NCBI RefSeq assembly: GCF_036588685.1
Contig: NC_086373.1
Coordinates: forward strand, 7,998,001 to 8,062,000
Reading direction: 5' to 3'
Length of the DNA stretch: 64,000 bases
Source of the DNA: Mytilus trossulus
Lineage: Eukaryota
Part shown: positions 1-64,000 of the stretch, one piece after another
How the letters are laid out: each line of letters begins with the position of its first letter
Numbering within the stretch: the first letter of the stretch is position 1
Program-made: the position numbers and the translations under genes
The notes under the pieces: generated by a model
What the model was told of the DNA's origin: nothing
The model's input: the letters and a program-made list of their open reading frames with translations, nothing else
Databases searched by the model: none

Positions 1-1077
1 GCTAACGTTTTTATTTAGTTTTTACGATGCTAGCAATCAAATTTTATTTATTTTACAATATTTAACAATGTATGGTGAAGTTCTGAATTCCAATTTTTTT
101 TTAATCATCTATATGACTAAAATTTTTTTTTTATCAAATTGAGGATCAAAATATTTATCAAGGAACCCCCATCCCCTCTTTTTAAAGTCAAACGGTTGTT
201 CTCAATCCGCAAGAAAACTGTCCGAAAAATTGCATTCGGTTCTACGTAATGAACATTTAAATGACACACAGTTTAAAAGTGTGAACAAATCGCATGTACA
301 GGTAGCTAAACAAGGTGTATGAATGTGAACAAATGTAATGTGAAACCAGTGTGCATTACGGTAAACTAAATGTAAACATGTTTACTGTACATGACTTTTG
401 GTGTGAACACGGCCTAATATAACCAGTTTGGTGTGTTTTCAATGTTGTGAACGCGTTTAATTCCGGGTAGATTTTTCATGTGTTCAGTTAGCAATTACAA
501 CATCATAACTGAAAACAACGTAGATCATGTAAATGTTAAAACAGATAATACCATGAGAAATGAGAATAAATGTCTATAGTTTCCATTCGATTTTTCCATA
601 GTCTGATAACATATAAAGACATACAGATTATTTTTTCTGATTTTTTATTTAATTTCTACAACCTACATAGTAGAAACACGTAAAACAACATAGTTGCTAC
701 TAGCACAATCGTCATGTTTCTAATTTACAAATTATAACAAGCTGCATAGCAGTTACAGTTAGATTATGTCCACGTGGTCTTATGTTTTCATCATTACTAT
801 GGATCGGTATTGGTCCACGTCTATTCATATCAACGTATAGTTGTGCATAGTTTAGGAGGCTCATAAATACTCTCAAGTAACATCTACTCCATGTCGATCT
901 TTCCTCGGCTCTGAGCAAACCTCGATTCTGTATTGTCTCTAAAAATACTCTTTAATGACATACACGTTTCATTCGAGACTTTAGAACGCTTTCTTTTCTT
1001 GAGGTACACGGCGGAATTTTCTGAACAGATATCCCAATGCTTTGGTGGCATTTGTTCATTTACTTGTCTACTGATGT

Positions 1078-1281
1078 TCATCCGAAAGCGTTTCCAAAGA
1101 TCCTCACTGCTTTCTTGTGTAGCTTTACATCAAACTCAGGCTCTGTTAATCTAATGACCTCACCATCACAGTTCAGGTAGAAATCCTTTTGAAGGGTTTT
1201 CGTATTTTCAGAAACTGTAGCATTCAGCAATCGGACTTTATAACTAGAAACTTCGTGTTTGCTTACAAATTTGTAATCATA
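1078..1281 (-). CDS. CERK: CERK-like exon 8, terminal (…YLNCDGEVIRLTEPEFDVKLHKKAVRIFGNAFG*)
   Basis: tttcAG acceptor; C-terminal NCDGE motif; TGA at 1078-1080. Confidence 0.92.
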   Translation of the reverse strand, partial: YDYKFVSKHEVSSYKVRLLNATVSENTKTLQKDFYLNCDGEVIRLTEPEFDVKLHKKAVRIFGNAFG

Positions 1282-4200
1282 CTGAAAAATTCAATGGAAA
1301 ACTACTTAATCAGTTTTTTCAACTTGATATATTTATCACTTGAATTTAAATTACAAGTATAACATCGACTTAAAATGTGTGGTGCCTCATTGGCAATTAT
1401 ACCACATCTTCTTTGTATATATACAGAAGAAAATGTATCATTTTATTTAGTGTTTTGCAGATTTCCGTTCTGCATACCATTGTTGTTTAAAGCCATGATT
1501 TTTTAATCTCTTTTTGACTAATGAGTATTGATTCTCACTGTTGTTTTGTCCTCCAATTTTATAAATCATATCAACAGCCACTTGACAATTGGTTTTGTGT
1601 AGATTAAACATATCAAAAGTTTTATGCAGTTGTACTTCTTTTGATCTTTTACTGAAATATAATTCGTAATGTGTTCTTTGTTCAATTCAAAAACATATAA
1701 ATTAATTTTAAATAGTGTTTAAATTTGCAGCTTTTTTTTATAGTACTTACACAATCGGTTTGTTCGTTTTTTACTTTGGTTAGCTGTGACACATGGTCTG
1801 ACAATGTACATTTATGTGTGGTGTACACCATAAGTGAATCTTGTCCGAAACTTGGAGTCATTCTTCCTGATTTTTCTTTCATCATAACGGCATGTGTATC
1901 TACTGCATACACACGTCCTTCTTCTTTTTCACATTCTGGAAAACAATAAAGTATTTATTGTATAATTTGAAATTGCCTGTGTTCAAATTGAGCTGAAAAA
2001 GGTTAACGGTGGGTGCTTTAAACAATACAATGAAAAAAATTGACTAGCAATATTAAGGAAATCCTATGGAAATTGATTGACAATGTTTTTTATTTAACTT
2101 AAGTTTGATATTTAGAAGTAATTTGTTTTAGATTTTCAATCATATAATTATAGCTATAGACATACCTTGAATATCTGAACTGTCGAGTACACCTGGTGTG
2201 GATTTAGTTCGTTGTATTTTTGATTTACATGAAGGTATCATGAAGCCATTTGGAAGGGATACTTGTTTTCCTAATCCTTTAAATATTTTTGTCGCTTTAT
2301 CCTTGTTAGCTGAATAATATTCTATCTCCACATCAATTTCCCTTCTCTTTAACATTGAAGCCACAGGGACAACTGATAAATAATAAGATACATTGTATAA
2401 GATATGTCACCGATAAATCAATACTTCAACAAATCATTGATAAAATGAAACGATAGAAAACAAATTCCTAATGCGAAATTTTGATAGTTTTATGATAATA
2501 TTAAGATATACGAAATACAAATGCGTTTATACAAATTTTGGCTATCCATTTCGATTTACCATTTTCTTAAACTCTTTCTAAAAAGAATTTTTTTTTAATT
2601 AAACTTACAGATAGGAACTTTTTTTTTGTCATTTATTCCTCAACTGACTAAATCAGATTTCAATTATCAAAATATTATGCATACCATTATATCTCAACGG
2701 TCCCATCCACCGAAACTTCTCACAGTCGTGCATCATATCACCAAACAGTCCAAATCCAAGTATCAGTGCCGAATATGACAAAAGTTTGCCTCCTTCGTGA
2801 ACACTACAAACGTTGGACTCGACGTTGCCACCAAGTAAGATATGGAGAACAGCAGTGCTTGCACATTTAGTCCCATGAAGATATTGAACAATCACGTTAC
2901 CAGAGCCTGCTGGGATGATACCAATGGGGAGTGATGCTGACACAATGTCAGTATTGTGACAATTCACATTCACATTGTTGTCTCGTTGAACCCGTGTAAT
3001 TAGTCCATTCATACACTCACAGTATAAACCATCACCACCTACTGTTACTATACTATAATTAAAAAATGACGTAAACATAAATTACAAATTCATTCGCCAC
3101 AAGCAACAATGAAAAGTTGTATCATACATATATTATTAATGCTTTGCTGAATAAATGTTGTGTACAAGTTTTAATAAACAAATTATTTTAATAACTATCT
3201 GGGTTTGGATTTTTTTTCTTAGGATTACGTTATTTTTATTTTCTTTTCAAGTGAATACAAGATTTTGTCTTATTTATCCAAAACTTAATTTGAATCGATA
3301 AAATATTTTGTTATCGAAACATTAGCTTTTATCAATGGGATGTTAAAAACGACTTCACCTACCCGTCAATATTCGATAGATTGTAGTTCTTCAGGATATC
3401 CGTAGGCTCTTTTTGTTTTCTAGTTACTGCAATAAAAAATAAATAAACACTGTAGTAATAATGGATTGTTTTTACCCGCACCCTTTGTGTGTTAAAGGTC
3501 GATTCGAAATTCAACCTGTACGATTCTTGTTTTTTTTTAATGAACATATCTTTTATGAACTATACTGCAAAATGCAGGATTGATTCGAATTTTTTGTAAG
3601 TCTTGATGTCTAGTTCTTGAGAAAATGCAACCAGAATTTTTGACCACTGTACCCCCACTTTCGGGATGGGAATATAATTCGAATAATTAAAAACAAAATC
3701 AATATTTGTAAGCAAAATATGATAATATAATTCACAGAACATTAAAACAAAGTTTATAAATAAAAAGTCTTACCAATGATATCAGCTTTCACGCCACAGA
3801 GTTGAAATAAAGGAGCTGCAACTTTTTTGTATTTTTGTATTCCTTTCTTCTTACCACTATTTGGGTTGATTATTACTAAAAGCCTCCTTGGTCGATCTTA
3901 AATCGACAAAAAAAATATAATAAGACATTTGAACAAGCGATTGTCTATTGTCATATCAATTTATAATCTGTATAATCCATGCGTACCAATATTGACATGC
4001 TATTTCTTTCGTCAGTACATAACAATTAAATATCAAAAACAGTTTAGTTACATCTATATTATAAACAACCTTTTACAAGTATAATGTACAACTAAATTGA
4101 ATACTATACAGCTAAAACATATTTAATTTTTGACTTCGATAAAACCGTTGTTTAAATAAATACCTTTTAATATGTGATCGATTTCACTTTGCAATATTTG

Positions 4201-4671
4201 TGCATCCTCTGCATCTCCATGAAGAACCAAAGTTTTCACTTTAAGATTCATATTTTTCTTCTGTATCACATAATGCACAGTTAGATTTGTACGTTCCAAT
4301 ACAGATTTTAACAGATACCGTATCTCGATAGACGCTGAAATTAAAAGTAAATAAATCGTTACTTCGGCTGTTTCTTTAAACGAAGGAAAGATGAAAAACA
4401 TAAAGTTTTTGATTAACTACGTGTATTTTCTAGTATACTCGTAACACAATATGCATTTTTTCTTAAAATTCAGGAAAAAAACAATTAATATATACCGTTC
4501 GTGTAACAGTGAACAACACAAAAGTTATTTAAAGATTATACACTTGCGCATTACTTCGTTGAAATAAAATCAAAATTCTTTCGTACCAAGTAAATTATTT
4601 TCTTCACTTGCAATAGTCATCACATCTCCTTCCAAGCTCACATTGACACGGTTGTCGTTTAGGTAAAGCAT
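1078..4671 (-). CDS. CERK: Ceramide kinase-family (DAGK-like lipid kinase) gene, 8 coding exons, 1407 nt / 468 aa: join(complement 4587-4671, 4164-4334, 3774-3896, 3363-3426, 2685-3052, 2166-2372, 1751-1935, 1078-1281)
   Basis: All 7 introns are GT-AG with consistent phases (1,1,1,2,1,1,0). The spliced product has RPRRLLVIINPNSGKKKG, GIVTVGGDG, IGIIPAGSGN, GFGLFGDMMHDCEKFRWMGPLRY and LNCDGE motifs typical of the CERK/SPHK family. Orthology to CERK proper versus a paralog is uncertain. Confidence 0.9.
1751..1935 (-). CDS. CERK: CERK-like exon 7
   Basis: ttccAG / GTAAGT boundaries; phase 1 to 0. Confidence 0.87.
2166..2372 (-). CDS. CERK: CERK-like exon 6
   Basis: tatcAG / GTATGT boundaries, 207 nt open in phase. 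Confidence 0.85.
2685..3052 (-). CDS. CERK: CERK-like exon 5 (GGDG, IPAGSGN, FRWMGPLRY motifs)
   Basis: ATP-binding GGDG motif and other family motifs; AG / GTATGC boundaries. Confidence 0.95.
3363..3426 (-). CDS. CERK: CERK-like exon 4 (VTRKQKEPTDILKNYNLSNIDG)
   Basis: tgcAG / GTAGGT boundaries; bridges phase 1 to phase 2. Confidence 0.88.
3774..3896 (-). CDS. CERK: CERK-like exon 3 (DRPRRLLVIINPNSGKKKG...)
   Basis: Start of the DAGK catalytic domain with NPxSG motif; AG / GTAAGA boundaries. Confidence 0.92.
4164..4334 (-). CDS. CERK: CERK-like exon 2 (PH-like region)
   Basis: tttcAG acceptor, GTATTT donor, 171 nt open in phase. Confidence 0.8.
4587..4671 (-). CDS. CERK: CERK-like exon 1 (MLYLNDNRVNVSLEGDVMTIASEENNLL)
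   Basis: aaaATG at 4671; donor GTACGA at 4586; phase 1 joins exon 2 in frame; TATA ~110 nt upstream. Confidence 0.7.
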
Positions 4672-4779
4672 TTTGTATTTTTGTATGTGTTTTAACAAAG
4701 TTAAATTAATTAAATGATTGTTGTATAGTCGTGTTCTCTTATATAGTATGTGAACAACGTAAACAGGTGAAAACCACGC

Positions 4780-4860
4780 TTCTATATATAGACCACTGGA
4801 AAAACTGACCTTGGTAGACGAACGGGAGTGATAACCGGAAAATATTGACCACGTGACTAA
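4780..4860 (-). promoter_or_regulatory. Putative core promoter of the CERK-like gene: TATATATA box (~4783-4790) and GTCACGTG E-box (~4850-4857)
   Basis: Motifs seen directly ~110 and ~180 nt upstream of the ATG; function inferred. Confidence 0.5.
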
Positions 4861-6042
4861 CGATAGGTACATCCCCGTATGTTGCTTTATTTTTTTTTGA
4901 TTGGTGTTTAAACATTTGAATATCGATCTGTTTATTGTAACAACTGTAATCATTTCATAGTCATGAATGGAAATTGTTGATGAGATTGGTATGAGCTCAA
5001 GTACAAAGCTTAGCACGACTACTATTCTTATAATATGTAGTGCAAATTATTAAAGATTATTTTCTTTCTACGCATTTCAACATCAAAGTCTAAATTTACT
5101 GTTTTATTCTGAATCAAGCTTAAGAAAGTATCTGACGATTGTAAATCTCTACCATTGTGTCATGACAACTACTGGAAGACTACGAGTCCCTAAGGATAAA
5201 ATCTTCCCTGCGGCAAGTGCTTCTGCTCTGTAATAATAAACATGCAACAGTTTGACTGTAAATTATCAGAAGTATATGATTGCTCTTATATTTTAACTTC
5301 CTTAGATATTGTTTTGCTGTTCTGTTATATTCCTTATATTTATTTTGCATCTATTTAAATTTTTCTTTCCTTTTTATAAGGCTTCAATGTACTTGAGGAG
5401 CCTATCCCAGAAACAAGTGCTGTGCACATAAAAATGTTTATTGTATAGATGTTTATTCTGTTTGAAATAAAATAACAAATTGAAGCAAAAGTCTTTCTTT
5501 TCTTTAATATAATGTATCCTTGTAGCATTATTTGTAGTTTAATTAAATACAATTAATTATCTTTAAAACGTTGTTTTAAAAATAAGGGTAGGCGATTTTG
5601 ATCAACGTCAACATTATTAAATAAATTCGTAGTTAATATCCAAATGCATAAAGTCATTGATAGAGTCGAGAATGTATGTAGTTACTCTGCATATGTATTT
5701 ATCAGGCGTGCTATCATATTATCAAAAGAAAAGGAAGTTTTAAATAACTTGATTTTAGTTTCTCATATTTGAACAATATAATTCAGAGTATGATCCATTT
5801 CGTAGAAAAAAACTTATTCTCCTTTTTTTATTCAAATTACATTTTTAATTCATCTTTTGACACCTTTCACTTGTTTTTCTAGGGGTGATTTGTTTTAATT
5901 TTCTATATGAACAAAATGCTAAAAGTAAATTTTTCATACATTCGTCAAGTACATTATCGTTACATTGAATATTCATCAGAATAAGCAGATGTAGAAAATA
6001 CGGTGCTTTGAAATTATTCATTGTTTTCTTATATACAACAAC

Positions 6043-6214
6043 ATAGATAAAAGTGGTTTAATACAGATAACAGTAGACAGCGGTGTCACTTCCATTAAAT
6101 TCCAGTTGAGTTATATTACACGAATTGTCCCATCTGCCGTCTGGCACACATATTACCAAAACATATAAATGTCATTTTCTCTTCCGAAACCGGGTATGTT
6201 TTGGAAATTACTCA
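6043..6214. repeat. Local non-coding module copy A (paralog of 10238-10410)
   Basis: Shared blocks ttccattaaattcca, cattttct, gaaac.gggtatg, aattactcat. Confidence 0.75.
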
Positions 6215-8994
6215 TACATATCGAACAGCTAAAACTTAAATTTATCGAAGTGTGAATGCTTTGACATGTATTCGTTTTCGATTTTTGTATCAAATTCCTA
6301 AGTGATAAAAAGTCTGTATTTACTCTTATAATGAATCATCACAAAACTATGAACTACATGTTGTTGAATATTGACAAATGTTCAAAAAGTAAAATAACAA
6401 AATAACAATCTCTAAGGAAAATTCAATTCGGAAAGTCCCTTATCAAATTGCAAAATTAAACACAGTATTATTACGAAATAATGGTCTATAAAGAATGATG
6501 ATAAACGAAACGCGTACTATACTTCTTGAATGCTTAATACACCTTTCTTACCTTTTATGTTTACAAAACTAAAACATTTTGCAAGTGGTGTAAAGACGTT
6601 GAAATCATGTCACTGAGATTATAAACAGCTCATGTATATATCATAAGTCATACTAAATATTTGATAAATACACATTGATACCCGTAACATAGCAACTTTA
6701 ATGTGATTATATTGATTATCAACTTTTTGCAAAAATAAGAAGATGTGGTATGATTGAAAATGAAAAAAATGTCCACCAGATATCAAACGACGTAATATTC
6801 AACAACTACAGGTCACTTGTTAGCCAACAACAAAGTATTTTAATTGTTTTTTTAATATTGTTAGGTCAAAACTAGTGCTCTGACCGGACTTTTGTAATTT
6901 ATTTACATACTCAAATTTTGCCAAGCCTCGCGATTGTTATTAACTATTGATTCTTGTTCAACAATGCAATATCAAAAGGAGTTCTTTCTTAATAGTTTAC
7001 TTTACGAAACAAAGTATTTTAAATTCCCTTTTTCATTTCTTTCCAAATAAACTGATCTTTTACCCAGTGAATCAGAAATATATCCCGCTAATAGTTTCAA
7101 TTATTTTAGTGGTTAGGATACATACAATATTTTGACATTCTTTCCCAATTTTTTTTTTTTTTACGTCTGCCTGTTTGTCTCTAGGATTGTTCAGTGTATC
7201 AATGACATTAACAATGCACAGATTCTAAAGATTGAGCGACATGAACCACAATCAAGATTTCCAAAAGTATTTTTCAAGAGTTGACCGTATTATGTAATTT
7301 GAGTGATCATCTGACCGAATGGCAAAATAAAATGAAGTTAAAAAAGAAATCTAATTTGGTAGCAACATGGAAAAACTAAGATGAAAAGACACTGAAATAT
7401 TTAAAAAAAAAAAAAAGAGACTTTATTGTTCAGTAGAAGAATAACTGTCTGACAAATATCAATATAAAAAAAAAGCACAGATTAAGCTATAGGGACCAAA
7501 TTGAAAACCAGAGCTGTTTATAGTCTGACAAAGATTTTAAAATTCCTACTACGCTAGTAACAACCGTCTCGTTACTTATGACAAGTGACTTTTTTTTCGA
7601 TTTTCAGTTTTGATTGTCCCAGTGGTTTTGATTTTTTTTGTCATATAAGTAAACCTCCCTAACAGGGAAACACAACCATTAGATATGTAAGGAATATTTG
7701 AAGAAAGGAGAAATTGGTAATCCATAATGAAAAGAAATATACTGATATCAGCTGAATTATACAGGAACAAACAACTACACAGTTGTGATTAAAACAATTG
7801 AAATCCACTATCCTCCACATAAAACGAGACATAATGATACAAGGTTGGCATTTTAACTTTGATTTAACATCTATTATTTGATTCCAACGTTTTAAAAACC
7901 AACACTTATCAAAGTAATGACTTTGTCAGATATTATTTACGATTAGGCATGCGTTTAACTTAAGTCTGACATTTGTTGATTGTTACTTACTGTAAATGTT
8001 ATTCATTAGTGAGGAAATTTAGTCCTTTTAAATTTATTTGAGAAGACCAATTACCCAAAATGTGTGAGTTTTTGAAAAATTAGTCAGAATAGTTGTTAGA
8101 ATATTTGAATACGAGAAAACATTTTTTGTAGAAAAAAGCTATATAGCCTTAAGTATAGCCTGGTGAGCATGACACCACAAATATTTGCGCACAGAAATCT
8201 TTGTTGTGTAGAAAACAATACATTTTTTTAATGGTAAAACTACTGACAGATTGTTATGAAACGATATGCTATTTTTTTGACAATCTTTTTTTTTATCAAT
8301 TTACATTTTTAAATAAAGATAATATGTCTCCAAACAGTACAACATAGGTGATCAATTTCTACCATTAAAGTCAGCGTTTACGATAAACTTGATTCATTTA
8401 AAAAAAACCTGATAACTGTAGATAACATACATCTGCATTTAGTCATTCATAAAATCAAAAAATCACCTAACTTAACTATATACTAGTACGTGCAGGATTA
8501 TCAATAGAAAGACAGCTTTAAATGTTGAAGATTTCCCAGTGATTGCAGTTTCTCGCAATTGAGAACAATGACATGCAAACTATGACACATTACATAGAAA
8601 AGACTATGTATACCTTTTATATTAAAGTTACATTCTACCTGTTGCCTACTTGCAATTATTCTATGGGGGAGAAGGTAGAGGATACTCATTAACATTTTCA
8701 TATCAACCATGTATTGTATAATAATTCTTAAATGCTTTGCATATTAGGGAATACGTTGATATGATTGGTCGAGAGAACTATCGGTAGTTGATCTTGTTGT
8801 TGGTTATTTTTCGATAGGCGACGTTGATCGATCTTCTTTTTGTAACCAATGTAAACAGGATGACGGCGATAATAACAACGAAGTTACCAAATTTATTTTC
8901 ACTGCACGTTTATCGTTAAATAACATAAAAACATTCGTATGAACGATTAGAAGAGTTTTTGCAGTGTTCTTTTTATCAGATAGCAAAGGAGGAG

Positions 8995-9475
8995 GTTCAG
9001 TAAGACCCCTTTTTGACCCTAAAATATAGCAGTTTTACAAAACTGTTAAAATGTAATTTTAAGCTATTTACTGGAAAGAAAAATGCTTCTGCTACATAGA
9101 TATGGGCTGTGTTTGACAATACAATGCACACATATCGGGTCCTAGCATCATTAAGTCATGATAAATTACTGAAATCTTCTCAGTTTTAGCATTTTAGTTA
9201 AATTTGAGACGGTTTCTGTCTTAAATGAAAGTGGCCGCATTCGTGTTCATTCATAATATTGAAATAAAACATCTGAAAAGTGAGGTTTTTGGCATACTAG
9301 TATTTGAAAGATTGTTTTCATATATAAGCATAAATCGGAGTGATTTTAATGACTAACTCAGTTAAAATCTTTCACATAAACTATTTGAATCAATTGACAC
9401 TCAAGTGCTTAAAACGTGTACAAAATCTTTCGTTAGATGAAACTGAAATTTGAGGCCAAGATTGGCACCTACCTT
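8995..9475. mobile_element. Non-autonomous DNA element (MITE-like) with degenerate TIRs
   Basis: gtaagacccctttttgaccctaaaat at the left versus atttgaggccaagattggcacctacc at the right. Confidence 0.4.
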
Positions 9476-10237
9476 TCATCGAGTACATGCTTTTGCGTTA
9501 ACCAACAAGTATCTTCATGCACCAGCCAGGCCTATTAAATGACATAAATACACAATTGACGTGTAATAGAGGTAACGAGTGTGGAAAAAAATATTCCCTT
9601 TTTCCAATTTTAAAGAATTATAAGGATTAAACGCCCTTTTGTAAGTAAGTAAGTAAGTAATTACTTTATTTAAAGAGGGTGGCTCAATAAGCTTTCGCTA
9701 ATCTACCTTTATTGGTGTATAAAGTGGACCAAGTCGCTCACGAACATATCATAAAAATCCTTTTATTTGTTGGTGAGTGAATTGGTCGAGATCATACACT
9801 AATAAATTCCTTTAAAAAGGCGTTAAATCCTATAATAAAAGTTGATACATTATAGGTAGCAGTAAATATATTTTTGAAGGTATATTAACAATAAATAGGT
9901 TAATTGTGTTTAAGTGGTGATAAGTGACGATTTATTGTGTACAAAATACTTAGTTCATCTTTTGTATTCAAGTTTCATTTGTTACATTCTATTCACCTTT
10001 TGACTACTTGATAAATATTCTACTGGGGTTCATTGACATTTTCAAATTAATCATATATAGTAATTTTGACATAAACTAAAAGATAGTAGTAAATTAGTAT
10101 CAAAATACTTAGAAGTAACACAGATTGAGTATGTTAAAGCAGTGATATCTGATGTTTTGTGGTATACACAATCAGTTGTTTGGAAAGTATCTACTGTTTA
10201 TTAGATAACCACACACTAATATGCGATTTGCACACAC

Positions 10238-10410
10238 ATACATGTGGTTTATTACAGATGAGAGTTGAATACGATGTAATTTCCATTAAATTCCAATTGA
10301 ATTATAATAAACGAAATATTTAGGTATTTGGTCTACCACATGTATCAAGAAGCTATTAATGCCATTTTCTTCAACGGTTGGAAACTGGGTATGGTGTTGC
10401 AATTACTCAT
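10238..10410. repeat. Local non-coding module copy B (paralog of 6043-6214)
   Basis: Colinear similarity to copy A. Confidence 0.75.
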
Positions 10411-12239
10411 GTTTAATTCACAGATACATCATTAAAATAGTTTAATACCATATATGAATCATCATTAAAAGAGAAACCAAAGATAACATACTAGTATTCA
10501 AACAGATTACTTGAAAATAAACTGATAATTCCAAAAAAACGATGCAAAGACAAACAGTACAAAACACACAACATACAACATACACATTTTATATACTGAA
10601 CAGCAAGAACCCAACATACACACAAGGGGTGATGTCGAGGGGTCCTAATTAAATTGTGAATTACCTTCTGTAAGATGTTGTACAGTGTTGAAAGGTCGTT
10701 GTGTTTATTCCTAATAAAAAATGAAATAACAAAAGTCAAACTTTAAGGAATCTTCTAAACGGCAACAGAAAAATCAAACCCATGGCAAACACCTGTCATC
10801 GGCTTGACTTAGCACAATCAACTTTGTACAAATGATAGATTAAATCTTGTTTTTTAGACAGCTAAAACTCTTACTTGTATGGCAGTTGCATGAAATGACA
10901 GAAATTCTAAAACGTATTCTGAGAAAAAAAATCGAGGTTGTAAACTAAAACTGTTGTAAACACATCAACTATAAGAGGGAAACAACGAAACAAAAAAACA
11001 CTGAAGTGCAACAAAATAACAAACGACAATGCAACTAACATAGAAACTAACTAAAAGCTAAGTACTGCTTTTTGTCTGACTGGTACAGGACATTTTAAGA
11101 AAAAGTGGTTGGTTGAACTTGGTTTTGTGTCCAGGGTTAGCGTTAACAAACATCGTGCTTTTATAGCAATGAACCATACTATGAAAGCATTTAATGAATT
11201 CACTAAATAGTCTAAACACATATGAACAACATCAACAAACCAAAACTACTGAACAACAGAATGGTACATACAAATGTAGCGGTTTTACATGTTTAACAGA
11301 CGCCAACTTTCACCATAACCAGTAGTGTAACATTGCAACAACAAAAAAAGAAATACTTTAAAATATCAACCCATACTTTAAAATATATATTGAAATGGTT
11401 TAACTAGATCAAAAAGACTTATAAACAAAAACAAGAAAACATACGCTGAACGAATAAATTTGATTTATGACACAAAAAAGGGATATGTATTTATGCGACC
11501 AAAATCCCTGCACAAAATTGTCTGGTTCCTTGTTGGAATACAATATAGCCATATAAAGATTAAAGTATGTCGCTACACCAATATTTACAATAATTCCTAA
11601 TATGAATATAATAGGAAGATGTGTTATGTTTGCCATGAGGCAACTATCCAACATAGTCCCAAAATGTAGACTTTTCTGAAACTATATGTCACCGTCCTTC
11701 GACAAAGAACAAAACCCATACCTATAAAAGACCAGACGTAAAAGATTATTGTCATAATAGTAACATTGATTCCGTCGGGACGGTATGATGTGTTAACTAA
11801 CAAACATTTAAAACAGGTGTGTCAGGTCAATAAGTTATATTAATAGTGTTGCAAAAGGAAGATAAGAAAGCAATTATAATGTATAGTCACGCAAGTATAC
11901 AATTCAAACAGAAAAAATTCCCAGTAAATCGTTCAATGTGTAAACATGAAAAATTACGTAATAGAATAGAATATTTTACTGTCTGACATTGAAGTTTTGC
12001 ACTTAGGAAATAATCAAAATTTCTATCATAGTTTTACTAATCTAATTCCATTGCTTTAAACATTTCTATTTTCCTAAAATTCTTGCGCAGCAGTATCTAA
12101 GTAACAAGTAAATGAAGTATTTGTACATCAATACATAAAAGAAAGAAATGGTTGTATGCATTAATTCAAGAAAAGAATTGGTTATCATTTCTAAATATGA
12201 GTTTGACTCAAACATTTCAAAATGGTCACAAGGACAACA

Positions 12240-12737
12240 AACGCTACTAACAAAGGGACAGTCAAACTCAAAATCTGACAATTTCATGACTAAAAATGAA
12301 AAAGGCAAACAGACAAACAAACGTACAAATTACACAACATAGAACACTAAAGAATAAACAACCCGAACCACACCAAAAACTAGGGGTGATCTCAGGTGCT
12401 CCGGAAGGGTAAGCAGATTCTGCTCCACATTTGGCACCCGTCGTGTTGCTTATGTGATAACAAATCCGGTAAATAGTCTTATTCGGTAGGTCTCATTCAT
12501 GAAAGGGAAGGGGATTGTAGTTACGACGTAGGGAACATATCCGATATCATTTGTGAAACGGTTATTCCATAACGGTCAACCAACTCGTGATGGCGTCCGT
12601 AAAATTAACGATGGAATGATTTCAACTTCACCATTTGGAACTCTTGGTTTAATATCTTCCTTTTGGGCGGTAACCCTCGTACCAGTAAATCATGATTGGA
12701 AATGCAAGCACGGGAATATCGTATCAATTGGGAGATA
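12240..12737 (-). mobile_element. Penelope-like retroelement 3' fragment (RT C-terminal region, in-frame stop)
   Basis: Translates ISQLIRYSRAC…KILNQEFQMVKLKSFHR*FYGRHHELVDRYGITVSQMISDMF, a recognisable PLE-type RT tail. Confidence 0.65.
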
Positions 12738-15432
12738 GTAAACTGCAGATTCAACAACACGAACTCCACAAAAAACGTCCAAAAGACATCAAAACAATGC
12801 ATAGACAACTTACGATAGAGCATCATAAAATAACAACACTAAAAGTTGTCAAAATGATAACAAAATACTACACAAAAATAACCGTCTAAAAGACAATAAA
12901 ATCTTACATAGAAAACTAAAGATTTATCAAGACGAACCACAACCAATATATAAACAAAGAAAAAAAACCCACTACACTGAAAACTCTACAAAGTAAACTG
13001 AGAACACGAAACCCACTAAAACCGGAGTGAACTTAGGTACACATAGTCTAGTTAGAGAGCTATCGTCAATAATTAACACAACATTCTGTTCTAAATGTCC
13101 ATACTAATGTAAAGAAATTGTATTGAAATTAAATGCAACATTTTATGTACTTGCTAAAATATCGGGATTAGATCTTAATGTAAACAAAATAGGATACGAG
13201 GATAACAAATATAATAGAAGAAATGTATAGCTGAACGTATTTAAAACTGTTTTCTAAATAAAATTTCAATACACTTAAACGATATAAAAACACGATAATG
13301 AAATAGTGTTTAAAACATAGAAAGACGATATTTTCACTGAATGTTTGGACTTTATATTAACCTACTAACAATAATAACATAACAACAGCTGTGAAAAAAC
13401 AATAATTTATCATAAAAGCAACATTCATTCAAACTTTTAAGTAGCATTTGAGAATGCAAAACACTGTCATTTGTTTCTACGTGCTATTATAGGAATTTGT
13501 TTATGCGAAATGTAGAACTTAGCAACCGACTGAAAAATTGATAGAAGAATTTGTTTTATTAAGCTTTAACAATCTTAAATGAACATGTTATTAGATTAAT
13601 GACCAAATTAACAAATCTTCAACATTGTTTTTTTGTTACTGCATTTAGTTCCAAAGGAGAAGGTACGATAAAGTAACATTATATAACTTGGAGAAAGACA
13701 AACAACAATTCAAATTATAACACGTAGGGCGTACTTCACAGAAAACTATTGTTTCTCAAATGCTGTTACATTAAATTTGAAGTTGACAAGATGGAAAAAT
13801 CTTGTTTTCAAATCTGGGCCACCACACTTTGACCAAATCAGCAGCGATAGGACCCTTCATAAAGTAAAAGTTTCTAAAGACAACAATTTTTCGTAAAAGA
13901 AATTGGACCGCTATAACTTGGAAGAAATTGCGATAATGTTATTGTTAATTCAAATAATTCAAATTTCTAATAGTTATTTGTTGAATGTTGGGTCTTTTTT
14001 TAAAGTACAGTGCAAATATTAATGAACGGTATTTCAACACATCACTTATTGAAACAATATGGTCATGACTAAGCAAACACATTATGTATAACAAATATTG
14101 TGTCCGTAATGATTGATATCTTATTGACTAATTAACAAAGCTTCATTTGATAATCCCATTTGAAGACAAAAGGTGATAACAGTACATCAAGACCTGGGCC
14201 CAGTTGTTCAAAAGTGTCGTTAATAAGGAAATAAGGTTAAGTAGACTATTGAACACACCGTAAACCAAAATTATTCAAAATTGTAAAAATCATACACAAT
14301 TATATATTTTAACATAGCTACTTGTATCACTAAAGATAGTTGTCAGAGTATTAGAAAAGTCCAAGACAATCCTTTCTGCATTATCGAATTGTTCAGTTAC
14401 ATGTATTTCTACATAAATACACGTTTTTTTGTATGTTTGCATTTGTCTATGGATTTTGGCACTGTGCAATGATTGGAATTGTTTTGTGCAATTCATTTTT
14501 TTAAATATATATTGTGGCCCACCAGTAACAAATTATCCAAATAGATCATACCATTGGAATAAAATAAAATGATATAAAAAGTAAGAGTGTATTGTATGAA
14601 TCACACAAAGACAGCTATCCACTAGTTCAACTAACGTTGATATAAGCAAATATTTTAAAAAAAATAAAAAATATAACTTTAGGGTCAAATCCCCAACTAA
14701 CATTCAATCTTGAATCGCCCTCCGATTCATTTGTATATCTTGCTTTGATGATATTTTTTGTGCTTTTATATTATAGGAAAACCGCATGAATTGTCAAGCT
14801 AATAATAATCATGTAGAGACAATACCTTATAAAAGAAGATAATTGTATTGTTAATGAAACTACTGTACATCACATTCCTGACTTAGTACAAATGCAAACA
14901 TTTGCAGCGGGATTTAACGTTTTAATGGTACCAAATCTTCTCCCTTTTTCTGAAACAATAGTATAACATTACAACATAGAAAAACACACGATAAAATATC
15001 AATTAGAAAACTTAACAACTCAATCAAAAAACGTAAATTAACACACTATGAACGAATAAATTTGATCTGCGATATCTGAATGTAAATGCACAGTTAATCA
15101 TTGACTTAGTTTCGTACTAATATGATATGTGTTTTATTTTAAAAAGCTGGTAAGTATTCGAAGAATATGAGGTTAAAAATACATTACCTCGCATATCAAT
15201 TTATGGGATCTAGTAGGTCTTAAATGCATTATAAAGAATGGATATTTTTCTAAGAAGCCATCAAAACGTTAGTATTCTATATAAAACTATTAAACCTTGA
15301 ATTAATCGAACTTAAACTGAAAACGTGACAAATGATAAAAACTACAAAATAAACAAAGACTGCAAGTACAATCGAATTTTAACTTTATTGTTGATTGATG
15401 TTAGAAGTCTTACGTAACATGCAAATATTTTT

Positions 15433-15735
15433 TAAGAAATGACTGTAATATTTTTTCTGTCTATAAAAAATAACATAAAAAATTTGGTGCGCACTGAATA
15501 ACGCGCGTAGCGGGTTATTTACAGATTGCACCAAATTTTTTATGCTATTTCGAATAGACAGAAAAAATATAACATTAATTTCTTATAATTTAATTCTAAT
15601 TTCCATTTTAAACCGTAGAAAACCATGAAAAAACGTTGATGACGTCACGGTCACATGACTAAATTATGTCTATTGGCTCATTACAAAATAACGTCAGCGA
15701 ATCAGAAGACGCGTTACATCCAAAATTAAATTATT
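15433..15735. mobile_element. Palindrome-bearing non-autonomous DNA element inserted in module copy A
   Basis: ~150-bp inverted repeat (15433-15585) centred on aataacgcgcgtagcgggttatt; interrupts the module sequence atattt|attg. Confidence 0.65.
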
Positions 15736-16387
15736 GCAGGTTAGATATAATCATGTAAGGAATATTCTTGGAGTAACGTAGAATCATACAGACTTGAGTA
15801 AAATGGTAAAAGAGTACAAAGATCATTAACATTTTAATTGTTTTCAGAAAATAAAATACTAAGTTGTCCTATCTTTACTACTTTAGTATTAAATAGCAGA
15901 AACAGTTTCTATCCATCGTTATACGATCTATAATGAGAGATTCCTTGTGTATTTCTACATTATACAACCAACCAATATATATGAACTGTCATTGGTTGCA
16001 AGAACATGAATCTAAACATAGTTTTATCGTTTGAATTGTTTTTATATTTTTCCATTTTGGACCTTTTATAGTGAACTCTACGGTATAGGTTTTGTTTATT
16101 GTTGAAGGCCGTACGGTAGTTGGTAATTTCTGAGTAATTTTGGTATTAAATAGGGAGTTGTCTTATTTCTATCATATCCGATACTCTTTTTCATATTTGC
16201 ATCTTAAATGCAAGAGATGCGAATAAAGTATGCAACAATCCTTTCAGTAACTATTCAGATAAAACTAGGGATTGTCTTACCCCCAGGAGTAGATTACCTT
16301 AGCCGTATTTGGCACAACATTTTGGAACTTTCTTCAATGCTCTTTTATTTACTTTGTATTTGTTTGGCTTTTTAACTGTTTTGATCT

Positions 16388-16433
16388 GAGCGTCACTGAT
16401 GAGTCTTTTGTAAACGAAACGCGCGTCTGAGGG
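16388..16433 (+). ncRNA. Type I minimal hammerhead ribozyme (retrozyme copy); core intact, stems weakened
   Basis: gcgtca-CTGATGA-gtcttttgtaaac-GAAAC-gcgc-GTC-tgagg. Confidence 0.75.
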
Positions 16434-17704
16434 ATTACATCATATTCCTGGTACCTTACAAAAAAATCGAGCTATGAAACATGAATTTTTAATCTCATTC
16501 AACATTCCATCTCACTCAATTTATGTTTGATTTGTGTTAAACCAAATTTTCTTTTCAAGAATATAGTTATTTCATATACTGACTTGTTTTTACACGCACC
16601 TACCAAAGTTTTAATGTTTTATTGTGCCTTCAATGGTTTTAATTTTATTCACTTTTATTTGATATGTGTTTGATATAAGAAACTTTCTCTAAGGTGGTAA
16701 GCAGAAATTGCAGTTATAGATATACATTTCCTTACATAACTTAATTTCTCGGATCTACTGGTAAATATTTGCGTCTAAAAAAATACATATTTTGTTAGAA
16801 GCCAGCAAAAAATACATATTTTGTTAGAAGCCAGCAACACGGTATTTTCTATATAACTCTTAACCTTGAATAAATGAAACTACAACCGAAAGAGTGACAA
16901 ATGATATCAATTACAAAATAAAAAAAATACTGCAAGACTAGTACAATTGCATTTAAACTTTATTGTAAATTGAAGTTAAAAGTCTTTCGTAACATGAACA
17001 TATTTATTGCCCATTGAATATAACCTTGTAATGGATTTTCTTCGTAGAATTAGCCTTAAAATGTTAAAGTGTAAAATGTTCACAATAACTTAAATCATAC
17101 AGTACCTATTTTTTTTTTAAATCGAAGAGGTTCTATCTTTAGAATTTAAAAGCAGAAACAGTTATTTGAATTTTTTTTTTAAAAGTCCGAAGGACAGATA
17201 AATTTCCGAAGACACTAAAGCGAATCCCAATCAAAATGTACTTAAACGCTGCACGTGTGTTGATATACACGTATAAAGTAGAGGTTTCAGAACACGTGTT
17301 CTTGGAGAGAGTACAATAAAGTGCATTTCAAGCACATTCATCATCATGGAAAACATTAGTGGACGTTTGCCATTCATTGGTAGTAGTATAAACGTAACTT
17401 TGATACTTATTTCTTTAGATGGAACATTTCATTTATTGATAAACTAGCAGCTGTATTGAATGCGCAAAAGGGGTTTATATATATGTAACATATATACAGA
17501 AGAACAAAACAAGAATGCAATCATACAACAATACAATACAGTCACCCTAATTTGATAAATGAAACTTTCTCAGCGGTGGTTGGAAGAAATTGTGGTTATA
17601 GAAATACTTTTCTTCAATAACTTCATTTCTAGGGATCTACAAGCTCTCATTTGCATTTTAAAGGAAGTATTTTGACTTGTTTGGCTTTATAAATATTTAA
17701 ATAT

Positions 17705-17750
17705 GAGCGTCACTGATGAGTCTTATGTAGACAAAACGCGCGTCTGGCGT
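17705..17750 (+). ncRNA. Type I hammerhead ribozyme copy with GAAA->AAAA (G12A), likely inactive
   Basis: gcgtca-CTGATGA-gtc ttatgta gac-aAAAC-gcgc-GTC-tggcg; stems I and II pair. Confidence 0.75.
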
Positions 17751-20328
17751 AACAAATTGTAATCCTGGTACCTTTGATAACTAATTAAACAATATTACTT
17801 TTCAAGAATTCAGTTATTTCAATTACTATTTTTTTCTACACGCTCCTGCCAAAGTTTTTTCATATATGTTCTATTGTTTCTTGAAATGGTTTGGAATTTC
17901 TATTCAACTGAATTTGATATGTGTTTGATATATGAAACTTTCTTAACTTAATTTCTCAGATCTACTAGCTCTTATCTGCATTTTTTCTTAGAAATCATCA
18001 AAACGGGTTTATTATATTCATAACTATCAACCTTGAATTAGACTGAACTTTAACCGAAAAAGCGACAAATAATATCAATTACAACAACAAAATAATACAA
18101 GTATTATCGAATTTTAATTTTATTGTGTATTGAAGTAACTAGTGTTACGTAACATGAACATATTTATTGGCAATTGAATATAACCTTATAATAAATATTC
18201 TGCATAGAATAAGCCGTAAAATGTTATAAGTGTGATACGATCATAAAAACTTAAATAATATACAGTACTTTGTTCAGAAAATGAAGTACGAAGAGGTTCT
18301 ATCTTTATTAAAAAAAAAAGGGGAAAGTTATTTGACCAAATATTTAAAAAATAAAAGATAAGGACACAAACAATTCTCAACACACTTAGGCGAATCCCAA
18401 TTAAAATGTACTCTTAAGCTGCACGTGTGTTGTTGTGCGCGTATATAGTAGAGGTTTCAGAACACTTGTACTTTGAGAGAGGATAGTTAAGTACATTTCA
18501 AGCACATTCACCGTACATGTATCGGAAAATATGCGTGGACCTTTGCAATTCATTAGTAGTAGTATAAACGAATAATACCTACTTTGTTAGTGGGAACATT
18601 TTATTTATTGATAAACTAGCAGTCGTAATGAACGCGCAAAAGTAGTCCATAGATACAACAAAGGAGTATGTAATTCAGTGTTTGTCGTTTGTTTATGTGT
18701 TACATATTTGTTTTTCGTTCATTTTTGAAAATAAATAAGGTCGTTAGTTTTCTCGTTTGAATTGGTTTACATTGTCATTTCGGGGCCTTTTAAAGCTGAC
18801 TATGCGGTGTGGTCTTTGCTCATTGTTCAAGACCGTACGGTGATCTATAATTGTTAATTTATGTGTCAATTTGGTCACTTGTGGAGAGTTGTCTCTTTTG
18901 AAATCATTCCACATCTTCTTTTTGTTATACATAATAATACAATCATACAGCAATAAAATACAGAAGTTCTCAAAGAAGATACAGTAGCATGAATAGCAAA
19001 TCAATTATACTGAATACATGTGCTAACGATTAAGATCTGCATAGTATATATGAATTATTTTTGGTGGGCAAGTTTTGTAGTTAGTTTGGACGCATTTTTT
19101 TGCGCAACCGAACTATATCACTCTATCGTATGTAATAATGGGTAAAATTGTACGTCAAAACATATGTTACAAAATTGTATGACAAATTGACTAACTATAA
19201 TGCAAAATTATTATAGATAGAGATAAACTGTAAACAGTAATAATGTTCCGCAAAGTAAGATCTATAAAAAAGTCACATGACTAAAATGGTCAGTTGATCC
19301 CTTAAGGAGTTATTGCCCAAATAGTCATTTTTTACAATTTTTTGTACTTTTTTGTAAAGCGGAAGATTTTGGCACGCAACAAAAGCAGATTCAACCCACA
19401 ATTTTTTCAATAAATGCCCTGTACCAAGTCAGGAAAATGGCCATTGTTACATTATAGTTCGTTTCTCTGTGTGTTATATTTCAGTGTCGTGTCTCTGTTG
19501 TGTCGTAGTTCTCTTATATTTGATACGTTTCCCTCGGTTTTAGTTTGTGACCCAGGTTTGTTTTTACCTATCGATTTATCGAATTTTGAACAGCGGTATA
19601 CTACTGTTGCCTTTATTTGTTATCTTTGACAAAATTATTCAATATATATCTGCCCTTGCTGGGTTGCTGCCCTTGATATGGTAATTTAAAGAAATTTTAA
19701 TTGGTTTAAGCTCATTATAGATAGAGATAACTGTAAGCAACAAGAATGTTCAGTAAAGTAAGATCTACAAACACATCACCTTCACTAAAACACAATTTTG
19801 CGATGAATCCATCTGTGTCCTTTGTTCAATATGCACATATTTCAAGGTGAGCGACATATGCTCTTTAGAGCCTGCACTTTATATTTACACCTTTTATGCA
19901 GGAGTGGAAAATAAATATTGCAGCAATCCTTTCAGTAACTTTTCCTATACAGTTAATGCAATTAATATAACAATAAAACACGAATTTCTAATTTCATTCA
20001 ACATTCCATCTCATTTAATTTATATTTGATTTGTGTTAAACATATTTCTGTTCAAGAATACAGTTATTCAACAACTTTTTTTATACACGCACCTGCCAAA
20101 GTTGTTATGTTCAATTGTACCTTGAAATGGTTTTGAATTTCTATTCACTTTTATTTGATATGTGTTTGATATATGAAACTTTCTCAAAGGTGGTAAGCAG
20201 AAATTGCGGTTATAAAAATAACTGTATTTACATAACTGAAATTTTCGGGATCTACTAGCTCTGATATGCATTTACAAGGATTTTTTTTTTCTAAGAAATT
20301 ATCAAAACGGTATTCTTCTACATATAAT

Positions 20329-21808
20329 TATCATATACTTAGAATAAAAAACATATAATTTTTACTGTATGATAATATCAGATTATTACATGGCATTTTT
20401 CATATCGCATGTATTATCAGCCCTAGGTTCAATATCAGCCCAAGAGCTGCATGGCTCGAGGGCTGATATTGACCGAGGGCTGATAATACATTCGGTATGA
20501 AAAATGACATGTTATGATCTTTTTATCATATGCTTCAACAATGGAGAAAACTAACTGATTTGTGTATTGATCCTTTAAAATGTACGTGGTTCTCAAATAG
20601 AAGTTCAAAGAGTGAAAAGTTCACGTACGTCAGACCCCACATTTAGTACATTCTATGTGAAATATTTCTACCACTTTCCTGGGCAGAGATAAAACGCTTT
20701 TTAATATGGACTAATCGACAAAAAAAATAAACATGATGTAGACTGGTTGGAAAAGTCATCTTTTTTTAAAGAAACTATCTAAATTATGTTTGAAAATTGT
20801 AAACAATGCATTTATTTAATCATTTGTTAATTATTTTTTTTTGGTTTTTTTTTTATTATTTTACAAAATATACTTTCCAGTATCCAAAAAATTGTTTTGT
20901 ACAGTACTTTGTAATGTTTTTCATTGAGAACGTAGCATTGAGGTGTATTTTCCGGAATTTGCCGAGTATCACCGGAATGCCATGTGATAACGTTACGGAA
21001 AGGCATGTGATAACAATCGAAGCATGTGATAAACTTTTCATATCAGCCCGCTAAGCACCATTTCGAAAAATATGGAATTTACGGTAATTTAATGCTATTA
21101 TCATACAGTAAAAATCATATGCTATTTAGTCTAAGATATGATAATAGCATTAAATTGACGTAAATTTCATATTTTTCGAATTGGTGCTTAGCGGGCTGAT
21201 ATGGAAAGTTTATCACATGCTTCGATTGTTATCACTGCCTTTCCGTAACGTTATCGCATGGCATTCCGTTGATACTCTGCAAATTCCGGCAAATACACCT
21301 CAGTGCAACGTTTTCAGTGAAAAACATCAATTTATAAAGAAGTGTACAAAACAATATTTGGATTTTTGAGAGTATATTGTGTAAAATATAATTTAGAAAG
21401 TTGCTTAAAAAAGTTGACTTTTCCAAACAGTGTTCATTATGTATATTGTTGAATTATTTGTTTTGTCGATTCGTCCATATTAAAATATTTACTTCTCTGT
21501 TTAGGCATATAATAAAAAGATTTAATATCGAATGAACTAAATTAGGAGTCTGACGTCCATGAACTTTTCACTCTTTGAACTTCTATTTGGTAACCACGTA
21601 AAAGGATCAATTATGATTCTAGCGGTTATTAATCTCCATTGTTGAAGCATATGATAAAAAGATCATGACATGTCATTTTTGATATCGCATGTATTATCAG
21701 CCCTCGGTCAATATCAGCCCTCGAGCCATGTGGCTCTTGGGTTGATATTGAATCTATGGCTCATATTACATGCAATATGAAAAATACCATATAATAATCT
21801 GATAATAT
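20329..21808. mobile_element. ~1.5-kb palindrome formed from a ~0.8-kb TIR element plus its inverted duplicate
   Basis: 20369-21100 is the reverse complement of ~21140-21806; 20329-20376 is the reverse complement of 21096-21143. Confidence 0.85.
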
Positions 21809-22933
21809 TAACCTTGCAGTAAATTGAACTTCAACCGAAAAAGCGACAAATAATATAAAAAAAAATATCTGCAAGAACAATTTTAACTCTATTGTTTATT
21901 GCACTTAAAAGTCTTACGCAACATTAAGATATTTATTGCTAATTGAATATAACCTTGTAATGGATATTCTTCATAGAATAAGCCGTAAAATGTTAAAAGT
22001 GTAACAAGATTACAAAAACTTTAATTATATACAGTACTTATTTTTTCAGAAAATATAATACGAAGAGGTTCTATCTTAAGTATTAAGCAGAAACATTTAT
22101 TTGAATAAATTAAAGCAACAGTAGTATACCGTCGTTCGAAACTCATAAATCGATTAAAAAAACAAATCTGGGATACAAACTATAACTGAAGGAAACGCAT
22201 CAAATATAAGAGGAGAACTATGACACAACAGACACACAACATTTATATTGTTTTATTTTGTTTTATCTTTGTCAAGAAAAAATTGTTATAAACGTCTGCC
22301 ATTTTGGACACGATTTCAGACATCATCCCAGTCACAATATATAAAAAGTTGACAATTTCAGGTCAAAATACGGACCTTAAAAGCTTGGGCATGATCGCAG
22401 ACCAAACAGCAAGCTCTAAGGCCCTAAAAATGACAAGACAAGTGTAAAACAATTCAAACAGGAAAACCAACAGTCTAATATATATATAGATAGATCAACG
22501 AGAAACACTTAGGGACCACACCAACATACGACAACCACTGAACAACAGAATCCTTACTTAGATCAGGTGAATTAAAATGAAGCGTGTTAATCGTTTTAAA
22601 AGGCTCCAACAATGACTCTTACCTGAGACATTAGTGTAACATTACAACGTATAAAGACACACTCTTAAAATTTTGATATAAAAGTTCGACAAGAGATTAT
22701 TATTTACTAAAAAAAGAAAAAAATCCTGTAGCTTCTGAACTATCTGACGATGCTTGGAGTTTGGGAGGGGCTTTGCAGTAAGATATCAATTTGTTGTTTT
22801 ACAGTCTTTAATACAGTAGGTACACATGTAGGTATTTTAAGGCTGAGGATGAAGGTATAGAAAATGTAGACTTTCATTGAAAAATGAATAGATGTTGGAT
22901 AGGGACGTAATGTTTTCTTGCAACATGCCCTTA

Positions 22934-23341
22934 ACGCGCGTTTGGCGTATATATACTAAATTTAGTCCTGGTATCTATGATAAGTTTTTTTACAACCACT
23001 GAGTCGATACCACTGCTGGTGGAGATTTATTTCCCCGAGGGTTTCACAAGCCCAGGAGTCAGCACTTTTGTGCTGACATGAATTGTCATTGCTATGGTTA
23101 TATTTATAAAATTTACTGTTTACAAATTTTTGAATTTTTTGAAATACTAAGGCTTTTCTAACTCAGGCATAGATTACCTTCGCTGTATTTGGCAAACCTT
23201 TTAGGAATTTTGGTCCTCAATGCTCTTCAACTTCGTACTTTATTTGACCTTTTTAACCTTTTTGGATTCGAGCGTCACTGATAAGCCTTTTGTAGACGAA
23301 ACGCGCGTCTTGCGTATATACTAAATTTAGCCCTGGTACCT
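22934..23341 (+). mobile_element. Full-length retrozyme monomer (367-nt period) ending in a hammerhead (23270-23315, CTGATAA G8A)
   Basis: Direct terminal redundancy acgcgcgt..gcgtata(ta)tactaaatttag.cctggta at 22934 and 23301. Confidence 0.8.
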
Positions 23342-24048
23342 AATATAAGAGTTTTTGCAAGTGTTCGGATAATGTATAGATCCTGACACTCTCTTTTCAC
23401 GATACATCGAATTATACATCCATGACCGGACGACCCCGCACAGTTGAACATATACCCCTCTTTGTCAAGGGTTTTATGAGAACGTCAAGATTTATCATAT
23501 TCCCAAGTTGCCCTTATTGGAGTACCCGATAAGTCAATGGCTTGTTAAGAACGCCCGTAACAAGTTTATATGTCCATTTTGCACACTTAAGCTGACACTT
23601 ACACATATGTACAACACCTCGCCACTTTTACCCAGAATAAACAAGCTAACCTAATAAAATATTTAAGTCTGAAAAAAACCACGACCAATCCGAGACAACT
23701 CTAACAGAGAAGATGGTAGTATGTACGCGGCTACAATGGTACGAGAGTATACAAGTAATAGAAAAGGAAGTCTTGAATGCAGATTAACATAGATAGAAAA
23801 CCGCATATTAGAGATTATATATTCACCTATTTTTACGCTGAAGGTGAGGGTGGCAATGCAATTAATTAATTTAGAACGAATATGTGCATCACCGGGGATT
23901 TATAATAAAGAAAAGTTACATAGCTGTTGTAGACTAAACTTTGAGGATAAAAAGCAACAGCTAAAACACAAAAATTGACAACGAAGAGGAGAATACAAAT
24001 AATTAAGAAACAAAATGATGACTTTATAGCCGCAAGGTTTCATTCACG

Positions 24049-24325
24049 AGTGGAAATTTATTTCCCCGAGGGTATCACAAGCCCAATAGTCAGGACTGTG
24101 TTTGTGCTGACATGAATTATCATTAATATTGTTATATTTATAAATTTACTGTTTGCAAAATTTTGATTTTTTTGAAATAATAAGGATTTCCTACCTCAGA
24201 CATAGATTACCTTAGCTGTATTTGGCAAAACTTTTAGAAATGTTTGTCCTCGATGCTTTCAACTTCGTACTTTATTTGGCTTTTTTAACATTATTCGGAT
24301 TTGAGAGTCACTGATGAGTCTTTTG
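24049..24325 (+). mobile_element. Truncated retrozyme copy ending within the hammerhead (CTGATGAgtc)
   Basis: Colinear with 23019-23292. Confidence 0.8.
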
Positions 24326-26308
24326 AGTGTGAATTGTGTCTTAACATTCAGAATGGTATGTCTCCACATATTCTTAACATTATGATTAATTATTAATAAA
24401 CTGTTTATTTGTTTGAACAGATTGTTTTAAAAGATTCTAAATTTGTCTTCCCAAACTGAATTTTTCTTAACAACTTCTCAAAATTCTAAATGTATCTTTT
24501 CATAAATTTTTTCTAGTGTTTATCGCATCTTTCCCATCGATCTAGAAACCGGAATTATACTATTACTATTATTTTATGTTTTGCTGTTACACCATTATCA
24601 CAGGATACAGGCACCTATACCAATGTATAACCCTGGTGCAGTATGCAATTGTCTTTCCTTAGTCAGGAGTTATTGTTGTTCCCCTATAAAGGATAACAAC
24701 AAAAATGAACTCCAAGGTAAATTCAAAGAGGGGAAGTCAATAAATAAAGGCAACAATAGTATACCGCTCTTCGAAACTCAAAAATCGATTGAGAAAAAAA
24801 AATGGGTTACAAACTAAAACTGAGGGAAACGTATCAAATATGAGAAGAGAACAACGACACAACAGAACCACCACATTAAAATGTAACACACAGAGAAACT
24901 AAATAGAATATAACAATGACCATTTTCCTGACTTGTTACAGGACATTTTAAGAAAAATGGTATGTTAAACCTGTTTTTTTTGCATGCCAAACCTCCCGCT
25001 TTTATGGCAATGTTCAATAAAACATTAAAAGCACAACATTATATGACAAATGGACAAATTGAAGCGTTAGATTTTGGATTTCCAGTTTAAAGCATCGTTT
25101 TGATTTTTTTTTATGTCGGGGCCTTCCGTTGCTTGTTATGGTATGGACTTTGTAGTCATACTACATCCCATATGTTCATCTATTAAATTTAATCATTGAA
25201 TTGATGCTATTTATCGAGTTGTATTCTTGACTCCTGTCATAAGGAGTAAGAGTGAGAGTATGATTTTCTTCTTTTCCTTATCTGTTTTGCTATATTACAT
25301 TTGTCATTTCAGAGGTTGGCTTTCACTGGATACAAAATTAACGCAGACAATAAATAAGTATCTAGAGGCTAGGGCAACGTCAATTTCTTTTTTTTTATAA
25401 GAGCAAGAATATGCATGTATATACTCGTTCGAGATAACTACGGATATCTTTGAACTTATGTCACTGCAAGGAAAGATGTATAGGAATTCAAATCGAAACA
25501 TTCAAATTTCCTGACAAAATATGTTGATGAGCTATGATTATGAACAGAAGTTTTTTACGACAACCATCGCGATTCGTTAAGTCAAAATATTAATAAAAGA
25601 GAGGCGAGAGATACCAGAGTGACATCGAAAATTAACTGAAAACGCAATAAGTTATCTCATAAGGTAACAGTAAAAAGAAAGACAATCCGGTTAATGATTT
25701 CAGATATGCATTAAACCAACAAGTGGTGAAAAATATATCTTTTGAGAACAAAATGTCTTACAAAACGTGAAACATTTACCTTGCCTACTTCATTAATTTT
25801 CTTTAATATTATATCAATCAACTAAATCAAAATCAATCATATTATGTTTAACCTATTTTGAATTTACTTTACATTATGTTTGAAAATTGTATAATAATTA
25901 TTCTGCTCATTCTGGGCGCCGTGATTGGCAAATAAAATATTGTTTGTTGTTGTTGTTTGGAAAATTTATTAGAAATATTAATAAAAATTTGCTTTGTTAG
26001 CTGTCTGTTCATTTAAGTTCATCTTGAGGTGAACTCGGATTAAATGTTGAATTAATATACAAAAATCTAAAGATATAGAAATTCCCTTATATATTGTGTA
26101 TTTAGTCCGGTCAAGTATCACATCAGTTATATCACATAAAATTAACAAAATTGTAATATGGATTAAACTAAATAGCTTGGTGTACGTCTTTATGCCTTTA
26201 ATGTTAGCATTCACACAGTCTGGTTTATTTTCTTTGTTATAAGGTGTTAATCCAATAATTCGTAGTTGACATTTGTAAATAATGGTTATCTAAAAATTTC
26301 AGATAAGT

Positions 26309-29210
26309 ACTCAAACTGCGTACACTCAGATGGACGGTTTAATCGAAATGTATAATGAGTATTGATGGCAGTTGTCTGCTCTTTGGTCAGGTTTTTGTCT
26401 CTTTGACAAATTCCACATTTCCATTCTTAATTTTATTGACGTTATATTTCTTACAGATATATGATCGGTTCATTAGGTATATTTGACCCTTTTTCTTATT
26501 GCAGTTTTTGTCAAACACAATTTGCACTTCAGTACATTGGCAAATTTGGACGTGGCATTAAGGTTTAGAATCAATCCAGTTACCTACCCTATACCACATG
26601 TAACTCTCCCTCTTATTCCAGACGAACTTGGTATAATTTCCAAGTCGGTTATTCACTTATATAAAAGAATGATATATCATAAGAAGTGAACAATAAATTA
26701 CAAAATAGATATAGGAAGATGTGGTGTGAGTGCCAGTGAGACAACTCGCCATCCAAACAACAATTAAAAAACGAGGTAAACCATTATAGGTCAATGTACG
26801 GCCTTCAACGCGGAGCTGCGGCTCACACCGAACAACAAGCTATAAAGGGCCCCAAAATTACTAGTGTAAAACCATTCAAACGAAAACCAACGGTCTAATA
26901 TTATATTAAAAAAACGAGAAACGAGAAACACGTATAAATTGATAAAAAACAAACGGCAACTACTCTCGGAGTCATAAAACAAAGACATCATATCTTCGAA
27001 GGTTTAAGTCATAAGAACCTCCTTGATAGTTTTTGTAAGTTTGCTATGAGAACAAATTCGGAAATACGCATCGAAAATATGTATTCACTACGATTCGTTC
27101 TGATTTATATACACGTTAACCCAACCACATTATGTATGTATGTGCCTGTCCCAAGTCAGGAGCCTGTAATTCAGTGGTAGTCGTTTGTTTATGTGTTACA
27201 AATTTGTTTTTCGTTCAATTTTTGTACATAAATAAGGCCGTTAGTTTTCTCGTTTGCATTGTTTTACATTGTCATTTTGGTGCCTTTTATATCTAAATAT
27301 GCGGCATGGGCTTTGCTCATTGTTGAGGACCTATAGTTGTTAATTTCTGTGTCATTTTGGTCTCTTGTGGACAGTTGTCTCATTGGCAATCATGCCACAT
27401 CTTCTTTTTTATAATAAGTATATACATAAACAAATTACCAATATATTCTTAAGGTAAAAGTTCGGCAATGTTGATCTTATTTACACATACATTGAAGCCG
27501 AACTAACGCCTCCGAGTGAAGCATGTATTCTACAGTAGGACAAATAAAATTCCAGTGGAAAAAGAAAAAAGACACCACCACAGTCCTTTCGATTTCTCTT
27601 TTCAATCATTTTGTATTTTCCATTTTGGGGCGATTTATAGCTGACTCAGCGGTTCTGGTGTTGCTCATTGTTGAAGGCCGTAAGTTGTCCTACAGTTGTT
27701 GACGTCTATTGCATTTGGTCTCTGGTTAGGAGTTGTTTCGTTGGTAATCGTACTGCGTCTTCTTATAAATAATGGAGCACGAAAATGAGGCCAAGATCAG
27801 ATGAACCCTGCCAGAGAGACATGTTCACCTAACCATCATTCAATACGCCAAATATAATTGCCCTTTTTTTATACTATCCGGTACATAAACAAACCCTCGT
27901 ACTCCTAACAATGACCTATGCAAATGAAGTCTATGTCAGACAGTCATGTACACCTTAATATCAATTTATTCTCCAAAAATTGCTACCATATTACTTATAG
28001 CATCTGAGATATAGACTTGAACATGAAAACTCACTTGTGCTTAATGATAAAAGAAATGTAGTCAATGATGGTTGAACCCTTTATGATGGACGTGCAGACG
28101 TTACTAGTATCTCATATACCAAGATAGTCATTTCATCAAATTGCGTACACCCAGATAGACGGGATGATTACATTATCGAACTGTTTATTGAGTATGGATG
28201 CTATATATTTCTTACAGATATTTGATCAATTTACTTAAAGTATATTAAATTTGACCTTTTTCAAGTTGCAGTTATTGTCTGTTTACACTCCAGTAAACTG
28301 ACAAAGGAAGCGACATTAAAATGTAGAATAAGTCAAACTCCCTCCCTACCCTATGACACAAGCACACCCTCTCCTCCTTATAGCCACACGAACTCGGTCT
28401 CTTTTCCAATTCGATAATTCACTTATATAAAAGAATGATTTATATGATGGAAGAAAATTAATTAAGTGACATCGTTAATTTTCTACATTAATCTTATGAG
28501 ATATGTCACAACTAAAAATACATATAACATCCTGTGTGGATATCAATCGCTGATTTTAGCAGTAAAAATCATAAACAAAGGTTAAAATCAAAATTTGACC
28601 TTGACCACATTTATTTTAGGTGGACAAGGGACTTCAAAATCAAAAGACTCTCGGTCACTATATTTAGATTTTGACACATACGGTTTACGAGTTGCCACCA
28701 CAGGCTTTTCATTTTCTCTTTTGAATCATTTTACATTTGTCATTTCGGAGCCTTTTATAGCTGACTATAGTGCGCTATGGGTTATGCTCATTGTTGAATG
28801 TCGTAAGGTGACCCATAATTCTTGACGGCTATGTCATTTGGTCTCTTGGTAGGAATTGTCTCATTGGTAACAATACTGCATCTTCTTACAAATAATGAAA
28901 TTTGAAAATGAGACAAAGACGAGATAAATCCTGCCAGAAAAACATTTACACACATATTTTGTTTTATACTGTTCGGAAAATGAACAAAACCTCTAATATT
29001 TAACAATGAACTATGAAATGAGGACAGACAGTCATGACACCTTAAAAACATTCCATTCCCCAAAAATGATTACCACATTACTTATAGGATCTGAAACATA
29101 GACTTGACCGCGAAAACTGAACTTTGCTTGCTGATCAACGAAATGTGGTCAATATCGATTGAACCCTATATGATGGACATTTATACGTTGTAAGTATCCC
29201 ATATACAAAA
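26309..29210. repeat. Degenerate tandem duplication X1(26309-26690)…Y1(27600-28125) X2(28135-28445)…Y2(28715-29210)
   Basis: Shared tcaaa.tgcgtacac.cagat.gacgg, tatatttcttacagatat and a 23-bp identical attcacttatataaaagaatgat. Confidence 0.8.
26709..26965 (+). mobile_element. Interspersed repeat family A copy (related copies ~18670-18922 -, 27115-27410 -, 37955-38342 -, 51196-51383 -, 57306-57790 +)
   Basis: Recurring ggaagatgtggt.tgagtgccaatgagacaactctcc…ggccttcaac…gctataaagggcccc. Confidence 0.8.
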
Positions 29211-29638
29211 AAACAATAATTCTATCATTTTTTATAAGCAAGAATTTCACATTCAGTTATATTATAGTATGCATGATCAGACACGGTATTTGATTGGGTT
29301 ATTGCTCTTAGGTCTACCTTAAGTATAGATACTACTTTTAGGTTGTTTTGATGAATGTAAATAGTGATTAGAGTACTGTCGGGTATTTTTTCGACCAGAT
29401 GCAGTTTTCGACCACCTAACATTTCGGGAACGATTTCATGCACGCGAGGCGTTGTTTCCGCATCCTTTCCACGTGCAGATCTGCAAAACTAAATATTTGT
29501 CATGGAAGGTTAGATTAGCTGCAATTCACACAAAAAAGTTGTAAGTTACACAATTTATTACAGTTGTTGTGGAACTTCTCGCAATGATAAAAACAAATAT
29601 TACGTCGTCTGTTAAACAATATCTGTCTTTCAACAAAT

Positions 29639-29791
29639 GAGGGGGGATAGGACCTTTATCGGGACTTCGGGATTAGCCTCTTTCGGGATCTGGGAATTCT
29701 TTTTTTTTTCGAAGTTCGGGACTTCGGGATTTCGTAATTTCCTGTTTTTAAACCCGGGATTTCGGAATCAGGACCCCTCCTATCCCCCCTC
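29639..29791. mobile_element. 153-bp MITE with TIR GAGGGGGGATAGGA and 6-bp TSD ACAAAT
   Basis: TIRs seen directly; ACAAAT at 29633-29638 and 29792-29797; internal ttcggga repeats. Confidence 0.85.
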
Positions 29792-30228
29792 ACAAATAAT
29801 TTCAGTAAAAAAAAAACTACTGTTCAAGCATATAAACCTAATGACACTGTTCGCTAAACTCCTGAGAATAAAAATGAAAACATAAATGAATAAAAAAAGA
29901 CGCATTTAAAAAACTATGGACGCTTTGTTTACGTTTTTCAATGCTACAGTGAGTCCCCCTTTCTACAGTGACTTTACTATATGAATGACGTAACGAAATC
30001 GGGCACCTTGTATTGACAATGTCATAGTCAGAAGGACAATGTTATCACAATTGGAATGTAGGATACACTGTGATTGCATTTTATTTACTAGCTGAAAAAA
30101 AGAAAATCAAAACTTTATCTGAGCAACAAGATGATGATCAAACTTGCAGTCTGCTTTTGAAAGATATTGTATAGACCACACTTATTGTCAGGGTGTTGAC
30201 TCGCGAAGCAATCTGTCAATAGAAAACC

Positions 30229-33200
30229 TACGGAAGCCGATAAGGGCCATTCAAAAAAAATATTTTATGTCGTAATTATAATTTCGACATAACATGTCGT
30301 TATTACCACATCGTTATGTCGTAATTTCGACATAACTTGTCGTTTAATGTAGCACAGTACAAAGATTTTTTTTACTTCCAATCACTAACCTTTGAAATGC
30401 TGTAACTTTCTTATGAATGCAGAGAAAATAATAAAAGAGGTATATATAGATAGATAAAAGATTAATCTTTTAAATGAATCCAACATTTTTATTATGCAAT
30501 TATTATGTAATCAATTATTATGTAATTAGTGGCAATATCTGGGTAAGTTCACTTAAATGAATTTAGCTCTAACATCTCTTTAACTATACAGAAAATTTTA
30601 ACGAAATCTTAATCAACACACCATGGGCTTCAAAAGGGTGTCTCAGATTGTCTCTATATGGTATTCCATTCTCTCATAAATCTCTAATTAGTGTAAACAT
30701 CCTAACCACATAAAAGAAGATAATGTTTAATTAGGTGTAAAATTTGTTCTTTACATTCTATCTGAAATCTGAGACACCCTTTTGTAGATAATGGCCATAG
30801 GAACAACATATAATAAAATCAACCCTCTAGGGATACCTATGCAGAAGCTAATTTCAATTGAAAGTGGAAATTTGGTGAAAAATATTTTAGACACAGTCAA
30901 CATTATAATTTGTTACATAATTGTTGCATACTCCTAACATTGCATTTATTTGATAGAGTAATCTGTTAGCTATCCAAAACTACCACTTTTATAAATTTTC
31001 AAGCATTATTAAGAAAGTTACAGCATTTTAAAACTTTGAAGTTGGAGTTATAAAATCTTTGTATTGTGCTACCTTAAACGACATCACTATGTCGTAATTT
31101 CGACATAACATGTCGTTTAAACGACATAGCTATGTCGTAATTTCGACATATCATGTCGTTTAAACGACATCACTATGTCGTAATTTCGACATATCATGTC
31201 GTAATAACGACATCGCTATATATAAATGAACATGTATTAAGATTGGCAAGAGACTAAATGACACAGAAATTAACAACTATACGTCATCATAATGCCCCCA
31301 ATAATTAGAAAAGCCCCGCATAGTCAGCTATAAAAGAGGGAGGAAAGATACCAGAAGGAGAGTCTCCGAAATGCTGTGTGGCAGACAGTGTTATTATTAA
31401 ATTATTAGCTCCCTTGGTAAAACTCCAAATTTCATATTTAATGCATTTTATTGTTAAATAGTTTACATGAAGCTTAATAAATATATATTTGTTAATTGCA
31501 TAGCTTTTGCTATTTGAATTCATTGGTTAAAGATATTTATTTTTATTGTAAAGTTTAATATTTGCATCGTTGCAAAATCCTTGGATACCTTCTTTGGGTA
31601 CCTTCAGTGAGAAACTTATATATTTTATAATTAATAATTGAGTTTTATAAATTAACGTAGAAAGAATTGGTATACGGGCAGTTAAGATAGAAAACACTAT
31701 GTGAACATGTGAGACTAACTGAAACATCCCATCTCTCTCAAAATAAGCGCATATTACATGAATTCCACTGATAAGAGTGAATTTAAGAGTGAATTTATGT
31801 ATCAATTGCTCTAATGCTACTTTCAAACGTTGGGCACGATGTTCCTACAACACGTTACACTTAAAATGCGGCGTCGAAGAGGGGTTTCGACTTCGATTAA
31901 AAGTTTTATTCGGTTTTTTATATTGTTGGTTGATTCTGGTTCTGTTCGTTTTGTGATGTCATTTTATCAAAACTTAACTCGAGTTGTGTAATTCGATATA
32001 ATAATGTTTACCCTTTAAGTTATTTCAACTAAAAACGCAGTACTGTCGCAAGTAATGTAGGAAGGAAAGATGGGACGGGAGTACATGTATACGGTTTTCA
32101 TAACTTTTTTTTGTCATAGGATGTTTAACTTTTAAGTTGCATATCATCTGTCATTGTAAAATTTCTATATCTTAATTCATCCCCAATACAAATATATCTG
32201 ACACTCTGCAAGTTTACCCTTGGTTAAATTTGAATAGAATTGTATTTTCCCTGGCACATAAGTTGTCGAAATACACACCTTCAATTACTTGAACCTTGGC
32301 TTGAGAATTATTTCCCAAGTCATCTTCAGATATATACATTTTAAAATATAGAAAACTACTCCTGGATCGTCCGCGAAAACGGCAAATAAAAATATAATCC
32401 CGCTTTTTTTTTAATTCGATGAAACGGTTTTCGTCGCTGTTTGGGATTCGTCTTTCAATTACCTCCTTTTCATGCACAAGTTTATATTGACAATATAGCA
32501 ACATGCACTACTCTTTTTTTCGGCATCATCAACATCTTTTTCCAAATTTCATAACACGATTTGTTTTAATTATGATAAACATTTAATTGAAACTTTAGCA
32601 CATTTAACGTCGGAAATTAGCGTCTTTAGGATTTTAGACGTTTTCAGACGTTCGGAAAAATTTGCTACCGTTTTGTAATGTATGGAAGCATTTTATTCCT
32701 TTAAGACCCAAATATTTAGTTAATAAGAAAAGAATCTTGGCATTTTTACTCTTCGTATATGTAACTTTTGTTTTGATCAATTATAAAAAATACGCGTTAA
32801 CTGCTTTGAAAAATGAAAAATCAACATGGAAAAAATGACTACCGTTTGAAAAACGACTGTGTAGAGAAGATTTTATTGAATCAGCAATAGTTGAACTCAC
32901 ATGAGGCAAATATTTGTACTTTTGTTAGATATTATCATTGTCTTACTATTTTTATTCATTTTCTGCTATAATATGCAGTCGAGTCAAATGAAATTTGGTA
33001 AAATAACGGCTTTAACGCCACAAAGAACCGACACATGTCGTTGTTCCTGTCAAGAATCAAGAAGATCAGAGAATAAGAAATAGGATCACTATACATAAGA
33101 GTTAAAACAGTTTTTCATAAATGTAACGTTGGACGGGGACATCCGTTTTTTTCACATAGCTTTGTTATTTTTATCCTCAGATATACTAGATATTACTTAG

Positions 33201-34324
33201 GAGATGATCAAGAGCTGTAAAAACATTATTCAAAACATATATTAAATTTGTTTTAATATTTGTTCGTGTTTTCTAACATTTTTATTTTGTTTTGCGGATG
33301 AAATTTCGAAGATTCTGTTTTAAATCCTAGGGGTTGTAGGAACATCGCGCGTGCCCACGTTTGAAAGTCGAAATAGAGCAATTAATACTTCAATACACCC
33401 TTATACCAAGAAGCCATGTAGTTTGCGCTTATTTAAAGGGAGATGGAAAGCTTGGCTTGACTTGGTTGTGCAAATTCAGTCCTCTGATAGTTCCACATTT
33501 CATTCTCCCAACATATGCGACTGCATAGCTCTTCTACGACCGGTAACTAAGTTATAAATAACTTTGTAAGACTAGATAGCCCTAGCACGATTGGCAATGA
33601 TAATCTAAATTGGTATCTATAAAATAAATAAGTTTCTCACTGAAGGTATCCAGAGAAGGTAACCAAAGATTTTGCGACGATGCAAATATTAAACTTTACC
33701 ATATAAATAAATATCTTTAATCAATGAATTCAAATAGCAAAAGCTATGCAATTAACAAATATATATTTATTAACCTTTATGTAAACTATTTAACAATAAA
33801 ATGCATTAAATATGAAATTCCGAGTTTTACCAAGGGAGCTAATAATTTAATAATAACCCTGTCTGTCACACAGCATTTCGGGGACTCTCCTTCTGGTATC
33901 TTTCCTCCCTCTTTTAAAGTTGACTATGCGGGGCTTTTCTAATTATTGGGGGCATTATGATGACGTATAGTTGTTAACTTCTGTGTCATTTAGTCTCTTG
34001 CCAATCATAATACATATTCATTTATATGTAGCGATGTCGTTATTACGACATAGCGATGTCGTTATTACGACATGATATGTCGAAATTACGACATGATATG
34101 TCGAAATTACGACATGGTATGTCGAAATTACGACATGATATGTCGAAATTACGACATAGTGATGTCGTTTCAACGACATGTTATGTCGAAATTACGACAT
34201 AGCGATGTGGTAATAACGACATAGCGATGTGGTAATAACGACATGTTATGTCGAAATTACGACATGCTTTGTCGTAATTACGACATAAAATATTTTTTTT
34301 GAATGGCCCTTATCGGCTTCCGTA
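30229..34324. mobile_element. 4.1-kb non-autonomous foldback-like element with very long TIRs (TACGGAAGCC…GGCTTCCGTA) and 6-bp TSD AAAACC
   Basis: Arms 30229-31629 (minus the nested insert) versus 33619-34324; inner IR 31799-31851 / 33333-33388; subterminal ATGTCGTAATTTCGAC arrays; AAAACC at 30223-30228 and 34325-34330. Confidence 0.9.
30348..31073. mobile_element. Nested non-autonomous TTAA-target element (Kolobok-like termini GGTAGCAC)
   Basis: TIRs gtagcacagtacaaagatttt / aaaatctttgtattgtgctacc; TTAA at 30344-30347 and 31074-31077; removing it restores tgtcgtttaaacgaca. Confidence 0.85.
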
Positions 34325-34879
34325 AAAACCCGAAGACGTTTATAAAATACTCCCTAAAAGAGGGTGGTTTGGAGGGGTTTTACAAGGGGTAGCAATCACA
34401 ACTTCCCTTCTTTTAATATTAACTTGAGCTAATTATACCTCCCCTTTACTCCCTGTTATCATTTCCCATAACCGGGCCCCCTTATTTTACTCCCGGTTAC
34501 TCCCGCGGTTACTCCCGATTATCGCCTCCCTTATCACAGGGAGCCCCTGTCCACCAACCCCTACCTGTTTTCTCTGTTGTGTTTGTTTTTCTCGTGGTGC
34601 ACTTGGGTCACCATCTAGGTTGTTAAAATTTATATGTTTTTGTTCTCCTTTTTTACGCTAAATGTACATAGATATAGGAAGAGGTATGTGAGTGCCGATG
34701 AGACAACTCTCCATATATGATACTAGTATTTTCGAAAGTGTGTAATCATATTTGTATTTAATTTTATGCCTCAGTTACTACAGGTTGTTTTTTCTGTTTG
34801 TTTTATTTGCTTCATCTTTGTCCCGTAACATTCCAAATATACTGTTACAGTATATATATGATCATTTCTGTATTATTTG

Positions 34880-36629
34880 ATAATAAGGAAGAAATGGTAG
34901 TTCACTGCTTCATAGATATGTTAAAAATCGGTAAACAAGACAGCAACTTCTGTATACAGTGAAGACAACTTTGGATCATGACGGTCGGAAAACCCAATTT
35001 AAAGATAATTTGCCGGGTAAAGATTGGCTATATGCTTTCATGAAACGCCGCCATCCTGAGGTTTTTACTCGATCGCACTCCACAGAAACTTGGTAAGTAA
35101 CGCGCAGTTATATCTTTACAACAAATAAAATGGTGGTTTGAAGATTTTGCAAAGTACCTAACGTAAAATTGTGAAGAGGGAATATATATTGAAAGATGCT
35201 TCCCGCATATATAACGCAGATGAAAGTGGTTTCCCGCAAGATTCAAAATCTGGTAAAAATTTGGCTGCGAATGGCAGTAAGAATGTGTATTCAACATGTT
35301 CAGCTGACAAACCACAGATAACAGTTCTTGCATGTACAAACATGTATGAGTGCAACAGCACACTACTTACCACCTATGCTTGTATTTCCAGGGGAGCGTT
35401 TCCGGTATAATCCACTCGAAGGTTTCACTGAAGCAGTACTTGGTTGGACAAAGACTGGTTGGATGGATTCTGAACTATTTTACACCTGGGTACGTGGTCA
35501 TTTTATTACTGCAATAAAGGACCGAAAAGTCAAGCGACCGGTTATTTTGCTGGTGGATGGACATACTAGCCATATTAGTCTGGAAACAGCTCAGTTTTGT
35601 AAGTCTGAGAATGTTATATAGTACTGTTTGCTCGAACATGCAAGTCATATATTACAGCCTTGTGATGTTACTCTGTGTAGGCCTTTGAAGAAGCACTGGA
35701 GAGATTCAGTGAGAGATTACCAGTTCAAAAATCCGGGTGAATTTGTCACAAAAGGTACCTTTGATTCTGTATTTAAGTCGGCATGGGCGAAAGGAATAAC
35801 AGTTGATGTAGCAATTAAAGGTTTTCGTCATACGGTGCTTTATCCATTTTCAGTTGAAAGTGTAGATAAATCTAAAGTCGAGCCATCTGAAGTATTTGCA
35901 AGGACATAACCAGACCAGGATCTCGGTTATGATGACGATATGAATTGTAAAGATGTCCAGGTTGATAGTCGTCCAGTTACCAATAGTTCTGAGACCTACC
36001 TGTACATTCCAGATCAAGAAATTGCTGATGAGGCGGATACAGAAATTGCTTTTTATTAATGTCATCTGAAATTTGTGACTCTGTCTCATGTGAAACATCA
36101 CATACAATAGTTCAAGAATTGCATGATCAGCCTCATTGTCTTTATCTAGAAACCATCATACAAGTTAATTCATGCAATGTCAATGTAACACCACACAAAG
36201 ACACAAACAAACATTCGTGCGAAAAATCACCTTCATCATCTTTTAAACTCCTACTTGCTACTCCAAGTGAACAAAAGACTCTCGAGAAAAGGAAAATGAT
36301 AAAAAAAAAATGAGAATCGAAAACAGCAGAAAGAAGATGAACAGGAAATGAAAGAAAAGCGTAAGATTGATCGAGTATTAAAACGCAAACTAAAGGAAGA
36401 GGAAAATGCTAAAAAGGAGGAGAAGAAAAACGAGAAAAAAGAAAAAACTGGAAGAAAATAAGAAACGTAAATTATCCCAAAAACAAAAGAAATCGGAGAA
36501 ATCGACTACTTCCAGGGTTTATTCCAAGTGTTTACTTGTTTACATGCAAAGTGCTCTGGTGTTGACTTTTCTTGTGTGTATATTCACGACATCGCTAGCT
36601 TTCCATATGAGTGTGATGATTGCCTCTAA
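34880..36629 (+). pseudogene. Decayed pogo/Fot1-type DDE_1 (DD35D) transposase with CENP-B-like HTH remnant, K/E-rich linker and C-terminal PHD-finger remnant
   Basis: NLPGKDWLYAFMKR, YNADESGF, GWMDSELF, LLVDGHTSH-(35 aa)-ILQPCD, HAKC…YECDDCL*; several frameshifts and stops. Confidence 0.9.
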
Positions 36630-37608
36630 AAAGCGTCAGATATATCATGTGACAAAATTATCAGAATGAATGTATGACTTGTTCATGTTGTTCCAAATTT
36701 TATATTTTTATTACTACAGTGTAATGTTTTAAACGAAATACTATAGTATTGCTACAGGTATACTGTTCTGCATTTTCTTTTGTTATTTTCGATAGTTGGA
36801 ACACATTGTTTTGATGAGTCATAATAAGCATTAGTTTTTTGTACGGGTTTGTTTTGCACAGTTTTTAGTTTTTTTTGGGGTTCTTGTTGCAGTCTTGTTT
36901 TTTGTAGGGCTCGTGATGATCAATCTTTAGTTTTTTGTGGGTATCTTGTTGCACAGTCCAGTTTTTGTGGGGTTCGTGTTGCAGTCTTCTGTTGTTGCGT
37001 TGTTGTTTTTTTTATCGTTAAGTGGTCGAAAACTGCCGACGTATATATTAGTTATGAAAGAACGTGTATATTTAAAACTTCAATACACAGCACTCATTAA
37101 TGTCAATCAATCAAGTCATAGAAATAGTTTTTATAAGATACTTGTCTTTATTGGTCTAATCTACTTAAACGTTTTTCGGATGAAGCAGATATTTAATTCT
37201 TTGTAAAGACATTTACAACTATTAAAACTTTGAAATTGAACTAAAATTAGATACTTTTAAATACATTTAAGAACATAATACATAAGTTTAAAATAAAATA
37301 TGGAAATTTTTAAGTCCTGGTTTTGTGTTTTAGAAATATTTTAAGTACAAATTGAAAACAACACATTAAGAAATTTACTTTCGTTCGAAGCGCTTTTCTT
37401 GATTTACCTCCATCAAGGAATTGACGATCTTGCAAAAACGGGTTTTCATGTGTAAAGATATTGTTTTTATTATATTTGTAGTCTCAAATACTTCACTTCG
37501 TCTTGACCACTAATTTTGTCTATGTAAAAAAAATAAAAACCGATCATCCATTTTCCCCCCAGTCTAAATGAATAAAAGTAGAAATTAAAAAAAAAAACAT
37601 CAATCTAA

Positions 37609-37838
37609 GGGACAACATCACAAGTTCAATGAAGGATAAAAAACTTAATTCACATAGTTTTTTTCACTGACCCCCCTACCCCCTTCTTAACTTAATTTGG
37701 GAAAAAATGAATTGACCCATATGGATATATGTAAATATCAATGTCGGATAACCAAATCTTGCAGCAGTTCAACCCTGACCCCCAAACTATTTGAATTAAG
37801 TTTTTTTTTATCTTACATTGATCTTTTGATGTTGTCCC
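37609..37838. mobile_element. 230-bp PIF/Harbinger-type (Tourist-like) MITE
   Basis: TIR GGGACAACATCA / TGATGTTGTCCC with 3-bp TAA TSD. Confidence 0.8.
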
Positions 37839-38391
37839 TAATCAGTATCATATGAAATGCAAAATATAAACTCCATACTTAGTAACTATAAAGTCTTTTA
37901 ATAATTCGCTCACTTTGTCTAACCAAATACTGACATAACTTAAAACAGTTATTTAATCCCGCTGCAAATGTTTGCACCTGTCCTAAGTCAGGAATCTGAT
38001 GTACAGTAGTTTTCGTTTGTTTATGTAATATATACGTGTTTCTCGTTTCTCGTTGTTTGCACCTGTCCTAAGTCAGGAATCTGATGTACAGTAGTTGTCG
38101 TTTGTTTATGTATTATATACGTGTTTCTCGTTTCTCGTTTTGTTTATATAGATTAGACCGTTGGTTTTCCCGTTTGAATGGTTTTACACTAGTAATTTTG
38201 GGGCCCTTTATAGCTTGTTGTTCGGTGTGAGCCAAGGCTCCGTGTTGAAGGCCGTACTTTAACCTATAATGGTTTAATTTTTAAATTGTTATTTGGATGG
38301 AGAGTTGTCTCATTGGCACTCACACCACATCTTCCTATATCTAATAACCATTAAAATCCAAACATCAACTTTACAGATCTCAAAAGTCGTC

Positions 38392-38730
38392 TTATTTTGA
38401 TGCAGATTTACTCGTACATGAATTTTGGACGCGTTTCTTTAACTTCAAAATTGACTTCAGTTTACCGGAGGACGAGTTAAGTAAAATCACTTCATTTTTG
38501 CATGCTGATTGTATTTCACATTGGTCCATCCACTTAATCAGTTTTTGTCTTTTCCTGTTTTGGTGCAATCGCTTGTAATTTATAGTTGGTACTTCTGAAT
38601 CGTTAACGCTGATTACTTTAACATCTCTTGACGATTGAAGTTGGGCTGGGTCCTCGTTATCCTCGAATCTGTGTACTGATTCCCCAAGAATTGTTCGAAG
38701 AATTATGGATCCTAGAGGTAAACGGAACAT
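38392..38730 (-). CDS. Small intronless putative PP1-interacting protein, paralog 1 (112 aa; KLIKW RVxF-type motif, KSILK)
   Basis: Homologous to 48830-49171 and 55876-56208 (LGSIILRTILGE; IKWMDQCE; KSILK); TATAAAA at 38873-38879. Confidence 0.75.
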   Translation of the reverse strand: MFRLPLGSIILRTILGESVHRFEDNEDPAQLQSSRDVKVISVNDSEVPTINYKRLHQNRKRQKLIKWMDQCEIQSACKNEVILLNSSSGKLKSILKLKKRVQNSCTSKSASK

Positions 38731-38844
38731 TGCAAATAGGTCCTCAGAAAGTAAATGTTAGAAAGTATCATTGATCTAAAATATGATAAAAAGTGTGTAT
38801 TTTCTATAAACAAGTATGGGGTACCATACCTGTATGTGCAAAAA

Positions 38845-38945
38845 ATACATACAAATGATTGAACATGAATACTTTTATACCTATAAGTGGTCAACAACTT
38901 GTTTACTCTTTTTTTCGTTCACTTTTCCCCAACGCTTGCATGTGT
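38845..38945 (-). promoter_or_regulatory. Putative promoter of paralog 1: TATAAAA (38873-38879) and forkhead site GTAAACAA (38899-38906)
   Basis: Motifs seen directly upstream of the ATG. Confidence 0.55.
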
Positions 38946-39464
38946 TGTTTTGTTTTATTGGTGTGGTTTTCTTCCACTACTAAACTCAATACCCTTGATA
39001 AATACTATATTTATACTCGATGATTTACAAATTGAATAAAAAGTGATAATGGTAAACAGTACGACCTTTTTGGCCGCAGTTAAAGAATAACATAATTTAA
39101 ATGCATGAATATTCAAATAACAATTTTTAAAACGTCTCGCTGTTAGAAAGGTACAGTCCAACTTTTTTTAATGTTTACACACAAGTTTAGTATGATATTT
39201 ATAGAATAATTTTCTAAATATACCTTAAAGAATTCCATGTGGTATGTCTCGTTTGTTTGATAATAAGTTTATTTAAGGATTGACTTCGATTTTCTTTCAC
39301 AGATGACCTTGGATATATTCTTATTGTCGTATAAACAGCCCCGTATTCTTTCCGCTATAGTGAGATCACCAAATACAACTTATTTCCCTTGTATCTATAG
39401 ACATGCGCACGACAAAGGGTGCCACTTCTAGTGAAACAGAATATGTGTACCCTTCTGGAGCACA

Positions 39465-42400
39465 TAAGACCTCCCTCGGTTTTTGGTAGGGTTTGTTTAA
39501 TTAGGTATTTACTTTTCTGTGAAGTGTTTGCAGGCTGTTGTTTGTCTTTATACCTTCATTGAATGAAAGAATTAGTTCATATCAGACATGAATGTATTGT
39601 TTCGGTAACTGCGAGTATTCTTCGTACTATATTCTTTTTTTTGTGTTTGTTTTTCGCTATTCTGGTATTATAGATCAACAATTTAATGAACCAGATGCAG
39701 TTTTCTGTAACTAATGTTCCTTCAGTGATCCATGAGTGCTATCCAGTTGAACATCCAAAACCTAACACATACATTAAAGGCTTGATACAACCGAAAAGAC
39801 CCAAAACACTCTTCTGAGCGTATGTTCTTTGATATTCTACAAATAGCGATTTTAAGGGGTGTGGGTATACAAAAGTTAGTATAGAGCTGACTCATGTTCC
39901 AGTCGGCCTAACTGAGGAACCTTGTCAGCGGTGTTGTTTTAAAAAGCTTGTTTTGTCATTTAGTGAATTTTAAATTACTGGCCAACCTTTTTTTTAATTA
40001 ATAACTGGACGATTAAGAGCTTTACAAACTTTACAAAATTAGATTTTTGCTTTGAAGATTACGATTATAATTATAACTCACTTTTTCCACAAAGCTACGT
40101 AGTGGCACTATGAAGTTAAATGTTGATGTTGGGCGATATACATATTATACCAGGGGAAAACAGATTATGTTCTTGATGTAATATGAAAAGGTGTTGAAGA
40201 TAAGAACCATTTTACCTAGTGTGTCCTGTGTGGTGAATTGTACAGCTGCAGTTTTTACCAAACTACTACTGTTCGTGACCAAATATGACAAAGATTAGGT
40301 ATTTGTATCAAACAAAATCTAGATCTTTAGTTGGAAAATTGTGTAATTATTTCAATAGTGATGAGTACAATGGCAATATGTGTGAACGCCTTAAACGTAC
40401 ATTTGTGGGCTTTCTTCCTATTTGTTTACCCTTTCGTATGTATAGATATAAGTTATAGTTTTTCAAACTTATTTTGTATAAATTCATAACTCGGTTAGCG
40501 AACTCATCGTGTTAATGTTATAATACCAATGTATTAATTATCTATTTCTATTTTAAAACATTTCTTTTGAATTAAATATATATTCTCAAATGAATGTACT
40601 AAATAGATGTAAATGTTCATGACCATTGACACTTGCTCTATTGACATTAACCAGAAAAGGTAATGATTTGGGTATGTTTACTGAAAAATATTAAGAATGG
40701 ACTTATTGTATAGCGTCCCATTTCGCCAGTTTACTTTTATTATATCAAACAAAATAAATTTTGAAATGGAGAAGTCAAAAACAAAATCATCTTGTTTTGC
40801 TTTTTATATTTTAACAGAAATCTTGTTATCTTGGAGATATGGTATGATTACCAACAAGACAACTATCCACCAAAGTTCAAATGAAGTGGATGTAAGACCT
40901 CCCTCGGTTTTTGGTAGGGTTTGTTTAATTAGGTATTTACTTTTCTGTGAAGTGTTTGCAGGCTGTTGTTTGTCTTTATACCTTCATTGAATGAAAGAAT
41001 TAGTTCATATCAGACATGAATGTATTGTTTCGGTAACTGCGAGTATTCTTCGTACTATATTCTTTTTTTTGTGTTTGTTTTTCGCTATTCTGGTATTATA
41101 GATCAACAATTTAATGAACCAGATGCAGTTTTCTGTAACTAATGTTCCTTCAGTGATCCATGAGTGCTATCCAGTTGAACATCCAAAACCTAACACATAC
41201 ATTAAAGGCTTGATACAACCGAAAAGACCCAAAACACTCTTCTGAGCGTATGTTCTTTGATATTCTACAAATAGCGATTTTAAGGGGTGTGGGTATACAA
41301 AAGTTAGTATAGAGCTGACTCATGTTCCAGTCGGCCTAACTGAGGAACCTTGTCAGCGGTGTTGTTTTAAAAAGCTTGTTTTGTCATTTAGTGAATTTTA
41401 AATTACTGGCCAACCTTTTTTTTAATTAATAACTGGACGATTAAGAGCTTTACAAACTTTACAAAATTAGATTTTTGCTTTGAAGATTACGATTATAATT
41501 ATAACTCACTTTTTCCACAAAGCTACGTAGTGGCACTATGAAGTTAAATGTTGATGTTGGGCGATATACATATTATACCAGGGGAAAACAGATTATGTTC
41601 TTGATGTAATATGAAAAGGTGTTGAAGATAAGAACCATTTTACCTAGTGTGTCCTGTGTGGTGAATTGTACAGCTGCAGTTTTTACCAAACTACTACTGT
41701 CCGTGACCAAATATGACAAAGATTAGGTATTTGTATCAAACAAAATCTAGATCTTTAGTTGGAAAATTGTGTAATTATTTGAAATCGGCCTGGAAGATTA
41801 AATCACATCTAATTAATTGATTATTTGTCTATTGTAATATCTTATAATATTGTTCCCTGCTGTTTATTGTGTGTCACAATGTAAATATATGTGTGTTGCT
41901 ATAGCGTGTAACTACTGTTTTGCAAATAAAGAATTCATCCAAACTGTATTTATATTTGTATAACTTTCGTTGAGGACCACATCTTTGGGTTTTTGGTCTT
42001 TGGGTTGCTGTCCACTACGTTTATCCAACATTTACTTTTATTCATATAAACAATTATATATGCAAAAACTAGTATATATTTGTTTAGGGGCCAGATGAAG
42101 GACGCCTCCGGGTGCGGGAATTTCTCGCTACATTGAAGACCTGTTGGTGACCTTCTGCTGTTGTTTTTTTTATTTGGTCGGGTTGTTGTCTCTTTGACAC
42201 ATTCCCCATTTCCATTCCATCAATTTTATATATGCAAAAAACTTTGTACTGACCTGTTTTTTTAAATCTGAAGTACACGAACTGTTAGATCTGTACCTTT
42301 GAACACTCATAAATATTTGCAACGACAAGTCTTCACAATTATAAGCTATTTATACATTTAATAATTAAAACAAAATGAGACCAGCCAGCCAAAATATTTT

Positions 42401-42945
42401 TCAATAGTGATGAGTACAATGGCAATATGTGTGAACGCCTTAAACGTACATTTGTGGGCTTTCTTCCTATTTGTTTACCCTTTCGTATGTATAGATATAA
42501 GTTATAGTTTTTCAAACTTATTTTGTATAAATTCATAACTCGGTTAGCGAACTCATCGTGTTAATGTTATAATACCAATGTATTAATTATCTATTTCTAT
42601 TTTAAAACATTTCTTTTGAATTAAATATATATTCTCAAATGAATGTACTAAATAGATGTAAATGTTCATGACCATTGACACTTGCTCTATTGACATTAAC
42701 CAGAAAAGGTAATGATTTGGGTATGTTTACTGAAAAATATTAAGAATGGACTTATTGTATAGCGTCCCATTTCGCCAGTTTACTTTTATTATATCAAACA
42801 AAATAAATTTTGAAATGGAGAAGTCAAAAACAAAATCATCTTGTTTTGCTTTTTATATTTTAACAGAAATCTTGTTATCTTGGAGATATGGTATGATTAC
42901 CAACAAGACAACTATCCACCAAAGTTCAAATGAAGTGGATGTAAG
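39465..42945. repeat. Near-identical tandem duplication: 39465-40896 and 40893-42945 (1428-bp period; second copy has 621 extra bp at 41781-42401)
   Basis: Sequences match almost base for base; TAAG microhomology at the junction. Confidence 0.95.
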
Positions 42946-44281
42946 CAATAGATTCCACTTCGTAGTATTTCCCCCAGCCAGTGTTAATATGTTCCTGACT
43001 TCTGAATTAGTTCAAACCACCTATCATGTTCGTCTGTTTAATCTGTCTACAAAAAGACTTCTAATGGAACTATTTTCCGTTATGTAAAATTAAGAATGGA
43101 AATGGAGAATGTGGCAAAGAGACAACAACCCGTTCATAGAACAGACAGCAGCCGGACCCTAAACAAATATATATATCGTATACTAGTTCAGTGATAATGA
43201 ATGTCATACTTAACTCCGAATTATACACAATAAACTAAAATTAATATTCATACAAATCAAACCAAATACAAGACTAACAAAGGCCAGAGGCTCCTGTCTG
43301 GTGTTGATTTTCTTTATTTCCTGCATGGGGCGTTGTTCTTCATCAAAGTTTTCAATTGTATTGTAATGTCTGTAGATTAACCAGACAAAACAGCATTCTG
43401 ACTGACTTTAATAAACAGTGTGGCGCTATAGAACCAGTCTAAACCTATTTGCTTCGGTATTGGTCAGAAGATTTTTCATTTGAATTCCATATATTATGGT
43501 ATAGCGTTTTATTATATAACCCCAGATATCTGATTTTTGACCTTGGATTAGGAATGTTGAGTGAGTAAATACAATTGAAGTGCTAACTCGCTAAGTATCA
43601 ATTACATCGTTTAAAAAGACGGATTAAATTTTTTAAGACAAACACAAATTATAAGTCTCTTTTATGCAATATTCTGATTCGTTGGAATAAATGGTGTATT
43701 GATAAAACTATTTACGTCGAAAACATTATGCTTACATAAAACGTTAAGCAACATTGTTATCGTTAGAGCACTTTACAAGATAATTTTTTATATCAAATTT
43801 CACCAGGACTCTGACAGCTTCATAAACTTGTCCGAATTGGAAGACAGTCACTTAGCCTTCAAATGTTACAAACGTTTGAAACAAATATGTGGTTTAGAGT
43901 ATTAAACAAACACGGCCATTGTAGTCTGACCTTGGCTTAAGAATATTGAATAAGGTAATATATAGAGAAAAGCTAATTACAATTTTGATTGATCACACTA
44001 TAACAAGGTTGAATATACAGGTCTGTATTAAAACTCTGCATAACAATCTAAACGACTAAAACTTAATATTGAAAAAATAGGAATAAAAAATCCAGACCCA
44101 TATGATAACTTCTGTGAGTTAAACGGGGTTCCTACTGTAAGTGATCGTCGTGTTTATTGTTATTTTCATGCATTCGTCTACAAATCCTCCTTATACAGTA
44201 TTCAGTATACTTATTAAATTGGGAAATGCTTGCCCCTCTAGAGCACTGTAGTTCGTCCCTAGTTAAAAGTGGAGTTCATGA

Positions 44282-44390
44282 CACTCGCACCCACAAAGTG
44301 GAAAGGGATTAACATAAGTTGCAAAACTTGTTTCCCAATCCACTATAAATAAATATGTTTAAACTATAAACTATAAACTATAACTATAAA
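44282..44390 (+). mobile_element. 5'-truncated retroposon (SINE/LINE tail) with (AAACTAT)n tail and 11-bp TSD GGAGTTCATGA
   Basis: TSD at 44271-44281 and 44391-44401; AATAAA before the tandem tail. Confidence 0.8.
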
Positions 44391-47300
44391 GGAGTTCATG
44401 AAGAATTTTTCTGTTTTTCTTATTTTCCCTTAACCGTTTTCAGGGTAGACTTAAGCTCTTATTTAATAGTAATGCCAAAATTCCAAATTGAGGCGTTTAT
44501 GGTAGTGTTTACAGTTTTACATTTGAACTTATTTTCATCACAAAAGTTTAAACAGAATTATGAATGGAATTATTTTCATTGAACCTACACATACATGTAG
44601 CACCCGGTATAAAACGCTCCTTACAAGAAGCAAGTAATAAAATAAATAAAAATATAAAAAACGCGAGTGCTCGCCATTAATTTTAAATGTATGTAAACCT
44701 ATATTTATATCTTGGATAAATATAGTATATTCAAAGTTACTGTAAAAACAACATATTAAGAATTTAATTGAAAACGTTTATTGATGTGAATAAAAGCTTA
44801 AAACATCAAAACGACTGAGCACTTTAAATATCAGGTACATTGAGTGTAAATTTTATTCAACAAATGTCATAAAAAGGAAATATTGATGATTAAACTCGAA
44901 CTCATCAGATATACGAGCCAACCCTTAAACTTTGTATATCTAGAATATTTAAAACGACTGTACTTGGGTGCTATGAAAAACCAAACACATGTAAAAATTC
45001 CTAGCAGTTTTAGGCATAGACACTTGCACAATATCCTTCCTCGTCGAGTCTGTTTACTCTCTTCTCTTCGCTAGATCTAATTTTTCATCAAAAAAAAAAT
45101 TACACCTTTTTTCTTTTTGTTTTGTTAACACATCGTTGTTAATATATTGGTTTCTATGCGACTGTAATAAAAGTGGGATATTTAGCTAGCTATTAAACCA
45201 GGTTTAATCAACCATTGTGTACATACAAAATGCCTGTACGTGACCATGTCAGGAATATGACAGTTGTTATCCATTTGTTTGGTGTATTTGATCTTTTGTA
45301 TTTTGCCCTTTTCTGTATAAAAAAGTTCACTATTTGTTGTTTTTAACTTTTTTCTTATTTTCAAAACCCATTTTGTCAAATGAAGATGCGAAAGATACTA
45401 AACGAATTCAGCAGTTGAAATACTGAGCAACACGAACCCCACAAAAAACCAGGAGTGATAATAGCAGCCTGAGTCCATCTTTGGGAAACGTAGCGGGCAA
45501 TCTAAACAAATATACTCATATTTCTATTCTCAGAGCCAACTTGACCTAAACTTCACAGAATAAACTCCATGTATCATCTGAGAACTTAATTTCTGTATAT
45601 CACTATGAATCTAGAAAGATGTTCTTTTGAGAAAGAAAAAAAACCAAATGGTATTGAAATTTGTTATCCTCAACATTAATTAGTAGTCATTGACATTATT
45701 ACAATGTAAATCTAATTGTTTAATTTTCGAAGGGATGCATGAAAACGCCACTGAACCTGACTTGAGTTGAGAGGTGATACAAAGCATAAAGACAGAAGAT
45801 TGGTTGCGAAATAAAGGTGCGTTTTCAAATGGTGAGTTTGATTATCCTTTTGGTATATTTCGCCTCTTACTTTCAAAAACGGGTTTAAAAAAAAATTAAA
45901 AAATTGTGCCATGAATAAAACATCCATGCAATTTCGAGTATCTAAGAATAATGTAGATACCAGCCTCTCATTTCAATTCTTTTATCAACCTTTACAGTTC
46001 AACTTTTGCCCATGAGTCTTCAAATTATTCAAGATTTACACCGTCCATATATTAATAGTTTATACAGCATGGGGTTTCAGTATATATAAAAGTGTAATAA
46101 TGGAACCAGCTGTCAAGTGTCGTAGTTTATAAAGTACTGGTCTAAATAAATAACGTAAACATTAGTACAGACAAGAATTTGATGAAAATCGAAAGGGATA
46201 AATTGTCATAACAAATTAATATTTAGACAAAAGTTAAATTGTTCTTCCTGGTCATTTAAATATCTGATAGGAATTCTAAGTCTTAGTTTCTTTCGAATGA
46301 AAAAGCTTTAGATGAATTATCACGATTAACATCCATTCGTACTTTGTCCTCTAAAGGAGAAAACTTATCTGTCAGACATAATTAATATTTATCTTGATAA
46401 ACTAGTATTACATACTTAAGCTAAAGAGTTAAATCTATAGCCGACTTGAACTACATCTGATATTACAGTTAATTTGAACCTCAGCTTTTCGACTTCCTTC
46501 TTGGTGGCAAACAATATACTGTCTGATGTACATGTGTGAAGGTTTAGACACTGATCTTTGAATCAACGTACAAAGCTTCTTGTTATGTCATACATTCAGA
46601 CGCATTTTCAGTTCCAAAATCTATGTTGGGATGAATATCCTTGTAAGAAAAAGAAAAAAATGAACTTCGAGGAAATTCTGAAACGGAAAGTCCGTAATCA
46701 AAAAGCAATATCCAAAGCTCAAATAAATCAAACGAATGGATAACAACTGTCATATTCCTGACTTGGTACAGACATTTCCTTATTTATAAAATGGTGGTTA
46801 AAACCTGCTTTTAAAGCTAACTTAATCTCTCACTTGTATGACAATCGCAGAAAATGAATGCTTTGCAACACAAAATACAGAAAACAATTAGTTAAAAAGT
46901 TATAATAAATTTTCCAAAGAATATTTAATGTTCGGGTCCTGCTTTCACATACATGTATCTTAAACTAATACTAATCAATTGTATTTGAACCAGAATGACA
47001 AGAAAGTTTGTTCTTCAAAACTTCATAAACAAACGATGACAAAAAAATACAAATTTAGCTTCAAAACGAGATCTGATTACAATTTATGTCATTTGTATTG
47101 TTATCTTTTAAAACAGAATTAATAACAATTAGGTGTCAGACCCCCTACAAAGAACTGTTAAAACATGAATGTGATACTTACTAGTATATGTTTAAAACTG
47201 TATTGTGTGTCAAGACCAGCAAGTTAACGCCATCTATAAAGCAGTATCTATGCCGTTCAAAATAAAAGATATCGAACGACAATTAAAATACGAAATCGGA

Positions 47301-47432
47301 AAAGAACAGACAAAACCATTGCATAAAGAAAAGGGCAAAACCGTGATGGCAGATTCGATATGATACATTTCTTGAAAAATAATCAAAATAGACATCAGAA
47401 TTTCCTGTGTGTAGGGATGATAGTCAATAAGA

Positions 47433-47593
47433 ATATATATTTAACATTAACATATATATTTAACATTAACATATATATTTAACATTAACATATATTTAAC
47501 ATTAACATTAACATATATTTAACATTAACATATATATTTAACATTAACATATATATTTAACATTAACATATATTTAACATTAACATGAACATA
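47433..47593. repeat. AT-rich ~19-bp minisatellite (atatatatttaacattaac)n
   Basis: Seen directly. Confidence 0.95.
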
Positions 47594-47599
47594 TGCACT

Positions 47600-47972
47600 C
47601 TGACTTTTAGTGTGCGTATTTTAATGCGTTTACTTTTCTAAATTGGCTAGAGGTATAGGGGAGGTTTGATATCTCATAAACATGTTTACCCCCCCCCCCC
47701 CCCCCCCGCATTTTTTCGCCTGTCCCAAGTCAGGAGTCTCTGGCCTTTGTTAGTCTTGTATTATTTTTTATTTTAGTTTCTTGTGTACAATTTGAAGTTT
47801 AGTATGGCGTTCATTGTCACTGAACTAGTATATATATATTTGTTTAGGGGTCAGCTGACGCCTCCGGGTGCGGGAATTCCTCTCTGCATTGAAGACCTGT
47901 TGGTGACCTTCTGTTGTTCTATGGCCGGGTTGTTGTCTCTTTGACAGATTCCCCATTTCCATTCTCAATTTT
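47600..47972 (-). mobile_element. Interspersed repeat family B copy (others ~42070-42225 -, 43095-43300 +, 60030-60305 -, 62488-62580 +)
   Basis: Recurring gaatggaaatggggaatgtgtcaaagagacaacaacccg…caggtcttcaatg. Confidence 0.8.
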
Positions 47973-48509
47973 ATATACCGTTTCATTCAGAATAAATGTT
48001 CTTTGTTAATTTCTCTACTGTATCACTATAGCTAGTCGGTCAAGTTATTAAGCCCGAACCCAGCACGTTGCAGTTGCGTTTGACTCCAATCTAAATGGAA
48101 TAGAATTGCAAGTTGTTTTTTCCCTTTTTTCCGGTTTTCTTTACCGATAAAAAACTGGCCAATATGGTCAATAATTCTGACAGTGGTGTTAAACACCAAA
48201 TATCTGTCAATCATTCATTTAGATTGAGAAATACAATAAAAGAACTGTGTAAATGCTTTCAGTATTGTGGCATTTTTCAAGTGCGCATAATGATCTTATA
48301 TCATAAATTGGTACACAATAACCTTTATCATTTCTTATATAAAATCCCCAGAAATTAAGTTTGAATTATGAGACACTTTGTTTAAATTGATACAATTAGA
48401 CATAGGAGTTACGAATTACAGTATTATATCTTATACAATCCTATATTTCATCAGAAATACACACAGTTTGAAATGTAATATTTGTTACTTCCATAATCGT
48501 ATAATATTT

Positions 48510-48760
48510 CATCAGAAATAGACACTCCTGAATTATTAATGCTCAATTTGATTTCAAATAGACACAAAATCAATAACTTTAGTGCCATTTCAATAAGAGG
48601 ACGTTCCGCAAAGTACTTATAAATGACTTTCATAAAGTGATTGACGGAAGAATTATGGATTTGGATTATTTCCAGCAGGTGGGATTTAAAAAAGTAAACA
48701 AATAATATCATGTGTGTCAGTACATTTAAGGACGTGGGATTTAAAATATTCTCAGTTTCA
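48510..48760 (+). promoter_or_regulatory. Conserved upstream module of paralog 2 (shared with 55550-55790)
   Basis: cagaaatagacactcc, ttccagcag, GTAAACAA, acatttaaggac in the same order as upstream of paralog 3. Confidence 0.65.
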
Positions 48761-48829
48761 TAAATTTAACAGAAGAGATAAGACCTCGAATTTAAACATA
48801 AAAAACATACCAGCAAAACTTTATTGAAG

Positions 48830-49171
48830 ATGACGACATTATCCTTTGCATCAGATATATTCAAGACAGTTCTCGGAGAAATAGACAGTAAATATATTGA
48901 TACTGATAGTATGACGTGGAAAGCTTCCGGAGACAGTGACGACAGCTCAGACGAAAACTTCAGTCAAAGAAGACATTCTTTACCAGAGACAAATAAAAAT
49001 CATCCTTATAAAAGCGAAGGCAAAAGGCGGAGAAGCGTTCAATGGATCGATGAGTGTGAAAAGTTACCTTTAGCATCAGAAAGCAGACGACCATCTTTTG
49101 GGAAATCAAACGCAGAACCTAAACCGATTTTGAAGCATAAAGCAAACTGTTTTATTATTGTATCAGAATGA
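48830..49171 (+). CDS. Small intronless putative PP1-interacting protein, paralog 2 (113 aa; RSVQW, KPILK)
   Basis: True ATG at 48830 (the ORF track starts at TTG 48824); clear homology to paralog 3 (VQWIDEC, PLASE, PILK, ANC.I.VSE). Confidence 0.85.
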   Translation: MTTLSFASDIFKTVLGEIDSKYIDTDSMTWKASGDSDDSSDENFSQRRHSLPETNKNHPYKSEGKRRRSVQWIDECEKLPLASESRRPSFGKSNAEPKPILKHKANCFIIVSE

Positions 49172-50074
49172 ATCAAAACTGGACATCAATTCTTATATGA
49201 GGAACAACCAAAGATATAGACACTCGCATGAAGTAGTGTTAAGTGAAATATCATGGTCTGAGGAAGACATAGACACTCGCATCAGGATTTTTAATGGCTA
49301 TTACAGTGTTATGGTCCCACAAAACAGACACTCTCCAGGTTGTTTGTAGTCGCAATAGTAGCATCATGATCCGACGACGAAGACAAATAAATCTGAACAC
49401 TGTCAATATAATGGTGCTTTGTAACATTAACGTTGATTATTAGGTAAAAACCTAGTTAATATGAATAGAACGTTTCATTCATAGTGAACTGTTCGTGTGC
49501 TGACTGCTTTAAATCAGTTTAATACTTGCCACTGGACTTTAAAGAACTAAATACTTATCAATCAAATATTAGTTAATGCTGAGGAAGTTTGATGTAGTTA
49601 TACAAATTATCATTGATCTCAGGTATTACCAAGTGTGCAATTTTTATTATATTTTTTGTTCCTGTTATGTAGCAAAATCTTATGTATTTATTCATATGAA
49701 TAATAAAATGTATTTTTTATATTTATATTTAAGCTGCTTTTTATTCTTCATAACTAGTTATTTGTCTCCCACAATTATTAATTGACATGATTTCCCAAAA
49801 CCCAGAGGAAACAGTATGTACACTTCATTTTAATGGTCATATACATATATGTGTATATAAATTGAGGAATGCGATTTCCCAGTTCTAACCAGTAGATCCC
49901 TCACAAATAAACCCGATGCTTCACTTTGGCGAGGGTGTCAATCGGCCAGCTTGAAGAATAACCATATTTATACACCCAGGCAGCCCTTTGGTTTCATATT
50001 GAATGCATAGTCCCTTGTTCGTTGTTGGAGGATATGTTAAACGTAAGATAGTCATTTTTGTCGTTTGGTTGCTG

Positions 50075-50335
50075 CCTCTTTGACGAATAGACCACAATTC
50101 AATTTATTCATTTTGTTGTCGTTTGTTTGCTGTCACTTTGATGATTACACTACATCTCATTTTATTCATTTTGTTGTCGTTTGTTTGCCGTCTCTTTGCA
50201 TGATGATCACACTACATCTCATTTTATTCATTTTGTTGTCGTTTGTTTGCCGTCTCTTTGATGATCACACTACATCTCAATTTATTCATTTTGTTGTCGT
50301 TTGGTTGCTGTCTCTTTGATGATTACACGACATTT
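50075..50335. repeat. ~60-bp tandem repeat, ~4.5 copies (ttttgttgtcgtttgtttgccgtctctttgatgatcacactacatctcattttattca)
   Basis: Seen directly. Confidence 0.92.
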
Positions 50336-51550
50336 CCTTTTATTTATAAGTGTACTAGGGAAAATGACAGATATTTTTAAGTTATTGCAAGGGTTGATAT
50401 GATAAAAATAGATTAGGGTAAAACTTCAGGAGACCGCCTCCCATCAGTTCAGATAATATTAATAAAATATCCAGAGGTCAACATACGGACTCGTCAATGT
50501 GAAATTTTCTTAGGATCGACACCAAATAATTTTTGAATCGGTTTTTGAAACTGCCTTGGTGTCAAGTAAATTTGTTACTTTTTAAAATACATGTGTTTTT
50601 AAGCTTATAGTATCGTTGGCATATTGATTCTTAAACCACTACCCCGAACATATTTATAATAAATAAATAAAAACTATAACTATCTTTACAAGGAGGTTGC
50701 TTGTTGAATTTCATTTAATTAGAGATAATAACAAAAGTTTTCCTTATTCGTATGGGTTTACAAATGATGATTTGTATTCATTTACTGTAGAAAGATGCCA
50801 TTGTCCTGAATTTAAATAAATAATAAAGTATATTTTTCATGTCGGAAAACAATTTCTATACAGTCTACCAGCCATTTTTCAAGGTTATCTAAAATTCCAA
50901 AATGACTAGAAATGCAAAGTGTAAAAATTTGACATTGTCCCACTAACAATTCCAACTTAATAGAAATTCGGCATTGTCCTTTTAAAAAGACAAACAGCTT
51001 AGTAAGGATAATCAAACAAATCTGTTATTCTGTAATGTAAGCAAACATGGCTATTTTAGACGATATTAGCCTTAAAAGTGGATAAAACAAGAGTTGATTA
51101 AAATTATAATACATCACATAGTTAAACATAAAAAGTCTGAGAGCATTAATAGACTGCCATATGTAGAGTTAACGCATCAACTACAAACCAGACATAGACC
51201 GTTGGTGTTCCCGTTTGAATGGTTTTACACTAGTAATTTTGGGGCCCTTTATAGCTTGTTGTTCGGTGTGAGCCAAGGCTCCGTGTTGAAGGCCGTACTT
51301 TAACCTATAATGGTTTACCTATTAAATTGTTAATTGGATGGAGAGTTGTCTCATTGGCACTCACACCACATCTTCCTATATCTATATCAACGAAAAGAAG
51401 AAGAAAAACCAAACCACAAAATATTACAGCTCAGTACAATTTACTAGCCCACCAAACAATCAACATTGTTTTTTAAGAAGAAGATGGTTCTTAGAATTTA
51501 GCGACATGCGTTTTTTTTTAACTTAGGTCTAGACATTAGATGTGACGCTT

Positions 51551-51946
51551 TTCACTCATTAGTTACCCAACGGTGGAGTCTTTCACTCATTAGATACCCA
51601 ACGGTGGAGTCTTTCACTTATTAGATACCCAACGGTGGAGTCTTTCACTCATTAGATACCCAACGGTGGAGTCTTTCACTCATTAGATACCCAACGGTGG
51701 AGTCTTTCACTCATTAGATACCCAACGGTGGAGTCTTGAAATGAATTAGATACCCAACGGTGGAGTCTTGAAATGAATTAGATACCCAACGGTGGAGTCT
51801 TTCACTCATTAGATACCCAACGGTGGAGTCTTGAAATGAATTACGACTCTTTTCACTCATTAGATACCCAACGGTGGAGTCTTGAAATGAATTATGACGC
51901 TTTTCATTCATTAGATACCCAACGGTGGAGTCTTGAAATGAATTAT
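51551..51946. repeat. 31/32-bp minisatellite (ttcactcattagatacccaacggtggagtct), 11 cores, grading into 51-bp units
   Basis: Seen directly. Confidence 0.95.
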
Positions 51947-53154
51947 GAAGCATGTGTTGTTGTGTTGATGCATGTGTTTGGATGTTTACCCCATTTACAA
52001 CGTTAAGTTGATTTTTTTTTGTCAATAACATTAATTTGGTAAAAGCAAAATGTAATAATTTGAAGCCTGAAAAATGTACAAAAAGGACACTTCTCTGTTC
52101 TGTCACATATTGGAAAAATTTTTAGAAATTGATATTAATATTTCAATCTTTTATCTTAAATTTATGTTAGCAACAACTTGAAAGTCGAATTTTCATTTGA
52201 AAAATATTCATAAATGAATATAGGATAACGATCATGTAGTATATTTTCGCTGTGATATTCTAGTTTCTTGTGGATACACGCAAAGCAGAAGCATACCGAC
52301 TAGTAATAATTTAACCTGGCATGCCATATAATATTAACGTTAGGGTCGAACGTTTCGGACGTATTGGTGAAAATAATTTTATTGTTTCATTTTTTTACTC
52401 TATTTTCATATCTAGTATATATTTCATTTCATATTTGATTATTGACCCCGACTTTGTCGTTAATCTTGACATTTACGCGTTTTACCGGCGGATTAATTGT
52501 CATAATCTTGGACAAGGGTGGATTTTATAACTCTTTATATTTAATAACGTTTCCTCTGACAGCTAAGACACTAATTTACAATTATTTTGATCCCCTGCAA
52601 TGGACACTGATTACTCTATGGATCTTTTGTTATTTCTGTTTGTCATCTGTTAATCTTCTTAACCTTTCATTGTATGTGCTTATGTATATTCTTATTATTA
52701 TGTTACATTTGTTTAATAATTATTCCTATCTATATTATGTAATATATGTGGTTAATTTTATACCACAGCATTTTTATGCTTTCACAATAAAGATTCATTC
52801 ATTCATATACTATTCCCGATAGCCCTACACCTTACTATCAATTTAATGTATAAATATAAATTTGTTGCGGCAAGCAAGATTGAAAAATTAAACCTGATAA
52901 ATAGAGTAAGGTATTTTTTTCTCTCTCAGAAAGTTAAAAAAGTTATGAACATCTAATTTTATAAAAATAAAACTAAAGATTGACCAAAACAGGATGAAAA
53001 ATAACATAAATCCGTGTTGTTTTTAAATTCAAAATCACTGGTCTTTTCAATGGCATTTTTCATAGTTTTTACATCATTTGTTACTATACTATATATAAAA
53101 ATATTAATTTTCGCGAACCATTTAGGTCACGGAAATTCCAAAATATGGCATCAG

Positions 53155-53539
53155 TTAGGAGAGTTGTGCAAATGATGTGAATACACAGAACCCCAATCCA
53201 AATTATCTTTAGCTTAAAGTATTCATCATTTTCTATTTTATATGTACTAACAACATTCCATTTTTCTATAATTTCGATTAAAATATTCCAAAATCTGACT
53301 CTAATGCCCCAAATAAAAATTGTCTGATTGGTTGAAGTACTGTGGCGTCGATGATTAGCATAATAAGCCTCGATTTAAAGCACACGCTTCACAGGAATGA
53401 GGAGAGTTTTACAAATTGTGTGAATACACAGATCCTCCATCCTATTTATATTTTCGGCTGGAAATGTTGCAGTGTTCATCATTTCTGTTTTGATTCTGCT
53501 CACAACATTCCATTTTTTCTATAATTCCGATTTAAATAT
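53155..53539. repeat. Degenerate direct duplication (53155-53288 / 53398-53539)
   Basis: tgtgaatacacaga…caacattccattttt…ctataatt.cgatt.aaatat shared. Confidence 0.8.
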
Positions 53540-54689
53540 GTGGAACCCGCAATAAAAATAGATGGCCTCAATCACGTGACCTCAATGATTTAAAAGCAAC
53601 GCAAAAAATTACGTTAATATAAGCATATGTTGTACTTTGACCCTGAGTTCTACGATGTTACATAAACCGAATCACACATAAAGATCTTTGCGGTCAAATG
53701 TAATTCTTGGTGAAGTATACGGGTAACTTCGTTTACGAAATTTTATACACACTTTATCATTAACATATTACCAGGCTTTTGCATATTCACGTTTTTTTAT
53801 GCTGAACTGTAGTCGAATTCAATTCTATACATTTTTTTTACGTAAAGCAATAGGAGTAAGAATATTTTTTTCGCGCCAATTTAACCAGCATCATCACCAT
53901 CAACAAAATTATGTACCGTTATTTTTGTGCAATTTCAGTTATATAGTTTATCAATTAGAGAAATTTTGGTAAGTATTACTTACTAATGTTAAGGTTCTAC
54001 TGATGTGCTTCTTTAGACCTTTTTGACGGTCCGTGTTATCCCCATTTATCTCAATACTATCTCCGATGACAGAAATGTCAACCCGACGAAAGTGAAAATC
54101 GCATCTGTTTGATGAAATAATTTCTTCTTCAACGGTTCATGCATTATTTTTGTATTATTTGATAACAAATCAAAATAAAAAAATGAACGAAAAACAAATA
54201 TGTAACACATAAACAAACCAACCACTGAATTACAGGCTCCTGACTTGAGACAGGCACATACATAAATAATGTGGCGGGGTTAATCATGTTAGCGGGATCC
54301 CAACCCTCCCCCTCACCTGGGACAGTGGTATAACAGTACAACATAAGAACGAACTATAAAAATTAGTTGAAAAAGGCTTAACTCATCAGATAGACAAAAA
54401 ATAACACACAAAAAATAACACCATATAGGAAAAACATAGAACTCCTTTTGTCATAAGACACTGTCAAACATCCAAACATACTATCCACACTCATCTGTGT
54501 CCACACTTGTAATATAACACAATCTCTATCCCGTTAGAAAAAACAGATAACATTTTTATTTGTAATATTCACTTTCATCCATGTTAAATGAAATTATAAA
54601 TGTAACGATTTGATAAAAGGAAATAAAAAATTGGAAGTATTTAAAAACGAATCAAACCGTTTATTGACAAAGAGTTCTAATTAAAATGT

Positions 54690-54812
54690 GGTCTTCATCT
54701 TTGGCCTTTTTAAAACTTTTTAATTGAGAGGCACCGATGAGCCTTTGGTAGATCGGATGCACGCGCATCTAGAGTAGACATTTATAAAACTGGAAACTAT
54801 GATGAGTTTATT
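54690..54812 (+). mobile_element. Heavily decayed retrozyme/hammerhead fragment
   Basis: tttggccttttt…gagaggcaccgatgagcctttggtaga…acgcgcatc resembles 23240-23345. Confidence 0.6.
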
Positions 54813-55294
54813 CAAAAAAATTTACTAACTAATGTGTAAGCTAGAAAATCTAAAAAGAAACATTTGGTCACAATATTAATGCCTACGGTACTTTCTACTA
54901 CTTGTTTTCGAATTGCAGATCAACATCCCGATAAAATTGAAAAATAGCGGACTCAGAAGGCTCCATTTTTTTTATAAAAATATCTTTGTTTCACACAATT
55001 TTTATAGCATTGATGGCATTTTCGTCGAACGAAGACCCGCTCTTTGTGATATATGGCGCTGTTGTTGCTTGTTCGATTTATGATTGCCCTTGATAGCACG
55101 TCTTTTAAACCCTTGTTTACATATATAATATATTGCAATTACCCGGATCTAACTTTATAAAATGCTTCATCAATTTGTTACTAATAATAAATATATGTGA
55201 AATATAGTTATATTGTTTATTATTTTATATGTCACAAACTTAATGTTTAAAGTTTATATGGCAATAAATATTTGAATTTGAATTTGAATAAACT

Positions 55295-55394
55295 TGTGCA
55301 CAGAAATCTATTTACGTGCATCTTCTATGCAGTGACGACATAGACATGTGCACAAAATTAATTCTACGTGTAGCTTTATATGCAGTGACGACAT
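55295..55394 (+). repeat. Two ~52-bp direct repeats, each with TACGTG and TGACG, upstream of paralog 3
   Basis: Seen directly. Confidence 0.8.
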
Positions 55395-55549
55395 TCAATT
55401 GTTGAACAAATTCAATATGGTAATACAGTTCTTTACAAAACTCCTATTTGAATTTTCTAAATATTTGATTCGAGTTTCCGGTTTTTCATTTAACTATCGC
55501 CTATTATATATGTAACCTATCACGTAATTACAAATAGTAGCAATTCTTT

Positions 55550-55790
55550 GTTCAGAAATAGACACTCCCTTTCAAATTAGTAGATGATTCTCGGTCTATG
55601 ATCATTCAATTGTATAAAAGGCGTTTCGTAAGTACACCTGAGAGGGTTTATGGGCAACTTGACTGACGGATTACTCTGGCTTGGTTCCAGCAGACGGGTA
55701 TTTAAACGTAGATAAACAATCGAGTTGCATGTTGGGAAGACATTTAAGGACATTCCCTTATAACGATATCTTGTATTGCATTTTATACAT
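55550..55790 (+). promoter_or_regulatory. Conserved upstream module of paralog 3
   Basis: cagaaatagacactcc (55553-55568), ttccagcag, ATAAACAA, acatttaaggac. Confidence 0.65.
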
Positions 55791-55875
55791 TGACTTTCAC
55801 TTGAAAATATAGTTGTCTCTACCAACAATTATTTAGTCGCACTTTATCTAAACGAACTATTAACCACAGTTGCAT

Positions 55876-56208
55876 ATGGATCATTTGACATTGGGATCGG
55901 ATATATGGAAAACATCACTAGGTAAAATTGGAGAAAATAGTTCTTTGAAAAATGATTCCGAAGACAGTGATGATGGCTTACATATTAATTCATTTCAAAA
56001 GGAGAAAACACGTTTACATAGAAACAAGAAATATTCATATAAACTGGACAATGAAAAGAGAGTAAGAACTCGTGTCCAATGGATAGACGAATGTGGAGAT
56101 GTACCTCTGGCTTCTGAAAACAGAAATTCTTCAAAAAAGGACTTACGACTAAAACCTAGGCCTATCTTAAAATATCGAGCCAACTGTCTCATCGTTGTAT
56201 CGGAATAG
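55876..56208 (+). CDS. Small intronless putative PP1-interacting protein, paralog 3 (110 aa; RVQW, RPILK)
   Basis: True ATG at 55876; homology to paralogs 1 and 2; AATAAA at ~56490. Confidence 0.85.
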   Translation: MDHLTLGSDIWKTSLGKIGENSSLKNDSEDSDDGLHINSFQKEKTRLHRNKKYSYKLDNEKRVRTRVQWIDECGDVPLASENRNSSKKDLRLKPRPILKYRANCLIVVSE

Positions 56209-57839
56209 TTGGAACATTCTGGACTTTGGAACAGAGTTTCAATAAGTGACATATTCAAACTTTATATTTGGGACTTGAAAATCGTACTTAAAGGAGTTGA
56301 GGAAAACGATTGAACTTGTCTTTTGATTGATATCAACTTTATAGATTGTGCTATGAACATGCAAGCATGTTTCTAATCTCAGGGTTTGAAAATGAGTATG
56401 TCAAATATGAATGGTTAATGAGGTGCAATATTTTATTATTTTTAAATATGATTATACATGTTTTACCCTTTTGTATGATATTATTTTGCAATAAATACGA
56501 TGTGCAATGTTATTTAGAGTTTGAAATCTGTCTTAAAATTGGGGTGTAACAGTAAGATTATATAATCAATTACTATTGCTCAGTTCACCAGCACGATCAT
56601 TTCAATATGTTTATAAAGTAACAACACTCTCGCAACATTTCTAAATGAATTAATTGTATAAAAGTCATCGTACACCCAGTATTCATGATTGCAGACACTC
56701 TTAAAGTTTAATCCGTTACAGGGATTACTTTTTTCTGTTACTACATTTTACATCGTAGATCAAAGCTAATAGTCAACATTCGATTAGCTCTATGGGATAT
56801 TGAATTTGAATGGTATCAAATCGAACTCAAGTGTACATGCATTATTATGACTATTACTCTTCCTAATATTATTTATCCCAGCTTTCTTTAGTAAGATGTC
56901 CGAACCGAGTAAAATTTCATAATAAGAAAGTTAGAAAATATAATAAAATTAGACATAATAACCATGGAATTCATGTAAGACCAAAATTGCTAGAATTTGA
57001 GGAACTACACACCCACTGATCATCTACAAGTTTTCATTCGGGCAATTACTTTTACAGTGTAGTGATACACGACTCTCTCCACTTATATGTAAATCAAATA
57101 GAAAAAATAGGCACAGTACTGCGAACAGTGAGTGAAGAAACCAATGGGGCAATCAAACTACGAAGATACAAAAACAAAACAAAAACACTATGCAAAGATT
57201 AAAGATTAAGCAACATGAACCAAACCGGTAGCCGAGGGTGAGATGTTGAGTTCCTGCTCATCATGTGACACCCGTCGAGTTACTTGAATTGTCATATATA
57301 AATAAAGGAAGATGTAGTATGAAGCAACTCTCCTTCCAAGTCACAATTTATAAAAGTAAACCATTTTAGGTCAATGTACGGTCTTCAACACGAGCCTTGG
57401 CTCACACCGAATTTATCAGCAAGTTATAAAGGGTCCCAAAATATAGTAAAACTATTTAAACGGGAAAACAACGGTCTAAACTATATAAAAAAACGAGAAA
57501 CATTTATGAACCAAATCAACAAACGACGATTACTGAACATCAGATTTCTGACTTAGGACAGGTGCAAAGAATTGCAGCGGTATGAAACGTTTTAATGGTA
57601 CCAAACCTGTTCCCTTATCTGAAACAATAGTGTAACATCACAACATAGAAAAACACACGATAAAATATCAATTGGAATGGCTTACTCAACTCAATAAAAA
57701 AAAAAGTAGTAACACAAATGAACATACATGTAAACTGAACGAAAAAATCTGATCTATGATACAATGTAAATACAAAGTTCAATAAAAATAAGGGATGAAT
57801 AATTAAAGTAAAAGTATTATACCACTGTGAAATGGTAAA

Positions 57840-58300
57840 TAAAGGCAACAGTAGTATACCGCTGTTCAAAACTCTTAAATCCATGGACAAAAAAACAAGA
57901 TCGGGGTAACAAACTTAAACTGTGAGAAACGCATTAAATACATGTATAAGAGGAAAACAACGACACAACATTAAAATGTAACACACACAGAAACGGACTA
58001 AGCATTAGACAAAATCCTAGGAAAATTTCAAATATAACATCAAATCCAAATACATGAATTTGGGATAGATAAGAACCGTGACACGTCTTATAGTAATGTG
58101 AATTCACACTCAAAAGTAAGAGAAAACAAACGACACAACGGAAACACAAGGTTAAAATGTTACACACAACAGAAATGAACTAAATATAACAATGGCCATA
58201 TTCCTGACTTGGTACAGGACATTTTTAAAGGAAAAAATGGTGGGTTGAACCTGGTTTTGTTGCACGTCAAACCTCCCTTTTAAGCAATTGTAAACAATTA
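57840..58300 (+). mobile_element. Interspersed repeat family D copy (others ~10935-11130, 19380-19615 -, 22110-22240, 24745-25045)
   Basis: Recurring aaggcaacagtagtataccgctgttc…cctgacttggtacaggacatttt. Confidence 0.75.
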
Positions 58301-61300
58301 CCGAAAACATTAACTTTGAAAAAAAATACGTATATCCATTGAGTATGCATTTAACGGATTGAAACATGTTTCTCGTCTCACCCTACGACAATACAAAAGT
58401 AAACAATCGGTATGTCCTTCTACTCTTGTCCCCTGCCTTGACCGAATGTGACAACAATTGTTCAGGGACATAAGGATAAATGACACTTTAGCGGTAAGAG
58501 AAAATATATAGGTATTAATAAAAAAGGCACAAAATAAAACACTGACATCTAATGCAACACGATAAATTAAAATCCATGCAGTAGATTTATTTGTACCAAA
58601 CATGTTATTGCTCAGTTCGTTCATTCGTTCGTCCCTCCGTCTGTCTGTCCCGCTTCAGGTAAAAGTTATTAGTCAAGACAGCTTTTGAGGAAGTTGAAGT
58701 CACACATGCTCCCAATGATAAAAAAGTATGATTTTTCTAATTTTAATGCCAAATTACAGTTTTGACCACCAATTTCACTGTCAACTGAACACAGAAAATG
58801 ATAGCTTGAGTTTTTATTTTAATTGCAAGTAAAAAAAGATGAATAACAAATTTGCATGGTCAAATGCTATTTGCGAACCCCTAGAAGAGATGTTATGTGA
58901 ATTTCAATTACACGGCGTGACGCCAGTTTAATAACTTGACAAACACCCTACTACGACATTTAACCAATCCTGCCAGGCGTGGCTCCCCATTTATGCACCG
59001 AACACATGTACAGTAGAGCAATTTTTGCTCTGACATTGTAGACTTTTTGGCTGTTTATACATTTGTAACACAAACGTACAACCAAACACGTTGTCTTCTC
59101 TTAATCATAATTTACAGTTGTTCGCTCACTCATTTTTGTATGAAATTAAAAGACGATCGATCCAATTTAAACGCAAATGCCGACGTGACAAAAAAAAGTG
59201 CACATTTGTCAGTTTTTTTACGCTTGAAAAGTATCTGAAGTACGTGCACATTTTCAGGTAACTATATTCAATTTTAAATAATGTTGCAAGTATTTAACTG
59301 AAAACTACATAAAAATATTTTAATGACACTTGTACGTTTCAATACGGTTGAAAACCCTCACGTTTTATTACGACGTTTATCCTCATAAATTTGCATCTAA
59401 ATTTGAAGTGAAAGTGTGAATGTAGACATGTTATGTTGGAGAGCTAATAAAACAGAAGCGGATCTAAAGAAATATCAAAATCCAGACAAGTAATACAAGT
59501 TAAGCACAATGGAAGTATGTCTTTTTCCTTAACAAATCGATATGCGGTTTGTCATGCCAGAATTGTAGCACTGATCTACTGGGCGATGATTCACATGGGG
59601 GTCTAACAGTTCTGATATAGCGTTTTTGCATTGTAGCCATTTTTTTTTTACAATATATTGCAATCCCATTATCCATCCGTCCATCTGTACGCCCGTCCTA
59701 CAAATATCATTGTCACACCTTTTTTTTTTAGGAACTACGTATATAATGAACAGCATGATTTTGAATTTGATAAACAGCTTGACAGTGATGAGATGTTAAA
59801 TGTGAGGTATTTTCGTATCTGCCAGACTCCTGCTTCCTATATTTCAATATTTGGAAATATTTCAACGAATACAAACAGTCTACTGAAACGTTTCTTAAAA
59901 AACAACTGAACACAATGACTTCACAGTTAGACAGTAGTTTAAAAATGATGTGCTGTAACGAATGAGCGTTTTTTTCTGATTGGTCATACATGCAATTACT
60001 ATGTTTTCAATAACGAGTGGCGTATCCCGCCGCATTCTTGCGCCTGTCCCAAATCAGGAGCCTCTGGCCTTTGTTAGTCATGTATTATATTTAATTTTAG
60101 TTTCTTGTGTATAATTCATTTGGACTTTAGTATGGCGTTCATTATCAATGAACTAGTAAATATATTTATTTAGGGGCCAGCTGAAGGATGCCTCCATGTG
60201 CGGGAATTTCTCGCTGCATTGAAGACCTATTGGTGACCTTCTGCTGTTGTATGTTCTATGGTCGGGTTGTTGTCTCTTTAACACATTCCTGATTTCCATT
60301 CTCAATTTAATGCTTAGCATGACACGTTTAACAGCTTGTGTTTTTAACATTAAAAACAATTCCAAAGTTGCAAAGCTGCTCGATCACTTGTTACATAAAC
60401 CATATAGTTATTAGTTAAACAGGCAACCAGTTTGTTTATGATTAGAGAGGTACCCAATAAAATAGGCAGGGTGACAATTTATGTAAAAGAGGTCAGGATA
60501 ACCTAATAAAAAATGTCAGGACCGAATAGAGTGGGAGAAAAAGGCAGGACAGAGATAACATCTAAAACAAATTGCAGGACAATATTTTACATTCCAGCCC
60601 CCTCTCCCCTCTCCCCTTTCCATAGAAATCAAAGGGAATACGTATCTACCTTATGTGTCTTTCTCTTGTGATAAGCTGTCAGAAAGGTTCTTCGAGTCTT
60701 CTTAATGGTTTTAATTTACTGTCTGTTAATCCATAATTGATAAAATCGAAAAAGCATTTTTAAAAGCGGTTTCTGAAGAGTAATCGAAAGACATTCCAAG
60801 TTGATGTGCGACTGGTGAAACCTAATTAGAACTTTGTCGGACTCCCTGGTATTCAACAATTCAAAAATTAAACTACACAATTACCCCAAACGGAGCCTCA
60901 TCTTATTATTTAAGTTCGTATCGTAAAAGCCTTTTTTGGTTTCGATTATTGAATTTACCTTTTCTTTAAATGTTTGTCCGATTTCTTCTTAATTACTAAA
61001 TGATACTGAATTTGTGTGTATAAATAAAAAAAAAATGGAAATAAAAACAAGAACATTCAACTCAAACCAACCGCCCACTATATTCGTGAAACCAGCGCGA
61101 TAGTCGAATATCTACAAAAAAAAACCGGTCAGTTGAATAACCCGAAAGTTTGTAAGCCTTTGTAACAGTTATCCACAGATATTAAGATTACCTTTATCAA
61201 CATATGAATAGAAAATATCAACTAATAGAATACTTAGACCTGATAAAAATTTCAATTAGGAGATATATTAAAGGCTTTTTTGTATATAAAGTAGTCTGTA

Positions 61301-61843
61301 GAAGTTTTAAATCAAGTGAAATTTAAATTGAATTTACAAACAACAGCAAAACTGTTATTGTTCATTTTCTGACATAAATCAGCCAATAGTACAAAGATAG
61401 TACATGTTCATATAAACACATAAAAGTACAAACCACAATATATACACCAATGCATGCATCGTGTAAAAATGCGGTGACTGAAACAGTACAATGAAGAACC
61501 ATGTATGTCTGAATATATTATTTAAAATGATGAAGCACACAATATATCAATCTGATCGAAATAAACACGCTTCGCTTACAATTGTAGAACAAAGCCCGGT
61601 TTATTGTGGTCAATACCTTTTAGAATCATCCGTTCAAAAAAAGCAAAACATGGATCTATGAGCTTTTTTTTTTTTTTTTAACTAGGAAGGTATTAGTTGT
61701 ATTTTTTAATACATTTTTTTTTATTTTGATGCTTCATAGTCGCCGTCACGTAAAATTTGCACAATGTTTTTGGTTGAAATTTTTTAAACAAACAAGATGA
61801 CACTTTTCATTTAGTGGAATCAAATATCATTCCAAAAAATCAA

Positions 61844-62174
61844 CTACTGTCCTAGTACCTTTTATTGTGTTTGCTCTGTATAATCCTGACCTTCACATAA
61901 TCCAAGATTATTTTGTATGGTGGAATCCGACATTGTTATTACCGGAAATGTTGCCGTGGGGTTCCACGTGCTCTCTATTTTCTCGTGTCTCTCTGAGCTT
62001 TTCTTCATCTTTACGCGAAAAGCGCGGGAAATTGTATCATTAAGGGATTAACGAATGTTATGTAAATCAGGGATCCTCATAGCACCAAGATGGCGGTTTT
62101 AAAATGTAAATAATCTTGAAAAATGAGAAGGTCAGGATTATACAGTGCAAACACAATGAAAGGTAGGATAGTAG
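61844..62174. mobile_element. ~330-bp MITE with ~70-bp TIRs
   Basis: attgtgtttgctctgtataatcctgaccttc versus gaaggtcaggattatacagtgcaaacacaat. Confidence 0.75.
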
Positions 62175-63824
62175 TGGATATTTGGACTGGATTTTTCTTC
62201 CGCTCATTGAAAAACATCATCTCGAGTGAACGTGACTGATATTTAACAAAAATTTGACAAATCATTGTGCCAATTTTACGTGACGGCTTTATAGATTGTT
62301 GTGCAATCAAATTCGTTTTATGTTTTGCTATTTTAATTATTTTCATTTGTTTTTATAGTATCAAGAATATTATGACATTAAAAAGTAGCAAAATTTGGTT
62401 AAAATTCGAGATTAAAATTTGTATTTTTTTTTATATGCAAAGCGACACTGATCCCATGATAATTTAAGTTGTTTATAGTATAATAGAATTGAGAGTGGAA
62501 ATGGGGAATGTGTCAAAGGGACAACAACTCAACCAAAGTGCAGAAAACAGCAGAAGCCACCAATGGGTCTTCAACACAGCGATACTATTATTGCTTACTT
62601 CACAGAAGCTCTTTTCTGAATTTACCTTCATTAGGAACAATCAAAGACGAATACTTGAAAGAATGTATAAGAACCGAAACAGTTGCAGAGTTGTGTGACC
62701 AAAAGGGACCTAAAAATAGCAAATCAATATAAGGTCAACTTTTCCTGATAGAGTTTAAATCTTCGGTTTTTTATAATTTCAAAATTTATAAACGGAAAAA
62801 TAAGAAAGGTTTGTTATAAATTATGTCAGTATCGAAATACTGACTATTAGTATAGTACTATTGGGAACTGATATGCGTATGCTGCTTAATCGTCGTCTAT
62901 TATTTTTGCCGGGTAGTCAAATTCAATACCAATATAACTTGTATTCGCCTACAAATATATGCAATGTAGAAAGTGTTTTCTTGTGTTATTTTTTGTATTA
63001 TATTTAAACGCTTGATAACTACTCGTATGAATACTGCAAGCGTGTTGTCAGTCATGGAAGTACACTTTTTGCTTATTTGTCGAATGCTGTAAAATTGAAA
63101 CAAACTTAGCTGCATTGTTTGTTATTTTTAGTTCTTGAAGAGCAATACATATTTAATTTCTTTATTACATGGCACTTGAAGAAGACTGATACAGCAACGT
63201 CACATTTATGCCAGTACAACACGTGCTGGGATATTAACTTTTACATAACTACGTCACGTTTAGTTATATGGCTTTCAGAAATCTCGGGTGATTATTCCCT
63301 GGAATAAAAAAGATATTTTCAAGAAATGCTGACTAATAGAAAAAGATGGGACAAGTAGTGGGTTGTAAGGGGACTTGTAATTATACAACGAAAAAGGTGT
63401 TATCCTGGAATATTTTCCTAAATGAAAATTGATTGATAAACTGCTATATTTAGTATCGTGCGAAAACAAATTTTCCCATTGTTATTTTGATTTTTAAACG
63501 TTTGTCCAACTCTTCATTAATACATTGGATCCCTGTGTTCGCTTCTATTATGCTCAGACCATTTATGGTTTCTATAGATTATATAAATATTAGAAGTGCA
63601 CATTTTATGATTGCAATTCATGTAGAAGCTTTTTTCTTGTTTACATTAAACTCAAATTTGCTATTATGATTCATGTTTTGAAATCATGTAAAATTAGACT
63701 AAACATATATATATATATAACCATAACATCTTCATGCCTTATATATCATGTACTGTAGTACGCCGCTAGATTAAAACTGACGTGGAAAGGTAACATATGG
63801 CCACCGAAAGCTCTTTTTTTGAGA

Positions 63825-64000
63825 GCCCAGGTGGTCGTGTGGTCTAGCGGGACGGCTGCAGTGCAGGCGATTTGGTGTCACGATATCACAGTAGCATGGG
63901 TTCGAATCCCGGCGAGGGAAGAACCAAAAATTTGCGAAAGCAAATTTACAGATCTAACATTGTTGGGTTGATGTTTAGACGAGTTGCATATACATTATGT
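63825..64000 (+). mobile_element. tRNA-derived SINE head (Pol III A/B boxes), truncated by the window end
   Basis: A-box-like TGGTCGTGTGG (63832-63842) and B box GGTTCGAATCC (63899-63909); the acceptor stem does not pair. Confidence 0.7.

What the first reader, a model, noticed from the sequence alone, without database searches (positions are those of the whole stretch)
38392..56208. Cluster of three paralogous intronless microproteins with a fixed RVxW + SILK-like PP1-docking architecture
Seen: three ~110-aa single-exon ORFs (38392-38730 -, 48830-49171 +, 55876-56208 +) share an N-terminal block L.(F/L)(A/G)S.I(F/W/L)(K/R)T.LG(E/K), a variable acidic/Ser linker, a basic run leading into KLIKWMDQC / RSVQWIDEC / RVQWIDEC, and 25-26 residues later KSILK / KPILK / RPILK. 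Paralogs 2 and 3 also share PLASE and a C-terminal ANC(F/L)I(I/V)VSE. Conservation confined to motifs, with open frames despite strong divergence, suggests purifying selection. Established: [KR]-x(0,1)-[VI]-{P}-[FW] (RVxF) and [GS]IL[KR] (SILK) are PP1 docking motifs, and RVQWIDECG..PL echoes the extended RVxFAD..G..L of PPP1R3 glycogen-targeting subunits. In inhibitor-2 and Knl1 the SILK lies N-terminal of the RVxF; here it is C-terminal at a fixed distance. Inference: an undescribed, possibly lineage-restricted family of small disordered PP1 regulators expanded in tandem. I recognise no known family.
Basis: partly seen in the sequence, partly recalled or inferred. Interest (0 to 1): 0.88.

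Follow-up and report, generated by a model that had tools for sequence, protein, structure and literature searches.

The report
Bivalve small PP1-docking protein family
The three small open reading frames are real members of an unnamed, so far bivalve-only family of mostly disordered ~110-aa proteins whose only invariant residues form two docking motifs for protein phosphatase 1, making them probable new regulators of that enzyme, although this motif layout is already known from other proteins.

Summary
All three ORFs are open at the stated coordinates. They belong to a cluster of six open paralogs spread over 135 kb of a Mytilus chromosome. About 50 small homologs were found, and every one that carries a name is a bivalve 'hypothetical protein' (Mytilus, Potamilus, Sinanodonta, Mactra, Dreissena). 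There is no Pfam or PDB sequence match.

Across 45 divergent members the only invariant columns are W and D of RVxW-x-D and I-L-K of K[SP]ILK. Synonymous sites between paralogs are saturated while pN is 0.30-0.55, and DNA similarity is confined to the motif-coding segments.

A structure-prediction test against an invertebrate PP1 catalytic subunit scored 0.91, best control 0.00. It placed V70/W72 in the RVxF groove, L-P-L-A beside Phe293, and PILK in the SILK pocket. This is a model, not proof.

RVxF followed by SILK is solved in RRP1B:PP1 and occurs in yeast Rif1 at about the same spacing. The spacing is fixed only within mytilids (25-27 residues) and ranges from 25 to 50 across the family. 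ORF1 is a divergent member that may be decaying.

The roles of the conserved N-terminal helix and the C-terminal hydrophobic end are unknown.

Verdict: a new member family of a known kind of PP1-interacting protein.

The parts
48830..49171 (+). ORF2, 113-aa family member. This is the protein used in the complex model. It is 98% identical to a Mytilus galloprovincialis 'hypothetical predicted protein'.
   Evidence: (profile E 7e-50)
55876..56208 (+). ORF3, 110-aa family member and the closest paralog of ORF2 in the window.
   Evidence: E 1e-45; orthologous to P0058, support 100/99
38392..38730 (-). ORF1, 112-aa divergent member. It has KLIKW and KSILK but lacks the PLA and NCxIIVSE blocks, and it sits on a very long tree branch.
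   Evidence: (E 8e-33)
48839..48895 (+). ORF2 residues 4-22: the conserved N-terminal block (GS-D-I-F-[KR]-x-V-[LM]-x-E-I-D-x-K-Y), predicted to be an amphipathic helix. Its role is unknown.
   Evidence: G7 and S8 nearly invariant; helix 9-26, block pLDDT about 85
49031..49045 (+). ORF2 residues 68-72, RSVQW: the RVxF-type PP1 docking motif, followed by the invariant D74.
   Evidence: W72 and D74 invariant, V70 nearly invariant; contacts PP1 168-169, 242-243, 261, 288-293
49064..49078 (+). ORF2 residues 79-83, LPLAS: a PhiPhi-like segment 6 residues after the W.
   Evidence: (L81/A82 touch PP1 292-293)
49121..49135 (+). ORF2 residues 98-102, KPILK: a SILK-type motif.
   Evidence: I100, L101, K102 invariant; K98 nearly invariant; contacts PP1 53-59, 86, 114, 116-117, 119, 166-167
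49145..49168 (+). ORF2 residues 106-113, NCFIIVSE: the conserved hydrophobic C-terminal end (C107 nearly invariant). Its role is unknown, and it is not in the confident interface.
56071..56082 (+). ORF3 residues 66-69, RVQW.
56158..56172 (+). ORF3 residues 95-99, RPILK.
38530..38544 (-). ORF1 residues 63-67, KLIKW.
38443..38457 (-). ORF1 residues 92-96, KSILK.

Best explanation
These are independent small protein-coding genes of a bivalve family of intrinsically disordered PP1-interacting proteins. Each protein anchors to the face of the PP1 catalytic subunit opposite the active site. It uses three short linear motifs in the order basic run + RVxW (RVxF groove), a [LVK]-P-[LI]-A segment (PhiPhi site next to Phe293), and K[SP]ILK at least 25 residues later (SILK pocket). 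This is the same path that the RRP1B PP1-binding domain takes. Shown here: open frames, paralogy and orthology, protein-level constraint, motif invariance, and a control-passed in-silico docking. Inferred: the proteins bind PP1 in vivo, and the conserved N-terminal amphipathic helix, the acidic/Ser-rich linker and the hydrophobic C-terminal end supply the regulatory output. I think the most likely output is targeting PP1 to a partner or substrate; the next most likely is inhibition in the manner of inhibitor-2 or inhibitor-3. The family has expanded in tandem separately in mytilids and unionids.
For: The ORFs are open. Six open paralogs lie in one 135-kb cluster and nowhere else in the 1.3-Gb assembly. 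There are 28 and 49 homologs in two large protein searches. All are small, and the named ones are bivalve hypothetical proteins; consecutive Potamilus locus tags show a tandem cluster there too. In 45 sequences with 27% mean column identity, only W72, D74, I100, L101 and K102 are invariant, and G7, S8, V70, K98 and C107 are nearly so. pS is 0.65-0.91 against pN 0.30-0.55, and dN/dS is 0.11-0.32 where it can be computed. Paralog DNA similarity is restricted to motif-coding segments. The monomer model is disordered apart from helix 9-26. In the complex test with PP1c, ipSAE was 0.91/0.91/0.92 against a best control of 0.00, partner pLDDT was 47-49, and the runs agreed in at least 50% of contacts. 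That mark was reached by 51 of 78 solved complexes and 2 of 108 mismatched pairs. The contacts fall on PP1 168-169, 242-243, 261 and 288-293 (RVxF groove) and 53-59, 86, 116-119 and 166-167 (SILK pocket and acidic patch). Asn86 and the acidic patch Glu54/Glu56/Asp166/Glu167/Asp242 are named as that region in PMC10066265. The RVxF-groove residue list is from my own knowledge (Egloff et al. 1997). The same motif order is solved for RRP1B.
Against: There is no experimental binding data. The docking score may reflect the model's memory of solved RVxF/SILK complexes, and the test is not calibrated for disordered partners. Most members have P rather than G/S at SILK position 1, which falls outside the published consensus. 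The RVxF regex alone is common in proteomes. The best-conserved blocks besides the motifs (the N-terminal helix and the C-terminal NCxIIVSE) were not placed on PP1, so the regulatory mechanism is unexplained. Transcription and translation were not verified. The PP1c used came from an unidentified invertebrate metatranscriptome contig, not from Mytilus itself.
Confidence: 0.65

Rival explanations
1. The proteins are real, but the conserved motifs serve another partner (for example another PPP-family phosphatase or an unrelated receptor), and the PP1 resemblance is coincidental. In this case the N-terminal helix and the C-terminal strand would be the true functional core.
For: The N-terminal block and the C-terminal NC[ILV]I[IV]VS[ED] end are strongly conserved yet lie outside the confident PP1 interface. 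SILK position 1 is usually P. RVxF-like strings are frequent by chance.
Against: The only invariant columns coincide exactly with the anchor residues of two PP1 motifs. A basic run precedes the first motif and an acidic residue follows it, as in proven PP1 binders. The spacing is never shorter than 25 residues, comparable to yeast Rif1 at 27 and RRP1B at 37. The docking score was 0.91 against 0.00 for the controls.
Confidence: 0.15
2. They dock to PP1 mainly as substrates or as competitive decoys rather than as regulators. PP1 would dephosphorylate the Ser/Asp-rich linker (CK2-like sites), or the proteins would simply buffer free PP1c.
For: An acidic Ser-rich linker (DSDDSSDE type) sits between the helix and the RVxW in most members. 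Many RVxF-bearing proteins are PP1 substrates (general statement in PMC3937515).
Against: The linker sequence is poorly conserved. The conserved helix and C-terminal end suggest an added function. No data distinguish this reading from the main one.
Confidence: 0.12
3. The ORFs are exons of a larger gene, or they are transposon or pseudogene ORFs and not independent genes.
For: RNA evidence could not be obtained. Some paralogs have an AG directly before the ATG, so an upstream non-coding exon is possible. ORF1's relatives differ after residue ~90 or are truncated.
Against: The start Met and the stop sit at the family's conserved ends in all six paralogs. Stops in homologs from four bivalve orders likewise fall within 0-2 residues of the conserved C-terminal block. 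There are only six copies, all in one cluster. The flanks share no similarity. pN is lower than pS. NCBI annotates the same 113-aa protein in M. galloprovincialis.
Confidence: 0.05

Closest known systems
RRP1B PP1-binding domain (human, residues 682-727; crystal structure with PP1, PMC9813921)
   Same: [quoted passage not shown] Its SILK variant is also non-canonical (GVLK there, PILK here).
   Different: There is no sequence homology. RRP1B is a large nucleolar protein with a Nop52 domain, its gap is 37 residues and includes AF and beta/gamma-specificity contacts, and its RVxF ends in F. Here the whole protein is ~110 aa, the gap is at least 25 residues, the motif ends in W, and a conserved N-terminal helix and C-terminal hydrophobic end are added.
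Yeast Rif1 N-terminal PP1 module (KSVAF at 114, SILR at 146; PMC3937515)
   Same: The order is RVxF then SILK, with 27 residues between F and S, almost the same as the 25-26 here. It acts as a PP1-targeting module.
   Different: Rif1 is a ~1900-aa HEAT-repeat protein with no homology to this family. Its motifs are flanked by DDK/CDK sites.
Inhibitor-2 (PPP1R2, Pfam IPP-2)
   Same: It is a small, disordered PP1 binder whose K-G-I-L-K and K-S-Q-K-W-D-E motifs resemble K-P-I-L-K and R-V-Q-W-x-D-E here. It also carries one functional helix.
   Different: The order is reversed (SILK, then RVxF, then the inhibitory helix). No IPP-2 HMM match was found, and no IDoHA helix is evident.
Inhibitor-3 (PPP1R11, Ypi1)
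   Same: It is a small disordered PP1 inhibitor with a W-ending RVxF (KVEW), a weak SILK-type motif, basic patches, and functionally important Cys (PMC10066265).
   Different: Its SILK is N-terminal and a CCC motif binds the active-site metal. There is no PPI_Ypi1 HMM match and no CCC here; this family has only single conserved Cys residues (after W-x-D-E in pteriomorph members, and C107).
PPP1R3 glycogen-targeting subunits
   Same: The RVxF is followed by an acidic residue, and a hydrophobic residue lies a few positions later.
   Different: There is no CBM21 domain and no HMM match. The similarity does not go beyond the generic RVxF context.

Membership tests
RVxF-type PP1-interacting proteins (a functional class defined by motif, not by homology) | [RK]-x(0,1)-[VI]-{P}-[FW] motif in a disordered region | tested here: met
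   KLIKW, RSVQW and TRVQW in the window ORFs. V is nearly invariant and W invariant in 45 members. The region is predicted to be non-helical coil.
RVxF-type PP1-interacting proteins (a functional class defined by motif, not by homology) | The motif occupies the PP1 RVxF groove (Ile169, Leu243, Phe257, Arg261, Leu289, Cys291, Phe293) | tested here: met
   In silico only. The least-error contacts of V70/W72 are with PP1 168-169, 242-243, 261 and 288-293; score 0.91 against a best control of 0.00. The groove residue list is from my own knowledge (Egloff et al. 1997).
RVxF-type PP1-interacting proteins (a functional class defined by motif, not by homology) | Physical, motif-dependent binding to PP1c | not testable with these tools
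   This needs pull-down, ITC or SPR with V->A and W->A mutants.
SILK-motif PP1 binders | [GS]-I-L-[KR] (extended to G/S-I/V-L-K by the RRP1B structure) | tested here: inconclusive
   ORF1 (and ORF4 and ORF5 outside the window) have SILK. ORF2, ORF3 and most family members have PILK, which is outside the published consensus. I-L-K is invariant, and the model places residues 96-102 in the SILK pocket.
Inhibitor-2 (Pfam PF04979 IPP-2) | Match to the IPP-2 profile, with order SILK - RVxF - inhibitory helix | tested here: not met
   No IPP-2 hit at E<=1 for 20 members or at E<=10 for the three ORFs. The motif order is reversed.
Inhibitor-3 / Ypi1 (Pfam PF07491) | Match to the PPI_Ypi1 profile, and a CCC metal-binding motif after the RVxF | tested here: not met
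   No hit. There is no CCC in any member.
PPP1R3 glycogen-targeting subunits | CBM21 carbohydrate-binding domain after the RVxF | tested here: not met
   No Pfam hit. The proteins end about 40 residues after the motif.
Transposable-element ORF | Many dispersed copies, with shared flanks or terminal repeats | tested here: not met
   Six copies in one cluster. The flanks are unrelated.

The most novel reading that the evidence does not exclude
The conserved N-terminal amphipathic helix and the strictly C-terminal hydrophobic end [NT]-C-[ILV]-I-[IV]-V-S-[ED] form a regulatory module not seen in any known PP1 regulator (a new way to inhibit or retarget PP1). On this reading, the repeated tandem expansions in mussels reflect a bivalve-specific need: for example, control of PP1 in gametes or embryos, or buffering of PP1 in animals that accumulate phosphatase-inhibiting algal toxins such as okadaic acid.
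Probability: 0.12. Interest if true: 0.7.

Novelty: new member of a known kind. Interest (0 to 1): 0.45.

Why it matters
PP1 gains its specificity from more than 200 unrelated docking proteins, and most known ones come from vertebrates, yeast and flies. This would be an undescribed family from molluscs, whose PP1 regulators have been little studied. It is small enough to be missed or left as 'hypothetical', and it is expanded in tandem in at least two bivalve orders. It gives a compact natural example of the RVxF-PhiPhi-SILK docking path, with a minimal linker of about 25 residues, and two further conserved blocks of unknown function that can be tested directly. It is a useful annotation and a tractable biochemical lead, but it is not a new principle.

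Tried and rejected
- **Pfam.** Scans of the three ORFs and of 20 members gave only sub-threshold noise.
- **PDB sequences.** A profile search found only chance hits: eL28 at E 0.08 and phage Bet at E 0.16.
- **ESM Atlas.** Queries with ORF2 and P0093 returned nothing above 0.85. The nearest cluster with a Pfam family was PP1c_bdg at 0.75, which is within chance range and was not used as evidence.
- **Large bacterial hits.** Hits to bacterial TPR_12 proteins (P0026, P0027) and to an EGF/InlB-repeat giant (P0029) in the profile search are repeat-summed chance matches to one helix or one motif.
- **PP1c source.** Mytilus PP1c could not be used directly. A scan of viral contigs for PP1c found nothing. 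A full-length invertebrate PP1c came from a metatranscriptome contig.
- **Scan notes and literature.** A word search of the scan's earlier notes found nothing. Literature searches for RVxF with bivalve or with microprotein found nothing relevant. A phrase search for a SILK 'C-terminal to the RVxF' found no paper.
- **Rfam.** A gathering-threshold scan of the window found no matches.
Full report
**Observation**

The three ORFs translate cleanly at the stated coordinates: 38392-38730 (-) gives 112 aa, 48830-49171 (+) gives 113 aa, and 55876-56208 (+) gives 110 aa.
- the N-terminal block;
- a variable acidic/Ser linker;
- a basic run leading into KLIKW-M-D-Q-C, RSVQW-I-D-E-C or TRVQW-I-D-E-C;
- K-S-I-L-K, K-P-I-L-K or R-P-I-L-K, starting 25-26 residues after the W;
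- for ORF2 and ORF3, PLASE and a C-terminal ANC[FL]I[IV]VSE.

ORF2 and ORF3 are unambiguous paralogs (tblastn E 3e-22, 43% identity). ORF1 is marginal in pairwise comparison (E 5e-4 and 0.35) but clearly belongs to the family by profile (E 8e-33).

The window is AT-rich (about 32% GC). The per-codon stop probability is 0.076, so the chance that 110 codons stay open is about 1.7e-4. Only 9 of 1945 ATG-ORFs in the window reach 100 aa, and three of those nine are these ORFs.

**Extent of the family**

A profile search of the window's own 1.3-Gb assembly finds six members and no more. All six are open, and all lie within 135 kb of one chromosome. They are the three ORFs in the window plus G000:C1:8067646-8067978, 8110714-8111046 and 8170580-8170867, all on the + strand.

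ORF2 is 98% identical to a Mytilus galloprovincialis 'hypothetical predicted protein' of the same length, so the window is from Mytilus.
- An exhaustive HMMER search of 1.84 billion representative proteins, using a four-sequence profile, gave 28 hits.
- A word-indexed search of 5.8 billion proteins, using a 20-sequence profile, gave 49 hits.

Apart from three large repeat proteins that are chance matches, the hits are proteins of 56-263 aa (most of them 94-181 aa) carrying the same motifs. The few that have names are hypothetical proteins of Potamilus streckersoni, Sinanodonta woodiana, Mactra antiquata and Dreissena polymorpha. The Potamilus members have locus tags CHS0354_011007, 011008, 011009, 011012 and 011017 on one contig, so the gene is tandemly clustered there too.

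A maximum-likelihood tree puts the unionid members in one clade (100/99) and the heterodont-type members in others, with the mytilid paralogs forming the basal groups. The tree therefore suggests that the expansions are at least partly lineage-specific. It also shows orthologous pairs, such as ORF3 with P0058 (100/99) and Potamilus P0061 with Sinanodonta P0062 (99/98).

Whether the family exists outside bivalves is open.

**Is it a known family?**

No match was found.
- Pfam gives only sub-threshold noise, both for the three ORFs and for 20 members.
- A profile search of all PDB chain sequences gives only chance hits.
- The ESM Atlas gives nothing above 0.85.
- Literature searches for RVxF with bivalve or with microprotein returned nothing relevant.

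**Evidence that the proteins are under selection**

In a 45-sequence alignment with 27% mean column identity, the only invariant columns are W72, D74, I100, L101 and K102 (ORF2 numbering). G7, S8, V70, K98 and C107 are at least 90% conserved.

Between the six Mytilus paralogs:
- synonymous sites are saturated (pS 0.65-0.91), while pN is 0.30-0.55;
- where dS can be computed, dN/dS is 0.11-0.32;
- third codon positions differ more than first and second positions in every pair.

Nucleotide similarity between paralog loci of 3.3 kb is restricted to the segments that encode the N-terminal block, the RVxW region and the C-terminus. The flanks share only unrelated dispersed repeats. This pattern rules out recent segmental duplication, transposon ORFs and neutral decay.

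Upstream regions align poorly overall. ORF2 and ORF3 share short boxes within about 200 bp of the ATG, as do ORF4 and ORF5, and those boxes include TATA-like sequence. That fits separate promoters, but I did not pursue it further. Some paralogs have an AG directly before the ATG, so a non-coding 5' exon cannot be excluded.

**Structure and docking**

AlphaFold2 with the 45-sequence alignment predicts a disordered chain with one helix at residues 9-26. Mean pLDDT is 64.6, and the best block, at about 85, is residues 11-20.

For the interaction test I needed a PP1 catalytic subunit. Instead I took a complete 327-aa invertebrate PP1c from a metatranscriptome contig (L018:125-1105). It is identical to the Mytilus exon over 45 residues and has the standard PP1 numbering.

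Results of complex prediction for PP1c 1-300 with full-length ORF2:
- Scores (ipSAE) were 0.91, 0.91 and 0.92.
- The best of three controls scored 0.00.
- Partner pLDDT was 47-49.
- The runs agreed in at least 50% of contacts.
- The pass mark was reached by 51 of 78 solved complexes and 2 of 108 mismatched pairs. On eukaryotic pairs the figures were 71 of 105 and 2 of 126.

The confident interface comprises ORF2 residues 68-74, 76-77, 79, 81-86 and 96-102:
- V70 and W72 touch PP1 168-169, 242-243, 261 and 288-293. This is the classical RVxF groove (groove residue list from my own knowledge, Egloff et al. 1997).
- L81 and A82 touch PP1 292-293, the PhiPhi area.
- I100 touches PP1 86, 116 and 117, with further contacts at 49, 53-59, 114, 119 and 166-167. 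PMC10066265 names Asn86 as a SILK-pocket residue and Glu54/Glu56/Asp166/Glu167/Asp242 as the acidic patch between the SILK and RVxF pockets.

The tool itself warns that a pass for a pair resembling solved complexes may come from memory, and that disordered partners were not part of its calibration. I therefore treat this result as showing that the sequence is compatible with the known docking mode, not as proof of binding. The N-terminal helix and the C-terminal eight residues were not placed with confidence.

**Comparison with what is known**

It has clear precedents.
- Budding-yeast Rif1 has KSVAF at 114 and SILR at 146, which leaves 27 residues between F and S (PMC3937515).
- Sreesankar et al. 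noted that both motif orders occur and that the swap is not unique to Rif1 (PMC3410773).

The gap in this family, by group:

| Group | Residues between W and SILK position 1 |
|---|---|
| Window ORFs | 25-26 |
| Mytilid-type members | 25-27 (nearly all 26) |
| Another group (P0021, P0023, P0036 and relatives; taxa unnamed) | 27-28 |
| Unionids | 30-31 |
| Heterodont-type members | 32-38 |
| Most distant members | 44-50 |

The linker therefore has a minimum length rather than a fixed one.

The individual motifs resemble those of inhibitor-2 (K-G-I-L-K and K-S-Q-K-W-D-E; sequence recalled from my own knowledge) in reversed order. The W-ending RVxF recalls inhibitor-3 (KVEW). Neither family's profile matches, however, and neither family's inhibitory element (the IDoHA helix, the CCC motif) is present. 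The PPP1R3 resemblance is limited to an acidic residue after the RVxF, and there is no CBM21 domain.

**Mechanism I commit to**

These are small disordered PP1-docking proteins that clamp onto the non-catalytic face of PP1c through basic-run/RVxW, PhiPhi-like and SILK-type motifs. A separate functional module is formed by the N-terminal amphipathic helix, possibly together with the acidic Ser-rich linker and the conserved hydrophobic C-terminal end.

By analogy with RRP1B, this docking mode leaves the catalytic cleft open. I therefore favour a targeting or specificity role over direct inhibition, but this step is inference. My overall confidence that the family binds PP1 through these motifs is about 0.65-0.7. 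My confidence that these are real protein-coding genes is about 0.9.

**ORF1**

ORF1 keeps KLIKW and KSILK but lacks the P-L-A segment and the C-terminal NCxIIVSE. It sits on a branch of length 3.42, against a median of 0.32. Its closest relatives elsewhere are P0017, which is 62% identical over the first 95 residues and then diverges without a SILK at the family position, and P0005, which stops soon after the RVxW-type motif. This copy is either decaying or evolving a different C-terminal half.

**Limits**

Many homologs come from Logan contigs of 1-4 kb seen in up to 92 assemblies. That would fit transcripts, but it does not prove them. The spliced Mytilus PP1c was deliberately not assembled.

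**Verdict**

Its docking architecture is already known, so it is a new member of a known kind and of moderate interest.

Noticed in passing
G000:C1:8067646-8067978, 8110714-8111046, 8170580-8170867 (L004, L005, L006; all + strand, beyond the window's right end): Three further open paralogs of the family extend the cluster to six genes over 135 kb. The sixth (L006) has lost the C-terminal NCxIIVSE and ends in V-Y-D-W-F, as do its relatives P0013 and P0060.
   Followed up: yes
Family members P0063-P0096 (heterodont-type, outside this genome): The longer members (135-180 aa) carry an N-terminal S-S-P-P-x-R-P extension and a Cys-rich insert, C-[KR]-R-C-x(6-8)-C-x-C, between the helix and the RVxW. 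The insert may bind zinc and is absent from all Mytilus copies.
   Followed up: no
window 2653-3078 (-): A 141-aa ORF matches the diacylglycerol kinase catalytic domain (DAGK_cat, E 7e-10). It is probably an exon of a lipid-kinase gene flanking the cluster.
   Followed up: partly
window 40697-40990 (+) and 42746-43087 (+): Two ORFs share an identical 66-residue N-terminus, so a repeat unit of about 2 kb is duplicated between ORF1 and ORF2. The one copy tested (42746-43087) has no Pfam match.
   Followed up: no
window 51714-52106 (-): This ORF is built from a tandemly repeated peptide unit (N-S-F-Q-D-S-T-V-G-Y-L-M-x-E). It is most likely a minisatellite and not a gene.
   Followed up: no
   Followed up: partly
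L002:2944-3212 versus the reverse complement of L003 at 1918-2279 (i.e. about 1.1 kb downstream of ORF3 and about 0.1-0.4 kb downstream of ORF1): A dispersed repeat of about 270-350 bp, 80-82% identical, lies near both genes. It is unrelated to the coding similarity.
   Followed up: no
ORF2 residues 6-28, versus bacterial proteins P0026 and P0027: The N-terminal block (S-D-I-F-K-T-V-L-G-E) closely resembles the recurring helix A-S-[DE]-I-F-[KR]-T-[AV]-L-G-E of bacterial TPR_12 repeat proteins. I judged this a chance similarity to a single amphipathic helix.
   Followed up: partly
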